Program-made: the position numbers and the translations under genes
Shown here: positions 1-64,000 of the stretch, one piece after another
Layout: each line of letters begins with the position of its first letter
Numbering within the stretch: the stretch's first letter is position 1
The notes under the pieces: model-generated
Database searches by the model: none
Told to the model about the DNA's origin: nothing
Seen by the model: the letters and a program-made list of their open reading frames with translations, nothing else
Source: Octopus vulgaris
Lineage: Eukaryota
Direction: 5' to 3'
Length of the DNA: 64,000 nucleotides
Assembly: GCA_951406725.2 (NCBI GenBank)
Contig: OX597829.1
Span: 40,982,001-41,046,000 of the forward strand

Positions 1-284
1 TGGAACCTACATAACTGGACATTTCCCAGACTGTTTTTCTTCTGAAGATGGGCCTTTGCGCCTAAAATATAAAAGATTTTTTAAAACTTGCCACATCGTC
101 AGAAGCTTTCTGTTTTATCTCTTTTTACCTTCTTCGATATTACAATGCTTCAAGCGAACCACAAGGCTCTTAAGACTTATATATGTCTCTGTGTGTGTAC
201 ATACAATATATGTGTTTATAAATATATTCGCATATATGTGTGTGTGCCTGTATATATATATACGGATATATATAGATACTTAGA

Positions 285-385
285 TACATACATACATACA
301 TACATACATACATACATACATACATACATACATACATACATACATACATACATACATACAGACATACATACATACATATACATAT
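285..385. repeat. (TACA)n microsatellite
   Basis: Direct tandem TACA; source of the YIHT/MYVC pseudo-ORFs. Confidence 0.97.
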
Positions 386-789
386 CTGCATGGGTATGTG
401 TGTATACGTGTGTATGTGTACGTATGTATATATGTCACCTGCTAGAATTAAATTATTTTGTGTTACATAATATTTTGATTCCTCTTTTTCCTTGCTCTCT
501 TTTCTTCTTCGTATTCACGTTGCTCTCCTTTCTTTATCATATATTCTTTTATATATTTTTCTTGTAATTCTCCTTGGAATTTTTGGTACATTATTAATAA
601 AAATCCCAATTAATTTCCTGGAATATATTAAATCACCTGTATCTTTTCTTGAAAGAAGACATGGGAAGAAGGGAAAGTGTGACAGAACAGGATGAATGTG
701 AAATAAACGATAGTGTATATGTGTGTGTGTATATGTATATATATTCTGAGTGTTTGAAACATGTTGGTATGTGTGTATGTCAGATTAGC

Positions 790-828
<39 letters not shown>

Positions 829-841
829 CAGATAGACAGGA

Positions 842-893
<52 letters not shown>

Positions 894-903
894 ATAGACA
901 GGA

Positions 904-987
<84 letters not shown>

Positions 988-988
988 G
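790..988. repeat. (GATA)n microsatellite with two GACAGGAATA interruptions
   Basis: Direct reading. Confidence 0.97.
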
Positions 989-1037
989 CTAGTATTGATT
1001 AAATGCTGAAAATATGAGTGAAAAAGAAAGGAACAAA

Positions 1038-1149
<112 letters not shown>

Positions 1150-1594
1150 TATTACCTCGCATTAACTGTTTTTTAATGTTTCATTATTTTATTTTATTTT
1201 ATTTACTACTGTGATTAGAATGTTTGCTTGAGGCTAGGCACGATATGTCGCTTACCTTTATTTACCTGTGATAAAGTAATTTACCTTTGATAAGGTAATA
1301 ATGTAACCGGCGGTCATAATTTTCAGAACATTTCAGTATACACTAAGTATTGTTAGTTATGTTGTTGTTGTTGTTGTCATCCTTACTATTGATTGTTGTT
1401 GATTTTTTTTTATCATTGTCCTTGTTGTTGATGATGTTGATGATGATGGTAGTAGTAGTGGTGGTGGTGGTGGTGGGTGGTGCTGCTGCTGCTGCTGGTG
1501 ATTCCTTGTCCTTTGCTTTGGTGCTGTTGCCGTTGTTTTTTTTTGGGGGGGGGTTATGTTTTGTTCTAGTTGTTATTGCTGCTGCTGTTGTTTT

Positions 1595-1597
<3 letters not shown>

Positions 1598-1625
<28 letters not shown>

Positions 1626-1633
1626 CGTCGTCG

Positions 1634-1680
<47 letters not shown>

Positions 1681-1782
1681 GGTGGTGGTGGTGGTGGTGG
1701 TGGTGGTGGTGGTGGTGGTGGTGGTGGTGGTTTTGGTAGTGTTGGCGATGGTGGAGAAATGGCTACTGCCATAACAGTGACT

Positions 1783-1822
<40 letters not shown>

Positions 1823-2029
1823 GTGGTGGTGGTGGTGGTGGTGGTGGTGGTGGTGGTGGTGGTGGTGGGAGGAGGAGGAGGAGGAGGAGGAGGAGAAGAA
1901 GAAGAAGAAGAAGAAGAAGAAGACGAAGAAGAAGAAGAAGAAGAAGAAGAAGAAGAAGAAGAAGAAGAAGAAGAAGAAGAAGAAGAAGAAGAAGAAGAAG
2001 AAGAAGAAGAAGAAGAAGAAGAAGAAGAA
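1598..2029. repeat. Compound trinucleotide microsatellites TCA>TCG>TTG>TGG and GTA>GGT>GGA>GAA
   Basis: Direct reading; short unique spacer at about 1731-1782. Confidence 0.97.
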
Positions 2030-2463
2030 TCGGTATTGCTAACAGAGGAATGTTAGCTGCATATCACAGTGTTGGTGATGACAGTGGAGATGAACCGAGA
2101 AGGAGCGAAGACTCGATCCGTTAGGAAGCTGCCTGACAAATTCGGTGAGATGGATGCTCTTTCAATTTCTAACGAAAAGTCAAGTGTCGTTGGTAAGAAT
2201 GTCCATCCGTTGTCATCTTCTATTCCAAAGAAATGCCAGCTTTGCTGATGTGCAACCTTGCTACGAGGCTACGGAATCTGCCGAGAGTTCTTGACAGAAT
2301 GCCGAATATAGGCTTTTGTAAAAGAAAGCTTTCTTTCAGCTCGTATGATCGTCTGCCATGGTCCTACGTAAAGTGTAGAACAAAGAAAGATCCCTGGTAT
2401 ATGAAGTGTTGTCAAAATATCACAGTACTTCAAGAGCTGTGAACAAAGCAGTGAACGAGTATC

Positions 2464-2690
2464 CGTTTCTTTATTACCCACAAGGGGCTAAACACAGAGG
2501 AGACAAACAAGGACAGACAAACGGATTAAGTTAATTACATCGACCCAGTGCGTAACTGGTACTTAATTTATCGACCCCGAAAGGATGAAAGGCAAAGTCG
2601 ACCTCGGCGGAATTTGAACTCAGAACGTAACGGCAGACGAAATACAGCTACGCATTTCGCCCGGCGTGCTAACGGTTCTGCCAGTTCTGC
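2464..2690 (-). mobile_element. tRNA-derived SINE family A, monomer with 16-bp TSD
   Basis: Minus strand has an A-box-like TGGCAGAACCGTTAGC and B-box GAGTTCAAATTCC. TSD GCAGTGAACGAGTATC at 2448-2463 and 2706-2721. Confidence 0.9.
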
Positions 2691-3020
2691 AGTTCTGCCG
2701 GTTCTGCAGTGAACGAGTATCTTCACATTCTACATACGAAGGTAGGGAGGGGTAGAATTAGGAGGACTAGTTGAGGTTTACTCTCGATGTTAACGATCAC
2801 ATACTGCTGTGTAGATTCCGCTCAGAGGATTTTCAAGTTGAACTTTAGAAATGACTGTTTTGACCAACCTGACGCCAGGTTTGTGTAAGGATATCCGATC
2901 AGAGCGAAATAGATGTAAAAGTCTTGTAAACCTGGTCAGACATTTTCAGCTGTCTAACAGGTGCCGTTTGCATAACTGTTGGCCCATAATTCATCATAAT
3001 GTAGTTTAAATTTTGGTCTC

Positions 3021-3616
3021 GGCGACCTGGCAGAAACGTTAGCGCGCCGGGTGAAATGCTTAGCGGTATTTCGTCTGCCGCTACGTTCTGAGTTTAAATT
3101 CCGCCGAGTTCGACTTTGCCTTTCATCCTTTCGGGGTAGATTAAATAAGTACCAGTTACGCACTGGAGTCGATGTAATCGACTTAATCCGTATGTTTGTC
3201 CTTGTTTGTCCCCTCTATGTTTAGCCCCTTGTGGGTAATAAAGAAATAGGTATTTCGTCTGCCGCTACGTTCTGAGTTTAAATTCCGCCGAGTTTGACTT
3301 TGCCTTTCATCCTTTCGGGGTCGATTAAATAAGTACCAGTTACGCACTGGGGTCGATATAATCGACTTAATCCGTTTGTCTGTCCTTGTTTGTCCTCTCT
3401 GTGTTTAGCCCCTTGTGGGTAGTAAAGAAATAGGTATTTCGTCTGCCGTTACGTTCTGAGTTCAAATTCTGCCGAGGTCGACTTTGCCTTTCATCCTTTC
3501 GGGGTCGATTAAATAAGTACCAGTTACGCACTGGGGTCGAAATAATCGACTTAATCCCTTTGCTGGTCCTTGTTTGTCCCCTCTGTTTAGCCCCTTGTGG
3601 GTAGTAAAGAAATAGG
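3021..3616 (+). mobile_element. SINE family A trimer (one head plus three ~180-bp bodies)
   Basis: Units joined by AAGAAATAGG|TATTTCGTCTGCCG at about 3250 and 3434. Confidence 0.92.
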
Positions 3617-3619
3617 TGT

Positions 3620-4960
3620 GATCGAGAACGTAGTCAGGAAAGCAGTGACGTGCGAAATCAACCATTGACTATCATCAAGGCAACTGGTTTCGATCTCGAC
3701 TTCAGAGGCTGGATCGCTTCAATGTCCAACAGCACATTGAAGGTGACTATTTGATCGGTGGTCAGAGCAAATGGGTATCCTCTCTCATCTCTTCGGTATG
3801 CCGATTCTTGGGCCTCTACAAAAACCCAGAAGAGATGAGTCGCATGATATCGCCGAAATGACTCCGTAAAGATGTCAAACACGACGGAAAATGTCGGCAC
3901 TATTCTAAAGGAATGCGAAACTTTGTTCGGAGCAAAAATTAACCAGGACAAGTAGGTGGTCATACAGCTTAGCAGCTGAAGAGGCAGGTCTATTATGCAG
4001 CTTCGTAGGATGCTAAACAGATGTCCCACATTAGTTGCTTGGGGTCTGGTTTGGTTCGGATTTTTAGGTGGATAGGAACGAGAACAAGATTGCGAGAGGA
4101 TGGCTCGTCTCATCCAGAATGGACTAAGAGGAAGCTTCCCTTGTGACTGTCAAGCAAAGGTAGCGAACGAAGGTATCACCTCTGTTATATGTTATCACCT
4201 GACTATCCTGCTTTGCTCTGTTTCTCATCTGACCATGGTGAAACGTTTGTTATTTCGCTTCTTATGGAAGGGATGCGTTTCACTGGCCAGACGGTTCCCC
4301 TTCTGTCAACATCATTTGTGCGGAGAGTTTGATAATCTGTCACTGTTAAAAGCACACTTGCAACATGTACAAAGATTTCTAGTCGGTGAGGTCGTCCTTT
4401 GTCAGTTACGACTTTCTACTGCGCACTTCCTTAACAGAGTTGCAGACCTGGATCAAGCAAAGACCAAGACTGAGCCCATGGCATCTGGAATGCTTCCAAG
4501 CTCTGACAGTCCTCTATCAATTACGCAATGTGATTGATGAAATACACCACGCACGTCGGCATTCTATTGTAGATCAGTTGTAGGAAAAAAGGATAACGTT
4601 CTCGAGCAAACACCAGGCGTCAACGAGAAACAAGTGGATGTCTATTCTAAAAAGCTTTCAAACCAGATAGATAACTACCAGTAATCTTTGGTTTAGCAGT
4701 GCTACCGGGGTAGGGACATTGTCAGTTCCAAATACACTCTGTAGGTATAGGAGTGCCTATGAATTGGGTCTGTCTGAAATGCGGCGAAATTGTTTTGCAC
4801 ACACTCATTCGGTGTCTGAGTATTACTAGTTCTGTTGCAAGTGGGACGGATCTGCCTATCAGCCTCATCCATAGTGAAGATTGTTCCACCGCCTTAAGTG
4901 GACCAATAAGAGTAACAGAATCTTTCTTCCTCTAGACTTTGTTGTTGCTTAAACATATGA
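3620..4960 (+). mobile_element. Decayed Tx1/L1-clade non-LTR retrotransposon ORF2 (RT to C-terminus) remnant
   Basis: Frame-broken translations: SVVRANGYPLSSL (cf. SVRQGCPLSPL), ECETLFGAKINQDK, LLGVWFG, LLFRFLWKG. Many stops and frameshifts. Possible upstream endonuclease remnant near 2800-2990. Confidence 0.75.
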
Positions 4961-6583
4961 CCAAGAATATTCTATCTTGAGCATCCTGTCCTTTAAGACC
5001 GAGAAACTTCTCTCGCTCCTTTAAGTTTTCTTCAGACCGTTTATCTTAAACTTATTCAAGCTATGCGTCAACTCTAAACCTAACCTATTTGCTTTTTATG
5101 CAGCAGCTACCCTTGAGTTTCCTATCCATCGATACTCTTAATATGTTTAACTGAAGAGGCCTAATAAGCTCGAAACATGTTAGTAGTAGTCCCTGTTCTG
5201 CCAAAGTTTTGATTGATGTATCACTTAAATTAAGCTCATCTAGACCCAACTGGTATGTCCTTTAATCGTTTATAAAAGCATTTTATGAATATTCAGTTAC
5301 TTTCTGTCAAAATGGCAGAAATTCGGTGTAACAAGAACGGTTAAGTGTTATATCGCTACAAATAAATGTTACATGCTGTATAAAAAGAAAGACTGAAACC
5401 CAGTAAAGGAGTTTCTTTCCTTTATCAAACCAAATAATTGAAACCCAGCAGGTGGGGTTCGATACTTGGTTGAAAACTGTTTCATTTCAATTCCGTCGCT
5501 AGTTTCTTCGTTAAGGCATGAACGCCAAAAAAAAGAAATGTAATTCTCACTCTAAAACATTTATTCTTTTCAGTTTGATCGAAATAATACAATTAAATAC
5601 GAGTTAAAACAGTTGGATTCGAAACTGCGTCGCTGTGAAGTGCATCACCAAGTTGGTGATCACTGTGACATTTGCTGAGTGTCACTATATTTTATTGATG
5701 TAATTTTCCAAAGACATTATTGGTCTGACAGAAGATTTTCTTACTAGAAGGATAGCCAGTAAAAAGAATGGCAGTTGCACAGTATATTCGCTGTGTGACA
5801 TAATCTTGTCTAATTTCCGATTCAAAGAAACACAGTGCTTAGCTGATGGCGATATTCAATACTCCGAAATGTATGCCCGATAGTTCCGCCTTTGATTCAG
5901 AGAATATCGTGCTTATTCGTCTATATGGATACTGCGTTCCTTTCCTGTCGACAGAGACTCCTGCAAATTACCCATATTTATGCAGTATTTGATGTTTTCT
6001 TTCCAAAATAGTCAAAGAGTAGGATCTTAAACCACTGCCTCGAAATTGCTTTCTTTAGATCTACTTTGCATCTGCTACTTTTATTTCGTTGATTGAATAA
6101 GCATCGTGTTTACTTTCCATTTTGAACTGAAAATTGCAACCTTCAGTCATAATATATCAACAACAAAAACACTATATCGAATAACTATATTATCTTTTCT
6201 TTTCTTTTCATTTTCTTTTTCTTCCACCCCATCCCCCACTCCATCCCCAACACTTCCAAATACATTGATAGATCTAAGAGTATTTAATAGTAGAATGTTC
6301 TGGAACTTTCCTGCATGTTAATTTATTATTTGAACTTATCTGTACTAATGGAGGCTTTCTTATTTATTTAGTTTTTCTTCTTTTGGAAGGTTTAGACTTT
6401 CGCTCATGGAATAAATTGGAATTAATTGAATAAATGCGGCTTAAATTCGATAGCAAAAATAAATTACGGTAAATTTAAACGCGATGATATTTCCATGTAT
6501 AACTCTTAAAGTTTTCAAAGTTTTAGAATTCGAGAAAAAAAAATTCTATTTGCATAGAAAGGTAATAATAACATCATCATCAT

Positions 6584-6615
<32 letters not shown>

Positions 6616-6659
6616 TCAACAGCAACAACAACAACAACAATAATAATAATAATAATGAT

Positions 6660-7098
6660 AACGATTTCAAATTTTACCACAAGGGTAGCAATTTGGAAGG
6701 TGGGGATGTGTCGATTACATCGACCCCAGTGTTCAACTGGTACTTATTTTATCGACCCCAAAAGGATGAAAGGTAAAGTCGACCTTGGCTGAATTTGAAC
6801 TCTGAACGCAAAGACAAACAAAATGCTACGAAGTATTTTGTTCGGCATGCTAATAATTCTGCCAGCTCACCACCTTATAATAATAATAATAATAATTTTT
6901 CCACAAGAGCAGCTATTTTGGGGGAGGGATGAGTCGATTACGTCGGCACCAGTGTTTTACTGGTACTTAATTTATCGACCCCGAAACGATGAAAGGCAAA
7001 GTGGACCCCGGCAAAATTTGAACTCATAACGTAGCGGCAGACGAAATACCGCTAAGCATTTCGCCCGGCGTGCTTAACGAATCTGCCAGCTCGCCACC
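6660..7098 (-). mobile_element. Two older SINE A-related copies with an alternative 3' tail, within (AAT)n tracts
   Basis: Shared core GACCCCGAAAGGATGAAAGGCAAAGTCGACC but tail CACAAG(G/A)G..GC.ATTT(T)GG instead of the CCCACAAGGGGCTAAA tail. Confidence 0.8.
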
Positions 7099-7110
7099 TT
7101 ACAATAATAG

Positions 7111-7183
<73 letters not shown>

Positions 7184-7281
7184 AACAATAATAATAATTA
7201 TAATTATAATAATTATAATAATAATAATGATGTTGATGATAATCCTTTCGTTATTTGCCACAAGAGAACATTGTATTACTA

Positions 7282-7328
<47 letters not shown>

Positions 7329-7448
7329 TTTTCTATTTTTCTTTCTATCTATCTATCTATCTAGCTAGCTAGCTAGCTATCTATCTATCTATCTATCTTT
7401 CTATCTTTCTTTCTTTCTTTCTTTCTATCTATCTATCTATCTATCTAT
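7282..7448. repeat. (TCTA)n microsatellite, left flank of Tx1 fragment
   Basis: Direct reading. Confidence 0.95.
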
Positions 7449-7450
7449 TT

Positions 7451-8121
7451 TCATCATCCTTGTGGCTATGGCGAAAGAATGTATCTGGTGGACGCGTCTG
7501 AAAGGATTGGAGACAAACACTTTCCTCTCTGGTCAATCTCTCATCAACTTCTTCAAGTACCACTTGAAAAGGAAAGTGAGAGTAGAGAGGCAAGTTTTGT
7601 CTAGCGAATGTTTTTAAAAAAGATGGGTGAATGTAGCAAGGATGGCACGTATGAATGACGAAGCCACCTTGAGCATAATCCTATGAACCCAGAAATTGAA
7701 AACAGAGGGTTACCCACTTGCAAACAAATGTGGTAACATATAACAATATTGACCAAGGTTACCGTGGTCTTTTTCGTAGGCTTTTCTTCCCACGGATAAA
7801 CCTTACTTGCTTTCCCCTTTACACCATATATCATAACACTGTGATACACGATCCCTATTGATCGTTCCTTTTTTTTTTCCTCTTCCCCTTTTTTCCCCCC
7901 CTTTTTCTCCATTTTCATTTCTCTTTTCTTTTGTTCCTTTCCCTTTTTTTTTCTTTTATTCTTTTTATTTTTTATTCTATTTTTTTTTGTTCTTTTCTTC
8001 CCTTTTACGATCCCTCTTGATCGAAAACCTACGCCACCCCCTTTTTTCATCCCCCAAAAGAAAAGCTCTACCTTGTAACTTGTCCCATCTGTGTGCAGCC
8101 CTGTGTGGCCAATAAAGAAAC
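7451..8121 (+). mobile_element. 5'-truncated Tx1/L1-clade element 3' end (ORF2 C-terminus plus 3' UTR) between (TCTA)n tracts
   Basis: Translates VAMAKECIWWTRLKGLETNTFLSGQSLINFFKYHLKRKVRVERQVLS, then KRWVNVARM (IW..R and ..RW pattern of L1/Tx1 ORF2 ends). Pyrimidine-rich UTR ends in CCAATAAAGAAA directly before (TCTA)n. Confidence 0.72.
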
Positions 8122-8302
8122 TTATCTATCTATCTATCTATCTACCTACCTATCTATCTATCTTTCTTTCTATCTATCTATCTATCTATCTTATCTATCT
8201 ATCTTTCTACCTATCTATCTATCTATCGTACCTAACTTATCTATTTATTTACCTAACTTCCTACCTACCTACCTACCTACTTATCTATCTACCTCTCTCT
8301 TT

Positions 8303-8335
<33 letters not shown>

Positions 8336-8336
8336 T

Positions 8337-8408
<72 letters not shown>

Positions 8409-8464
8409 CACACACACACACACACATACATACTCACACACACACACACACACATATATATATA
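8122..8464. repeat. Compound microsatellite (TCTA)/(CCTA)/(CT)/(TA)/(CA)
   Basis: Direct reading. Confidence 0.95.
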
Positions 8465-8954
8465 AATATACCAAGCATACAAAATACCGTGTGGCAATGA
8501 CAGCAAGTTAGAGACGAAGGTGGGTCGACCGAAGATGGCCTGGTAATAAGTACCACACTTTTGCTAATTGTCTTACGCGCCTGCATGGTTGCGAACTGGC
8601 TGAGATTCCTTTTCGACTCTCCTTTTCTCGTGACCCAAAAAAATACGCCAAGGAGTTGACAGGCGAACGGGAAAGGGAATTACTCCAACGCTCAGATAGT
8701 TTGTAGTAGCTAAATGAACAGGAAGAACGTGAAATGAAGTGCCTTGCTGACGGACAGAAGGGAATTGCCGGTCCACGAATTTACGACCACCAGCAGAAAA
8801 ATGCTTCTTCAAGGTCAAATGAATCGACCTCAATACTTACATGCTTTTTTTTTATTAGCCAGATACTTATTTTATCGATTGCTTTTGCCGAACCGCCAAA
8901 TCGTGGGGGACGTAAGCACACCAACAGCGGTTGCCAGGCAATGGTAGTGGATAA

Positions 8955-9186
8955 GGCGGCGAGCTGGCATAAACGTTAGCACGCCGGGTGAAATGCTTAG
9001 CGGTATTTCGTCTGCGTTACGTTGTGAGTTCAAATTCCGCCGAGGTCGACTTTGCCTTTCATCATTTCGGGGTCGATAAATTAAGTACCAGTTACGCACT
9101 GGGGTCGATGTAATCGACTTAATACCTATGTCTGTCCTTGTTTGTCCCCTCTGTGTGTAGCCCCTTGTGGGTAATAAAGAAATAGG
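8955..9186 (+). mobile_element. SINE family A monomer nested in a SINE B fragment
   Basis: Full head GGCGGCGAGCTGGC; TSD GGTAGTGGATAAG at 8943-8955 and 9185-9197. Confidence 0.92.
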
Positions 9187-9509
9187 TAGTGGATAAGCAC
9201 AAAAACAAAGATACCCATAGACACGCACAGATACAGACAGACACGCGTGTGCGCGCACACACATGCGTACACACTAATACGCGCGCGGACACATACACAC
9301 ATATGCATAAATTTAGCAAAACAACCAAAACGTAATCTTTTTCTTGAGAACATTTCTTAGTGGTAAGACCATAGCGGATCTATTTCTATTATACAATTTT
9401 ACTGATCCTTCAGTTTTTTATATGCTAGACCACTTGTGTGAAATCGATGTTAATTAAATTAATATCTAATTTCTCACCCTCATTTTAAATTTAAATTTAT
9501 ATATATATA

Positions 9510-10026
9510 CTAGCAGTATCGCCCGGCGTTGCTCGGGTTTATAAGGGAAATAACTATATAAGCATTTTTAGAGAGTTACTTCCCTTATAGATGCCAATTC
9601 GGGCTTTCTTAGCCATTTCTGTTTTGGTGTCTTCAAGCCATGAAGTCGTTGTTCTAAAAGAACGCTGGTCTCCTTGACAACGCTTTACGACGTTGATTTC
9701 CTTAGACTCCCTTCCCCACAGCTTCACAAGGGAGGGAAGAAGGGGGAGAAGCAAACACAGGTGCAGGTGTTTGAGCGTGGACGCCAACTCCGCCGCCATC
9801 GACACACGAAAAATTATGCATTAAAATGGAATAAAAAATGATGTTAAATTATTTTTAAAATCGTAGACTCATCGTAGACGCGCGCTAATAGCCAGACGGG
9901 CTCGATATTAATCACGACTATAAGATACCCGAATTTGGTTAAACTGCACCGCAAAATGTGGGAGGAGTTAGGAATCTAAATCGTAGGAGACAGACACTCA
10001 CACAACTACAGTTTTATATATATAGA
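9510..10026 (-). mobile_element. Non-autonomous Helitron (family H1)
   Basis: Minus strand starts TCTATATATATAAAAC and ends with hairpin CCCGAGCAACGCCGGG followed by GATACTGCTAG. Inserted between A and T, no TSD. Near-identical copy at 28441-28953. Confidence 0.88.
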
Positions 10027-10334
10027 TATATATATATATACGACGAGCTTCGTTCAGTTTCCACCTGCCAACCCACTTTGATAGGCCCGAGGCTATAGTA
10101 GAAGAAACTCACCGAAGGTGCTGCAATCATGGTATGATTATATCCTTTTTGTCTACAGCAAGCCAATACCTCCATGACAAACTGTCGCGAATGGTCTTCC
10201 TACGAGTTCGAATATGTCTCAAGCATATTTGAAATGGCAATAAGTGTGTGTGCATTGTGTGTGTGTGTGTGCATGTGTGTGTGTGTGTGCGAATGTATGT
10301 ATATGCATGTATATGTATATGTTGGTATATATAT

Positions 10335-10533
10335 TACTCTTTTACTTTTTTTTACTATTTTCATCCATTTGACTGCGGCCATGCTGGAGCACTGACTTGT
10401 AGGGGTTTTAGTCGAACAGATCGATTCCAAGACTTATTTCTCAAGCCTGGTAATTATTCTATCGCTCTTTTTTGCCGAACCGCTAAGTTTCGGGGAGGTA
10501 AACACACCAGAACAGATTCAAAAACACACGCAT

Positions 10534-10576
<43 letters not shown>

Positions 10577-10718
10577 AGACAGATTTCTCTCAGTTTCCCT
10601 CTGCCAAATCCACTCACAAGGCTTTGCAGAAGACACCTGCCCAAGGTATCTCGAAGTCGGACAGAACCTGGAGCCACATTGTTATGAAGCAACTTACCAT
10701 ACAACCACGCCTGCGCCT
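10335..10718 (-). mobile_element. SINE family B, decayed
   Basis: Homologous to 18473-18887 along its length. Confidence 0.85.
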
Positions 10719-10724
10719 GTGTAT

Positions 10725-10791
<67 letters not shown>

Positions 10792-10881
10792 GTTTGAAGC
10801 TCAACAAGTAGGACAGCGCTCAATCAATTAAGGGAATAAAGACACTATTGTAATGAAAACCACAAAGCGTTTTGTGAAATA

Positions 10882-11120
10882 CCTATTTCTTTACTACCCA
10901 CAATGAGCTAAACACAGAGGGGATAAACAAGGACAGACAAACGGATTAAGTCGATTACATCGACCCCTCCCCCAGTGCGTAACTGGTACTTAATTTATCG
11001 ATCCCGAAAGGATGAAAGGCAAAGTCGACCTCGGCGGAATTTGAACTCAGAACGTAACGGCACACGAAATACGGCTAAGCATTTCGCCCGGCGTGCTAAC
11101 GTTTCTGCCAGCTCGCCGCC
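10882..11120 (-). mobile_element. SINE family A monomer
   Basis: Full-length; TSD TTTTGTGAAATA at 10870-10881 and 11121-11132. Confidence 0.92.
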
Positions 11121-11499
11121 TTTTGTGAAATATAGTTATTCTGGGTTTGTTGTGTGAAATATTAATTTATTTTGCCATTTAACAAGCTGATAAAAGCAAC
11201 AAGACAGCTTAGTAATTACATTCGATGAAATAGATATTTGAATGAGCACGCGTATATAGAAAAAGACGGCGAGTGCTCAAGGGCAGATACCGCTACACAC
11301 TAGACCGTTAATGATCAGTGTTTTACGAGTATTAAAAATTACGTAAAACCAACACTGGGATGGGTTATGGTTTGTGCGATCGTTTAAGCTTAATTCCCGC
11401 ATGGTTGTATTTTGTAAGAGACGGGTATGCAGAAGAAATGTCACTCTTGGTATTTATACAGTCCCTGGAGATTCTTGGGATTTATAAAAGATATAGTTT

Positions 11500-11928
11500 G
11501 GATCTTTTCGGTTTGAACGGCAGTTTTTTTCTAGCGGTGTCATATGAAATTGTTACCCATAATTATGACCCTAATATCGATCTATTGCATTTCAATCTGT
11601 TTTAGGGTTAGGGTTAGTTAGGGTTAGGGTGGGGGGGGAAGGGTATCTTTTTTCTTCAGAAATGTAAATAAACCCAATCTGTTTCTTAAACGAGGGACAT
11701 ATTCATACGGCACAGAATGTTTTCACCTCAATAGACATCATTGATTGGTTGAAACTGCAGAAATTGAAGAAAAAAAAGCAACAAATATCTTACAAACTAT
11801 AGAATTTTCTCAATAAAACCAAGAGAAAACGATGTTTTATAAACACATTCTACCAGTATACGAAGTTTAAAAGTGTTTAGTTACGTGGAAATTATTTTTA
11901 AAAACTGCCGTTCAAACCGAAAAGATCC
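11500..11928 (+). mobile_element. MITE with ~30-bp TIRs, 8-bp TSD and internal TTAGGG repeats
   Basis: TIR GGATCTTTTCGGTTTGAACGGCAGTTTTT and its reverse complement; TSD TATAGTTT at 11492-11499 and 11929-11936. Confidence 0.93.
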
Positions 11929-12345
11929 TATAGTTTTTCCAGCGAGCTTATTGAACGTCTTTATGAGGGCTGATGGCAGTGGCTTCGAAGTTTTGAGCGG
12001 CTAGCCTTCGTCGGACAGTCCTGCAAAAGTATAATAAATATGTAGTCTACAAACGTATTATGTAACTCTTCAATTCAATTCACAGACAGAAAAACATTCA
12101 CACAGAGCTACATATATGTAGGCTGCCAGGAAGGATTTATTTTCTGATGGCGGAGCAATACGCCGTGCTATATCCACTTCGAACCATTAGAGCTGGCCGC
12201 GGAAGAATACATATGGTTGCTTCTACCCAGCAGTATCGCGCGCTTTTTGAAGGAGCTAGTTAGTTGCAGCTCGGCCGGCGTAGTGTTAACATCACATTTT
12301 GATACGCGAGCATGACTCTAAAATCAACTACGCTATGCAGCTCCT

Positions 12346-12485
12346 GGTGGAGGCACATGGTTAGAGCAGCGGACTCTCGGTCGAAGAATCGCGTGTTCGA
12401 ATCTCAGACCAGGCGATGTGTGTGTTTATGAGCGAAAACCTAAGCTCCACGCGGCTCCGGCAGAAGGTAATGGCGAACTTCTGTT
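12346..12485 (+). mobile_element. tRNA-derived SINE family D, 5' part
   Basis: GGTGGAGGCACATGG..TTAGAGCAGCGGACTC..GTTCGAATCTC; homologous to 38517-38803 and 55728-56012. Confidence 0.82.
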
Positions 12486-13530
12486 GAGCCAGTCGTATTG
12501 ATTCTCTTTCTGTACCCGCTAAAGTGTACATCTCCCGTTTTGTTGTGGCCTGCATATCCATGTAAATCTCACACAACCACATTCTGTTTTGGTGACATCG
12601 GTACTCACATGGTACCTCTACGGTGCTATAATGCTGGAGACGGGCTTTGGGTCTATACCTCAGTAGATGTGGCCCTTGTGTGTCCGTCACCGCATTTACT
12701 GCAACACGAATCAGTGGACATGTCTGCGTGTCTGTGCGGTAGGGTGCACCTACACATCAAGTCGCCCCACTTCGCTCTCAGTTTTAAAGGCAAGGCACAC
12801 TCTCATATATGCAACTTCTATGATCGGTGAAAACCGTACCGTTTCATACGCCAACCAAAACTTATTTCAGTTTCTCCTTTGAACGCATCTCGAAAACACT
12901 CTTGACATTTTTTTCACAGACAAACGTATGTTACTTGTCCTTTTTCGTTTCCCTTTTTACAATAAAATCATCAGACAAAGAAACAGGTTTCATAAATTAT
13001 CTATCCCACATCTTTACTGAGAGTTAACCCATTTTCAGAATTACTTTTTTGCATACAACAATGGCAAATGATTTACTGCCATTTTGCAGCTTTCTCTAAT
13101 GTCTTTTTTTTTTCTTTTTTTTATTGGGGAAATTGTCATTTTTCTTTTCTTTCTGTATAGTACAAAGTCTGTGTTTGCTTGATTAAGTGTTATTATCATT
13201 TTTTTTTTTTCTGTTTGTCAAATTTTCTTTCTAAATTCATGTAATTTTTGAAAACCTGTTGATAATTTCCTAGAGGCGTGTTCACCAGACGTAGAAGAAA
13301 ATGTTCTTACTCAAGTGAGCGAATATTAAAAAATGTCCAGCAACAAACCGTTTTTTTTTTTTTTTTGTTTCTTTGCTTTTCTAAAGTAATCGGAGTGGAA
13401 TTGGTGCACTTGGCACAACAACCAGACTACTACTTAAGAGACCGGAAGACATTAGATTTGAACCTCGCATAGTCGGCCTGCGGAAAAGTGCAATCTGCAT
13501 GTAATATTTAATATCTAAAACAACAACAAT

Positions 13531-13775
13531 GGAGGCGCGTGGCTTAGTTGTTAGGGTGTCAGCATCATGATCGTAAGATTGTGGTTTCGATTCATGGACC
13601 GGGCAACGCAAAACACTTCATTTCACGTTGCTTCAGTCCACTCAGCTGGCAAAAATGAGTAACTCTGCGATGGACTGGCGTCCCGTCCAGCTGGGGAACA
13701 CATACGCCATTGAAACCGGGAAACCGGGCCCATGAGCATGGCTAGGCTTTAAAATGGCGCATTTATTTATTATTA
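13531..13775 (+). mobile_element. tRNA-derived SINE family C
   Basis: A-box TGGCTTAGTTGTTAG, B-box GGTTTCGATTC, (TTTA) tail; reverse copy at 22639-22875. Confidence 0.85.
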
Positions 13776-13801
13776 TAACAACAACAACAACAACAATAAT
13801 A

Positions 13802-14088
13802 ATGGTTTCAGATTTTGACACAAGGTTTCGGGGGGAGTAGGAATAAGTTGATTACATCGGACCCCCCAGTATTCAACTGGTACTTATTTTATCGACCCAC
13901 CCATACCCCCGAAAGGATGTATGGCAAAATCGAACTCGGAGGAATTTGAACGCAGAACGTAACAACATACGAAAAGATGAAAAGCAAAGTCGACCTCGGC
14001 AGAATTTGAACTCAGAACGTAACGGCACACGAAATAGTACTAAGCATTTCGCCCGGCGTGCTAACGTTTCTGCCAGCTCGCTGCCTTA
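13802..14088 (-). mobile_element. SINE A-related copy with internal partial duplication and alternative tail
   Basis: Core GAAAG..GATG..GGCAAA.TCGA.CTCGG.GAATTTGAAC occurs twice. Confidence 0.8.
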
Positions 14089-14089
14089 A

Positions 14090-14480
14090 TTCAGTGATTG
14101 CTGTCAGACAATTTCTGCGACTACATCACCCCTAACATCTAGCCACTTAACTACTCAAGACTACAACCCCCTTGATTATTATGTGTGGGGTGCAGCTGAG
14201 CGAGAGACTTACAAATCTCCTTCTAACACCAAAGATGAAGATGAACAGCAGGCAAGGATTGTGGAAGCAGTCACCAACTTAAACAATGAGACCGTCCAGA
14301 AGAGTTGCAGGAAATTCCAAAGTCGTCTGGAGACCGTGGTCGAAGCCAATGGCAATTCTATTGAATAAATTTACTCTATAATATTTCAAGATATTTTTAT
14401 GTAATTTTGGTAAATATATCTGTTAAAATGAGACGTCAGTATTATTCTAATTTTTGCGTGATTTAGACGACAGTTTATTC
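14090..14480 (+). mobile_element. Tc1/mariner-superfamily transposase C-terminal remnant
   Basis: NPLDYYVWGAAERET...VQKSCRKFQSRLETVVEANGNSIE* fits the (SPD)xNPLDY.VWG...RLEAVVEANG C-terminus; upstream motif broken by a stop and frameshift. Confidence 0.85.
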
Positions 14481-14863
14481 ACAAGAAAGTATTTAAAATC
14501 GTTGATATTTGGTGGTTCACGTAGTATGTTAAACGACAACCACCAAAAACCTTTTGAATGTTATCAAAGCTTGTTCTTGATGTTGCCTTAAACGAAACAT
14601 TCTAATGTTTTGACGAGATAATATTTCAGGTTCTGTTGTTGCCTCGTATTTCTCTGACTGGATATCGTTTCACGTCATACTTAGATTTCTGTTTCCATAA
14701 CGGTTCTGGGGTTTCTTTGCTGGGTATCATATCAACTTAACAATTTCTGTCTTGTTAGCTCATATAGTCATATAGAAGAATTTATGTGGATTCTTTACAA
14801 AAGCGTGGATTTCAGAAAAGTCTTTCTCATTTGTTACACCGTGTCAATCTATTGCTTAAAGCT

Positions 14864-15015
14864 TGTATGTATGTATGTATGTATGTATGTATGTATGTAT
14901 GTATGTATGTATGTATGTATGTATGTATGTATGTATGTATGTATGTATGTATGTATGTATGTATGTATGTATGTATGTATGTATGTATGTATGTATGCAT
15001 GTCTGTATGTATGTA
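14864..15015. repeat. (TGTA)n microsatellite
   Basis: Direct reading. Confidence 0.97.
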
Positions 15016-15154
15016 TATATAAATATATATATATATATTAATACATATATAAATATAAATACATACATATATTTTTAAAAACATATACGCATACATATAT
15101 ACCTATACACATACATATGTTTATAGAAATTTATATATCTTCAATATTTATAAC

Positions 15155-15635
15155 TAGCTTCCTACCTCTTCTCTACATGCTGTTTACAAAGATTACAGTC
15201 TGCAGACTATCTAAATACCTTGGTGACCAATAGTAGAGACGGCATGAAAGATTCCGCAAGAACTACAGAACGATAGATCACATAGACACTCTAACACAGC
15301 ATATAAAACGAGGGAAAGAATACAAGATGCTCCTGTGCATCAATTTCGTCGACTTCGATGACTTTGAAATGAACTCAGTGTTGAAATCTCTGGAGATTCA
15401 AGGAATCGAAACCTAATACACCCAGCTGTTCTGGAATACAAACTGCGGATGCACCACCGATTTATTTCTACTATTGCTAGGTGAGAAGAGTGTCAAAGAA
15501 GGAGTTATCAACTCTCCAAAGCCCTTCACCGTTTGTCTAGTAATGCTCATCAGAGACATTACCTAGACACATAGCCTGGGCTACTATAACACGCCTCCCA
15601 GTTCACAGATATCATTGCGTTCATCATCGAAAGCA
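15155..15635 (+). mobile_element. RTE-clade LINE reverse transcriptase remnant
   Basis: FRKNYRTIDHIDTLTQ...KEYKMLLCINFVDF; SVKEGVINSPKPFTVCL (cf. GVRQGDTISPKLF); LQFTDII (cf. LRFADDI). Frameshifted. Confidence 0.8.
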
Positions 15636-15636
15636 C

Positions 15637-15703
<67 letters not shown>

Positions 15704-15712
15704 ATAGATAGG

Positions 15713-15744
<32 letters not shown>

Positions 15745-15747
15745 GAG

Positions 15748-15818
<71 letters not shown>

Positions 15819-15856
15819 CAGATAGATAGATAGATAGATAGGCAGATAGATAGATA
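15637..15856. repeat. (GATA)n/(GA)n microsatellite
   Basis: Direct reading. Confidence 0.96.
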
Positions 15857-15973
15857 TTAGTATATATTTACCATATACATAACAAACACTGAAAGTGGCC
15901 GTGCTTTACCAGTAAGCTACCAGGTGTAAAACGTTTTAATATCTAATATCTATGCACACGCGCGCGTGCGCGT

Positions 15974-16007
<34 letters not shown>

Positions 16008-16379
16008 TATTATTGTTAAAGCTGTAATTTATTATTCTAGGCTGTAGTTTCCGGCTCGGAATTTCTGGAACCACCGTTGAGACTGGCTTACACTTATTGT
16101 CCGATCCCCATATACTGCATTAATATTCCTTGCACTTTTTGTTGCCTTTATTGAACTCATAAAGCAAAATATGCCGAATATGCTCCTTTGTCACTTCCAT
16201 TATAGCTTTGAAAAAAATAACTATTAAGATCGGACTGCACTCTTCAAAACTTACACTAAGAATAAGTGTTAGGTAATATTACTACCTGGTTTTATAGCAA
16301 GTTGATGCAGGTAGTTTATCCCGTCCTCCTCCGACTTTTATTGAAAAAACCGCATTATTTATGGGATGACCCAGTATAT

Positions 16380-16600
16380 GAGCTGGCAGAGACGTCAGCA
16401 CGCCGGGCGAAGTGCTTCGCGGTATTTCGCCCGTCGCTACGTTCTGAGTTCAAATTCCGCCGAGGTCGACTTTGCCTTTCATCCTTTCGGGGTCGATAAA
16501 TTAAGTACCAGTTACGCACTGGGGTCGATGTAATCAACTTAATCCGTTTGTCTGTCCTTGTTTGTCCCCTCTATATTTAGCCCCTTGTGGGTAATAAAGA

Positions 16601-16602
<2 letters not shown>
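16380..16602 (+). mobile_element. SINE family A monomer
   Basis: Homology to other copies; ends AATAAAGAAA before (TA)n. Confidence 0.9.
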
Positions 16603-16644
<42 letters not shown>

Positions 16645-16647
<3 letters not shown>

Positions 16648-16948
16648 ATAAATATTAGGGAATAAATCCAAATTTACAGGGAAAAATCAGATTTAGGATT
16701 GAATCCAATTTTATAGTAAAATATTATATTATATTAAATTAGAGACAAAACCACTATTATGCAAATCAAACAAAGAAAGACTTAAGCCAATACATAAAAT
16801 AATTTATATAAATTAAATTTAATTAAAATAATTAAAATAATTAAATTTAATTAAATTTTATTTATATAAATTATTTTATGTATTGGCTTAAGTCTTTCTT
16901 TGTTTGATTTGCATAATAGTGGTTTTGTCTCTAATTTAATATAATATA
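16645..16948. repeat. AT-rich fold-back element between (TA)n tracts; ~89-bp inverted arms 16725-16813 / 16860-16948
   Basis: GAGACAAAACCACTATTATGCAAATCAAACAAAGAAAGACTTAAGCCAATAC and its exact reverse complement. Confidence 0.9.
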
Positions 16949-17437
16949 TATATATATATATATATACACACGCACACGTGTGTGTGTGTGTATCTATATA
17001 TATACATTGTATTCCATTGCTGTTCATATTGTATTTATCATCCTACCAGCGGATTTTTGTCGATTTTTCTGCAAGGGTTATATCTACCACGTGGATTATT
17101 CATTTGTCGCCATACGCCGGAATATCTGGTGTATACTTTAATTTATTCTTCCAGCTGTCTTCTGTGTCGCTACCTTCTGTCTTTTGTAACGATTCGTTGT
17201 TTACTCAAGCTATTTTTATGACTACACAAACATATAAGAAATTATTTTAAATGGGTAACTGAATTAGGTATTGTAATGCAGTTTATTATACGTCTTTGTT
17301 TGCTGCTCATAAACTCCTTTAATCTATGTTTGTCTTTAAAAGTGGGTTTCTTGGAACACCTGTCTACAAACTGAAATTGAAGTTACTTCAGCCTCTTGCT
17401 CATATTTCAACAATCTCTAGATAAAATTTGATGCTAC

Positions 17438-17868
17438 GGATCTTTTCGGTTTGAACGGCAGTTTTTTCTAGCGGTGTCATATGAAATTGTCACCCATAAT
17501 TATAACCCTAGTATCGATCTATTGCATTTCAATCTGTTTTAGGGTTAGGGTTAGAGTTAGGGTTAGGGGTGGGGGAAGGGTATGTTTTTTTTCTTCAGAA
17601 ATGTAAATAAACCCAATCTGTTTCTTAAACGAGGGACATATTCATACGACACAGAATGTTTTCACCTCAATAGACGTCAGTGATTGGTTGAAATTGCAGA
17701 AATTGAAGAAAAAAAAACAACAAATATCTTACAAACTATAGAATTTTCTCAATAAAGCCAAGAGAAAAAGATGTTTTATAAACACATTCTACCAGTATAC
17801 GAAGTTTAAAAGTGTTTAGTTACCTGGAAATTATTTAAAAAAAACTGCCGGTCAAACCGAAAAGATCC
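17438..17868 (+). mobile_element. MITE (GGATC-TIR family), second copy
   Basis: Same TIRs and interior; TSD GATGCTAC at 17430-17437 and 17869-17876. Confidence 0.93.
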
Positions 17869-18046
17869 GATGCTACTTCATGTCCTGCACTTACGAAAAG
17901 TAACCGAAACCCAACAGACTCAGAATGTCAGAGAGGCTGTCGCTGGAGAAATATGGTGACCGGAAGCGATAATCTACATTTTCACTGTTAATATTGCTCT
18001 TGCTACACTCATCAATAGCTGCCCTTGTGGCAAAATTTGAAACCAT

Positions 18047-18345
18047 TATTATAACCTGCGCCTTAGTGACGGCGGATGTATTGTTTTTCAGTTGTGTTTG
18101 TTTGTTTGTCTGTCAGTGGACAAGATATCTCAAGAACTGCTGGACCGATTCGGATGAAATTTTCAGGGATGTTTGGCCTCGGGGCTGGCACGAACTGATT
18201 AGAGTTTGGGATCGATCCGGTACCCGACAAGGATCCTGGATTATTTTTCCCTATTTTTTTACTTAATTTTTGAGAACGATCGGGTTCATTTCTAGTATTC
18301 TCGTTTGTGAGAGCAGTCGAGTTTATTTCTGATACTAGCTGACCA
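18047..18345 (+). mobile_element. DINE-1/Helentron-like non-autonomous element (5' part)
   Basis: TTATAACCTGCGCC..GGCGGATGTATTGTTTT short inverted motif, (GTTT/GTCT) microsatellite, then GATATCTCAAGAACTGCTGGACCGATT..GATGAAATTT: the DINE/HINE layout. 3' end not defined. Confidence 0.6.
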
Positions 18346-18472
18346 CGTGCCGTCAATAATGGCGGCTTAGTGTAGTATTTTATATATAAATAAGGTACAA
18401 GATAAGGTACATAATAATCACTTATACAAACATTCACGTACCTCCCTTATAGACGCACACACATACACACAT

Positions 18473-18887
18473 ACTCTTTTACTCTTTTACTTGTTTCAGT
18501 CATTTGACTGCGGCCATGCTGGAGCACCGCCTTTAATCGAGTAACTCGACCCCGGGACTTATTCTTTTTGTAAGCCCAGTACTTATTCTATCGGTCTCTT
18601 TTGCCGAACCGCTAAGTAACGGGGACATAAACACACCAGCATCGGTTGTCAAGCAATGCTAGGGGAACAAACACAGACACACAAACATATTCACACACAC
18701 GCATATATATATATACATATATACGACGGGCTTCTTTCAGTTTCCGTCTACCAAATCCACTCACAAGGCATTGGTCGGCCCGGGGCTATAGTAGAAGACA
18801 CTTACCTAAGGGGCCACACAGTGGGACTGAACCCGGAACCATGTGGTTGGTTAGCAAGCTACTTACCACACAGCCAAACCTGCGCCT
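18473..18887 (-). mobile_element. tRNA-derived SINE family B, full length
   Basis: Head GGCGCAGG..TGGCTGTGTGGTAAG..GGGTTCAGTCCC, internal (TA/TG)n, tail (AAAGAGT)n. Confidence 0.92.
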
Positions 18888-19084
18888 ATATATATACTCA
18901 CCAAAAGTTGAGACGTTGATGTTTTTTTTTACACCCCTTCCTTCCTTATTCATTTATCAGCCCTTCCTTTTTCTCATTGCTATTACTTTCTCTCACTCCC
19001 TCTCAGTCAGGGCTATTACTCTCATTACTTCTCTTTCACTGAATGACTATTTTTTCTCCTCTTCCGCGTCCGGTGTAGTTTTGG

Positions 19085-19311
<227 letters not shown>

Positions 19312-19757
19312 TTATATTATATAGAGGGCATTATTACACATAAATGCCTCACACTAAGAGGGACATAAGTCATTTCTACCAAAAATTTCCCTAATCATAC
19401 CCAATGCAGTTTTTCAAAGCAAGACATTTAAAAAATGAATTTAGTCCTATATAACCTGTGATTTCGCACTCACCGCATAAAAATTTGCGTCCATGCTCAT
19501 CGGTAGAACTGATTCTGAACACATCATAAATAAACTACCAGCACTGTCGAAGTCGAACAGCCAACTGCTCTTACTAACGAAGCACATGGAGAAGTTTATA
19601 AATCATATATCCGGTAAATGGCGGGCTTTTTTTTTGTATATATATATACAAATATATAAAAATACTACGCTCATTATTACATTAGGAGATTCTCATTTTA
19701 AAAGTTATTTCTGGCTAACCGTTGAGTGCTCTCTGAGTGCTCTTGTTGTTGTTGTTG

Positions 19758-19798
<41 letters not shown>

Positions 19799-20199
19799 GA
19801 GTGAGAGAGTAGTGCATGCCATCAAAGTGACACTGGGGTAAAATATACGAAGCCCAATATACCCATCATGACTACCCGTCTGATAAGGGTACACCAGGCA
19901 CATGCATCACAACCATATGTGCGCGACATGGTGATCTCATATCAAGATAAACAGCACATGACCTTGCAGGTGGGGCCCAGTTAGAATTTTCTTCAGGTTG
20001 AGTAGCCCATCCCGCTCAAGCGGTCCCTGAATAAGGGTTGTTTAAGGATGTTGAAAGAACCACCCATGTTTTCAGAGGTGAATTATTCAAACCCCAAAGA
20101 ATTCCTCTCAACACATGGCTATGATGCTCCCCCACTACTTCTGCTCGTGATCAGAGATGCACATATCGTCAGCCACTAAGGGACATGCTCAACTGGTTA
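19799..20199 (-). mobile_element. (AAT)n-embedded non-coding element, copy 1 (401 bp)
   Basis: Four high-identity copies in the window, all flanked by (AAT)n on both sides and sharing one end (CTCTCACTC|AAT). Strand inferred from the shared end. Confidence 0.85.
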
Positions 20200-20263
<64 letters not shown>

Positions 20264-20281
20264 GTTGTTGTTGTTGTTGTT

Positions 20282-20316
<35 letters not shown>

Positions 20317-20320
20317 TATT

Positions 20321-20721
20321 GAGTGAGCGAGCAGAGCATGCCATCAAAGTGACACTGGGGTAAAATATACGAAGCCCAGTATACCCATCATGACTACCCG
20401 TCTGATAAGGGTACACCAGGCACATGCATCACAACCATATGTGCGCGACATGGTGATCTCATATCAAGATAAACAGCACATGACCTTGCAGGTGGAGCCC
20501 AGTTAGAATTTTCTTCAGATCGAGTAACCCATCCCGCTCAAAAGGTCCTTGAATAAGGGTTATTTAAGGACGTTGAACGAAACACCCATGTTTCCAGAGG
20601 TGAATTATTCAAACCCCAAAGAATCCTTCTCAACACATGGCTATGATGCTCCCCCACTACTTCTGCTCGTGATCAGAGATGCACATATCGTCAGCCACTA
20701 AGGGACATGCTCAACTGGTTA
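20321..20721 (-). mobile_element. (AAT)n-embedded element, copy 2 (401 bp)
   Basis: Same endpoints as copy 1, with scattered substitutions. Confidence 0.85.
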
Positions 20722-20761
<40 letters not shown>

Positions 20762-20776
20762 GTTGTTGTTGTTGTT

Positions 20777-20845
<69 letters not shown>

Positions 20846-21495
20846 GTTGTTGTTGTTGTTGTTGTTATTGTTGTTGTTATTATCATTATTATTATTATTA
20901 TCATCATCGTTGTCGTCGTCAGTCATCAACGTCGCCATCATTACCTCTCCTGCTTATGTGCCAGTGAAGAAATTGTAACACTCACTTTGCAGCATCAATT
21001 TCTAGGTTAATTAGCCAATATGTTCTGTTGCTATGTATTTCAATATAGTCCGCGTGGTTGAGCAATTCGCTGTTCTGTTCAATTTGTAATCTCTGCATAT
21101 TTGTTTCTCTAGTGTCTCTACATTGATCGGTTGCCTGGCGTTGAAGCAATTATGACGGACTTAAAGTAGTAGCATCTGACAGCTTTTAAATTAATTTTTT
21201 TTTTTTTTTGTCCACCTTGTAGTTTGTCTCAGTTTCTTATGGCGAACTACTCAGACAACAGTAAGTAAAGAGGTGTCATCCAATTTAATGCATGGAGTAT
21301 TACAGACTAAAGAGAATCATATATATACACGGCAAGAGAAAAAGGAAGCAACTACAAATACTGGTCGATTTTTGACACTTGAATGAAACAACATATGAAT
21401 GCAGATATGGCAGATATGAGCTGTGCGGTTAGGTGATTTGTTTCGCACATAAATGGTTCGGGTTCACTCTCAAAGTGCAGCACCTTATTCTGTAT

Positions 21496-21911
21496 CTATT
21501 TCTTTATTGCCCACAAGGGGCTAAGCACAGAGAGGACAAACAAGGATAGACAAACGGATTAAGTCGATTACTTCGACCCGAGTGCGTAACTGGTACTTAA
21601 TTTATCGACCCCGAAAGGATGAAAGGCAAAGTCGACCTCGGCGGAATTTGAACTCAGAACGCAACGGCAGACGAAATACCTATTTCTTTACTACCCACAA
21701 GGGGCTAAACACAGGGAGGACAAACAAGGACAGACAAACGGATTAAGTCGACTACATCGACCCCAGTGCGTAACTGCTACTTAATTTATCGACCCCGAAA
21801 GGATGAAAGGCAAAGTCGACCTCGGCGGAATTTGAACTCAGAACGTAGCGGCAGACGAAATACGGCTATGCATTTCGCCGAGCGTGCTAACGTTTCTGCC
21901 AGCTCACCGCC
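21496..21911 (-). mobile_element. SINE family A dimer
   Basis: Junction GACGAAATACCTATTTCTT near 21670-21688. Confidence 0.92.
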
Positions 21912-22221
21912 AGAATGAAATCATTCGGCCGCGTGTGGAAGCTCGTCGAAAGAGCAGTATTGAATGGTGGACTTAATCCGTTTGTTTCTGCACTACCATT
22001 TGGTCCTTGATTGCCTTAACGGAATCCGCTCTGTTGTGAGAATTCGAGCCAGATCTCTCGTCTGAGAATAATTTCCTTTCTCAATTCTCGGTGATTCTGA
22101 AAGAGGTGATGGGCGTTAGATATTGTTCTCTGATTAAACTATACGATCATAAAGTTTTGCTTCTACGGCATCTTCGACTCTTAGCGAAACATTCACCACA
22201 CGTACGCACATACATGTGTGC

Positions 22222-22386
<165 letters not shown>

Positions 22387-22399
22387 AGTGAGTGAGTAA

Positions 22400-22620
22400 G
22401 GCGAGCTGGCAGGATCATTAGCACGCCGGATAAAATGCTTAGCGGTATTTCACCTGCCGCTACGTTCTGAGTTCAAATTCCGGCGAGGTTGACTTTGCTT
22501 TTCATCCTTTTCGGGATCGATTAAATAAGTACCAGTTAAGCACTGGGGTCGATGTAATCGACTCAATCCCTTTGTCTGTCCTTGTTAATCCCCTCTATGT
22601 TTAGCCTCCTTTGGGCAAAA
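22400..22620 (+). mobile_element. SINE family A monomer, diverged
   Basis: Homology to other copies. Confidence 0.87.
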
Positions 22621-22638
22621 TATATATATATATATATA

Positions 22639-22874
22639 AATGCGCCCTTTTAAACACTATCCAGGCTCATGAGCCCGGTTTCTCGATTTCAATGGTGTAT
22701 GTGTTCCCCAGCTGGACGGGACGCCAGTCCATCGCAGCGTTACTCATTTTTGCCTGCTGAATGGACTGGGGCAACGTGAAATGAGGTGTTTTGCTCAAGA
22801 ACACAACGCGTCGCCCGATCCAGGAATCGAAACCACAATCTTATGACACCCTAACCACTAAGCCACGCGCCTCC

Positions 22875-22875
<1 letters not shown>
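22639..22875 (-). mobile_element. SINE family C
   Basis: Reverse complement of 13531-13765. Confidence 0.85.
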
Positions 22876-23146
<271 letters not shown>

Positions 23147-23755
23147 ACATATAAATATGTGTATATATACATTTAAGGACATGCACGCATGCAAACACAC
23201 ACGCACACGTGCACATGCGCGCGCGCGCATTTGCCGACGTAGAAAAATTCAGTAATTGCGAAATTACGTTCGAGATACCGTCAATATATTAGCTGTGGTG
23301 ATGCCTACTTCTCTATAATTTATAAACTGAACGTGATCTTAAAATAATTTAAAGCCTTAAGTATGTGGCCTGCTCAATCAACCTTCGTAATATTGGTTTC
23401 TGAAAGGTTGAACGCTTCAATCTTGTATAAGATGGTCTTAGGCGGCTTCTTTGATGACAAACAAAACATCAAAGATGTAAGGTGCCATTTTCTGAAAGTC
23501 GAGGAAATTAAAACCGTATTCTGTGAACTTCGTAGTTAAAGACGCAACTCAACAACAACATTACCGTATTGAATTGGGAAGAACGTGTCGTGTCCGATCC
23601 CGAAAATGCTTTTTTTTAATTTTATTCTCAGGTACAGACATGGCTACGTGGTAAGAAGTTCAAACTACATGATTCCGGATTCCGTCCCATTTGTAAGGCA
23701 CCTTGGGCAAATATCATTTACTACTACTATTACTACTACTACTACTACTACTAAT

Positions 23756-23858
<103 letters not shown>

Positions 23859-24332
23859 GTCTTGGTATAAAAGATGGGCTACAGCAAATATTCTGCTCAA
23901 TACCATAGATTTGCTTGTCAGTTGTTTGACCATAACCAGTTGAGCATATCCCTTAGTGGCTGACGATATGTGCATCTCTGATCACGAGCAGAAGTAGTGG
24001 CGGAGCATCATAGCCATGTGTTGAGAGGAATTCTTTGGGGTTTGAATAATTCACCTCTGGAAACATGGGGGTTCTTTCAACATCCTTAAACAACCCTTAT
24101 TCAGGGACCTTTTGAGCGGGATGGGCTACTCAACCTGAAGAAAATTCTAACTGGGCCCCACCTGCAAGGTCATGTGCTGTTTATCTTGATATGAGATCAC
24201 CATGTCGCGCACATATGGTTGTGATGCATTTACCTGGTGTACCTTTATCAGACGGGTAGTCATGATGGGTATATTGGGCTTCGTATATTTTACCCCAGTG
24301 TCACTTTGATGGCATGCACTGCTCTGTCACTC
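23859..24332 (+). mobile_element. (AAT)n-embedded element, copy 3
   Basis: Reverse complement of copies 1/2 plus about 70 bp more at the variable end. Confidence 0.85.
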
Positions 24333-24339
24333 AATAATG

Positions 24340-24427
<88 letters not shown>

Positions 24428-24429
24428 TG

Positions 24430-25126
<697 letters not shown>

Positions 25127-25159
25127 TAATAATAATAATAATAATAACAACAACAACAA

Positions 25160-25308
25160 CATTGAAAAATACCTTAGGAATGAGAACACAGGTTCAAAAT
25201 TTCCGCAAGACACATGCTGAAGGCTGGATGGTATATCAGCCGAAACGTTGTGTTAACAACAAACAAGATGAGGACAAATATCCGTTAAATGTAAATAATG
25301 TAAATAAT
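25160..25308 (+). mobile_element. Short retroelement end with degenerate minimal hammerhead fold and (TGTAAATAA) tail
   Basis: GACAC-ATGCTGAA-GGCTG..CAGCC-GAAA-CG-TT-GTGTT at 25209-25254. Confidence 0.55.
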
Positions 25309-25892
25309 TAACGAAGATACTTCCACAATGTAAACTATTTATGAAGCAGGTGGTTTACATCTAAAGTAAATTTGTGAAAGAGAGTATGGGTAATGTTGCA
25401 TGAAGTTTAACCCGAGAATAAGTAAGATTGTTTGAGAATGTTAGTTTACCATGGTGGACAGTTTCTGGTTGTACAAAAGACATGTTTGACAATATCTTAA
25501 TATGCTTGAAACAGCAACCTCAGGATGTGTGTTCTGTTTGACATATGTAGAAGAGATAAAAGATTTCGTAAATATAAACAATGACCATATCTGTTTGCGA
25601 AATTCAAATAATCATTACGAAATGAGCGTTACTTAATTCAAAATTATTATACGAGACTGTCGGGCGTGAAGATTTTGTTTTCTTTTACTTGGTGATGACA
25701 TCAAATTAACCAAAAAGGTTTTCGATTTAACAAAAGGGTTTTCGAAAAAACTAGCAGCATTGTTGTATGTTCTATTGGTATGTTCTTAAAAAGGGTTTAC
25801 CTCTAGAGAACTAGAGAAGCGTCAGTTGTATTGTAATATCTTAGTTTATCACTGACATATTCACAAAAACAAAATTGAAATTATGAGCATAT

Positions 25893-26084
25893 AGGCGCAG
25901 GTGAGGCTGTGTGTAGGCGCAGGCGTGGCAGTGTGGTGAGAAGTTTGTTTACCAACCACGTGGTTCTAGGTTTCAGTCCCATTGCGTAACACCTTGATAC
26001 TTGAGCAAGTATCTACTATTATAGCCTCGCGCCGACCAAAGCCTTGTGAGTGGATTTAGTTGACGGAAATCGAAAAAATCCCGT

Positions 26085-26135
<51 letters not shown>

Positions 26136-26340
26136 GTACACACACACACACTCATATCTGTGTGTGTGTGTGTGTGTTTATGTCCCCGGAACTTAGCGGT
26201 TAGCAAAATAAACCAGTAGAATTAGTGTCAGTTTTTTTTTTAAAATAGTTAGTACAGGGGGCCATTCGACCGACTAAAATTCTTCCAGACGATGCCCCAG
26301 CATGGCCGTAATCTTATGACTGAAAGAAGTAAAAGATAAA
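25893..26340 (+). mobile_element. SINE family B, diverged, with duplicated 5' end
   Basis: TAGGCGCAGG..GTGTG occurs twice at the start. Confidence 0.85.
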
Positions 26341-26755
26341 ACAATATTCTATAACAATGAGCAATCTGAAGACGTAAGAAATTGTAATAACTTGATAGAA
26401 AAATTATTGAACATCACATGTTATACAGAAATTTGGAAGGACCTCCAAGCTGAATATGGAATGATTTACAATATCACTAATGAGTTCATGGGTTAAGGAA
26501 TGGGCGCATGTTCAAGCACTTCCAAGATTGAAAAGAATGCGTCAAACACTTCCCGAGTGTTAAAAACATTCCTAGATGCCAAAATGTGGTTATCTGATTT
26601 GGTATGATTTAGTCTGTTTCACTATGCAACATAAATTATGAAAGTTTTGAATTGCCAGATCTAAATCAAGTTATTATCTCCCTTCTTTACACGATCAAGA
26701 GCTGCAACTGTTAGTAACAAGTGAAAAATATAATGAATTAAAATAAAGACTGAAA

Positions 26756-27359
26756 GCGGCGAGCTGGCAGAATCGTTAGCACGCCGGGCGAAATGCGTAG
26801 CCGTATTCCGTCTGCCGTTACGTTCTGAGTTCAAATTCCGCCGAGGTCGACTTTGCCTTTCATCCTTTCGGGGTCGATTAAATAAGTACCAGTTACGCAC
26901 TGGGGTCGATGTAATCGACTTAATCCGTTTGTCTGTCCTTGTTTGTCCCCCCCCCTATGTTTAGCCCCTTGTGGGTAGTAAAGAAATAGGTATTTCGTCT
27001 GCCGTTGCGTTCTGAGTTCAAATTCCGCCGAGGTCGACTTTGCCTTTCATCCTTTCGGGGTCGATTAAATAAGTACCAGTTACGCACTGGGGTCGATGTA
27101 ATCGACTTAATCCGTTTGTCTGTCCTTGTTTGCCCCCCCCCTATGTTTAGCCCCTTGTGGGTAGTAAAGAAATAGGTATTTCGTCTGCCGTTGCGTTCTG
27201 AGTTCAAATTCCGCCGAGGTCGACTTTGCCTTTCATCCTTTCGGGGTCGATAAATTAAGTACCAATTACGCACTGGGGTCGATGTAATCGACTTAATCCC
27301 TTTGTCTGTCCTTGTTTCTCCCCTCTGTGTTTAGACCCTTGTGGGTAGTAAAGAAATAG
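26756..27359 (+). mobile_element. SINE family A trimer
   Basis: Two invariant junctions; AAAGACTGAAA on both flanks as a likely TSD remnant. Confidence 0.92.
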
Positions 27360-28079
27360 AAATAACAAAAGACTGAAATAACAAAAACCAGGACCCGTTG
27401 TGGGATTATATTTCAGAATGCTTCAGTCTTCAGATCAAATTCCAACAAGGTTGGGCTTAAACGAATATGTGAAATTCCATTTGCTATAATACCAGTGAAT
27501 GCTAACTATTGATTCTTTGCAACTCTTGTGGATTCAATCGGATAATGCTCTGAAATTCAAATTGGATAATGCTTTGATATCCAGATTTAATAGTTTATGT
27601 ATTTTGTGGTTTTATAAATCCTATCTAGATATGAAAATATCCACATTTTTGAAGTATCATGCATTGAAAATTTACAGCAACGAATTCTGCCACATATTGA
27701 TGTAACAAGTTTTTCTTAACTTTAAATTTAGCCAAGAACTACTTGGAGATAACAATCTTGCAAACCAATTAAGAATTGATGCAGCACTAGTTCCATCTAA
27801 CAACTCTGAGCTTTCCTACGCAAACCAGACCAGCTTTCTTGTTAAGAAGTAAGTAAAGAAGTTTCAACGGATTTCAAACACTATTATCTCTGGCATCTTT
27901 ACTCTTACACTATTTACAGCTTTATAATTATCTAGATATTAATGTAGTACAACGTATTAATTAATGGTGCTTAGTGTAACTGCGTGCATACCAATGAACG
28001 TGGGAAATTAAAAGTTTCGTGTTTAAATATGTGTCTGTGCGTGCGAGCTTGTGTCTGAATGTGTATTTTACACACACAC

Positions 28080-28362
28080 GTATGTATGTATGTATGTATG
28101 TATGTATGTATGTATGTATGTATGTATGTATGTATGTATATGTGTGCATGTCTGTATGTATGTCTGTCTGTCTGTCTGAATGTATGTATGTATGTATGTA
28201 CGTATGTATGTATGTATATGTGTATATGTCTGTATGTCTGTATGTAATGTATGTATGTATGTATGTATGTATGTATGTATGTATGTATGTATGTATGTAT
28301 GCATGCGTGCATGTATGTATGTATGTATGAATGCATGTATGCATGTACGTGTGTATGTATGT
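28080..28362. repeat. Degenerate (TGTA)n microsatellite
   Basis: Direct reading. Confidence 0.95.
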
Positions 28363-28440
28363 AAACGTAAGGACGAGCAAGTTGATGAAGTCGATATAAA
28401 AAAAATGTTAAATACATTTAATACAAAGAACGTACATATA

Positions 28441-28953
28441 TCTATATATATAAAACTGTAGTTGTGTGAGTGTCTGTCCCCCTCGATTTAGATTCCTAAC
28501 TACTCCCACATTTTGCGGTGCAGTTTAACCAAATTCGGGTATCTTATAGTCGTGATTAATATCGAGCCCGTCTGGCTATTAGCGCGCGTCTACGATGAGT
28601 CTACGATTTTAAAAATAATTTAACATCATTTTTTATTCCATTTTAATGCATAATTTTTCGTGTGTCGATGGCGGCGGAGTTGGCGTCCATGGTCACACCT
28701 GCACCTGTTTGCTTCTCCCCCTTCTTCCCTCCCTCGTGAAGCTGTGGGGAAGGGAGTGTAAGGAAATCAACGTTGTAATGCGTTGTCAAGGAGACCAGCG
28801 TTCTTTTAGAACAACGACTTCATGGCTTGAAAACACCAAAACAGAAATGGCTAAGAAAGCCCGAATTGGTATCTATAAGGGAAGTAACTTTCTAAAAATG
28901 CTTATATAGTTATTTCCCTTACAAACCCGAGCAACGCCGGGCGATACTGCTAG
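28441..28953 (+). mobile_element. Non-autonomous Helitron (family H1)
   Basis: A|TCTATATATATAAAAC...CCCGAGCAACGCCGGGCGATACTGCTAG|T. Confidence 0.9.
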
Positions 28954-29479
28954 TATACATATAAAAGAAGTCCGACTTGCACAGAATGGAAATGACATCA
29001 GGAATTAAGGGGGTTGAGACTCCCCCCCTAATACCTTTTGCTCGGCCGAGCACTACATATAGATAATACTCATAGATAAGAAATTCTTGGGAATGTCTAC
29101 AAAAAATATCGCGATCCCACCAAGGGATATAAACACGGATCTCTTATTAAGGAGATAAATTATTTCAGCCTTATACTATGACTCCTACTCAATCAATCCC
29201 CTTAATTCCTGATATAACCAGCTGATCTAGCAGGCGGGGCCTCATATCAGTGAGAGGGACCGGTGCGCATTGATGCCGTCGAGAGGTAGGGCCCGAAACG
29301 GCGCGCACTCTCTCCTGATGACCCCATACACTTGCTGGCTTCCGGTATACGGAGCTTTTGACTGGTAGCACTTGCATGTGCAAGTTGTTTGCAAGACATC
29401 TATGACTCCTACTCAATCAATCCCCTTAATTCGTGATATCATTTACATTCTGTGTAAGTCGGACTTCTTTTATATGTAT
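28954..29479. mobile_element. Unclassified element with ~58-bp imperfect terminal inverted repeats and an internal 32-bp direct repeat
   Basis: TATACATATAAAAGAAGTCCGACTT.CACAGAATG.AAATGA.ATCA.GAATTAAGGGG and its reverse complement; TATGACTCCTACTCAATCAATCCCCTTAATTC at about 29177 and 29401. Confidence 0.65.
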
Positions 29480-29496
29480 ACATATATATACATATA

Positions 29497-29887
29497 GGCG
29501 CAGGAGTGGCTGTGTGGTAAGTAGCTTGTTTACCAACCACATGGTTCCGGGTTCAGTCCTACTGCGTGGCACCTTGGGCAAGTATCTTCTACTATAGCCT
29601 CGGGCCGACCAAAGCCTTGTGAGTGGATTTGGTAGACGGAAACTGAAAGAAGCCCGTCGTATATATGTATATGTATATATGTGTTTGTGTGTCTGTGTTT
29701 GTCCTCCCAACATCGCTTGTGTTTATGTCACCGTAACTTAGCGGTTCGGCAAAAGAGACCGATAGAATAAGTATTGGGCTTACAAAAGAATAAGTCCCGG
29801 GGTCGAGTTGCTCGATTAAAGGCGGTGCTCCAGCATGGCCGCAGTCAAATGACTGAAACAAGTAAAAGAGTAAAAGAGTAAAAGAGT
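29497..29887 (+). mobile_element. SINE family B, full length
   Basis: Head, CCTTGGGCAAGT (CORE-like start), (TA/TG)n, tail (AAAAGAGT)3. Confidence 0.92.
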
Positions 29888-30052
29888 ATATGTATGTTCT
29901 TTGTATTGAATGTATTCAATATATTTTGTATATTGACTTGGCTAACTTGCTTTGCCTTAAATTTACTCCTCTGCCTACTCAAGTTTAAATCTCTTGAGCA
30001 CTACGAAGTGTATTCTATACTGAGAATACCAGTCTCGAATTTATAAACTATA

Positions 30053-30304
30053 AGTATGTATGTATATGTATGTATGTACGTATGTATGTATGTATGTATG
30101 TATGTATGTATGTATGTATGTATGTATGTATGTATGTATGTATGTATGTATGTATGCGTGCGTGTATGTATGTATGTATGTATGTATGTATGTATGTATG
30201 TATGTATGTATGTATGTATGTATGTATGTGTCTAAGCATAAATATATAATTATCTATAATCATATAAGTATATATATGTATATAATTATGTGATTATATA
30301 TATG

Positions 30305-30350
<46 letters not shown>

Positions 30351-30415
30351 TGTATGTATGTATGTATGTATGTATGTATGTATGTATGCATGAATGTATG
30401 TATGTATGTATGTAT
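30053..30415. repeat. Two (TGTA)n tracts
   Basis: Direct reading. Confidence 0.95.
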
Positions 30416-30797
30416 ATATCCGTTGAACATGAAGTACATGTAGGATAGAAAAATATCGCAGACTTCCATTTTTTTTTGTCAAAAGGATTTTTTTAACCAA
30501 ATATCTTCACGCATTTATTAATAGCATTATCAACTTCGAGTTCAACCGTTAGATATTAATTATTTCACATTCTCTCGAAGATTTTAATTTTTTTTTTTTA
30601 AACTTTTTATGACTTTACTGCATCTCTTGGTTAAGAAATAGATACCTATACACCCTTCCACAAACCTATTGTGCGTTAATTAACGTAATTAGACTTTCAC
30701 CACTCTCGTAAGATGTTCAGAAAATATGTCCCCAAGACGATTTGATCAATCTTCTTCTTGACAGAGTTCTTCTAAAGAGTAGCACCAAAAATAACAG

Positions 30798-31571
30798 ATT
30801 GGCTATATGCTAAGAAACTTGCTTCCCAGCCACATGGTTTTGGGTTCAGCCCCACTGCATGGTAACTTGGGCAAGTGTTTTCTACTATAGCCTCGGGCAC
30901 ACGAAAGCCTTGTGAGTGGATTTGGTAGATGGAAACTGAAAGAAACCCGTCGGATGTGTGTGTGTGTGTGTGTGTTTTGTCTCCCAAAGCCGCTTGACAA
31001 CCAGTTTTGGTGTGTTTATGTTCCCGTAATTGAGCGGTTCGACAAAAGATATCGATAGAATAAGTACCAAGATTTTTAAAAAGTACTTGGATCGATTCAT
31101 TTATCTGAAATTGGATCTTTTCGGTTTGAACAGCAGTTTTTACATAATTTCTAGATAACTAAAAAATTTTAAACTTCGTATACTGGTAGAATGTGTTTAT
31201 AAAAGATCGTTTTCTCTTGGCTATAGTTTGTAAGATATTTGTTGTTATTTTTTCTTCAATTTCTGCAATTTCAACCAATCAATGACGTCTATTGAGGTAA
31301 AAAGAAAACATTCTGTGCCGTATGAATATGCCCCTCGTTTAAGAAACAGATTGGGTTTATTTACATTTGTGAAGAAAAAAGATACCCTAACCCTAACCCC
31401 TAACCCTAACCCTAAAACAGATTTAAATGCAATAGATCGATACTAGGGTCATAATTATGGGTGACAATTTCATATGACACCGCTAGAAAACTGCCGTTCA
31501 AACGGAAAATATCCCTGAAATTCTTCAAGATGGTGCACCAACCATCATCGCAGTAAATTGACTGAAACAGG
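30798..31571 (+). mobile_element. Diverged SINE family B interrupted by a MITE
   Basis: SINE B sequence resumes after 31522 (CTTCAAGATGGTGC..GACTGAAACA). Confidence 0.8.
31113..31514 (-). mobile_element. MITE (GGATC-TIR family), third copy
   Basis: Reverse orientation with CCCTAA repeats; TSD CTGAAATT at 31105-31112 and 31515-31522. Confidence 0.92.
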
Positions 31572-31599
31572 TTGGAGAGAGACACCAACAAAAGAAATA

Positions 31600-32585
31600 G
31601 AAATAATATTTGGTATGACAACGACGCTTCACCTATGAATGAGTTAAGTAGGGCATTTAAGAAAATCCTACGCACAACTGACCTTAAGATTAAAGTTGTA
31701 GAAAAGACAGGTAGGACTATCAAATCTTCTTTAAGATTTGATAGTCCTACCTGTCTTTTCTACAACTAATTAATTAATGAGTGTGACTACCCAATTGAAA
31801 AGATCTAGTAAGTAAATCATACCCATTTGATAGAATCACGTGTCAGAATAATTGTGCAGTATGTTCTTCAAACCCACATATGAACTGCAAGAAGAAAAAT
31901 ACTGTATACCAGACTAGCACTATGACCCGGCAACGCCGGGTCATAGTGCTAGTGCATGTATATACAGCTGCGTGCGTGCGCACATACACGCGAGTACTGT
32001 CCAAATCCCCGACCAATCACAGCTAGCTGGCATACAATTGGCGTATCAAGTTTCGGGCATTCTGATTGGGTTTTGGATAGACAATTCACAAAAGGTCACT
32101 TCTATTGATTTTTTTAATGGCTTTGCGGGGTGACTGGGGAAATGTAAAGATGTGCACGACCACCCTTGGACGGTTTTGAATGACCATAGAAAGTGCGAGC
32201 CCTCTAACTGAAAAAAATTGTGGATTTGTATAAAGGATACACACACACACAGACATTTTGCCGTTTATATATATAGAGAGATTAAGTGCCAAGAAATGAC
32301 TTGTGGGATTATCCCAGAGTCATATATTGGTGAAACTTCCAGGAGCATCAATGATAGGTTGAAAGAAAACCTACACTGAAAAAGAAAAAAATCTTCTATT
32401 AGCATGCTGCAGACTGACACAATTCTCCTTTGTGAGACTTAGGTTAGACATCCTATCTACACATCCCACTGATGCAATGCTGAGACAAGTCACCGAAGCT
32501 GTCTGTATACGGGAATACAAACCCAACCTCAACCGTAAATCCGAATGGGGTAACACCCAGATTCCACTCAGAAGCACCCATCTAT
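31600..32585 (+). mobile_element. Penelope-like element ORF remnant (linker plus GIY-YIG endonuclease), split by a Helitron
   Basis: KIKVVEKTGRTIKSSL; CQNNCAVCSSNPHMNCKKKNTVYQ|IKCQEMTCGIIPESYIGETSRSINDRLKE; RQVTEAVCIREYKPNLNRKSEWG. Confidence 0.85.
31914..32281 (-). mobile_element. Non-autonomous Helitron (family H2)
   Basis: Minus strand starts TCTCTCTATATATATAAACGGC and ends in CTAG; perfect 18-bp hairpin at 31914-31952; A|T target. Confidence 0.87.
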
Positions 32586-32670
32586 AATCACCCCTTTCTC
32601 TCATTTACATGTAGAAATCCATACATACATGTTGAGATGCATGATACTGAAATATATATATGTAATTATA

Positions 32671-32890
32671 CCGGAGTAAACACATATATGTGAAACAAGG
32701 TGGAAAAAAGAGTACTCAAATACCAGTGGTAGAGTAATATGCTTTATTTTAAGCAGTAGAAAATTCAACAAAATCTGTTACTCTGAGTTTCTCATTGCCG
32801 TTCATCAGACAGTTTTTGCTGTCTGATGAACGGCAATGAGAAACTCAGAGTAACAGATTTTGTTGAATTTTCTGCTGCTTAAAATAAAGC
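32671..32890 (-). mobile_element. Short Penelope-type terminal-repeat insertion with inverted end, hammerhead motif and 13-bp TSD
   Basis: 76-bp inverted arms 32737-32812 / 32819-32894; TSD ATATGTAATTATA at 32658-32670 and 32891-32903. Confidence 0.75.
32819..32856 (+). ncRNA. Minimal type I hammerhead ribozyme motif (weak stem II); mirrored on the minus strand in the other arm
   Basis: CTGT-CTGATGA-ACGGCAATGA-GAAA-CTCAGAG-TA-ACAG: stem I CTGT/ACAG, near-palindromic stem III. Confidence 0.6.
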
Positions 32891-32934
32891 ATATGTAATT
32901 ATATATAGTTGTATGGGTGTACATAAATTAACAT

Positions 32935-33222
32935 GTATTTACGTATGTGTAAATGTATGTGTATTTTAGCTTGTGAGTGTATGTATGTGAGTATGTGTGT
33001 ATGAGTGCGTATGTGCAATTACGTATGGGTATGTGTGCATATATATGTAAATATATATATTGTGTCTGTCTGTCTGTCTGTATGTATGTATGTATGTATG
33101 TATGTATGTATGTATGTATGTATGTATATGTATGCATGTATGTATGTATGCATGTATGTATGTATGCATGCATGTATGTATGCATGTACGTATGTTTGTA
33201 TGTGTGTATGTATGTATGTATG

Positions 33223-33258
<36 letters not shown>

Positions 33259-33344
33259 TATATGTATGCATGTATGTATGTATATATGTATGTATGTATG
33301 TATGTAAGTATGTGTGTGTGTATGTATGTATGTATGTATGTATG

Positions 33345-33380
<36 letters not shown>

Positions 33381-34260
33381 TATATGTATGCATGTATGTA
33401 TGCACATATATATGTACATGTCTAAGTAAAATACGAAAAAAGACGAAAAAAAAAAAAAGAAAGTTGTCTGTGAAAATGGATAAACTGATATATGTGTATA
33501 CGTGTTGACATGAGTGTGTGTGATTGTATAGTTGTATAGGCATGTTTAATTTTGCATGTATGTATCTATTCACCGTTAGACGGAGGTGAAAGGAACATGT
33601 ATATATACAACCCTCAACAGAGTAACAGCTATATATATACATGAATAGACATACACATATCAGTACATAAACATACGCATACATGTACATACACATATGC
33701 ACACACACGCAGACACGTTTACACACATACGTAAATGCGTACATACATACATATACGCTATATACTTGCATACACATATACACATATGCATATGCATACG
33801 TACATACATACATACATACATACATACATACATACATACATAAATACATACATAAATACATACATATGTAAATACACACATACATATATAAATACATACA
33901 TACATAAATACATACATACATAACATACATACATACATACATGCATGCATACATACATACATGCATACATACATAAATACATACATACATACATTCATAC
34001 ATACATACATACATACATACATACATACATAAATACATACATACATACATAAATACATACATACATACATACATACATACATACATACATAAATACATAC
34101 ATACATACATACATACATACATACATACATACATTCATACATACATACATACATACATACATACATAAATACATACATACATACATACATACATACATAC
34201 ATACATACATACATACATACATACATACATACATACATACATACATACATACATACATAC
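32935..34260. repeat. Large (TGTA)n and (TACA)n degenerate microsatellite blocks in opposite orientation
   Basis: TGTA-rich to about 33420, TACA-rich from about 33650. Confidence 0.93.
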
Positions 34261-34295
34261 TATGAACTAACTATTACTTTCTCAGATGCAGCACG

Positions 34296-34432
34296 GAATT
34301 TTGTCAGCAAACAGGTCGTGGTTTCAAAGCGACGAAAATATTTTGACACAAATTGAATTTAAATATTGAAGTGAAAACTCACGGTTTTCGTGTTTTCTTA
34401 ATTGGCTTACAAACACCTTCCATGCTGCAATT
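34296..34432 (+). repeat. Copy of the repeat that forms the fold-back at 36248-36494
   Basis: AACAGGTCG.GGT.TCAAAGCGAC.AAAATATTTTGACA..AATTTAAAT.TTGAAGTGAA shared. Confidence 0.8.
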
Positions 34433-34504
34433 AAAAGATAAAATAATGAAATATTGTATCCACCTAAGCCAGAAGATCCATGAAGAGAGCCATGCAAAGA
34501 ATAC

Positions 34505-34843
34505 AGTTCTCCTTATGAGAGCTCAAGATCTCTCGTGGAAGCGTCATCCAACCAAAGTACAAATATATGGGAAATTACCACCTGTATCATCTCTTGTGAA
34601 AGGTAGGAGAGCCCAGTTTGCTGGACATTGTTGTAGAGCTGAAAACAAGGTAATTTCTACTCTTCTCCTCTGGAAGCCATCTACTCGCAATACCAGAGGG
34701 CACACACTCTCCTACTCTGATGTAATCTCCAGGGATACAGGCATCCAGCAACAGGACCTCCGTAATGCTATTATGGACCGTGAAGTCTGGCGTAACATAG
34801 TAAATTCCATTGTCTTGACCACGGTCGAACAATGATGATGAAG
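34505..34843 (+). mobile_element. 5'-truncated RTE-like LINE 3' end with (TGA)n tail and TSD
   Basis: LLMRAQDLSWKRHPT..RRAQFAGHCCR..AIMDREVWRNIV..EQ*; ATACAGTTCTC repeated at 34501-34511 and 34844-34854. Confidence 0.85.
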
Positions 34844-35049
34844 ATACAGTTCTCACTCCCGTCTCCTTAAAAGTTAATACTAGAGAGAATAATTAGAAAG
34901 TTTCGTGGAATCATCAAAACGAAACAGTTTGTTTTTCCCCTTCATGGAAAGCCCCAGAATTTCCAAGCATTTATGCAAATCCCTTGCAACATACTCCAGT
35001 TCATCTATAATAGATTAAAAGATTAAATAGCTTTTTTCTTTTCTTCCAT

Positions 35050-35250
35050 TCTTTTACTTGTCTCAGTCATTTGACTGCAGTCATGCTGGAGCACCTCTTT
35101 TAGTCGAACAAATCGACCCCCCAGGACTTACTCTCTGTAAGCCTTGTACTTTTTCTATCGGGTTCTTTTACCGAACGGCTAAGTTACGGGGACGTAAACA
35201 CACCAGCATCGGTCGTCAAGCGATGGTGGGGGAACAAACACAGATACACA
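35050..35250 (-). mobile_element. SINE family B, 3' half
   Basis: Homology to the B tail module; runs into (TACA)n. Confidence 0.82.
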
Positions 35251-35481
35251 AATACATACATACATACATACATACATGCATACATACATACACGCACGCA
35301 CACATACATACATACATACATACATACATACCTACATACATACATTCATACATACATACATACACACACACATACATACACACACACACACATACATACA
35401 TACATACATACATACATACATACATACATACATACACATACATACATACATACATACACACACACATACATACATGCATAC

Positions 35482-35512
<31 letters not shown>

Positions 35513-35564
35513 CATACATACATACATACATACATACATACATACATACATACATACATACATA

Positions 35565-35935
35565 CAGGGTGATTCAAAAGTCGCCATACATAGGAACAAT
35601 TTATATTTTTATAAGAACAGTTTCTGTTTTTTTTTTTCATTTAACAGGCTCTATTTTATGGTTACCCTTGTTTTGAATACACATTGCAATACGTTTACCC
35701 CATTCATTGTGAACTCGTAATAATAGCACATCTGGTGATACGTGTGCAAAGGAGTTGGTGATGCATTCCTTTGAATGATTTAGGTCTTTTATCTCTCTGA
35801 GATACACCATGCCTTTCAAATGATCCTAAAGATAGAAATCAAGAGGGATCAGATCAGGGAATCTAGGGGATCTTATAAACTGTCCCTTATAAAAAAAAAA
35901 AATTTCCTATGTATGGAGATTTTTTAATCACCCTG
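35565..35935 (-). mobile_element. Internally deleted Tc1/mariner element
   Basis: TIR CAGGGTGATT.AAAA.TC.CCATACATAGGAA at both ends, TA on the left; minus strand SPDLIPLDFYL*DHLKGMVY..RIAMCIQNKGNH. Confidence 0.85.
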
Positions 35936-36027
35936 TCTGTATATATATATATATATAGGTGAGAGTGTTGGTGTGTGAAAGCAAATGGCTGGATGTATAA
36001 AAAATAAAAAAGAGTGAAAAAACTACA

Positions 36028-36168
36028 GAAGGCTTGTGTTATAAGGTTAAAGAATATATTTTAAGTCGTTATGTTAGAAAAATGTTACTATACACAAAAT
36101 TTTATAACATTTTTCTAACATAACGGCTTAAAAATATTCTTTAACCTTATTCTTTAACACAAGCCTTT
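36028..36168. repeat. Imperfect palindrome (~60-bp arms)
   Basis: AAGGCTTGTGTTA..TAAGGTTAAAGAATAT..TTTAAG.CGTTATGTTAGAAAAATGTTA and its reverse complement. Confidence 0.85.
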
Positions 36169-36247
36169 CAGACTATGTTTTTGGAATTTCGGAGATGTAC
36201 TTGCATAGCGAGTGACTTGATCTGAGATCGTGTGAGGGAACGAAAAC

Positions 36248-36494
36248 AATTGCAGCGTGGAAGGGGTTTATAAGCCATTTTAGAAACACACAAAAATTGT
36301 TAGATTCACTTCAACTTCATTTGTCAAAATATTTTCGTTGCTTTGAGACCGCGACCTGTTCACTGACAAAACTAACAGGTCGCGGTCTCAAAGCGACAAA
36401 AAATATTTTGACAAATTAAATTTAAATGTTGAAGTGAATCTAACGGTTTTGTGTGCTTCTTAAATGACTTATAAACACCTTCCCAACTGCAATT
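36248..36494. repeat. Fold-back repeat (~110-bp imperfect arms, 13-bp spacer)
   Basis: GCTTTGAGACCGCGACCTGTT / AACAGGTCGCGGTCTCAAAGC at the centre, extending out to AATTGCAG / CTGCAATT. Confidence 0.87.
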
Positions 36495-37150
36495 ATTTTT
36501 GGAATTTGTTTTTAAGAAATAATTGTTGTCGAAATAATTGTTGCAACCGGAAACTCGCTACGAGGCTAGCGGATTGCAGGAGGAATCTTCAGAAGAAGAA
36601 CTCCTGTCAGAGAAGCGTTGCGGTCCGTTTGTTCCTGACACTTTAAAAGAGCATAACCCACCAAGTAGTGACTCCTAGGTATTATCCTCCTGCTGTTGTT
36701 TAATTGCTACCTCCAGAGGGGATTGAACTTGAAACCTTCGGGTAAGCTTAGTGCTTGGCCACACAAACCACCACATAAACTTGTATTGTTTTAAACTGGG
36801 TTTCTTTCTTCCTATGTTTGTCTACGAACAGCCTTCGTGTGCCTGAAGAGTATCCAACATTATTTTTTGGCTGTGTAGATTTGCGTTAGTAAGCTAGATC
36901 AGTTTAGCGCTGTTGTAGGGTTTCAATGTTCCTCATGCTATTTTAATGCTTTTTCTGCTGTGTACAATATATGATGTATTAGATATTTTATTGTCTGGTG
37001 ATTACGTTTCAGCATCAGACGGCGATTGTGTATAAGATGGGGTGTGTGATTTATATAGCATTAATGAGTTGCAGCTGAGTATATTGTGAGCTGCTGGTAC
37101 TGCAATGCTGGATATCAATGCTGCAGAAGTGAGTTGTGTCATTTTATTCA

Positions 37151-37350
37151 TGGGTTATATGTGATATTAAAGCGGTGAGCTGGCACAACCGTTAATACGC
37201 CGTGGAAAATGCCTTAACGGCATTTCGCCTGTCTTTACGTTCTGAGTTCAAATTCCGTCGAGATCGACTTTGCCTTTCATCCTTTCGGGGTTGATAAAAT
37301 AAAGTACTAGTTGAGCACCGGAGTCGATATAAACGACTTACCCCTTCCCT
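37151..37350 (+). mobile_element. SINE family A-related, diverged
   Basis: Head and core homology. Confidence 0.8.
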
Positions 37351-37482
37351 AAAATGTGTTTATAGTAGAAATGATTATATAGGATATGTGTAGTGAACGG
37401 TGAGTGTTTGAGCTGTGCCATTGATTTGAAAAAAAATCGCTTGCGTAAGATATGGGTTATACTAGTAGGGATAATTTTGGAT

Positions 37483-37830
37483 TACTTACTTGTACTTGTG
37501 GCGGGTTGACTCGGCTTCTTCTACCACCCTCGAGGCATCACGAACCATGACAGCCCACGCACGACGGTCCTGCGCCAGTTCACTGGAGATAGCGAGCCAA
37601 TCACGGTTCCATTGGCGCACCACCTGCGGACCCGTGAGCACGGAGAGGTCCTCCTTAATCGTCGTAACCCAGGTCTTCAGCTGCCCGTCTGTGCGTTTCC
37701 GCCAGTTGGGAAGTGAAGTTGGAAGAAGGACATCACGGCTCAGTTCACCCACCGGACGCCTACATGCATGACCAAACCACCGAAAGCGCCGTTGCAGAAG
37801 GACAGATGGAAGGGGCCACAGAGACAGGCG
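37483..37830 (-). mobile_element. RTE-clade LINE 3' end
   Basis: LQRRFRWFGHACRR..WRKRTDGQLKTWVTTIKEDL..LAQDRRAWAVMVRD; CAAGTA/AAGT short-repeat tail. Confidence 0.85.
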
Positions 37831-38516
37831 AAGTCGGAGAGGCGGGTCCCCAAAAATCCCTCATGTAGAGACGTCCTGTTTTCCGCAGATTATCCGCAGA
37901 CGCAGGGACAGAACGACCGAGGAGCCGCCGGTTGCTGAAACAGACACTCCGGGGATTTAAGTTTGGACTGAGTGAAACGTAATCACTAATAGAAATGTAT
38001 GCATTTTTATCATAACTTTTATTATACTAAGTACTCCAATTCTTATTGATGTTTTCCCTTTCATGCTCTCATCTTGTTTATTTCAGTTTCAAGATCCTTG
38101 TATTTTGACAGCTTCTCCACGTCATTCAAGGCAGTGTTTTGGTCAGAAGGATAAAGACGTCAATCAGCATGCTAATGTTTTTCATACCAAGCCTTCACAA
38201 TCATATCCAGACAGTTTTCCTTGACACCTTGTCAGATTAGGTAAGCATTTAGCAGATGACTGTGGACAGGTCGTTGTCATACACCGCGTTTGATATATAT
38301 CTTTACACCGTTTGTTGTCCGTTTCCACGCTGAAGTGCTGGTATGTTACACACACGTGGCAAAGCTACCGATTCAATCATGTCTGTAAACATATTAAGGA
38401 TTTGGCAACCAAAGATGATAAACTCAATTGTCACGTGGTGCTGGTTGATCACAATCTGCTCTTGATATTATCATCCTTTACAATTTTATCTCTGCTACCT
38501 CGTGTTGTTGTTCTTT

Positions 38517-38803
38517 GTTTGTTCCTTCTCGAGCCACGCCTGGCTCATAAGGGCCGGTTTCCCGGTTTCCTTGGCGTATAGGTTCCACACCTGGACGGGA
38601 CGCCGGTCCGTCGCAGGTGAGCTGCAAGATGCAGGAGGAAAGAGTGAGAGAAAGTTGTGACAAAAGAGTCAGCAGAAGTTCGCCATTACCTTCTGCCGGA
38701 GCCGCGAGGAGCTTAGGTGTTTTCGTTCATAAACACACACATCGCCCGGTCTGAGATTCAAACCCGCGAGTCCGCTGCTCTAACCACTTGGCCATGTGCC
38801 ACC
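38517..38803 (-). mobile_element. SINE family D, full length
   Basis: Head TGGCCAAGTGGTTAGAGCAGCGGACTCGCGG..TTTGAATCTC; 3' module shared with family C. Confidence 0.85.
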
Positions 38804-38911
38804 ACAGCCTCGTGTTGTGGCCAGACATTACTCTTTCACAGATAAAAATCAAACATTTTGATTCTGCTTTTAAGCCCAAAACATTTGTAACACCATTGGC
38901 TTTCACTCTAA

Positions 38912-38912
<1 letters not shown>

Positions 38913-38979
<67 letters not shown>

Positions 38980-39245
38980 TTCCCACTCCCTCTCTTACTC
39001 TCTCTCTCTTTTCCCTCTCCCTCTCTTACTCTCTTTCTCTCTCTCTCTTTCCCACTCTCTCTCTTACTCTCTTTCTCTCTCTCTCTTTTCCCACTCTCTC
39101 TCTTACTCTCTTTCTCCATCTCTCTTTCCCACTCCTTCTCTTACTCTCTTTCTCTCTCTCTTTTCCACTCCCTCTCTTACTCTCTTTCTTTCTCTCTCTC
39201 GCTCTCATCCTCTCTCTCTCGCTCTCATCCTCTCTCTCTCGCTCT

Positions 39246-39283
<38 letters not shown>

Positions 39284-39300
39284 CTCACTGTCTTTCTCCC
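38913..39300. repeat. (CT)n-derived minisatellite with ~37-bp higher-order unit
   Basis: TTTTCCCACTC(C/T)CTCTCTTACTCTCTTTCTCTCTC recurs about six times. Confidence 0.85.
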
Positions 39301-39822
39301 TGAGTTCCTCTTAGTCTCTCACAGGACCCTAATATCAAATTCTCGTGTGACCCTTTACTTCTGAACAGTACAGTTTGTTAAACCTCCAGTTTAAACGACG
39401 TTTGTTAACATGATCAAAATGTCAAAGGTCGGCTAATTAAGAAAATTAGCCGACGTTCGTTTTCCTTTTCTAATTTTTTTCTTTTTTAAGAAATGGTTAC
39501 AACCATATAAAATCAAGTTGGAATAAAGGATACCAGTAGCTTCTATCAAATTATTCTTCTTATACAAGTAAACTCCTTCTTATCCGGTACTCAAATAACC
39601 GGAACTCTCAAGCAACCGGCTTACAGAATAAAAAAAAAAAGAAGAGAAGAAAGAAAAGAAAATGTGTTGTTAATTAAATTCAAGAGAAAGGCAATAAGCT
39701 GGCAGGATCGCTAGAGCGTCGCACAAAATGATAACAGCATTTCATGACGATTTACGTTCTCAGTTCAAAATCCACCGAGGTTGACTGTCTTCCATCACTT
39801 TTCGAGTCAATAAAATAAGTTT

Positions 39823-39985
39823 AGGCACGGACGTGGCTGTGTGGTGAGAAGTTTGCTTCCCAACCACACAGTTCCGGGTTCAGTCCCACTGCGTGGTACC
39901 TTGCGCAAATGTTTTCTAATGTAGCCTCAGGTCGACCAAAGCCTTGTGAGTGAATTTGGTAGACGGAAAATGAAAGAAGCTTATG

Positions 39986-39990
<5 letters not shown>
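39823..39990 (+). mobile_element. SINE family B 5' half
   Basis: Head to GAAAGAAGC, then (TA)n. Confidence 0.82.
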
Positions 39991-40039
<49 letters not shown>

Positions 40040-40049
40040 ATATAGCAAT

Positions 40050-40389
40050 ATTATTATTAATAATAATAGTAGGGAATATAATTCCAAACTTACAGGGAAA
40101 AATTCAATTTAGCAATTCTAAATCAAATTTCACAATATATAATATATGTATATAACTAAGAGAAAAAACCTCTATTATACAATTCAATAATGAAAAACAT
40201 TATCTATATTATATAGAAAGAAATTAAATATACTATAATAAATATTATTAAAAAATTCAATAAATCAAATAAACATTAAATAAACATTTAATTGAATTTT
40301 TTAATAATATTTATTATTGTATATTTAAATTTTTTCTATATAATATAGATATCTTTCACTATTGAATTACTTAATAGAGGTTATTTCTC

Positions 40390-40392
<3 letters not shown>
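40050..40392. repeat. AT-rich fold-back element related to 16645-16948
   Basis: Shares AGGGAATA..TCCAAA.TTACAGGGAAAAAT; imperfect inverted arms at about 40157-40261 / 40291-40392. Confidence 0.75.
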
Positions 40393-40442
<50 letters not shown>

Positions 40443-40504
40443 GGTATTATCTGGTAGTTGATTATTAATTAAGATGTATTTCTCCATTTCCTTATTTTGG
40501 ATTT

Positions 40505-40700
<196 letters not shown>

Positions 40701-40806
40701 GTTTAATAAATTATGTGATTGGGTATTATCTGGTAGTTGATTATTAATTAAGATGTATTTCTCCATTTCCTTATTTTGTATTTTATATATATATATATAT
40801 ATATAT

Positions 40807-41440
40807 AACATTATTGGTGAATTGAAGAAATGGAGCTGAACACAGATTGAACAGAAATCGTTTTATTTCATTCTACACGTGTTTCGAAAGGCACAAATTA
40901 CCAAAATCCGATGGAATAATGGGACCATATTGTGTCTTTCTCTTCAGGAAGAAAATAGGAAATCCGTTGGAAAAACAAAAACAGAACAGAGGCGGAGCAA
41001 AAACAAATCGAACTATGCTCCTAAGAGCCCATGGCGAAACTGTTTACTGATAAACAGTTTCGCCATGGGCTCTTAGGAGCATAGTTCGATTTGTTTTTGC
41101 TCCGCCTCTGTTCTGTTTTTGTTTTTCCAACGGATTTCCTATTTTCTTCCTGAAGAGAAAGACACAATATGGTCCCATTATTCCATCGGATTTTGGTAAT
41201 TTGTGCCTTTCGAAACACGTGTAGAATGAAATAAAACGATTTCTGTTCAATCTGCGTTCAGCTCCATTTCTTCAATTCACCAATAATGTTCTAATTTCAA
41301 TTATCCGCACCAACGCACGGTTGCAACACCATATGGTTGTACCTCCAACCGTGCTGTTTTACTGCTGTGATTTTTGCTACTAAGGTATCGGTTAAACTTT
41401 TGATTAATCTACTACAAGATTATTCATCTTTCTATTTCAC
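40807..41440 (+). mobile_element. Penelope-type terminal-repeat insertion with a 240-bp inverted 5' duplication
   Basis: Arms 40807-41046 / 41051-41290, 4-nt spacer, one mismatch seen; right arm continues ~150 bp to (TA)n; contains a hammerhead followed by AATAAA. Confidence 0.8.
41147..41226 (+). ncRNA. Minimal type I hammerhead ribozyme, canonical core (mirror copy on minus strand 40871-40950)
   Basis: TTC-CTGAAGA-GAAAGACACAA..TTGTGCCTTTC-GAAA-CACGTG-TA-GAA: all core nucleotides present, long stem II, palindromic stem III, GUA site at 41221-41223. Confidence 0.8.
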
Positions 41441-41697
<257 letters not shown>

Positions 41698-41775
41698 GTT
41701 TAATAAATTATGTGATTGTGTATTATCTGGTAGTTGATTATTAATTAAGATGTATTTCTCCATTTCCTTATTTTG

Positions 41776-41952
<177 letters not shown>

Positions 41953-42402
41953 TCGCGTCCAGCAGCCGTTATGGCAAGACACACTTGTTTGTCTCTCTGT
42001 AGCCTTAAGGCTCTCTTCTAACGCCAGCTCAAAAATTTTCTCTTCCTGTCGAAAAGACGCCTGTCTGTGACGTCCTGTTTTTGTTGTTATTTTATCATTA
42101 TTGTTTTTACGTATTTTTGTATTCTTATTCGTGTAACATCGTCCGTTTTTCCGTCCTTGTTTTGTATACATTCGAGGCTTTCTTCCAAGGAATCTAATGC
42201 GCTTGGCTTAGATTTTCCTTTGGGGCTGGCCAGGTCGGAGCAATCTCAAGATTAATCAGCCGAAATTGCGAAGATGATCCGGTTCTTGACTGAAGATTGA
42301 AGGCTTCGAATGTCTGTGTTTTTTGTGTCGTCTTCTAAATGTTTCGCGTTCTTGTCCCAGTTTGTATTTTTTTACTTTTACATATATATATATATATATA
42401 TA

Positions 42403-42717
42403 TACTCTTACTCTTTTACTTGTTTCAGTCATTTGACTGCGGCCATGCTGGAGCACCGCCTTTGATCGAGCAACTCGACCCCGGGACTTATTCTTTTGTA
42501 AGCCCAGTACTTGTTCTATCGCTCTTTTTTGCCGAACCGCTAAGTGACGGGGACATAAACACACCAGCATCGGTTGTCAAGCAATGCTAGGGAGACAAAC
42601 ACATACACACAAACATACACACGCATACATATATATATACATACATATATACGACGGGCTTCTTTCAGTTTCCGTCTACCAAATCCAGTCACAAGGCTTT
42701 GGTCGGCCCGAGGCTAT
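42403..42717 (-). mobile_element. SINE family B, 5'-truncated
   Basis: Homology to other B copies. Confidence 0.9.
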
Positions 42718-43034
42718 GATGGACTCTCTCGTCGTTAGACGACGTATGAGGGTTCGATTATTTCTTATCGAACAACCACACAGATGATTTGTTTATAGTG
42801 ATCAAATGCTTGTGTAGACATAAGCTCATCCCCCCCCCCATCAAATCGACATTACCTGTACAGGTGTAACGAGTGCCACATAGCGGATGACGAAGTGATC
42901 GCAGAGCAACGTGAAATGATGTGCTTTGCTCAAGAACACAACGCAACGCCTTAACCCACTATCTCGCAATCGTGAGTGTAATACCTTAACCACTGATCCA
43001 AGCATCTTACATATGTGTGTGTGTGTGTGTATGC

Positions 43035-43073
<39 letters not shown>

Positions 43074-43084
43074 CATATTTATAT

Positions 43085-43270
43085 ATAAGGGGAAGGTTTA
43101 CGAAAATAAACAAAAGACGAAGGCAGGTGGAATACAAACAAACAATTGTATTAGTATGGCGCTCAGGAATAGAAATAAAACAAGTCTTTTACATTTCGAG
43201 CCTACGCTCTTCGACAGAAAGATACACAGAAAAGAAAAACAAAGAAAGAAACAAGGAGAGAAAAAAATGC
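43085..43270 (-). mobile_element. Short (TA)-abutting element carrying a variant hammerhead fold
   Basis: Diverged homologue of 50470-50592 (shared CTAATACA..CACCT..CTTCGTCTTTTGTTT). Confidence 0.7.
43185..43222 (-). ncRNA. Variant minimal hammerhead-like motif
   Basis: TCTTT-CTGTCGAA-GAGC-GTAG-GCTC-GAAA-TG-TA-AAAGA. Confidence 0.55.
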
Positions 43271-43344
43271 GTGTATGAGCTAACGGTCCAACATATGCAT
43301 ATATACACACATACATACATATACATTCACACACACACACACAC

Positions 43345-43565
43345 ACACTCACCACATATTTGTCCCCCACCACCGCTTAACAACTGGTGTTGGTGTGTTT
43401 ACGTCCCCATACCTTAGCGGCTCGGCAAAACAGACCGATAGAATAAGTACTCGGCTTAAGACAAAAAATAACAAAGTCCTGCGGTCGATTTGCTCGACTG
43501 ATAATCCTTCAAGGCGGTGCCCCATCATGGTCGCAGCCAACTGAGTGAAACAAGTAAAAGATAAA
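43345..43565 (+). mobile_element. SINE family B 3' half
   Basis: TGTCCCCCACCACCGCTT..GACCGATAGAATAAGTAC..GAAACAAGTAAAAGA. Confidence 0.8.
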
Positions 43566-43651
43566 AAGAAAAGATATGTACTGGAATTGATGCAATCGAC
43601 TAGGATAATCGCCCCAAATTTCAGACCGTGTGCCCATAACAGAAAGAATTA

Positions 43652-44332
43652 CCGTATTTGATGGCCTATAAGTTGCACCCTTTTTTTTTACCCAAAAATG
43701 GCTTAAACCCCTCCACCACTGTGTCCAATGCACTCAATGTAGGCTCAAAACTCAATGTAGGCTCAAAACTTAAAGTAGGCTCAAAGTTATACAGGTAAGT
43801 GGAGGCGAGCTGGCAGAAACGTTAGCACGCCGTGCGAAATGCATTGCGTAGCTATTTCGTCTGCCGTTACGTTCCGAGTTCAAATTCCGTCGAGGTCGAC
43901 TTTGTCTTTCATCCTTTCGGTGTCGATTAAATAAGTACCAGTTACGCACTGGGGTCGATATAATCGACTTAATCTGTTTGTCTCTCCTTGTTTGTCCCCT
44001 CTATGTTTAGCCCCTTGTGGGTAGTAAAGAAATAGGTATTTCGTCTGTCGTTACGTTCTGAGTTCAAATTCCGCCGAGGTCAACTTTGCCTTTCATCCTT
44101 TCGGTGTCGATTAAATAAGTACCAGTTACGCACTGGGGTCGATATAATCGACTTAATCCGTTTGTCTGTCCTTGTTTGTCCTCTCTGTGTTTAGCCCCTT
44201 GTGGGTAGTAAAGAAATAGGTAAGTGGAGGAATTAAAACATTATTTTAGAGGTAATTTATTTTACAAAAGTATAACCTAGGCTAAGGTGCGTCCTATGCA
44301 CCCGTGCGTCTTATATAGCCCATCAAATACGG
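43652..44332. mobile_element. Tc1/mariner-pogo type MITE with TA TSD, containing a nested SINE A dimer
   Basis: TA|CCGTATTTGATGG.CTATA ... TATAG.CCATCAAATACGG|TA; internal 18-bp triplicate at about 43732-43785. Confidence 0.8.
43804..44220 (+). mobile_element. SINE family A dimer
   Basis: Invariant junction near 44036; flanking direct repeat AGGTAAGTGGAGG at 43793-43805 and 44218-44230. Confidence 0.92.
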
Positions 44333-44740
44333 TAGATCAAGGTAATTTGCGTTAATTAATAATTCTCATTTAAAAAAATGTTTTTTATGTGTATAAAATG
44401 GATCGTTGCCTCCATTTGTAGTACCCATATTTTATTAGTTTAATAGAACTTGTTTTTTAATCTGTTATATTTTTATTTCTTACTCTTTCTCTCATTCCTA
44501 TGTTCAGAATACTAATGATAATCACAGATGCATATATATATATGGTTTTAATGAGTTCTTCCCCCCGGGTAGGGGTAGTTTACTGTAATTACTTAAAACA
44601 ATTTACTAATACATCTTGATCTACCTTTCATACATATTGTTAGTTTGTTATTCTCAGGTACACAGATTACAAATTATTTGCATTCGACATACCTTCTAGT
44701 ATGATTAGCAAATTTCACACGTGCGAAATCGTGTTCATAA

Positions 44741-44827
<87 letters not shown>

Positions 44828-44855
44828 TATTACTATTATTATTATTATTATTATT
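44741..44855. repeat. (AAT)n followed by inverted (ATT)n
   Basis: Direct reading. Confidence 0.95.
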
Positions 44856-45609
44856 GCTGAAGGCACTACACAGAATCTGTAGGAAGACAAGTGTCAATAA
44901 AAACCTGGTAATTGCTATTTCCACAGAAAAAATTAATTATCTTTTATAGAGAAATATTGTCTTTCAAATGTATTTTTCTGCTACCGGTGTCTGAGAGTGT
45001 TGGAAGGTTTCCTTCAGTCGCTTCTCAATGCCTCTTCTTCAAAGAACTTTTGTCTTTCTTCATTCTTCTCGCGCTCCGTCTTTCATTTTCTTTCTTTAGT
45101 TTTTTTTTGTTGTTGTTGTTTTTTTTCTTCCTTATGCGTTTCGCGGAATATCTAAACGACATTGTTTCTTCTTTCTTTTGTCTCGAGGGGTTGTGGTCAT
45201 TTCTTTGTAGTTTGAATTTATTCACTCGCCACCCGTCCAATAATTGTTTCCTATGTGAATAAAATATTTCCTTTTCTTCTTTATCTTTTTCTTATCTTAT
45301 CTTTTTTTTTTTTTTTTCGCGTTTCTCAAATCTCGGAAATCTATTCTCCAATAGCAATGAATCTGTGGATTCAATGTTAATTTTTCTGTTCTTGAACTAT
45401 TTCTTTATTTATTTAATTATTATTATTTTATATCATATTTGTTAAACATTACTTTTATTACTTACAAATTTCCAAAGCGCCTTTCACCAGTTCACTGCTT
45501 TCTTCTGCCAGAGAGAATGATAACGGGGGAGTCTCAGTAACTCGATGTAGAACAAATATAGCAAAGTGAACATCTTCAAAATATCTTTGAATATCTTAAA
45601 AAGTTGTAC

Positions 45610-45664
45610 GCATGCATACAAACATACATGCAGATATACATACATACGTACGTACGTACATACA

Positions 45665-45698
<34 letters not shown>

Positions 45699-45736
45699 CA
45701 TACGTACGAGCGTACATACATACCTACATACATACA

Positions 45737-45770
<34 letters not shown>

Positions 45771-45908
45771 CATACATGCATGCATACATACATACATACA
45801 TACATATATATATACATACATATATACATACATATATACATACATACATGCATGCATACATACATACATACGTACGTACGTACGTACATGCATACATACA
45901 TACATACA

Positions 45909-45942
<34 letters not shown>

Positions 45943-46060
45943 CATACCTACATACATACATACATACATACATAAATACATACATACATACATACATAAA
46001 TACATACATACATACATACATTCATACATACATACATACATGCATGCATGCATGCGTGCA
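45610..46060. repeat. Degenerate (TACA)n microsatellite
   Basis: Direct reading. Confidence 0.95.
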
Positions 46061-46074
46061 AACACAAAAATGCG

Positions 46075-46195
46075 TTAGAAAATGTCGACGGGACTATAAC
46101 TGTGTGGAAGACATTGCCCATATTCTCAGCGGCTGTCCAAGTATATCAGCAAAATACTACATTCCCATGGGGCATGACATAGTCGACAATCTCAA
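46075..46195 (+). mobile_element. Tiny remnant of an RLE-type non-LTR element (R2/R4/Dong-like zinc knuckle region)
   Basis: KCRRDYNCVEDIAHILSGCPSISAKYYIPMGHDIV resembles CxxC..E...HI.SGC......Y..RHD. Confidence 0.6.
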
Positions 46196-46333
46196 CAATC
46201 AAGAATTCTTCCAAAGTAGACACGAGTTCCCGCCTCAACAGACGTCATCAGTGTGATAATTGTCCTAACCTATGCTACCGACGAAACTGAATCATTTTCC
46301 TGCGCTTTTTTTTTTTTTTTTTTGGCAAATTTA

Positions 46334-46750
46334 GGCGCAGGCGTGGCTGTGTGGTAAGAAGCTCGCTTCCCTACCACATGGTTCCGGGTTCAGTGTCACA
46401 GCGTGGCAAATGTATTCTACTATAGCCTCAGGCCGACCAAAGCTTTGCGAGTGGATTTGGTAGACAAAAACTGAGAGATGCCAGTCGTGTGTGTGTGTGT
46501 GTGTGTGTGTGTGTTTACACCTGTGTGAGCTCTATGAGTCTGTGTTTGTTCTCACCATCACCACCACTGCTTGACAACCCGTATTGGTGTGTTTACTTCC
46601 CCTGTAACTTAGTGGTTCGGCAAAGAGATCGATAGAATAAGTGCCAAGCTTTTAAAAAAAGTACTGGGGTCGATTCATTCGACTAAAAATTCTTCAAGAC
46701 GGTGCCCCAGTATGGCCGTAGTCTAATAACTGAAACAAATAAAAGATAAA
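46334..46750 (+). mobile_element. SINE family B, diverged full length
   Basis: Head, internal (GT)n, tail. Confidence 0.87.
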
Positions 46751-47169
46751 TTACCAAGGCTATGAATGTGTTCCATTCTTCTCACATTAAATCAATCTCT
46801 CTTAACTATTGGAGATAAGATGACACAACTGCTGTGCTGATGAAGCTTATCGAGGCAGAAAGCCGTGTCCAGAACTATCTTCTTATCTCCTGGCAACAAG
46901 GCTATCCTTTTCCTAAATGTAGAGTCAGACAGGGAGAAACTCTTGAATCTCGAGGTTACCTCCCCTTCTCCTATGGAGCTGGTCTTAACTGCTATTTGGT
47001 AAGTACGGTACATCCTCTTGAAACTGGAACGCCTTTAATAGATGAAGAATTCGTTTTGTATGGTATTTCATAAACCTGTAGCTGTCGACGTTGTGATCTT
47101 TTTCTGTCTGTTTTCTTTATTGTTTCAGCTAGAATCTTCTTAAAGATATCTCTCTGGTTGATATTTGTT

Positions 47170-47712
47170 GCGGCGGCAGCGGCGGCGGATGCGGAGGAGG
47201 AGGCAGCGGCGGCAGCGCCGGAGAGGCAGCGGCGGCAGCGGCGGCGGTGGCGGCGGCGGATGCGGCGGCGGCGGCGGCGGCGGCAGCGGCGGCAGCGGCG
47301 GCGGCGGCGGCAGCGGCGGCAGCGGCGGCAGCGGCGGCAGCGGCGGCAGCGGCGGCAGCGGCGGCAGCGGCGGCAGCGGCGGCAGCGGCGGCAGCGGCGG
47401 CAGCGGCGGCAGCGGCGGCAGCGGCGGCAGCGGCGGCAGCGGCGGCAGCGGCGGCAGCGGCGGCAGCGGCGGCAGCGGCGGCAGCGGGGGCAGCGGCGGC
47501 AGCGGCGGCAGCGGCGGCAGCGGCGGCAGCGGCGGCAGCGGCGGCAGCGGCGGTATTGGCGGCAGCGGCGGCAGCGGCGGCAGCGGCGACATCGGCGACG
47601 GCGGCGACGGCGGCGACAGCGGCGGCAGCGGCGGCGGCGGTGGCGGTGGTGGTGGTGGTGGTGGTGGCGGCGGCGGCGGCGATGAAAATCGCAGTCGTCG
47701 TCGTCGTCGTGG
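47170..47712. repeat. GC-rich 9-bp minisatellite (GGCGGCAGC)n with GGC/GGT/GTC flanks
   Basis: More than 25 tandem 9-mers; open in several frames because the repeat has no stop codons. Confidence 0.95.
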
Positions 47713-47824
47713 ATAAAAGATGTTATTTCAGGACAAATACTCCAATGACTGACCTATCGACATTGCGTACACATTAAGTATGATACTTAGATAGCTATTT
47801 TAATAAAATTCTACCTTATAAAGT

Positions 47825-47855
<31 letters not shown>

Positions 47856-48037
47856 CGTATGTATGTATGTATGTATGTATGTATGTATGTATGTATGTAT
47901 GCATGTATGTATGTATGTATGTATGTATGTATGTATGTATGTATGTATGTATGTATGTATGCGTGTATATATAACAGAGTGGCTTCAACAGTGCGGTTAT
48001 CGTTCTTATTCTGTTTTGTAAGATACTGTATTTTTTT

Positions 48038-48074
<37 letters not shown>

Positions 48075-48679
48075 GAGTGGCGGGCGGGGGGGGGGGCGAG
48101 AGTCGGGTTGCCTGTTTCTGTGTCCATCGTTGTTATTGAATGGTTTCCGATGAGATCTTTTGTTTCTTTTACGTTGTCTTTTTATAGAGCATTGGCCATG
48201 ATTTTATCGTATTATTTTTTTTAATTCTATTTATTCATTTTTTAGCTTTTTTTTTCCCCTTCTTTGGCCTATTTTTTTTTTCTTTTCTTTTCTTTTCCTG
48301 TGACGTATCGTATCTTGTTTTGAGTTACTGGGATGTTTGTGATTCAATATTTGTTCTACTGAAATATATTATTTTTTTTTTCTGGTTTCGGTTCATTTGT
48401 TCTATATCCTTTTTTACTACTTTTCTCGAGACGTAAAACTAGAATTACTTTCTTTTCTGACGTTTTTCTGGGGTTTTTTTTTTTTTTTTTTTTTTTTAAG
48501 CCAAGGCTCGTTGATTACAAGCGATATTATTTCAGAGAGCCTGTTTATCTCGTCTCGGTTTGGTAATCTAGGTGTTTCGCATGTTGAATGAATCGTTTCG
48601 TTGGAGTTGTTTCCTGCTTCGTTATCGTTCAAAAGTTGTTGAACATACAGTGATATTACACACACACACACACACACAC

Positions 48680-48712
<33 letters not shown>

Positions 48713-48735
48713 CGTTTATGCACGCACGCAAGAAA

Positions 48736-48784
<49 letters not shown>

Positions 48785-48923
48785 TATCTCAAATACACAC
48801 ATATCTTATTATAAGGAGCTAAACTCTCCTATATGCAAACCACGTATCTACCAATATTTCGAATGATATCACTACGCCGATGCGCATGTAACTACATACA
48901 CACGGACATTTACATACAAAGTA

Positions 48924-48964
<41 letters not shown>

Positions 48965-48975
48965 TGTGTGTGTTT

Positions 48976-49042
<67 letters not shown>

Positions 49043-49303
49043 ATACACTCGTGACCTAGTGGTTTGGCGTGTTGTGTTCTTGGGCAAAAAAAAAACACGC
49101 GTTGTGTTCTTGTGTTGGTCCGGTCCAATCAGCTGTAGATGGGTGACTCTGAGACAGAGCAGCCAGCCTTCCAATAAGTGGCAAATGTTGGGGCCTACTC
49201 ACCTAGCCAGCAGAGCGGCATCATCGATGCAAAGCTAAATCAATGCAAAGCGCATTGTCTCCAGCGATGTATAATAACATCCGATAGTCTAAGCGATCAT
49301 GCG

Positions 49304-49356
<53 letters not shown>

Positions 49357-49426
49357 AAGGTTAGTTAAGTTAGAGATTAAAATAACCATCTAAGGGATAG
49401 AAGTATTCATTACACTACCGGTATAT

Positions 49427-49836
49427 TCTCTTTACTCTTTACTCTTTTACTTGTTTCAGTCATTTGACTGCGGCCATGCTGGAGCACCGCCTTTTAGTCG
49501 AGCAAATCGACCCCGGGACCTATTCTTTGTAAGCCCAGTACTTATTCTATCGGTCTCTTTTGCCGAACCGCTAAGTGACGGGGACGTAAACACACCAGCA
49601 TCGGTTGTCAAGCAGTGCTAGGGGGACAAACACAGACACACAAACACACATATATATATGTACACATATATACGACAGGCTTCTTTCAGTTTCCGTCTAC
49701 CAAATCCACTCACAAGGCATTGGTCGGCCCGGGGCTATAGCAGAAGACACTTGCCCAAGATGCCACGCAGTGGGACTGAACCCGGAACCATGTGGTTGGC
49801 TAGCAAGCTACTTACCACACAGCCACTCCTGCGCCT
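49427..49836 (-). mobile_element. SINE family B, full length
   Basis: Complete head to (AAAGAGT)n tail. Confidence 0.92.
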
Positions 49837-49936
49837 ATGTTCAACTATAGGCATACATATACAAGCATATTATGCTTAATAAATTATAGTTAACAACAAG
49901 GATAAACATGAGTTTATCAAGAATCAAAGTTTAAAG

Positions 49937-50060
49937 AAAACAGAAAATGGAAATAATGTAGATATGAGCAACAATTGACTTACATCAATTAAATAAAAAA
50001 ATAAATAATAAATAATGTAAGTCAATTGTTGTTCATCAATACTTCTCCATTTTCTATTTT
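49937..50060. repeat. Imperfect AT-rich palindrome
   Basis: ATGAGCAACAATTGACTTACAT / ATGTAAGTCAATTGTTGTTCAT; outer AGAAAATGGA / TCCATTTTCT. Confidence 0.75.
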
Positions 50061-50069
50061 ATTTAAATA

Positions 50070-50453
50070 CTAGCAGTATCGCCCGGCGTTGCTCGGGTTT
50101 GTAAGGGAAATAACTATAAAGCATTTTTAGAGAGTTATAGCCAAACAATAGCAAAAAAATGGGAAAAAAAATTATGGTAAATTTTTTTTTGATAGTTAAA
50201 AAGGTCGAGTTGCGTCCCCTAGACCATCTGTGGTTTGTGATTCTGATTGTCGACCCCATGTCGAATTTATCGATCTTTTTCAGAACTGGGGGAACTTTTC
50301 AAAATTTTCGCTGCGTTAGTTTTGAATTATGACATTGGGCTATGTGTGTGTCAAGTTTCATCAGAATCGGTTGAAAGCCGTGGTCAGGGTGAGGGTACAA
50401 GCAAACAGACACACAGAAACACACACAGACAAACTGCCGTTTATATAGAGAGA
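50070..50453 (-). mobile_element. Non-autonomous Helitron (H3: H1-type 3' end, H2-like 5' end)
   Basis: First ~70 bp on + nearly identical to 9510-9580; other end GCCGTTTATATAGAGAGA resembles 32260-32281; A|T target. Confidence 0.85.
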
Positions 50454-50485
50454 TATGTATATTTATTTATTTATTTTCTCTTATT

Positions 50486-50523
50486 CCTTTCTGTTGAAGA
50501 ACGTATGTTCGAAACGTAAAAGG
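50486..50523 (+). ncRNA. Variant minimal hammerhead-like motif
   Basis: CCTTT-CTGTTGAA-GAAC-GTAT-GTTC-GAAA-CG-TA-AAAGG. Confidence 0.6.
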
Positions 50524-50610
50524 CTTTCTCACTTTCCCGAGCATCAAACTAATACATCTGCTTGTTGTTCATACACCTATCTTCGTCTTTTGTTTTCTAT
50601 AAATTTCAAC

Positions 50611-50687
<77 letters not shown>

Positions 50688-50693
<6 letters not shown>

Positions 50694-50770
50694 TTAAAAG
50701 CAGTAGAAATTCAACAAAGCCTGTTACTCGGAGTTTCACTTTCCCGTTCGTAGGACAGTTTTGTTAAACT
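50688..50770 (-). mobile_element. Fragment of the 32671-32890 element between (TA)n tracts
   Basis: Minus strand CTGT-CCTACGA-ACGGGAAAGT-GAAA-CTCCGAG-TA-ACAG; core mutated, stems retained. Confidence 0.75.
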
Positions 50771-51187
50771 ATATATATATATATATATATATCACCCAGC
50801 GAACACCCACCATGGGTCATCACAATTGCTCATGGTAAAAATGAATTCCTCGCTCTTTCGGGAACATCAATCTTCTGTATTGACTGCTTTCCACCACTTT
50901 GATCTGTTTTTTATATTGAATACGTATCGCCACCGTGGGCCACTGCATCGAACACTTTGAACATATAGCATGAATGAACTTACTTCAAACTATATATGAA
51001 CTTTAAGATGTCTGACTCCGTTGTGTATTGTAAATGAATTTCTTGTGTTTGACGGCATGAGCTGTCTTTTTTTATATATAACTTTTTTTGATAAGGTTCA
51101 TTTCAGGAACTGAAACATGTTATAATGTATATATAAAAATTAAAAATTGTATAATATAGCAGCATTTTCGAACTTCATTTTTTACAA

Positions 51188-51245
<58 letters not shown>

Positions 51246-52168
51246 ATATAGTTTATTGCTTCGTTAAGGTAAGATCAACAAAAGAGTATTCCACCTAGTG
51301 AGATAAATATTTAATGTACATAGTATAAAGGTACTAGCTACTAATAGTTACATGCATTGGAGACGAGAGTTTAGTTAAAGTTTAAGACTCCAAGCAGTGT
51401 TTAGGTTCTGAGCACATGACCTGTTCAATTTACAAATCAGAATGCAAGAACAAGAGAAACCACGAGAAAAAAAAACGAGAAGGTAGATACAAAAAGTGAA
51501 AGGGTGAAGAACAAAACAGGAAAAGAAAAGGAAAAATTGCATTTATGTCTCCTTTGGCCGTAATGCTATAATGCTGTTGTAGAATAATTCAAAAGAGAGG
51601 GGTCCAGATTCTGCGAGATAACTGCTCAGTCCGGAGGGTGATGTCCTCCAATTCACCAAAAGGAATTTGTCTATATGTTTGCCTTTTCTGAAAATTTCTT
51701 ATCTGGAATTCAGTAGTACATAAGATAAATCTAAAGCCGTTAGACTGAAGAAGATTGCCTTGACATATTTCATAACTGAAAGAACTCCAATGCTATCATT
51801 TTTTTCTTATAACTATCACTCACAGGTACTTATCTGAATTGGGTAGACTTACTTATACACCCTACTTTAGTTGGTATCGTGATTAAATACGTAATACATA
51901 TAAATGCTCGTAATCATCTTTTCTAAAAGCCAAAAGAATGCAAATCATAAACATAATACAGGTCGATTGTTTTACTGGGTATTTCAATACTTCAGGGTTA
52001 GGCCCTCTTCTTCAGGAAACGTATAGAGAACAGACGTTATTAGCTGCTTTTTCCGTGTTGTAGTAGTGTGGGTGTATGAAGGGTTGTTTTGCGTTGCTAT
52101 AGTAACTAATCAACCGCATGGTGGTTATATTTGTTAATTTCTTTTATTATCGAGTTTTCAATGTTTCT

Positions 52169-52938
52169 TATTTCTTTATTGCCCACAAGGGGCTAAACAT
52201 AGAGAGGACAAACAAAGACAGACAAAGGGATTAAGTTGATTACATCGACCCCAGTGCGTAACTGGTACTTAATTTATCGACCACGAAAGGATGAAAGGCA
52301 ATGTCGACCTCAGCGGAATTTGAACTCAGAACGTAACGGCAGACGAAATACCTATTTCTTTACTACCCACAAGGGGCTAAACACAGAGGGGACAAACAAG
52401 GACAAACGGATTAAGTCGATTATATCGACCCAGTGCGTAACTGGTACTTATTTAATCGACGCCGAAAGGATAAAAGGCAAAGTCGACCTCGGCGGAATTT
52501 GAACTCAGAACGTAACGGCAGACGAAATACCTATTTCTTTACTACCCACAAGGGGCTAAACACAGAGGGGACAAACAGGGACAAACGGATTAAGTCGATT
52601 ATATCGACCCCAGTGCGTAACTGGTACTTATTTAATCGACGCCGAAAGGATAAAAGGCAAAGTCGACCTCGGCGGAATTTGAACTCAGAACGTAACGGCA
52701 GACGAAATACCTATTTCTTTACTACCCACAAGGGGCTAAACACAGAGGGGACAAACAAGGACAAACGGATTAAGTCGATTATATCGACCCCAGTGCGTAA
52801 CTGGTACTTATTTAATCGACGCCGAAAGGATGAAAGGCAAAGTCGACCTCGGCGGAATTCGAACTCAGAACGTAACGACAGAAGAAATACCGCTAAGCAT
52901 TTCGCCCGGTGTGCTAACGTTTCTGCCAGCTTGCCGCC
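52169..52938 (-). mobile_element. SINE family A tetramer
   Basis: Three invariant junctions; flanking AGTTT(T/C)CAATGTTTCT direct repeat. Confidence 0.93.
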
Positions 52939-53519
52939 TTAAGTTTCCAATGTTTCTGCGGCTTCAATAGAACCCTTGATGTCTTAGGTGTAGCATTTTT
53001 CTAAGTGGTTTTTGACGGAAGCATTAGCATAGAGGTGTTCTTTAACCTGTATGTGTACTTGTTCGATGTGATAAATATTTGTTAGCATAAATAGCATGTA
53101 AATGAAAAAAAGAATCCAGGGTAAATTTAAAGTAATTACATGTTAACTCCTATACCGTGGGAAATAAGCAAAGTACGTATGCATCACATTATTTTCTTCG
53201 TACTCGGGGAAAATAAGAAGGCTGCTCTTCGTAGGCTGAAAGGGTGAGTGATGCTTCTCCTCTGAAGAGTGGTCAACTCTCCATAAGTTACGTCAAAACA
53301 ATCCCTTGAACAAGATGTATTCACGTTTGTTTGTTGTTTTTTTTTGTTTTGTTTTGTTTTTTGTTTTTGTTTTGTTTTGTTTGTTTGTTGGCTTGTTTGT
53401 TTTGGGGGTTTTTTTTCACTGTGTAGGCATTATAAATTATAGTCTGATCAGAATATATTTATTTTAGATTTTCTAAAACATGCTGTTTGTGCACAAAATT
53501 ATTTATTAAACATACTGAC

Positions 53520-54265
<746 letters not shown>

Positions 54266-55038
54266 ATGCGTATTTTGGTTATTATATACGTGTGAATGCG
54301 TGCTTGTATTATCTGCAGCATTTAGGTTTTGTTGCTGTTTTTCTACTTATACTCAAACACTTGTTTGACAAATTCTGCTCTCAAATGACAGTATTTAGAC
54401 GTCTTCCTTAAAAAATAACGGTCTTTGATCTGCAGTTTCGGGCATTATCAATGGCGTCTTGTCCTTTATATCGTTTTTGTTTCCTTCGCGTACTGATGAA
54501 AGACGTGTGCATTTAGTTGTTGTTGTTTAACACCAGGACAAACCTGATTGCGCAAACCTACGATCAAAGACATTCTATCCTTAAGCATAGTGTCTTTTTT
54601 TTTTTTTTAGTACTCGCAGAGGGCGCTAGAACTACGTTGTCAAACGGTTTCAGGGCTTTCCAGATCGAATTACTATTAGCCAATCATTCTTTTAGAGTTA
54701 CATGCTGTGGTGATTTTAAGACATATTGAAATAAGTCTTAAGACTTATTTTCCATGTAAGTTTTTCAAACTTCGTCAGCGGGTAACCATGTTGCACGTGA
54801 CCGCACGACATGCTAAGGCAAACAGCCAAATTCCTCTCAATTACAGACAACGATCATAAAAACAGAATACATTGGATAATCACGGCCTTTGTATGTAATG
54901 CCAGAAAAATGATGCTGTAGTCGTGTTTTGAATGCCTTTACTCACAGTGTCGGCTCAATAACAGCTCAACTAAGGTTAAACAATATTAACCTTTTACGAG
55001 ATTAACCAAAGGGTTATCCTTTGCACAGTCGTTTGACC

Positions 55039-55365
55039 GCATCTTTTCGCTTTGACCGGCAGATTTTTAAAATAATTTCTTTGTAACTAAACACTTTTAA
55101 ACTTCGTATACTGGTAGTGTGTTACATAAAATATCTTTTTCTCTTGGTTTTCTTGAGAAAATTCTGTAGTTTGTAAGCTATTTGTTGTTTAAATTGCCGA
55201 AATGCAAGAAATTAAACAACAAATAGCTTACAAACTACAGAATTTTCTCAAGAAAGCCAAGAGAAAAAGATGTTTTATGTAACACCCTACCAGTATACGA
55301 AGTTTAAAAGTGTTTAGTTACAAAGAAATTATTTTAAAAATCTGCCGGTCAAAGCGAAAAGATCC
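55039..55365. mobile_element. Fully palindromic derivative of the GGATC-TIR MITE (two right halves head to head)
   Basis: ~155-bp arms; TSD GTTTGACC at 55031-55038 and 55366-55373. Confidence 0.9.
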
Positions 55366-55727
55366 GTTTGACCTGCTAGAAATATCAAGAAAATTTCAAA
55401 TATATCTTATGTGTCTAAGACATTTAACCGTACAGGTTAAATATTTGAACGGATTTAAATATTTGTTTAAGATATTTAACCGTACATGTTTGATATATTT
55501 GAGCTGATCTAAATGTTTGTTCACTCGCAACACTATTTTCACATTCCTACGACAACATTTCGATCTGTTCTTGGTTGGTGTTGTTTGTAATCAAGTTGTG
55601 TTTTGCTGCTGGTTTAGTATAAGAAAACGAAGGCTTCCAAAATCATTTCAGGGTTGTCTCTCTTGCAGCAGCACACTGTGCTGATGATGATCAAAAAGCT
55701 AGAAGTGCATTTACTGCTTCTGCCAGA

Positions 55728-56012
55728 GGTGGAGGCGCAATGGCCCAGTGGCTAGGGCAGCGGACTCGCGGTCGGAGGATCGCGGTTTCGATTCCCAGAC
55801 CGGGCGTTGTGTGTTTATTGAGCGAAAACACCTAATGCTCCACGAGGCTCCGGCAGGGGGTGGGGCGACCCCTGGTGTACTCTTTCGCCTCAACTTACTC
55901 TCACTCTTTCTTCCTATTTCTTGGGTAACGCTGCGATGGGGGGGGGGGGGGACACATACGCCACAGAACCGGAAAACCGGGCCCATGAGCCTGGCTAGGC
56001 TTGAAAGGCCGC
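55728..56012 (+). mobile_element. SINE family D
   Basis: TGGCCCAGTGGCTAGGGCAGCGGACTCGCGG..GGTTTCGATTCC; tail AAACCGGGCCCATGAGCCTGGCTAGGCTT shared with family C. Confidence 0.87.
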
Positions 56013-56473
56013 AAAAGAGAAAAAAGATTCTGCCAGAGAGTGCTTTGAGATCATTGTTGGTGCTTTTAACACCTATTGCTTAAAGTGAGAATTCTTTTCA
56101 ATGGCATACAAATCAAGTATGTCACAAATATATCTGAACTGATTTGAATGTGTTTTTTTTTTACTTAATAACACTGCTTTCGCGCGCCTACTTTATTATT
56201 TCTTACATAAATACATTCAGACGTATACATGTGTGTGTGTGTGTGTGTGTGAATGGTTTCTTCTGTTTTTAATTACTTCAGTTCTTTCTTTGAGGAGATG
56301 GCTTCTAACAAAGGTACAAAGCTCCGTCGTTGGAGTGTAGATAACAAAAGCAATATCACATTTTGAACTTGAGAAAAGTCTTGCATATTTCTGCTGTTCC
56401 ACTTATCCAGACAGTCACTAAGGCATTTACTCGCAAAACTAAGGGCAGCAATTCTTATTGGTATAAATGTGAA

Positions 56474-56537
56474 TTTAAAAGTGCTCAGTTACGTGGAAAT
56501 TATTTTTAAAAAACTGCCGTTCAAACCGAAAAGATCC
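56474..56537 (+). mobile_element. Solo right end of the GGATC-TIR MITE
   Basis: GTTACGTGGAAATTATTTTTAAAAAACTGCCGTTCAAACCGAAAAGATCC. Confidence 0.85.
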
Positions 56538-56589
56538 CGTGTTTTTCTGTCTTATCTCTCTTTCTCGCTCTGTCTGTCTCTTTCTCATC

Positions 56590-56598
56590 TCGCCTCTT

Positions 56599-56632
<34 letters not shown>

Positions 56633-57003
56633 CCCACCCTCTCTCTTTCTCTCTCCCCTCTCTCTCTTTCTCTCTCCCCTCTCTCTCTTTCTCTCTCCCC
56701 TCTCTCTCTTTCTCTCTCCCCCTCTCTATCTCTCACTGATAATATATCTGTGTCTGCGTGTATTTGTACGAGTGTGTATGTTTGTGGGAGAGAGAGAGAG
56801 AGTGTGTGCGTGTGTGTGTTGTGCGTGCGTGCGTGTGTATGTGTCTGTGTGTGTGTGTGTGTGTGTGCGTGCGCGCGCATGCGTGTGTGCGTGTGTGTGT
56901 GTGCGTGTGCGTGTGTGTGTGCGTGCGCGCGCATGCGTGTGTGCGTGCGCGCGCATGCGTGTGTGCGTGCGCGCGCATGCGTGTGTGCGTGTGTGTGTGT
57001 GCA
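56590..57003. repeat. (CT)n-derived 21-bp repeats then alternating (GT)/(GC) tract
   Basis: Direct reading. Confidence 0.92.
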
Positions 57004-57429
57004 TTGCGCGATTATGGATGAATAAGCGGTGCCAATATTCCACGCATGACGCGGCATCTTATAGAATGCAGGTGCGATAAATAAGTAATTAAGACGCCCT
57101 TTATCTCACATGCTAAATGGCTGTCGTTAATGACACTGCTAATTATATATAAATGAAGACAATAGGCTTCACTTTATTATGCATGATTGGTACTTTACGG
57201 ATGGCTGATATTTTTTTATATTTTATTTTATTAACTCGTTTATTTATTTACTATTTGTTTATTTATTTGTTTATTTATCTATTTATTTATTTTGCTTTTG
57301 TAATGGCGGGATAATCGATTTAATTTGACAAATAATAAAATGATTAGAAATTCTGACTTCAGCTGTAGCGGTGATATGAAGATGGTGGGAGGGAGGTACT
57401 GGTGATGGCAGCGGTGGCTTTTAGGGTAT

Positions 57430-57860
57430 CGGTGGTGGTGGTGCTGCTGCTGGTGGTGGTGCTGGTGGTGCTGGTGCTGGTGATGGTGCTGGTGCTGGTG
57501 GCTGGTGGTGGTGCTGCTGCTGGTGGTGGTGCTGGTGGTGCTGGTGGTGCTGGTGGTGGTGGGTGGTGGTGGTGGTGGTGGTGGTGGTGGTGGTGGTGGT
57601 GGTGGCTGGTGGTGGTGCTGGTGGCTGGTGGTGGTGCTGGTGGCTGGTGGTGCTGGTGCTGGTGCTGCTGCTGGTGCTGGTGGTGCTGGTGGTGGTGGTG
57701 CTGGTGGCTGGTGGTGGTGCTGGTGGCTGGTGCTGGTGCTGGTGGCTGGTGCTGGTGGTGGTGCTGGTGGCTGGTGGTGGTGGTGGCTGGTGGCTGATGC
57801 TGGTGGTGCTGGTGCTGGTGGCTGGTGGCTGGTGGTGGTGCTGGTGGATATGGTGGTAGT
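57430..57860. repeat. Degenerate (GGT)/(GCT) trinucleotide repeat
   Basis: Direct reading; occasional 1-nt phase shifts. Confidence 0.93.
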
Positions 57861-58336
57861 AAATGGGTGAGAGAGTGTATTTTTCGCCATGTATTCGGAA
57901 ACGGATCTAAACACCGACAAGAAAATTAATGTTGCTGTTGTTGCTATTGTTGTTTCGTTTTTGTTGTTGTTGTTGTTGTTGTTGTTGTTGCTGCTGCTGC
58001 TTCTGCTGCTGTTGTAGTTATTACTATTGCTGTTGCTGTTTTTGCTTCTGCAACTGTTGTTGTTTTTCACCGAATCAGATATGTTAATCGTTTGGCTTTG
58101 CAATTTTGGGTGTATTTAATGTGTTTTAAGCTAAAAAAAAAAGTTTCTAGTTTTATGTATATTATTAGCAAAAAAAAAAATTAATTTGCTTTTTTGGCCC
58201 CTTTGGAGTAAAAAAGAAATCCCTTTATTTGACACACTTCCTACAAAGAAAAATCTCTCTCACTGAAGAAATCTTGTCAAATGAAAGAGAAGGAAAAGAA
58301 AAGATATTTTATGTAAATTATTGAATTTTATAAATA

Positions 58337-59627
58337 CGAGGGTCGGCTGAAAAGGTCATAGGCTGAACAAAATACTCTCATGGATTGTAATGATATGAGG
58401 TTTATTTTTTAACATAGTCCCCTTTGCAGTCCACATACTTCTTCCATCGGTATTGCACTGCTTGGATCCCATTGGAGAAGAATCTTTCATTCTGTTGATA
58501 AAAAAAGGTCATCAACAGCAGATATGATGCCATCATCAATGCAATACTGGTTCCCAGCCAAGTGTTTTTTCATGCTGGGGAACAGATGATAGATGGGGCC
58601 AAATAAGAACAATAGGTAAGGGATCAACCAGTTCAAAGCCTCAGCCACGCACCGCAGCCATTAAAATCAAAGACTTGTGTGCTGGTGCATTGTCCTGAAA
58701 CAAGAGCCCTTTCGTCAGTTTTCCTGGGCGTTTTGATCTTCATAGCCTTTAGTAAATGTCGCGGCAAGTTGGCATAGTACTCTCCATTGACAGTGTGGGT
58801 CTTTTGAAGATAGAAATAAACACAATGCCTCATGCATCCCAAAAACTTAGGCCGTCATCTTCCCTGAAGACGACTTTGGCCTTCTTTGGAGTAGATGAGG
58901 AGGGGTATTTCCACTGCATGGACTGTCCCTTTGTCTCCGGTTCAAAGTGATGGACTCAACACTCATCCTGAGTTAGAAAACATTCAAAGAAACCAGCTTG
59001 ATTTGCCTTAAACACTATCAAATTTTTCCGTGATGTGACCAGCCCGGTGCAGTTTTGATCAGATGTCAGAAGACATGGTACCCACCGAGTAGAAACCTTC
59101 GCCATGCCGAGTTCACAGTGCAGAATATTCTCAACTCTCTCACGAATATGCTAATAGCATTGGCTATTTGATTTATAGCCAATCGCCTGTCATCCCTCAC
59201 CGTGTGGTGAACACGATCATTTTTTCCCCTCAGTGGTGGCAGTTGTAAGACGTCCATACATTGAGTAATCTTCAAGAATATCTCCCTTCCTTTTTCTAAA
59301 TTCAGTTGCCCACTTCTGCACTATTAATAAAGCTCGAACGTCATTCCCTAATTGTAGCAACCATGTCAGCATGAATGTCTTTGGGGGCTAAATTCTTTTT
59401 TCTTCAGGTACTTGATAAAACCAAGATGCCAAATTTTGCCGAATTTCAAGAGAAGTCGCTACTACTTACTTTTTAAGTATTCTTCGAACAGTCAGATGTC
59501 AGTTTACCTGGAAAGAAACAAATCAGTAATTAATAAGAAGACTTGAAATTAAAGCAAGCAAGATTCCACAGCTCTAGCATAACTTCTTCATGGTCAGCCT
59601 ATGAACCTTTCAATCAGCCCATCCTTG
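58337..59627 (-). mobile_element. Full-length (~1.29 kb) decayed mariner transposon with pseudogenised transposase
   Basis: TA|CGAGGGTCGGCTGAAAAGGTCATAGGCTGA and degenerate reverse complement ..TCAGCCTATGAACCTTT..CTTG|TA; minus-strand DDRRLAINQIANAISI, KVSTRWVPCLLT, FLTQDEC*VHHFEPETKGQSMQWK. Confidence 0.9.
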
Positions 59628-59789
59628 TAAATAAATAGTTTTTACTATACATCATATAACGCCCTGTATCCCATCCTCGTCTCTTAGTATAAATCATTCA
59701 TCTCGCCCTGCCTTTTTGTTACGCCACTTGTTCAACGTTTCTGTGTATCTTCGATAATTTTTCTGTATTTCTTCAAGTCCTTGTCGCTT

Positions 59790-59962
59790 AAGGTTGTCAG
59801 CTGGTAGTTAGCACGCACTGCAAAATAATTGGTAACATTTCGTCCGTCTTTACGGCGGAATTTGGACTCAGAATGTAGCAGCAGACGAAATGCCGCCTAA
59901 CATTTCGCCCGGCGTGCTAACGATTCAGCCAGATCGTCGCCTTACCAATAATAATAATAATA

Positions 59963-60037
<75 letters not shown>

Positions 60038-60205
60038 ATGGTTTTAAATTTTGGCACAAGGCCGGCAATTTCGGGAAGAGGGTAAGTTTTCAACTGGTCC
60101 ATATTCTATCGACCATGAAAGGATGAAAGGCAAAGTCGACCTCTGCAGAATTTGAACTCAAAATATAAAGACGGACGAAATGTCGCTAAGCATTTTGGCC
60201 GGCGG
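59790..60205. mobile_element. Cluster of decayed SINE A-related fragments around an (AAT)/(ATT) tract
   Basis: Core GGATGAAAGGCAAAGTCGACCTC and alternative tail TTTTGGCACAAGGCCGGCAATTT. Confidence 0.75.
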
Positions 60206-60996
60206 CGTTTAAATGATTAATAATAATAATACACACATGCACACACACACACAGTTATATATCTATGTATGTATGTATGTATGTATGTATGTATGTATGT
60301 ATGTATGTATGTATGTATGTATGTATGTATGTATGTACGCAGGCTTATCTACGCGCAAAGGTAACCATGATCTATACACACGCAGACGAGGGTCGATTCA
60401 TATGAAAATGAAAGTGAACAAAATAATATGACCACTTGCTTATTGGGAAAATTGTAACTTCAATTCATTTCTTTTTTTTTTTTTTTGTTAAAGATAATCA
60501 ATCTTCTACTATAGCCGCGCGCCGACCAATGATTTGCGAGTAAACTTGACAGACAGAAATTGTATGGAAGCCCGAAGTATATAAATGTATGCGTGTGCGT
60601 CTGTGCCAGTGTTTGTCAACCTTCATAGGTGATAGTTTGTTTATGTCCCCGTAACTTAGTGGTTCAGCAAAATAGAATAAAAGAATAAATACCAGACTTT
60701 AAAAAAAACCCAGCATGGTCGCAGTCCAATGACTGGAACAAGCAAACGACGAATGAAAAATAACAGATAAAAAGCATAATAATCAGGCCAGAAGAAATCT
60801 GCACCTCTTTACACATGAGTTCTAAGGGTTACGACCACTTTCCTCTCCCCTCAATCCACACCTTTGGAAAATATGTCAAACTTAGGGAGATTATTGTGTC
60901 ATACGACATCATATTAATGTGTTAATCGAAACACAACACGTCATACTACTTTAGCTAACAACAGTCATATTAACGGAGATTACTGGATCATTCTGT

Positions 60997-61217
60997 ACTC
61001 TTACTCGCTTTACTCTTTTACTTGTTTCAGTCATTTGCTGAAGCACCGCCTTTTAGTCGAGCAAATCGACCCCAAGACTTATTCTTTGTAAGCCTAGTAC
61101 TTATTCTATCGGTCTCTTTTTCCGAACTGTTACGTTACGGAGACGTAAACATACCAGCATCGATTGTCAAGTGATGTTGGTGGGGACAAACACAGACACA
61201 CGAACATATACACACAC

Positions 61218-61292
<75 letters not shown>

Positions 61293-61462
61293 TATATACG
61301 ACGGGCTTCTTTCTGTTTCCGTCTACCAAATCCATTCACAAGGCTTTGGTCGGCTTGAGGCTATAGTAGAAGACACTTGCCCAAAGTGCCACGCAGTGGG
61401 ACTGAACCCAGAACCATGTGGTTTGTAAGCAAGATACTTACCACACAGCCACTCCTGCGCCT
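60997..61462 (-). mobile_element. SINE family B, full length with expanded internal (TA)n
   Basis: Complete head and tail. Confidence 0.92.
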
Positions 61463-62869
61463 ATAGATATGTTTAACAAACAGGAGGCATTATTAGGTCA
61501 TCGTACCCAGTAGTTACCATTAGTATAGTACCCAGTAGTTACCATTAGTATAGCTAATGACAACTACTGGGCCATAATACATTGTACTAATATGTAGACC
61601 ATGGCCAACAAGAATCGATTACTGAAGTTATCACCTACATAGAGCTAAGAGTATTTAAGGGCATCGCCTCAGAATATATGAATAACGTAGTTTTTTAGTC
61701 AGTAAATTGTACCATTTATACAGTAACTCTAACGAATATAGAAGCCCTAAAATGTTTAAACAATTAAAATTACTTTTTTGCAATGAAAGGAAAAATCACT
61801 AGCATTAATGATAATTCTTGTCCTGAAAGACAAGGAAGGTAACTCAGGCACCCAGATTAATAATAAATTGAATGGCGGTGTGCTATGCAGTGTGGTAGTA
61901 CAGTTGATTTCTACCTCATAATTCCCACTGGTTGTATCCACCCCTATTCAATTTTTAATTAGTTTTGGAATTATCTCCCCTGCCCCTTTTTGTTTTTTAC
62001 AAGAATTATCATGAATGCTAATGATATTCCTTTTCATTACACAAGTAGTTTTTAATAGATTAAATATTTTGAGGATATCAACATACATTAAGTGTATTAA
62101 CCTTCACTCTATTTAACAATATGTTCTTCATGCTGAAGTCATCCCAAGGAAATTTTCCTATGTCACCATCTAGGTCAACTACAGAAACAGTTGGCCTGTA
62201 AATAAAATATCAAAATATGTATTACACCACCATATTTCGTCTTATTTATTTGTTTGTTTGTTTTGCTCGATTCTTAATATGAAATCGTGTTTCGAAACAC
62301 ACGTATTTTGTGTGTGTGTGTGCGCGTGTATGTGTGTGTTTTGAAAAGGAGTTCCTTCCAATAAAAACATATCTCTGGATGTAGTTTGATTCGTTATTAG
62401 TAATCGTTTAATAAACCAGGTTAGCTACTGCCAACACATATAATTTTTTAGATTTTTTCATTTTGGAGTTTTTTGAGTGGGGGTACAGAAACGTCTCCCC
62501 GAAAATAAAATACTACTTTGTTTTTGTTTTTTTATATTGTCTTTCAAAAAAGTCGAGCACTTTGACATTCCTCTCGAGAGATTAAAAAAAAAAACATAAC
62601 TTAAGCAGGTACCTCTATATAATGTATATATGCCGACGTATTGAATGTAAATATATTACTTCCAAGCATGAGCTAAAATCGTTAAACTGGTTTTCTTTAA
62701 AATGAAAATGCTTTCTGATGACAACTACGTGAAATAAAAGCGAGCCAACGAAGCAGCTTCTTCGCTAGAAATGGGGAAAACTCTCTCGCCTGGAGGCAAA
62801 CTTTCCCTTATATTCAATTTGAAATATCTCGCTGACGAAATGTTTTAAAATCGTACAGTAAAACATACC

Positions 62870-62870
62870 A

Positions 62871-62956
<86 letters not shown>

Positions 62957-63087
62957 TGATAATAATAATAATAATGATAATAATAATAATAATGATAATA
63001 ATAATAATGATAACAATAATAATAATAATAATAATAACGATAATAATAATAATAATGATAATAATAATAATAATGATAATGATGATG

Positions 63088-63134
<47 letters not shown>

Positions 63135-63183
63135 GATAATAATAATAATAATGATAATAATAATAATAATGATAATGATGATG

Positions 63184-63226
<43 letters not shown>

Positions 63227-63411
63227 TAATAATAATGATAATAATAATAATAATGATAATAATAATAATAATGATAATAATAATGATAACAATAATAATA
63301 GTAATAATAATAATGATAATAATAATAATGATAACAATAATAATAATAATAATAATAATAACGATAATAATAATAATAATGATAATAATAATAATAATGA
63401 TAATGATGATG

Positions 63412-63455
<44 letters not shown>

Positions 63456-63504
63456 GATAATAATAATAATAATGATAATAATAATAATAATGATAATGAT
63501 GATG

Positions 63505-63550
<46 letters not shown>

Positions 63551-63599
63551 TAATAATAATAATAATGATAATAATAATAATAATGATAATAATGATAAC

Positions 63600-63632
<33 letters not shown>

Positions 63633-63681
63633 GATAATAATAATAATAATGATAATAATAATAATAATGATAATGATGATG

Positions 63682-63731
<50 letters not shown>

Positions 63732-63780
63732 GATAATAATAATAATAATGATAATAATAATAATAATGATAATGATGATG

Positions 63781-63811
<31 letters not shown>

Positions 63812-63813
63812 TG

Positions 63814-63847
<34 letters not shown>

Positions 63848-63957
63848 TGATAATAATAATAATAATGATAATAATAATAATGATAACAATAATAATAATA
63901 ATAACGATAATAATAATAATAATGATAATAATAATAATAATGATAATGATGATGATG

Positions 63958-64000
<43 letters not shown>
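62870..64000. repeat. >1.1-kb (AAT)n/(GAT) microsatellite with higher-order structure; runs off the window
   Basis: Block AACGAT(AAT)5GAT(AAT)4GATAATGATGATGAT recurs several times; explains the 374-aa poly-Leu/Ser ORF. Confidence 0.96.

Follow-up and report, generated by a model that had tools for sequence, protein, structure and literature searches.

A minimal hammerhead motif with U at position 6 in the 3' ends of a PLE lineage of Octopus vulgaris

Two hammerhead motifs in the window

The window, a 64,000-nucleotide stretch of Octopus vulgaris DNA, was searched with a relaxed hammerhead scan, which returned two matches only, termed copies A and B. Both 38-nt strings were present at the coordinates and on the strands reported by a first-pass annotation of the sequence. 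The features of the two copies are as follows:

50470..50612, + strand: copy A, a 5'-truncated PLE 3' end (pseudo-LTR fragment) of the old subfamily A
50486..50523, + strand: minimal type I hammerhead of copy A, with U at position 6 (50494)
after 50518, + strand: cut site of copy A, predicted from the hammerhead consensus
50611..50693, no strand: (TA)n run adjoining copy A at its 3' end, the likely insertion target
43088..43294, - strand: copy B, a 5'-truncated PLE 3' end that clusters with the younger subfamily B
43185..43222, - strand: minimal type I hammerhead of copy B, with U at position 6 (43214)
after 43190, - strand: cut site of copy B, predicted from the hammerhead consensus
43014..43088, no strand: short TA run with a CA microsatellite, bordering copy B at its 3' end

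The annotated U6, extra A after A9 and 2-nt stem III insert were all recovered in both copies, and TA runs lie downstream of both motifs, about 90-100 nt away. The flanks had been described as clearly diverged; instead, the copies align as homologues across 114 nt or more (75% identity) and represent two subfamilies of a single element. Members of subfamily A differ from their own consensus by about 9% on average, and private changes in the copy A hammerhead affect its stem II, its loop II and the outer position of stem I. Copy B is 84% identical to the 3' end of a full-length unit (L152), and C15.2 of its hammerhead has decayed to U. No tandem array was found at either copy. The copies lie on opposite strands 7.3 kb apart and therefore cannot pair within one transcript; both are predicted to be inactive, solitary fossils. 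No hammerhead appeared among the 150 Rfam matches listed of 315 in the window. A search of four loci at the Rfam gathering level, including canonical A6 sisters, also returned no hammerhead; since the canonical motifs were missed too, this result is uninformative.

The motifs are 3' ends of a PLE

The motifs are the 3' ends of one PLE lineage of the Neptune/Nematis type, inserted at (TA)n, with the type assigned provisionally from domain layout and motifs. The linked autonomous element that the first-pass annotation proposed to look for was located, and is an ORF-bearing PLE with an RT, a CX4CxxC linker and, at the C terminus, a GIY-YIG domain. Its long ORFs carry PADKGG, GVAMG, YIDD, CSRPRCRTC and a CxxC inside the GIY-YIG. 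The RT domain, which contains the DKG and YIDD motifs, matched Pfam RVT_1 (E=1.7e-7), and CSRPRCRTC forms a CX2-5CxxC linker between RT and endonuclease. The GIY-YIG with internal cysteines was recognised by motif reading alone (CSLCHSLYIGQT and ..RE..LI..L..F.P.GLN); a Pfam search gave no GIY-YIG match. Endonuclease remnants lie upstream of longer copies, and 60 of 90 endonuclease-selected loci have a U6-element 3' end downstream (hand count, plus-strand matches). Partial tandems forming pseudo-LTRs were found at two of 20 long loci: L152, whose hammerheads lie 4.4 kb apart in non-coding DNA, and L161. Of the 59 U6 copies whose 3' end could be recognised, 46 have TATA directly after it. A non-LTR retrozyme was considered and rejected, as the copies, rather than forming short non-coding tandem repeats, are scattered, truncated to differing degrees and continuous with an ORF.

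Position 6 is U throughout one clade

The U6 pattern has 22,975 exact matches in the genome versus two for a reversed control, placing the motif far beyond chance. A6 at the U6-type spacing gave 745 matches. Of 54 copies taken at endonuclease-selected loci, 48 have U at position 6, four have C and two have A, and every U6 subfamily consensus carries U, establishing U as the true consensus, as the first-pass annotation had supposed. A6, required in a minimal type I hammerhead, is missing, and the motif is therefore filed as a hammerhead variant. The change from A6 to U is fixed lineage-wide in one clade, and sister families keep A6. No endonuclease was found upstream of the sister copies with A6 and a 3-nt loop, so their link rests on motif and tail.

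The published consensus of PLE minimal hammerheads is CUGANGAH, and U3-A8 is the core variant described in the available portion of that source (PMC4209133). No natural A6U hammerhead was found in the literature covered; Lünse 2017 and supplement file 1 of PMC4209133 lie outside that coverage and may bear on novelty. The first-pass annotation had left open whether the motif was new. Three of its features have already been published, namely the extra A, a palindromic stem III of 2 nt and the need for a dimer; the A6-to-U change differs.

Conservation of the hammerhead columns

Across the seven subfamily consensuses the core positions C3, U4, G5, G8, A9, G12, A13, A14 and A15.1-U16.1 are invariant, H17 is A or U and never G, and loop II is always GUAG, a loop that varies in the A6 sister families. 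The extra nucleotide 9/10.1, the G10.1-C11.1 pair and the palindromic 15.2-16.2 are also present. With two A6 outgroups, the U6 subfamilies group as a single clade (bootstrap 100), within which at least four changes fell at N7, two at H17, none in the other 34 motif columns and 39 in 89 tail columns. At the tail rate about 15 changes would be expected in those 34 columns (Fisher P=1e-5). N7 and H17 are the free positions of the hammerhead. The probability of hitting just these two positions is 1/630, rising to 0.024 when loop II is also taken as free. Since only N7 and H17 changed along the subfamily ladder, the motif stayed under selection after the loss of A6, and the annotated PLE-type minimal hammerhead, conserved at every other hammerhead column, is upheld as a motif under selection.

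Three further readings of the motif were rejected or found no support. Coding constraint, with N7 as the third base of a GTN codon, does not agree with stops in or near the motif in all three frames of L152, nor with its ORF, which appears to begin about 750 nt downstream of the hammerhead. A downstream YGAGCGY acting as an anti-ribozyme strand was dropped, as it does not track the stem II changes of the GGAC/GTCC families. No joints or loose ends that would mark a splice acceptor in the core were seen among the RNA rows listed.

Stem pairing

The compensatory changes between copies A and B, cited as support in the first-pass annotation, are post-insertion noise by the counts for both stems. 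Stem II is G-C in all seven subfamily consensuses. The A-U pair of copy A occurs in 21 copies, spread across all four N7 types, versus 331 with a broken A·C, and about 13 such doubles are expected by chance, given a C-to-T single change in 4 of the first 100 U6 matches listed (hand count). Subfamily A is mismatched (C·A) at the outer position of stem I, with G in only 3 of 36 copies, so the terminal G of copy A is private; subfamily B has U-A in 22 of 23. The AUGU stem III of copy B is likewise a minority state: 49 of 54 copies have C.

No covariation was detected in stems I and II within the U6 clade. Across 16 U6 and A6 copies the stems do covary, with 6 of 9 pairs changed on both sides and a score reached by none of 500 shuffles, a significance inflated by related rows. 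Folding in full context gave weak stem I pairing (probability 0.00-0.01 in five of six U6 copies, 0.61 in one). In co-folding, ACGU paired between copies for five of the six, the exception being copy B.

Evidence on cleavage

RNA reads from three organism B runs (about 6% of each) showed no pile-up of read starts or ends at any position, the predicted cut included; depth at the hammerhead site was about 1,400-2,100 and reads run through it. In part of this mapping the tail of the reference differed from organism B, so that 3' products would have escaped notice. This null is weak, as the libraries look unstranded and most reads are expected to derive from old solitary copies, and a like negative result has been reported for a canonical PLE hammerhead (PMC11167929). 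TA-adjacent 5' junctions (150 called from C1-C10, 77 clean ones modelled, with ambiguous subfamily assignment) showed a 3.2-fold excess downstream of the predicted cut (P=9e-6), which a linear trend fits equally (21.4 vs 19.6). The linear trend is expected because most copies are short; a step adds 0.55 on top of it. A natural A6C hammerhead is slow in Mg2+ and active in Mn2+ (PMC7151607).

Interpretation

On balance, we favour the reading that the motifs are decayed 3' ends of Neptune/Nematis-type PLEs whose pseudo-LTR minimal hammerhead underwent a lineage-wide A6-to-U change, probably leaving a weakened ribozyme that is still under selection. Its direct support is the parent architecture, the partial tandems, the (TA)n ends, the clade-fixed U6 and the conservation of hammerhead columns other than N7 and H17. 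The U6 hammerhead would probably cut only weakly. By analogy with the anole Poseidon (Frangieh 2024), the GIY-YIG of the element would nick AT-rich DNA, and reverse transcription would begin some 95 nt 3' of the hammerhead on RNA that is largely uncut, which would yield short copies. Two hammerheads of one tandem transcript may pair through the ACGU palindrome and, once paired, would cut slowly after H17, with help from a metal such as Mn2+ or from the protein of the element. The more specific proposal that the A6U hammerhead retains a cutting activity which depends on the element's protein, a dimer partner or Mn2+, and is fixed in a PLE lineage to which CUGANGA searches are blind, is offered tentatively and is somewhat doubtful.

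The invariant loop II without covariation in the U6 clade fits a protein or promoter site read as sequence as well as it fits a ribozyme. U6 may have abolished catalysis, in which case the motif would be retained solely as a fold or a sequence that the element's protein reads, or as a piece of the pseudo-LTR promoter. This is rather unlikely in our view, and its case is built on the invariance of both stems as well as loop II, the absence of RNA read ends at the predicted cut, and the excess of the U6 lineage over A6 sisters in exact matches. In pairwise mutagenesis (PMC9901934), every single or double CUGA mutant apart from the C3:G8 swap had low activity, and PLE insertion in vitro was unimpaired by hammerhead catalytic mutants (PMC11167929). 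Against it, variation is confined to N7 and H17, H17 avoids G, and a binding site would have no need to obey the NUH rule.

The opposite view, that U6 is fully tolerated, with PLE-hammerhead activity brought back to normal by a tertiary contact such as one from the GUAG loop II, is improbable. U6 does go with GUAG, the 3-nt loop having 72 matches with U6 versus 6,730 in the A6 sister families, and the invariance of GUAG contrasts with the variable loop of those families. However, both changes fall on one long branch and so count as a single event, not independent covariation, and none of the double mutants made in another hammerhead rescued its CUGA motif (PMC9901934). The first-pass view of an undescribed family of ribozyme-tipped mini-retroelements, backed by two-copy compensatory changes, is very improbable. 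Most copies are indeed short, with a median 5' end 88 nt upstream of the predicted cut (n=44), but the 5' ends are scattered, longer copies continue into the PLE ORF and the compensations are due to chance; the copies are truncated ends of an autonomous PLE.

PLE hammerheads cut slowly in vitro, and cutting was dispensable for insertion in the sole reconstituted system. The present lineage lost a core base deemed important by mutagenesis, yet outnumbers its A6 sisters in exact matches, and the rest of the hammerhead pattern was preserved through about eight subfamilies after the change. If conditional cutting by the A6U hammerhead were true, it would represent an evolved throttle, with most of the RNA left intact to serve as template, and U6 versus A6 sisters would form a natural experiment on why PLEs keep hammerheads. 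Descriptors confined to CUGANGA miss tens of thousands of motifs in a single genome.

Comparison with known systems

The architecture, host element and dimer model are already known, and the gain is modest. The motif resembles the PLE minimal type I hammerheads of Cervera and de la Pena (2014, PMC4209133), as there described, in its U-rich 5' flank, 4-bp stem I, extra nucleotide 9/10.1, G10.1-C11.1 pair, palindromic 15.2-16.2, absent stem III loop, NUH, pseudo-LTR location and mostly solitary truncated copies; it differs in having U6 in place of A6. Diminished stem III, dimer cleavage and PLE association are shared with the small hammerhead variants of Lünse, Weinberg and Breaker (2017), going by the title and citing reviews. 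The element itself resembles the Neptune and Nematis EN+ PLEs of Craig et al. (2021, PMC8557442) in its RT, CX2-5CxxC linker and C-terminal GIY-YIG with cysteines, its partial tandems and its bias towards microsatellites. A natural pyrimidine at position 6 is known from the phage Bcep176 hammerhead (Perreault 2011, PMC3088659; Naghdi 2020, PMC7151607), which is C6 in one phage sequence with measured activity, whereas U6 is lineage-fixed in more than 20,000 copies of a minimal PLE hammerhead known from sequence. The green anole Poseidon PAc (Frangieh et al. 2024, PMC11167929) likewise has a pseudo-LTR hammerhead with the element end downstream, an AT-rich target and no RNA-seq ends at the cut, but belongs to another PLE clade and has an ORF that overlaps the hammerhead, unlike the apparently downstream ORF here.

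Hammerhead copies in the window and across the genome

Both 38-nt variant hammerhead motifs reported by the first-pass annotation are present in the window, and a relaxed hammerhead scan found no others there.

Copy A: 50470..50612, plus strand; hammerhead 50486..50523 (+); old subfamily A
Copy B: 43088..43294, minus strand; hammerhead 43185..43222 (-); younger subfamily B

The flanks, described earlier as clearly diverged, are homologous between the two sites, with 75% identity across 114 nt or more. Both copies finish at TA runs, as had been noted, about 90-100 nt beyond the motif. Searching the whole genome (2.8 Gb) for copies returned 5,108 first-look candidates; exact genome-wide matches to the core pattern with U at position 6 (U6) numbered 22,975, against 2 for the control.

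The parent element

Longer copies extend 5' into a GIY-YIG endonuclease. A protein search with the endonuclease remnant returned 5,219 candidates, of which 150 were scored and 90 of these then examined; the 3' end of the U6 element lay downstream of the endonuclease in 60 of the 90 (hand count). The linker between reverse transcriptase and endonuclease fits CX2-5CxxC, a motif described for Penelope-like retroelements (PLEs) of the Neptune and Nematis clades (PMC8557442). The linked autonomous element that had been sought was identified as an endonuclease- and ORF-bearing PLE, with a full-length unit at locus L152.

L152: G000:C5:3795100-3803100, minus strand; full-length partial tandem

At this full-length partial tandem the hammerheads lie 4.4 kb apart and the motif is non-coding, the ORF start appearing about 750 nt further downstream. 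Its tandem junction in the first pseudo-LTR reads tail, then TATATA, then element 5' region; judging from this one locus, a TA target or priming site at copy ends may be part of the element itself. Most copies are short: across 44 of them, the 5' end lies at a median of 88 nt upstream of the predicted cut. TATA directly follows 46 of 59 recognisable 3' ends. It is almost certain that both window motifs are ends of PLEs.

The U6 subfamilies retain a four-codon ATG...CGY-stop some 90-110 nt upstream of the cut (e.g. L062, L065, L073 and L162), and 5' truncations concentrate near it (18/44 ends 75-100 nt upstream of the cut).

Position 6 and the sister families

Position 6 was counted in 54 copies at loci picked by endonuclease, and so blind to ribozyme sequence. 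Of these, 48 have U, 4 have C and 2 have A, which bears out U as the true consensus; it is also the majority letter in organism B reads and organism A contigs. A6 with the same spacing gave 745 genome-wide matches; among those retrieved, many sit in U6-lineage flanks and resemble single mutants. A6 sister families share stem II and a related tail, their 3-nt loop version giving 6,730 matches; U6 with a 3-nt loop gave only 72. In a tree built with positions 6, 7 and 17 left out and two A6 outgroups, the U6 subfamilies formed a single ladder-like clade (bootstrap 100), with mean divergence from consensus running from 11% down to 2.7% across subfamilies.

Whether the variant was new had been left undecided. 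As far as the excerpted text of Cervera and de la Pena 2014 (PMC4209133) goes, an extra nucleotide after A9, a G10.1-C11.1 pair, a palindromic 15.2-16.2, a U-rich flank and a dimer model are standard for PLE minimal hammerheads, so the extra A, short stem III and dimerisation are published features; the U6 lineage departs from the CUGANGAH consensus at position 6 only. No natural A6U hammerhead was found in the literature searched, a scope that did not take in Lünse et al. 2017, the likeliest survey, or one PMC4209133 supplement.

Several sister families of PLE-like type, seen at L092, L105, L125, L095 and L103, have minimal hammerheads with the canonical A6 and a different loop II or stem II. 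Another abundant repeat (L022, L098, L100, L107, L114 and L117) has an A6 hammerhead with a GACAC/GUGUU stem I and a long stem II.

Conservation and covariation

Tail divergence among U6 subfamilies reaches 29%. Since the tail took 39 changes in 89 columns on the tree, about 15 were expected in the 34 hammerhead columns outside N7 and H17, where none occurred (Fisher P = 1e-5). N7 changed at least four times and H17 twice, always A or U and never G; the hammerhead consensus leaves these two positions free. It is this conservation that genuinely argues for a selected structure. The earlier proposal of a selected RNA structure gains from it, but not from covariation inside the U6 clade: there, loop II and both stems are all frozen, and covariation (6/9 pairs) emerges only when U6 and A6 families at greater distance are compared.

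The compensatory changes claimed between copies A and B do not survive, chance plus decay accounting for them. The stem II pair that is A-U in copy A is G-C in 7/7 subfamily consensuses. Genome-wide, copy A's version has 21 matches, with each of the four N7 types represented, and the unpaired A·C has 331. Because 4 of the first 100 U6 matches listed carry the other single change (hand count), chance alone would give about 13 doubles, versus 21 seen. The outer position of stem I is a C·A mismatch in the subfamily to which copy A belongs, with copy A's G occurring in 3/36 copies; in subfamily B it is U-A in 22/23. The earlier comparison thus set an old, decayed copy against a younger one.

A YGAGCGY-like motif about 20-30 nt past the cut (window 50538-50543) is kept in U6 and A6 family tails and could pair with the ACGU palindrome.

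Cleavage and competing explanations

In the excerpted sources, CUGA mutants have low activity (PMC9901934), and an A6C hammerhead found in nature cuts slowly with Mg2+ but is active with Mn2+ (PMC3088659, PMC7151607); both point to a cost of A6-to-U in cutting speed. Read starts or ends did not pile up at the hammerhead site at a depth of about 1,400-2,100 in three organism B RNA runs (about 6% of each read; apparently unstranded, and mostly expected from solitary old copies). The excerpted account of a canonical anole element (PMC11167929) describes the same lack of read ends, with cutting only when protein is present and insertion independent of cutting. Genomic 5' junctions were 3.2-fold denser downstream of the cut (77 clean of 150), for which a length trend accounts equally well. 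Co-folding permitted hammerhead pairing through ACGU in 5/6 U6 copies.

A weakened but working putative ribozyme is the reading we lean towards, by a modest degree of confidence. A dead fold retained for another job is a less probable, still serious, explanation: the freezing of loop II and stems without covariation also fits sequence-specific binding or a promoter site, but the confinement of changes to N7 and H17, the latter never G, is a hammerhead-type pattern. Full activity of the U6 hammerhead seems unlikely. A separate mini-element family is very improbable; the undescribed mini-retroelement families proposed earlier are instead PLE ends, as the reach of longer copies into the endonuclease indicates.

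The element belongs to a PLE lineage that forms partial tandems, ends in (TA)n and has U6 fixed in its hammerhead. Tandem transcripts would start from the upstream pseudo-LTR. Target-primed reverse transcription would copy them from a point about 95 nt 3' of the hammerhead, in most cases using RNA that had not been cut, which would yield short fragments like the window's two copies. Two hammerheads may join through ACGU, as the co-folding allows, and then cut slowly.

Other repeats in the window

The sequence at 5151-5185 (+) resembles a degraded hammerhead, with A6 and an imperfect stem II. Two long near-perfect inverted repeats (40970-41127 and 55131-55273) gave Rfam microRNA matches far under the gathering score. 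A 180-186-bp repeat forms five short arrays (3065-3617, 21496-21863, 26803-27359, 43849-44222 and 52169-52891) whose units share 94-96% identity.
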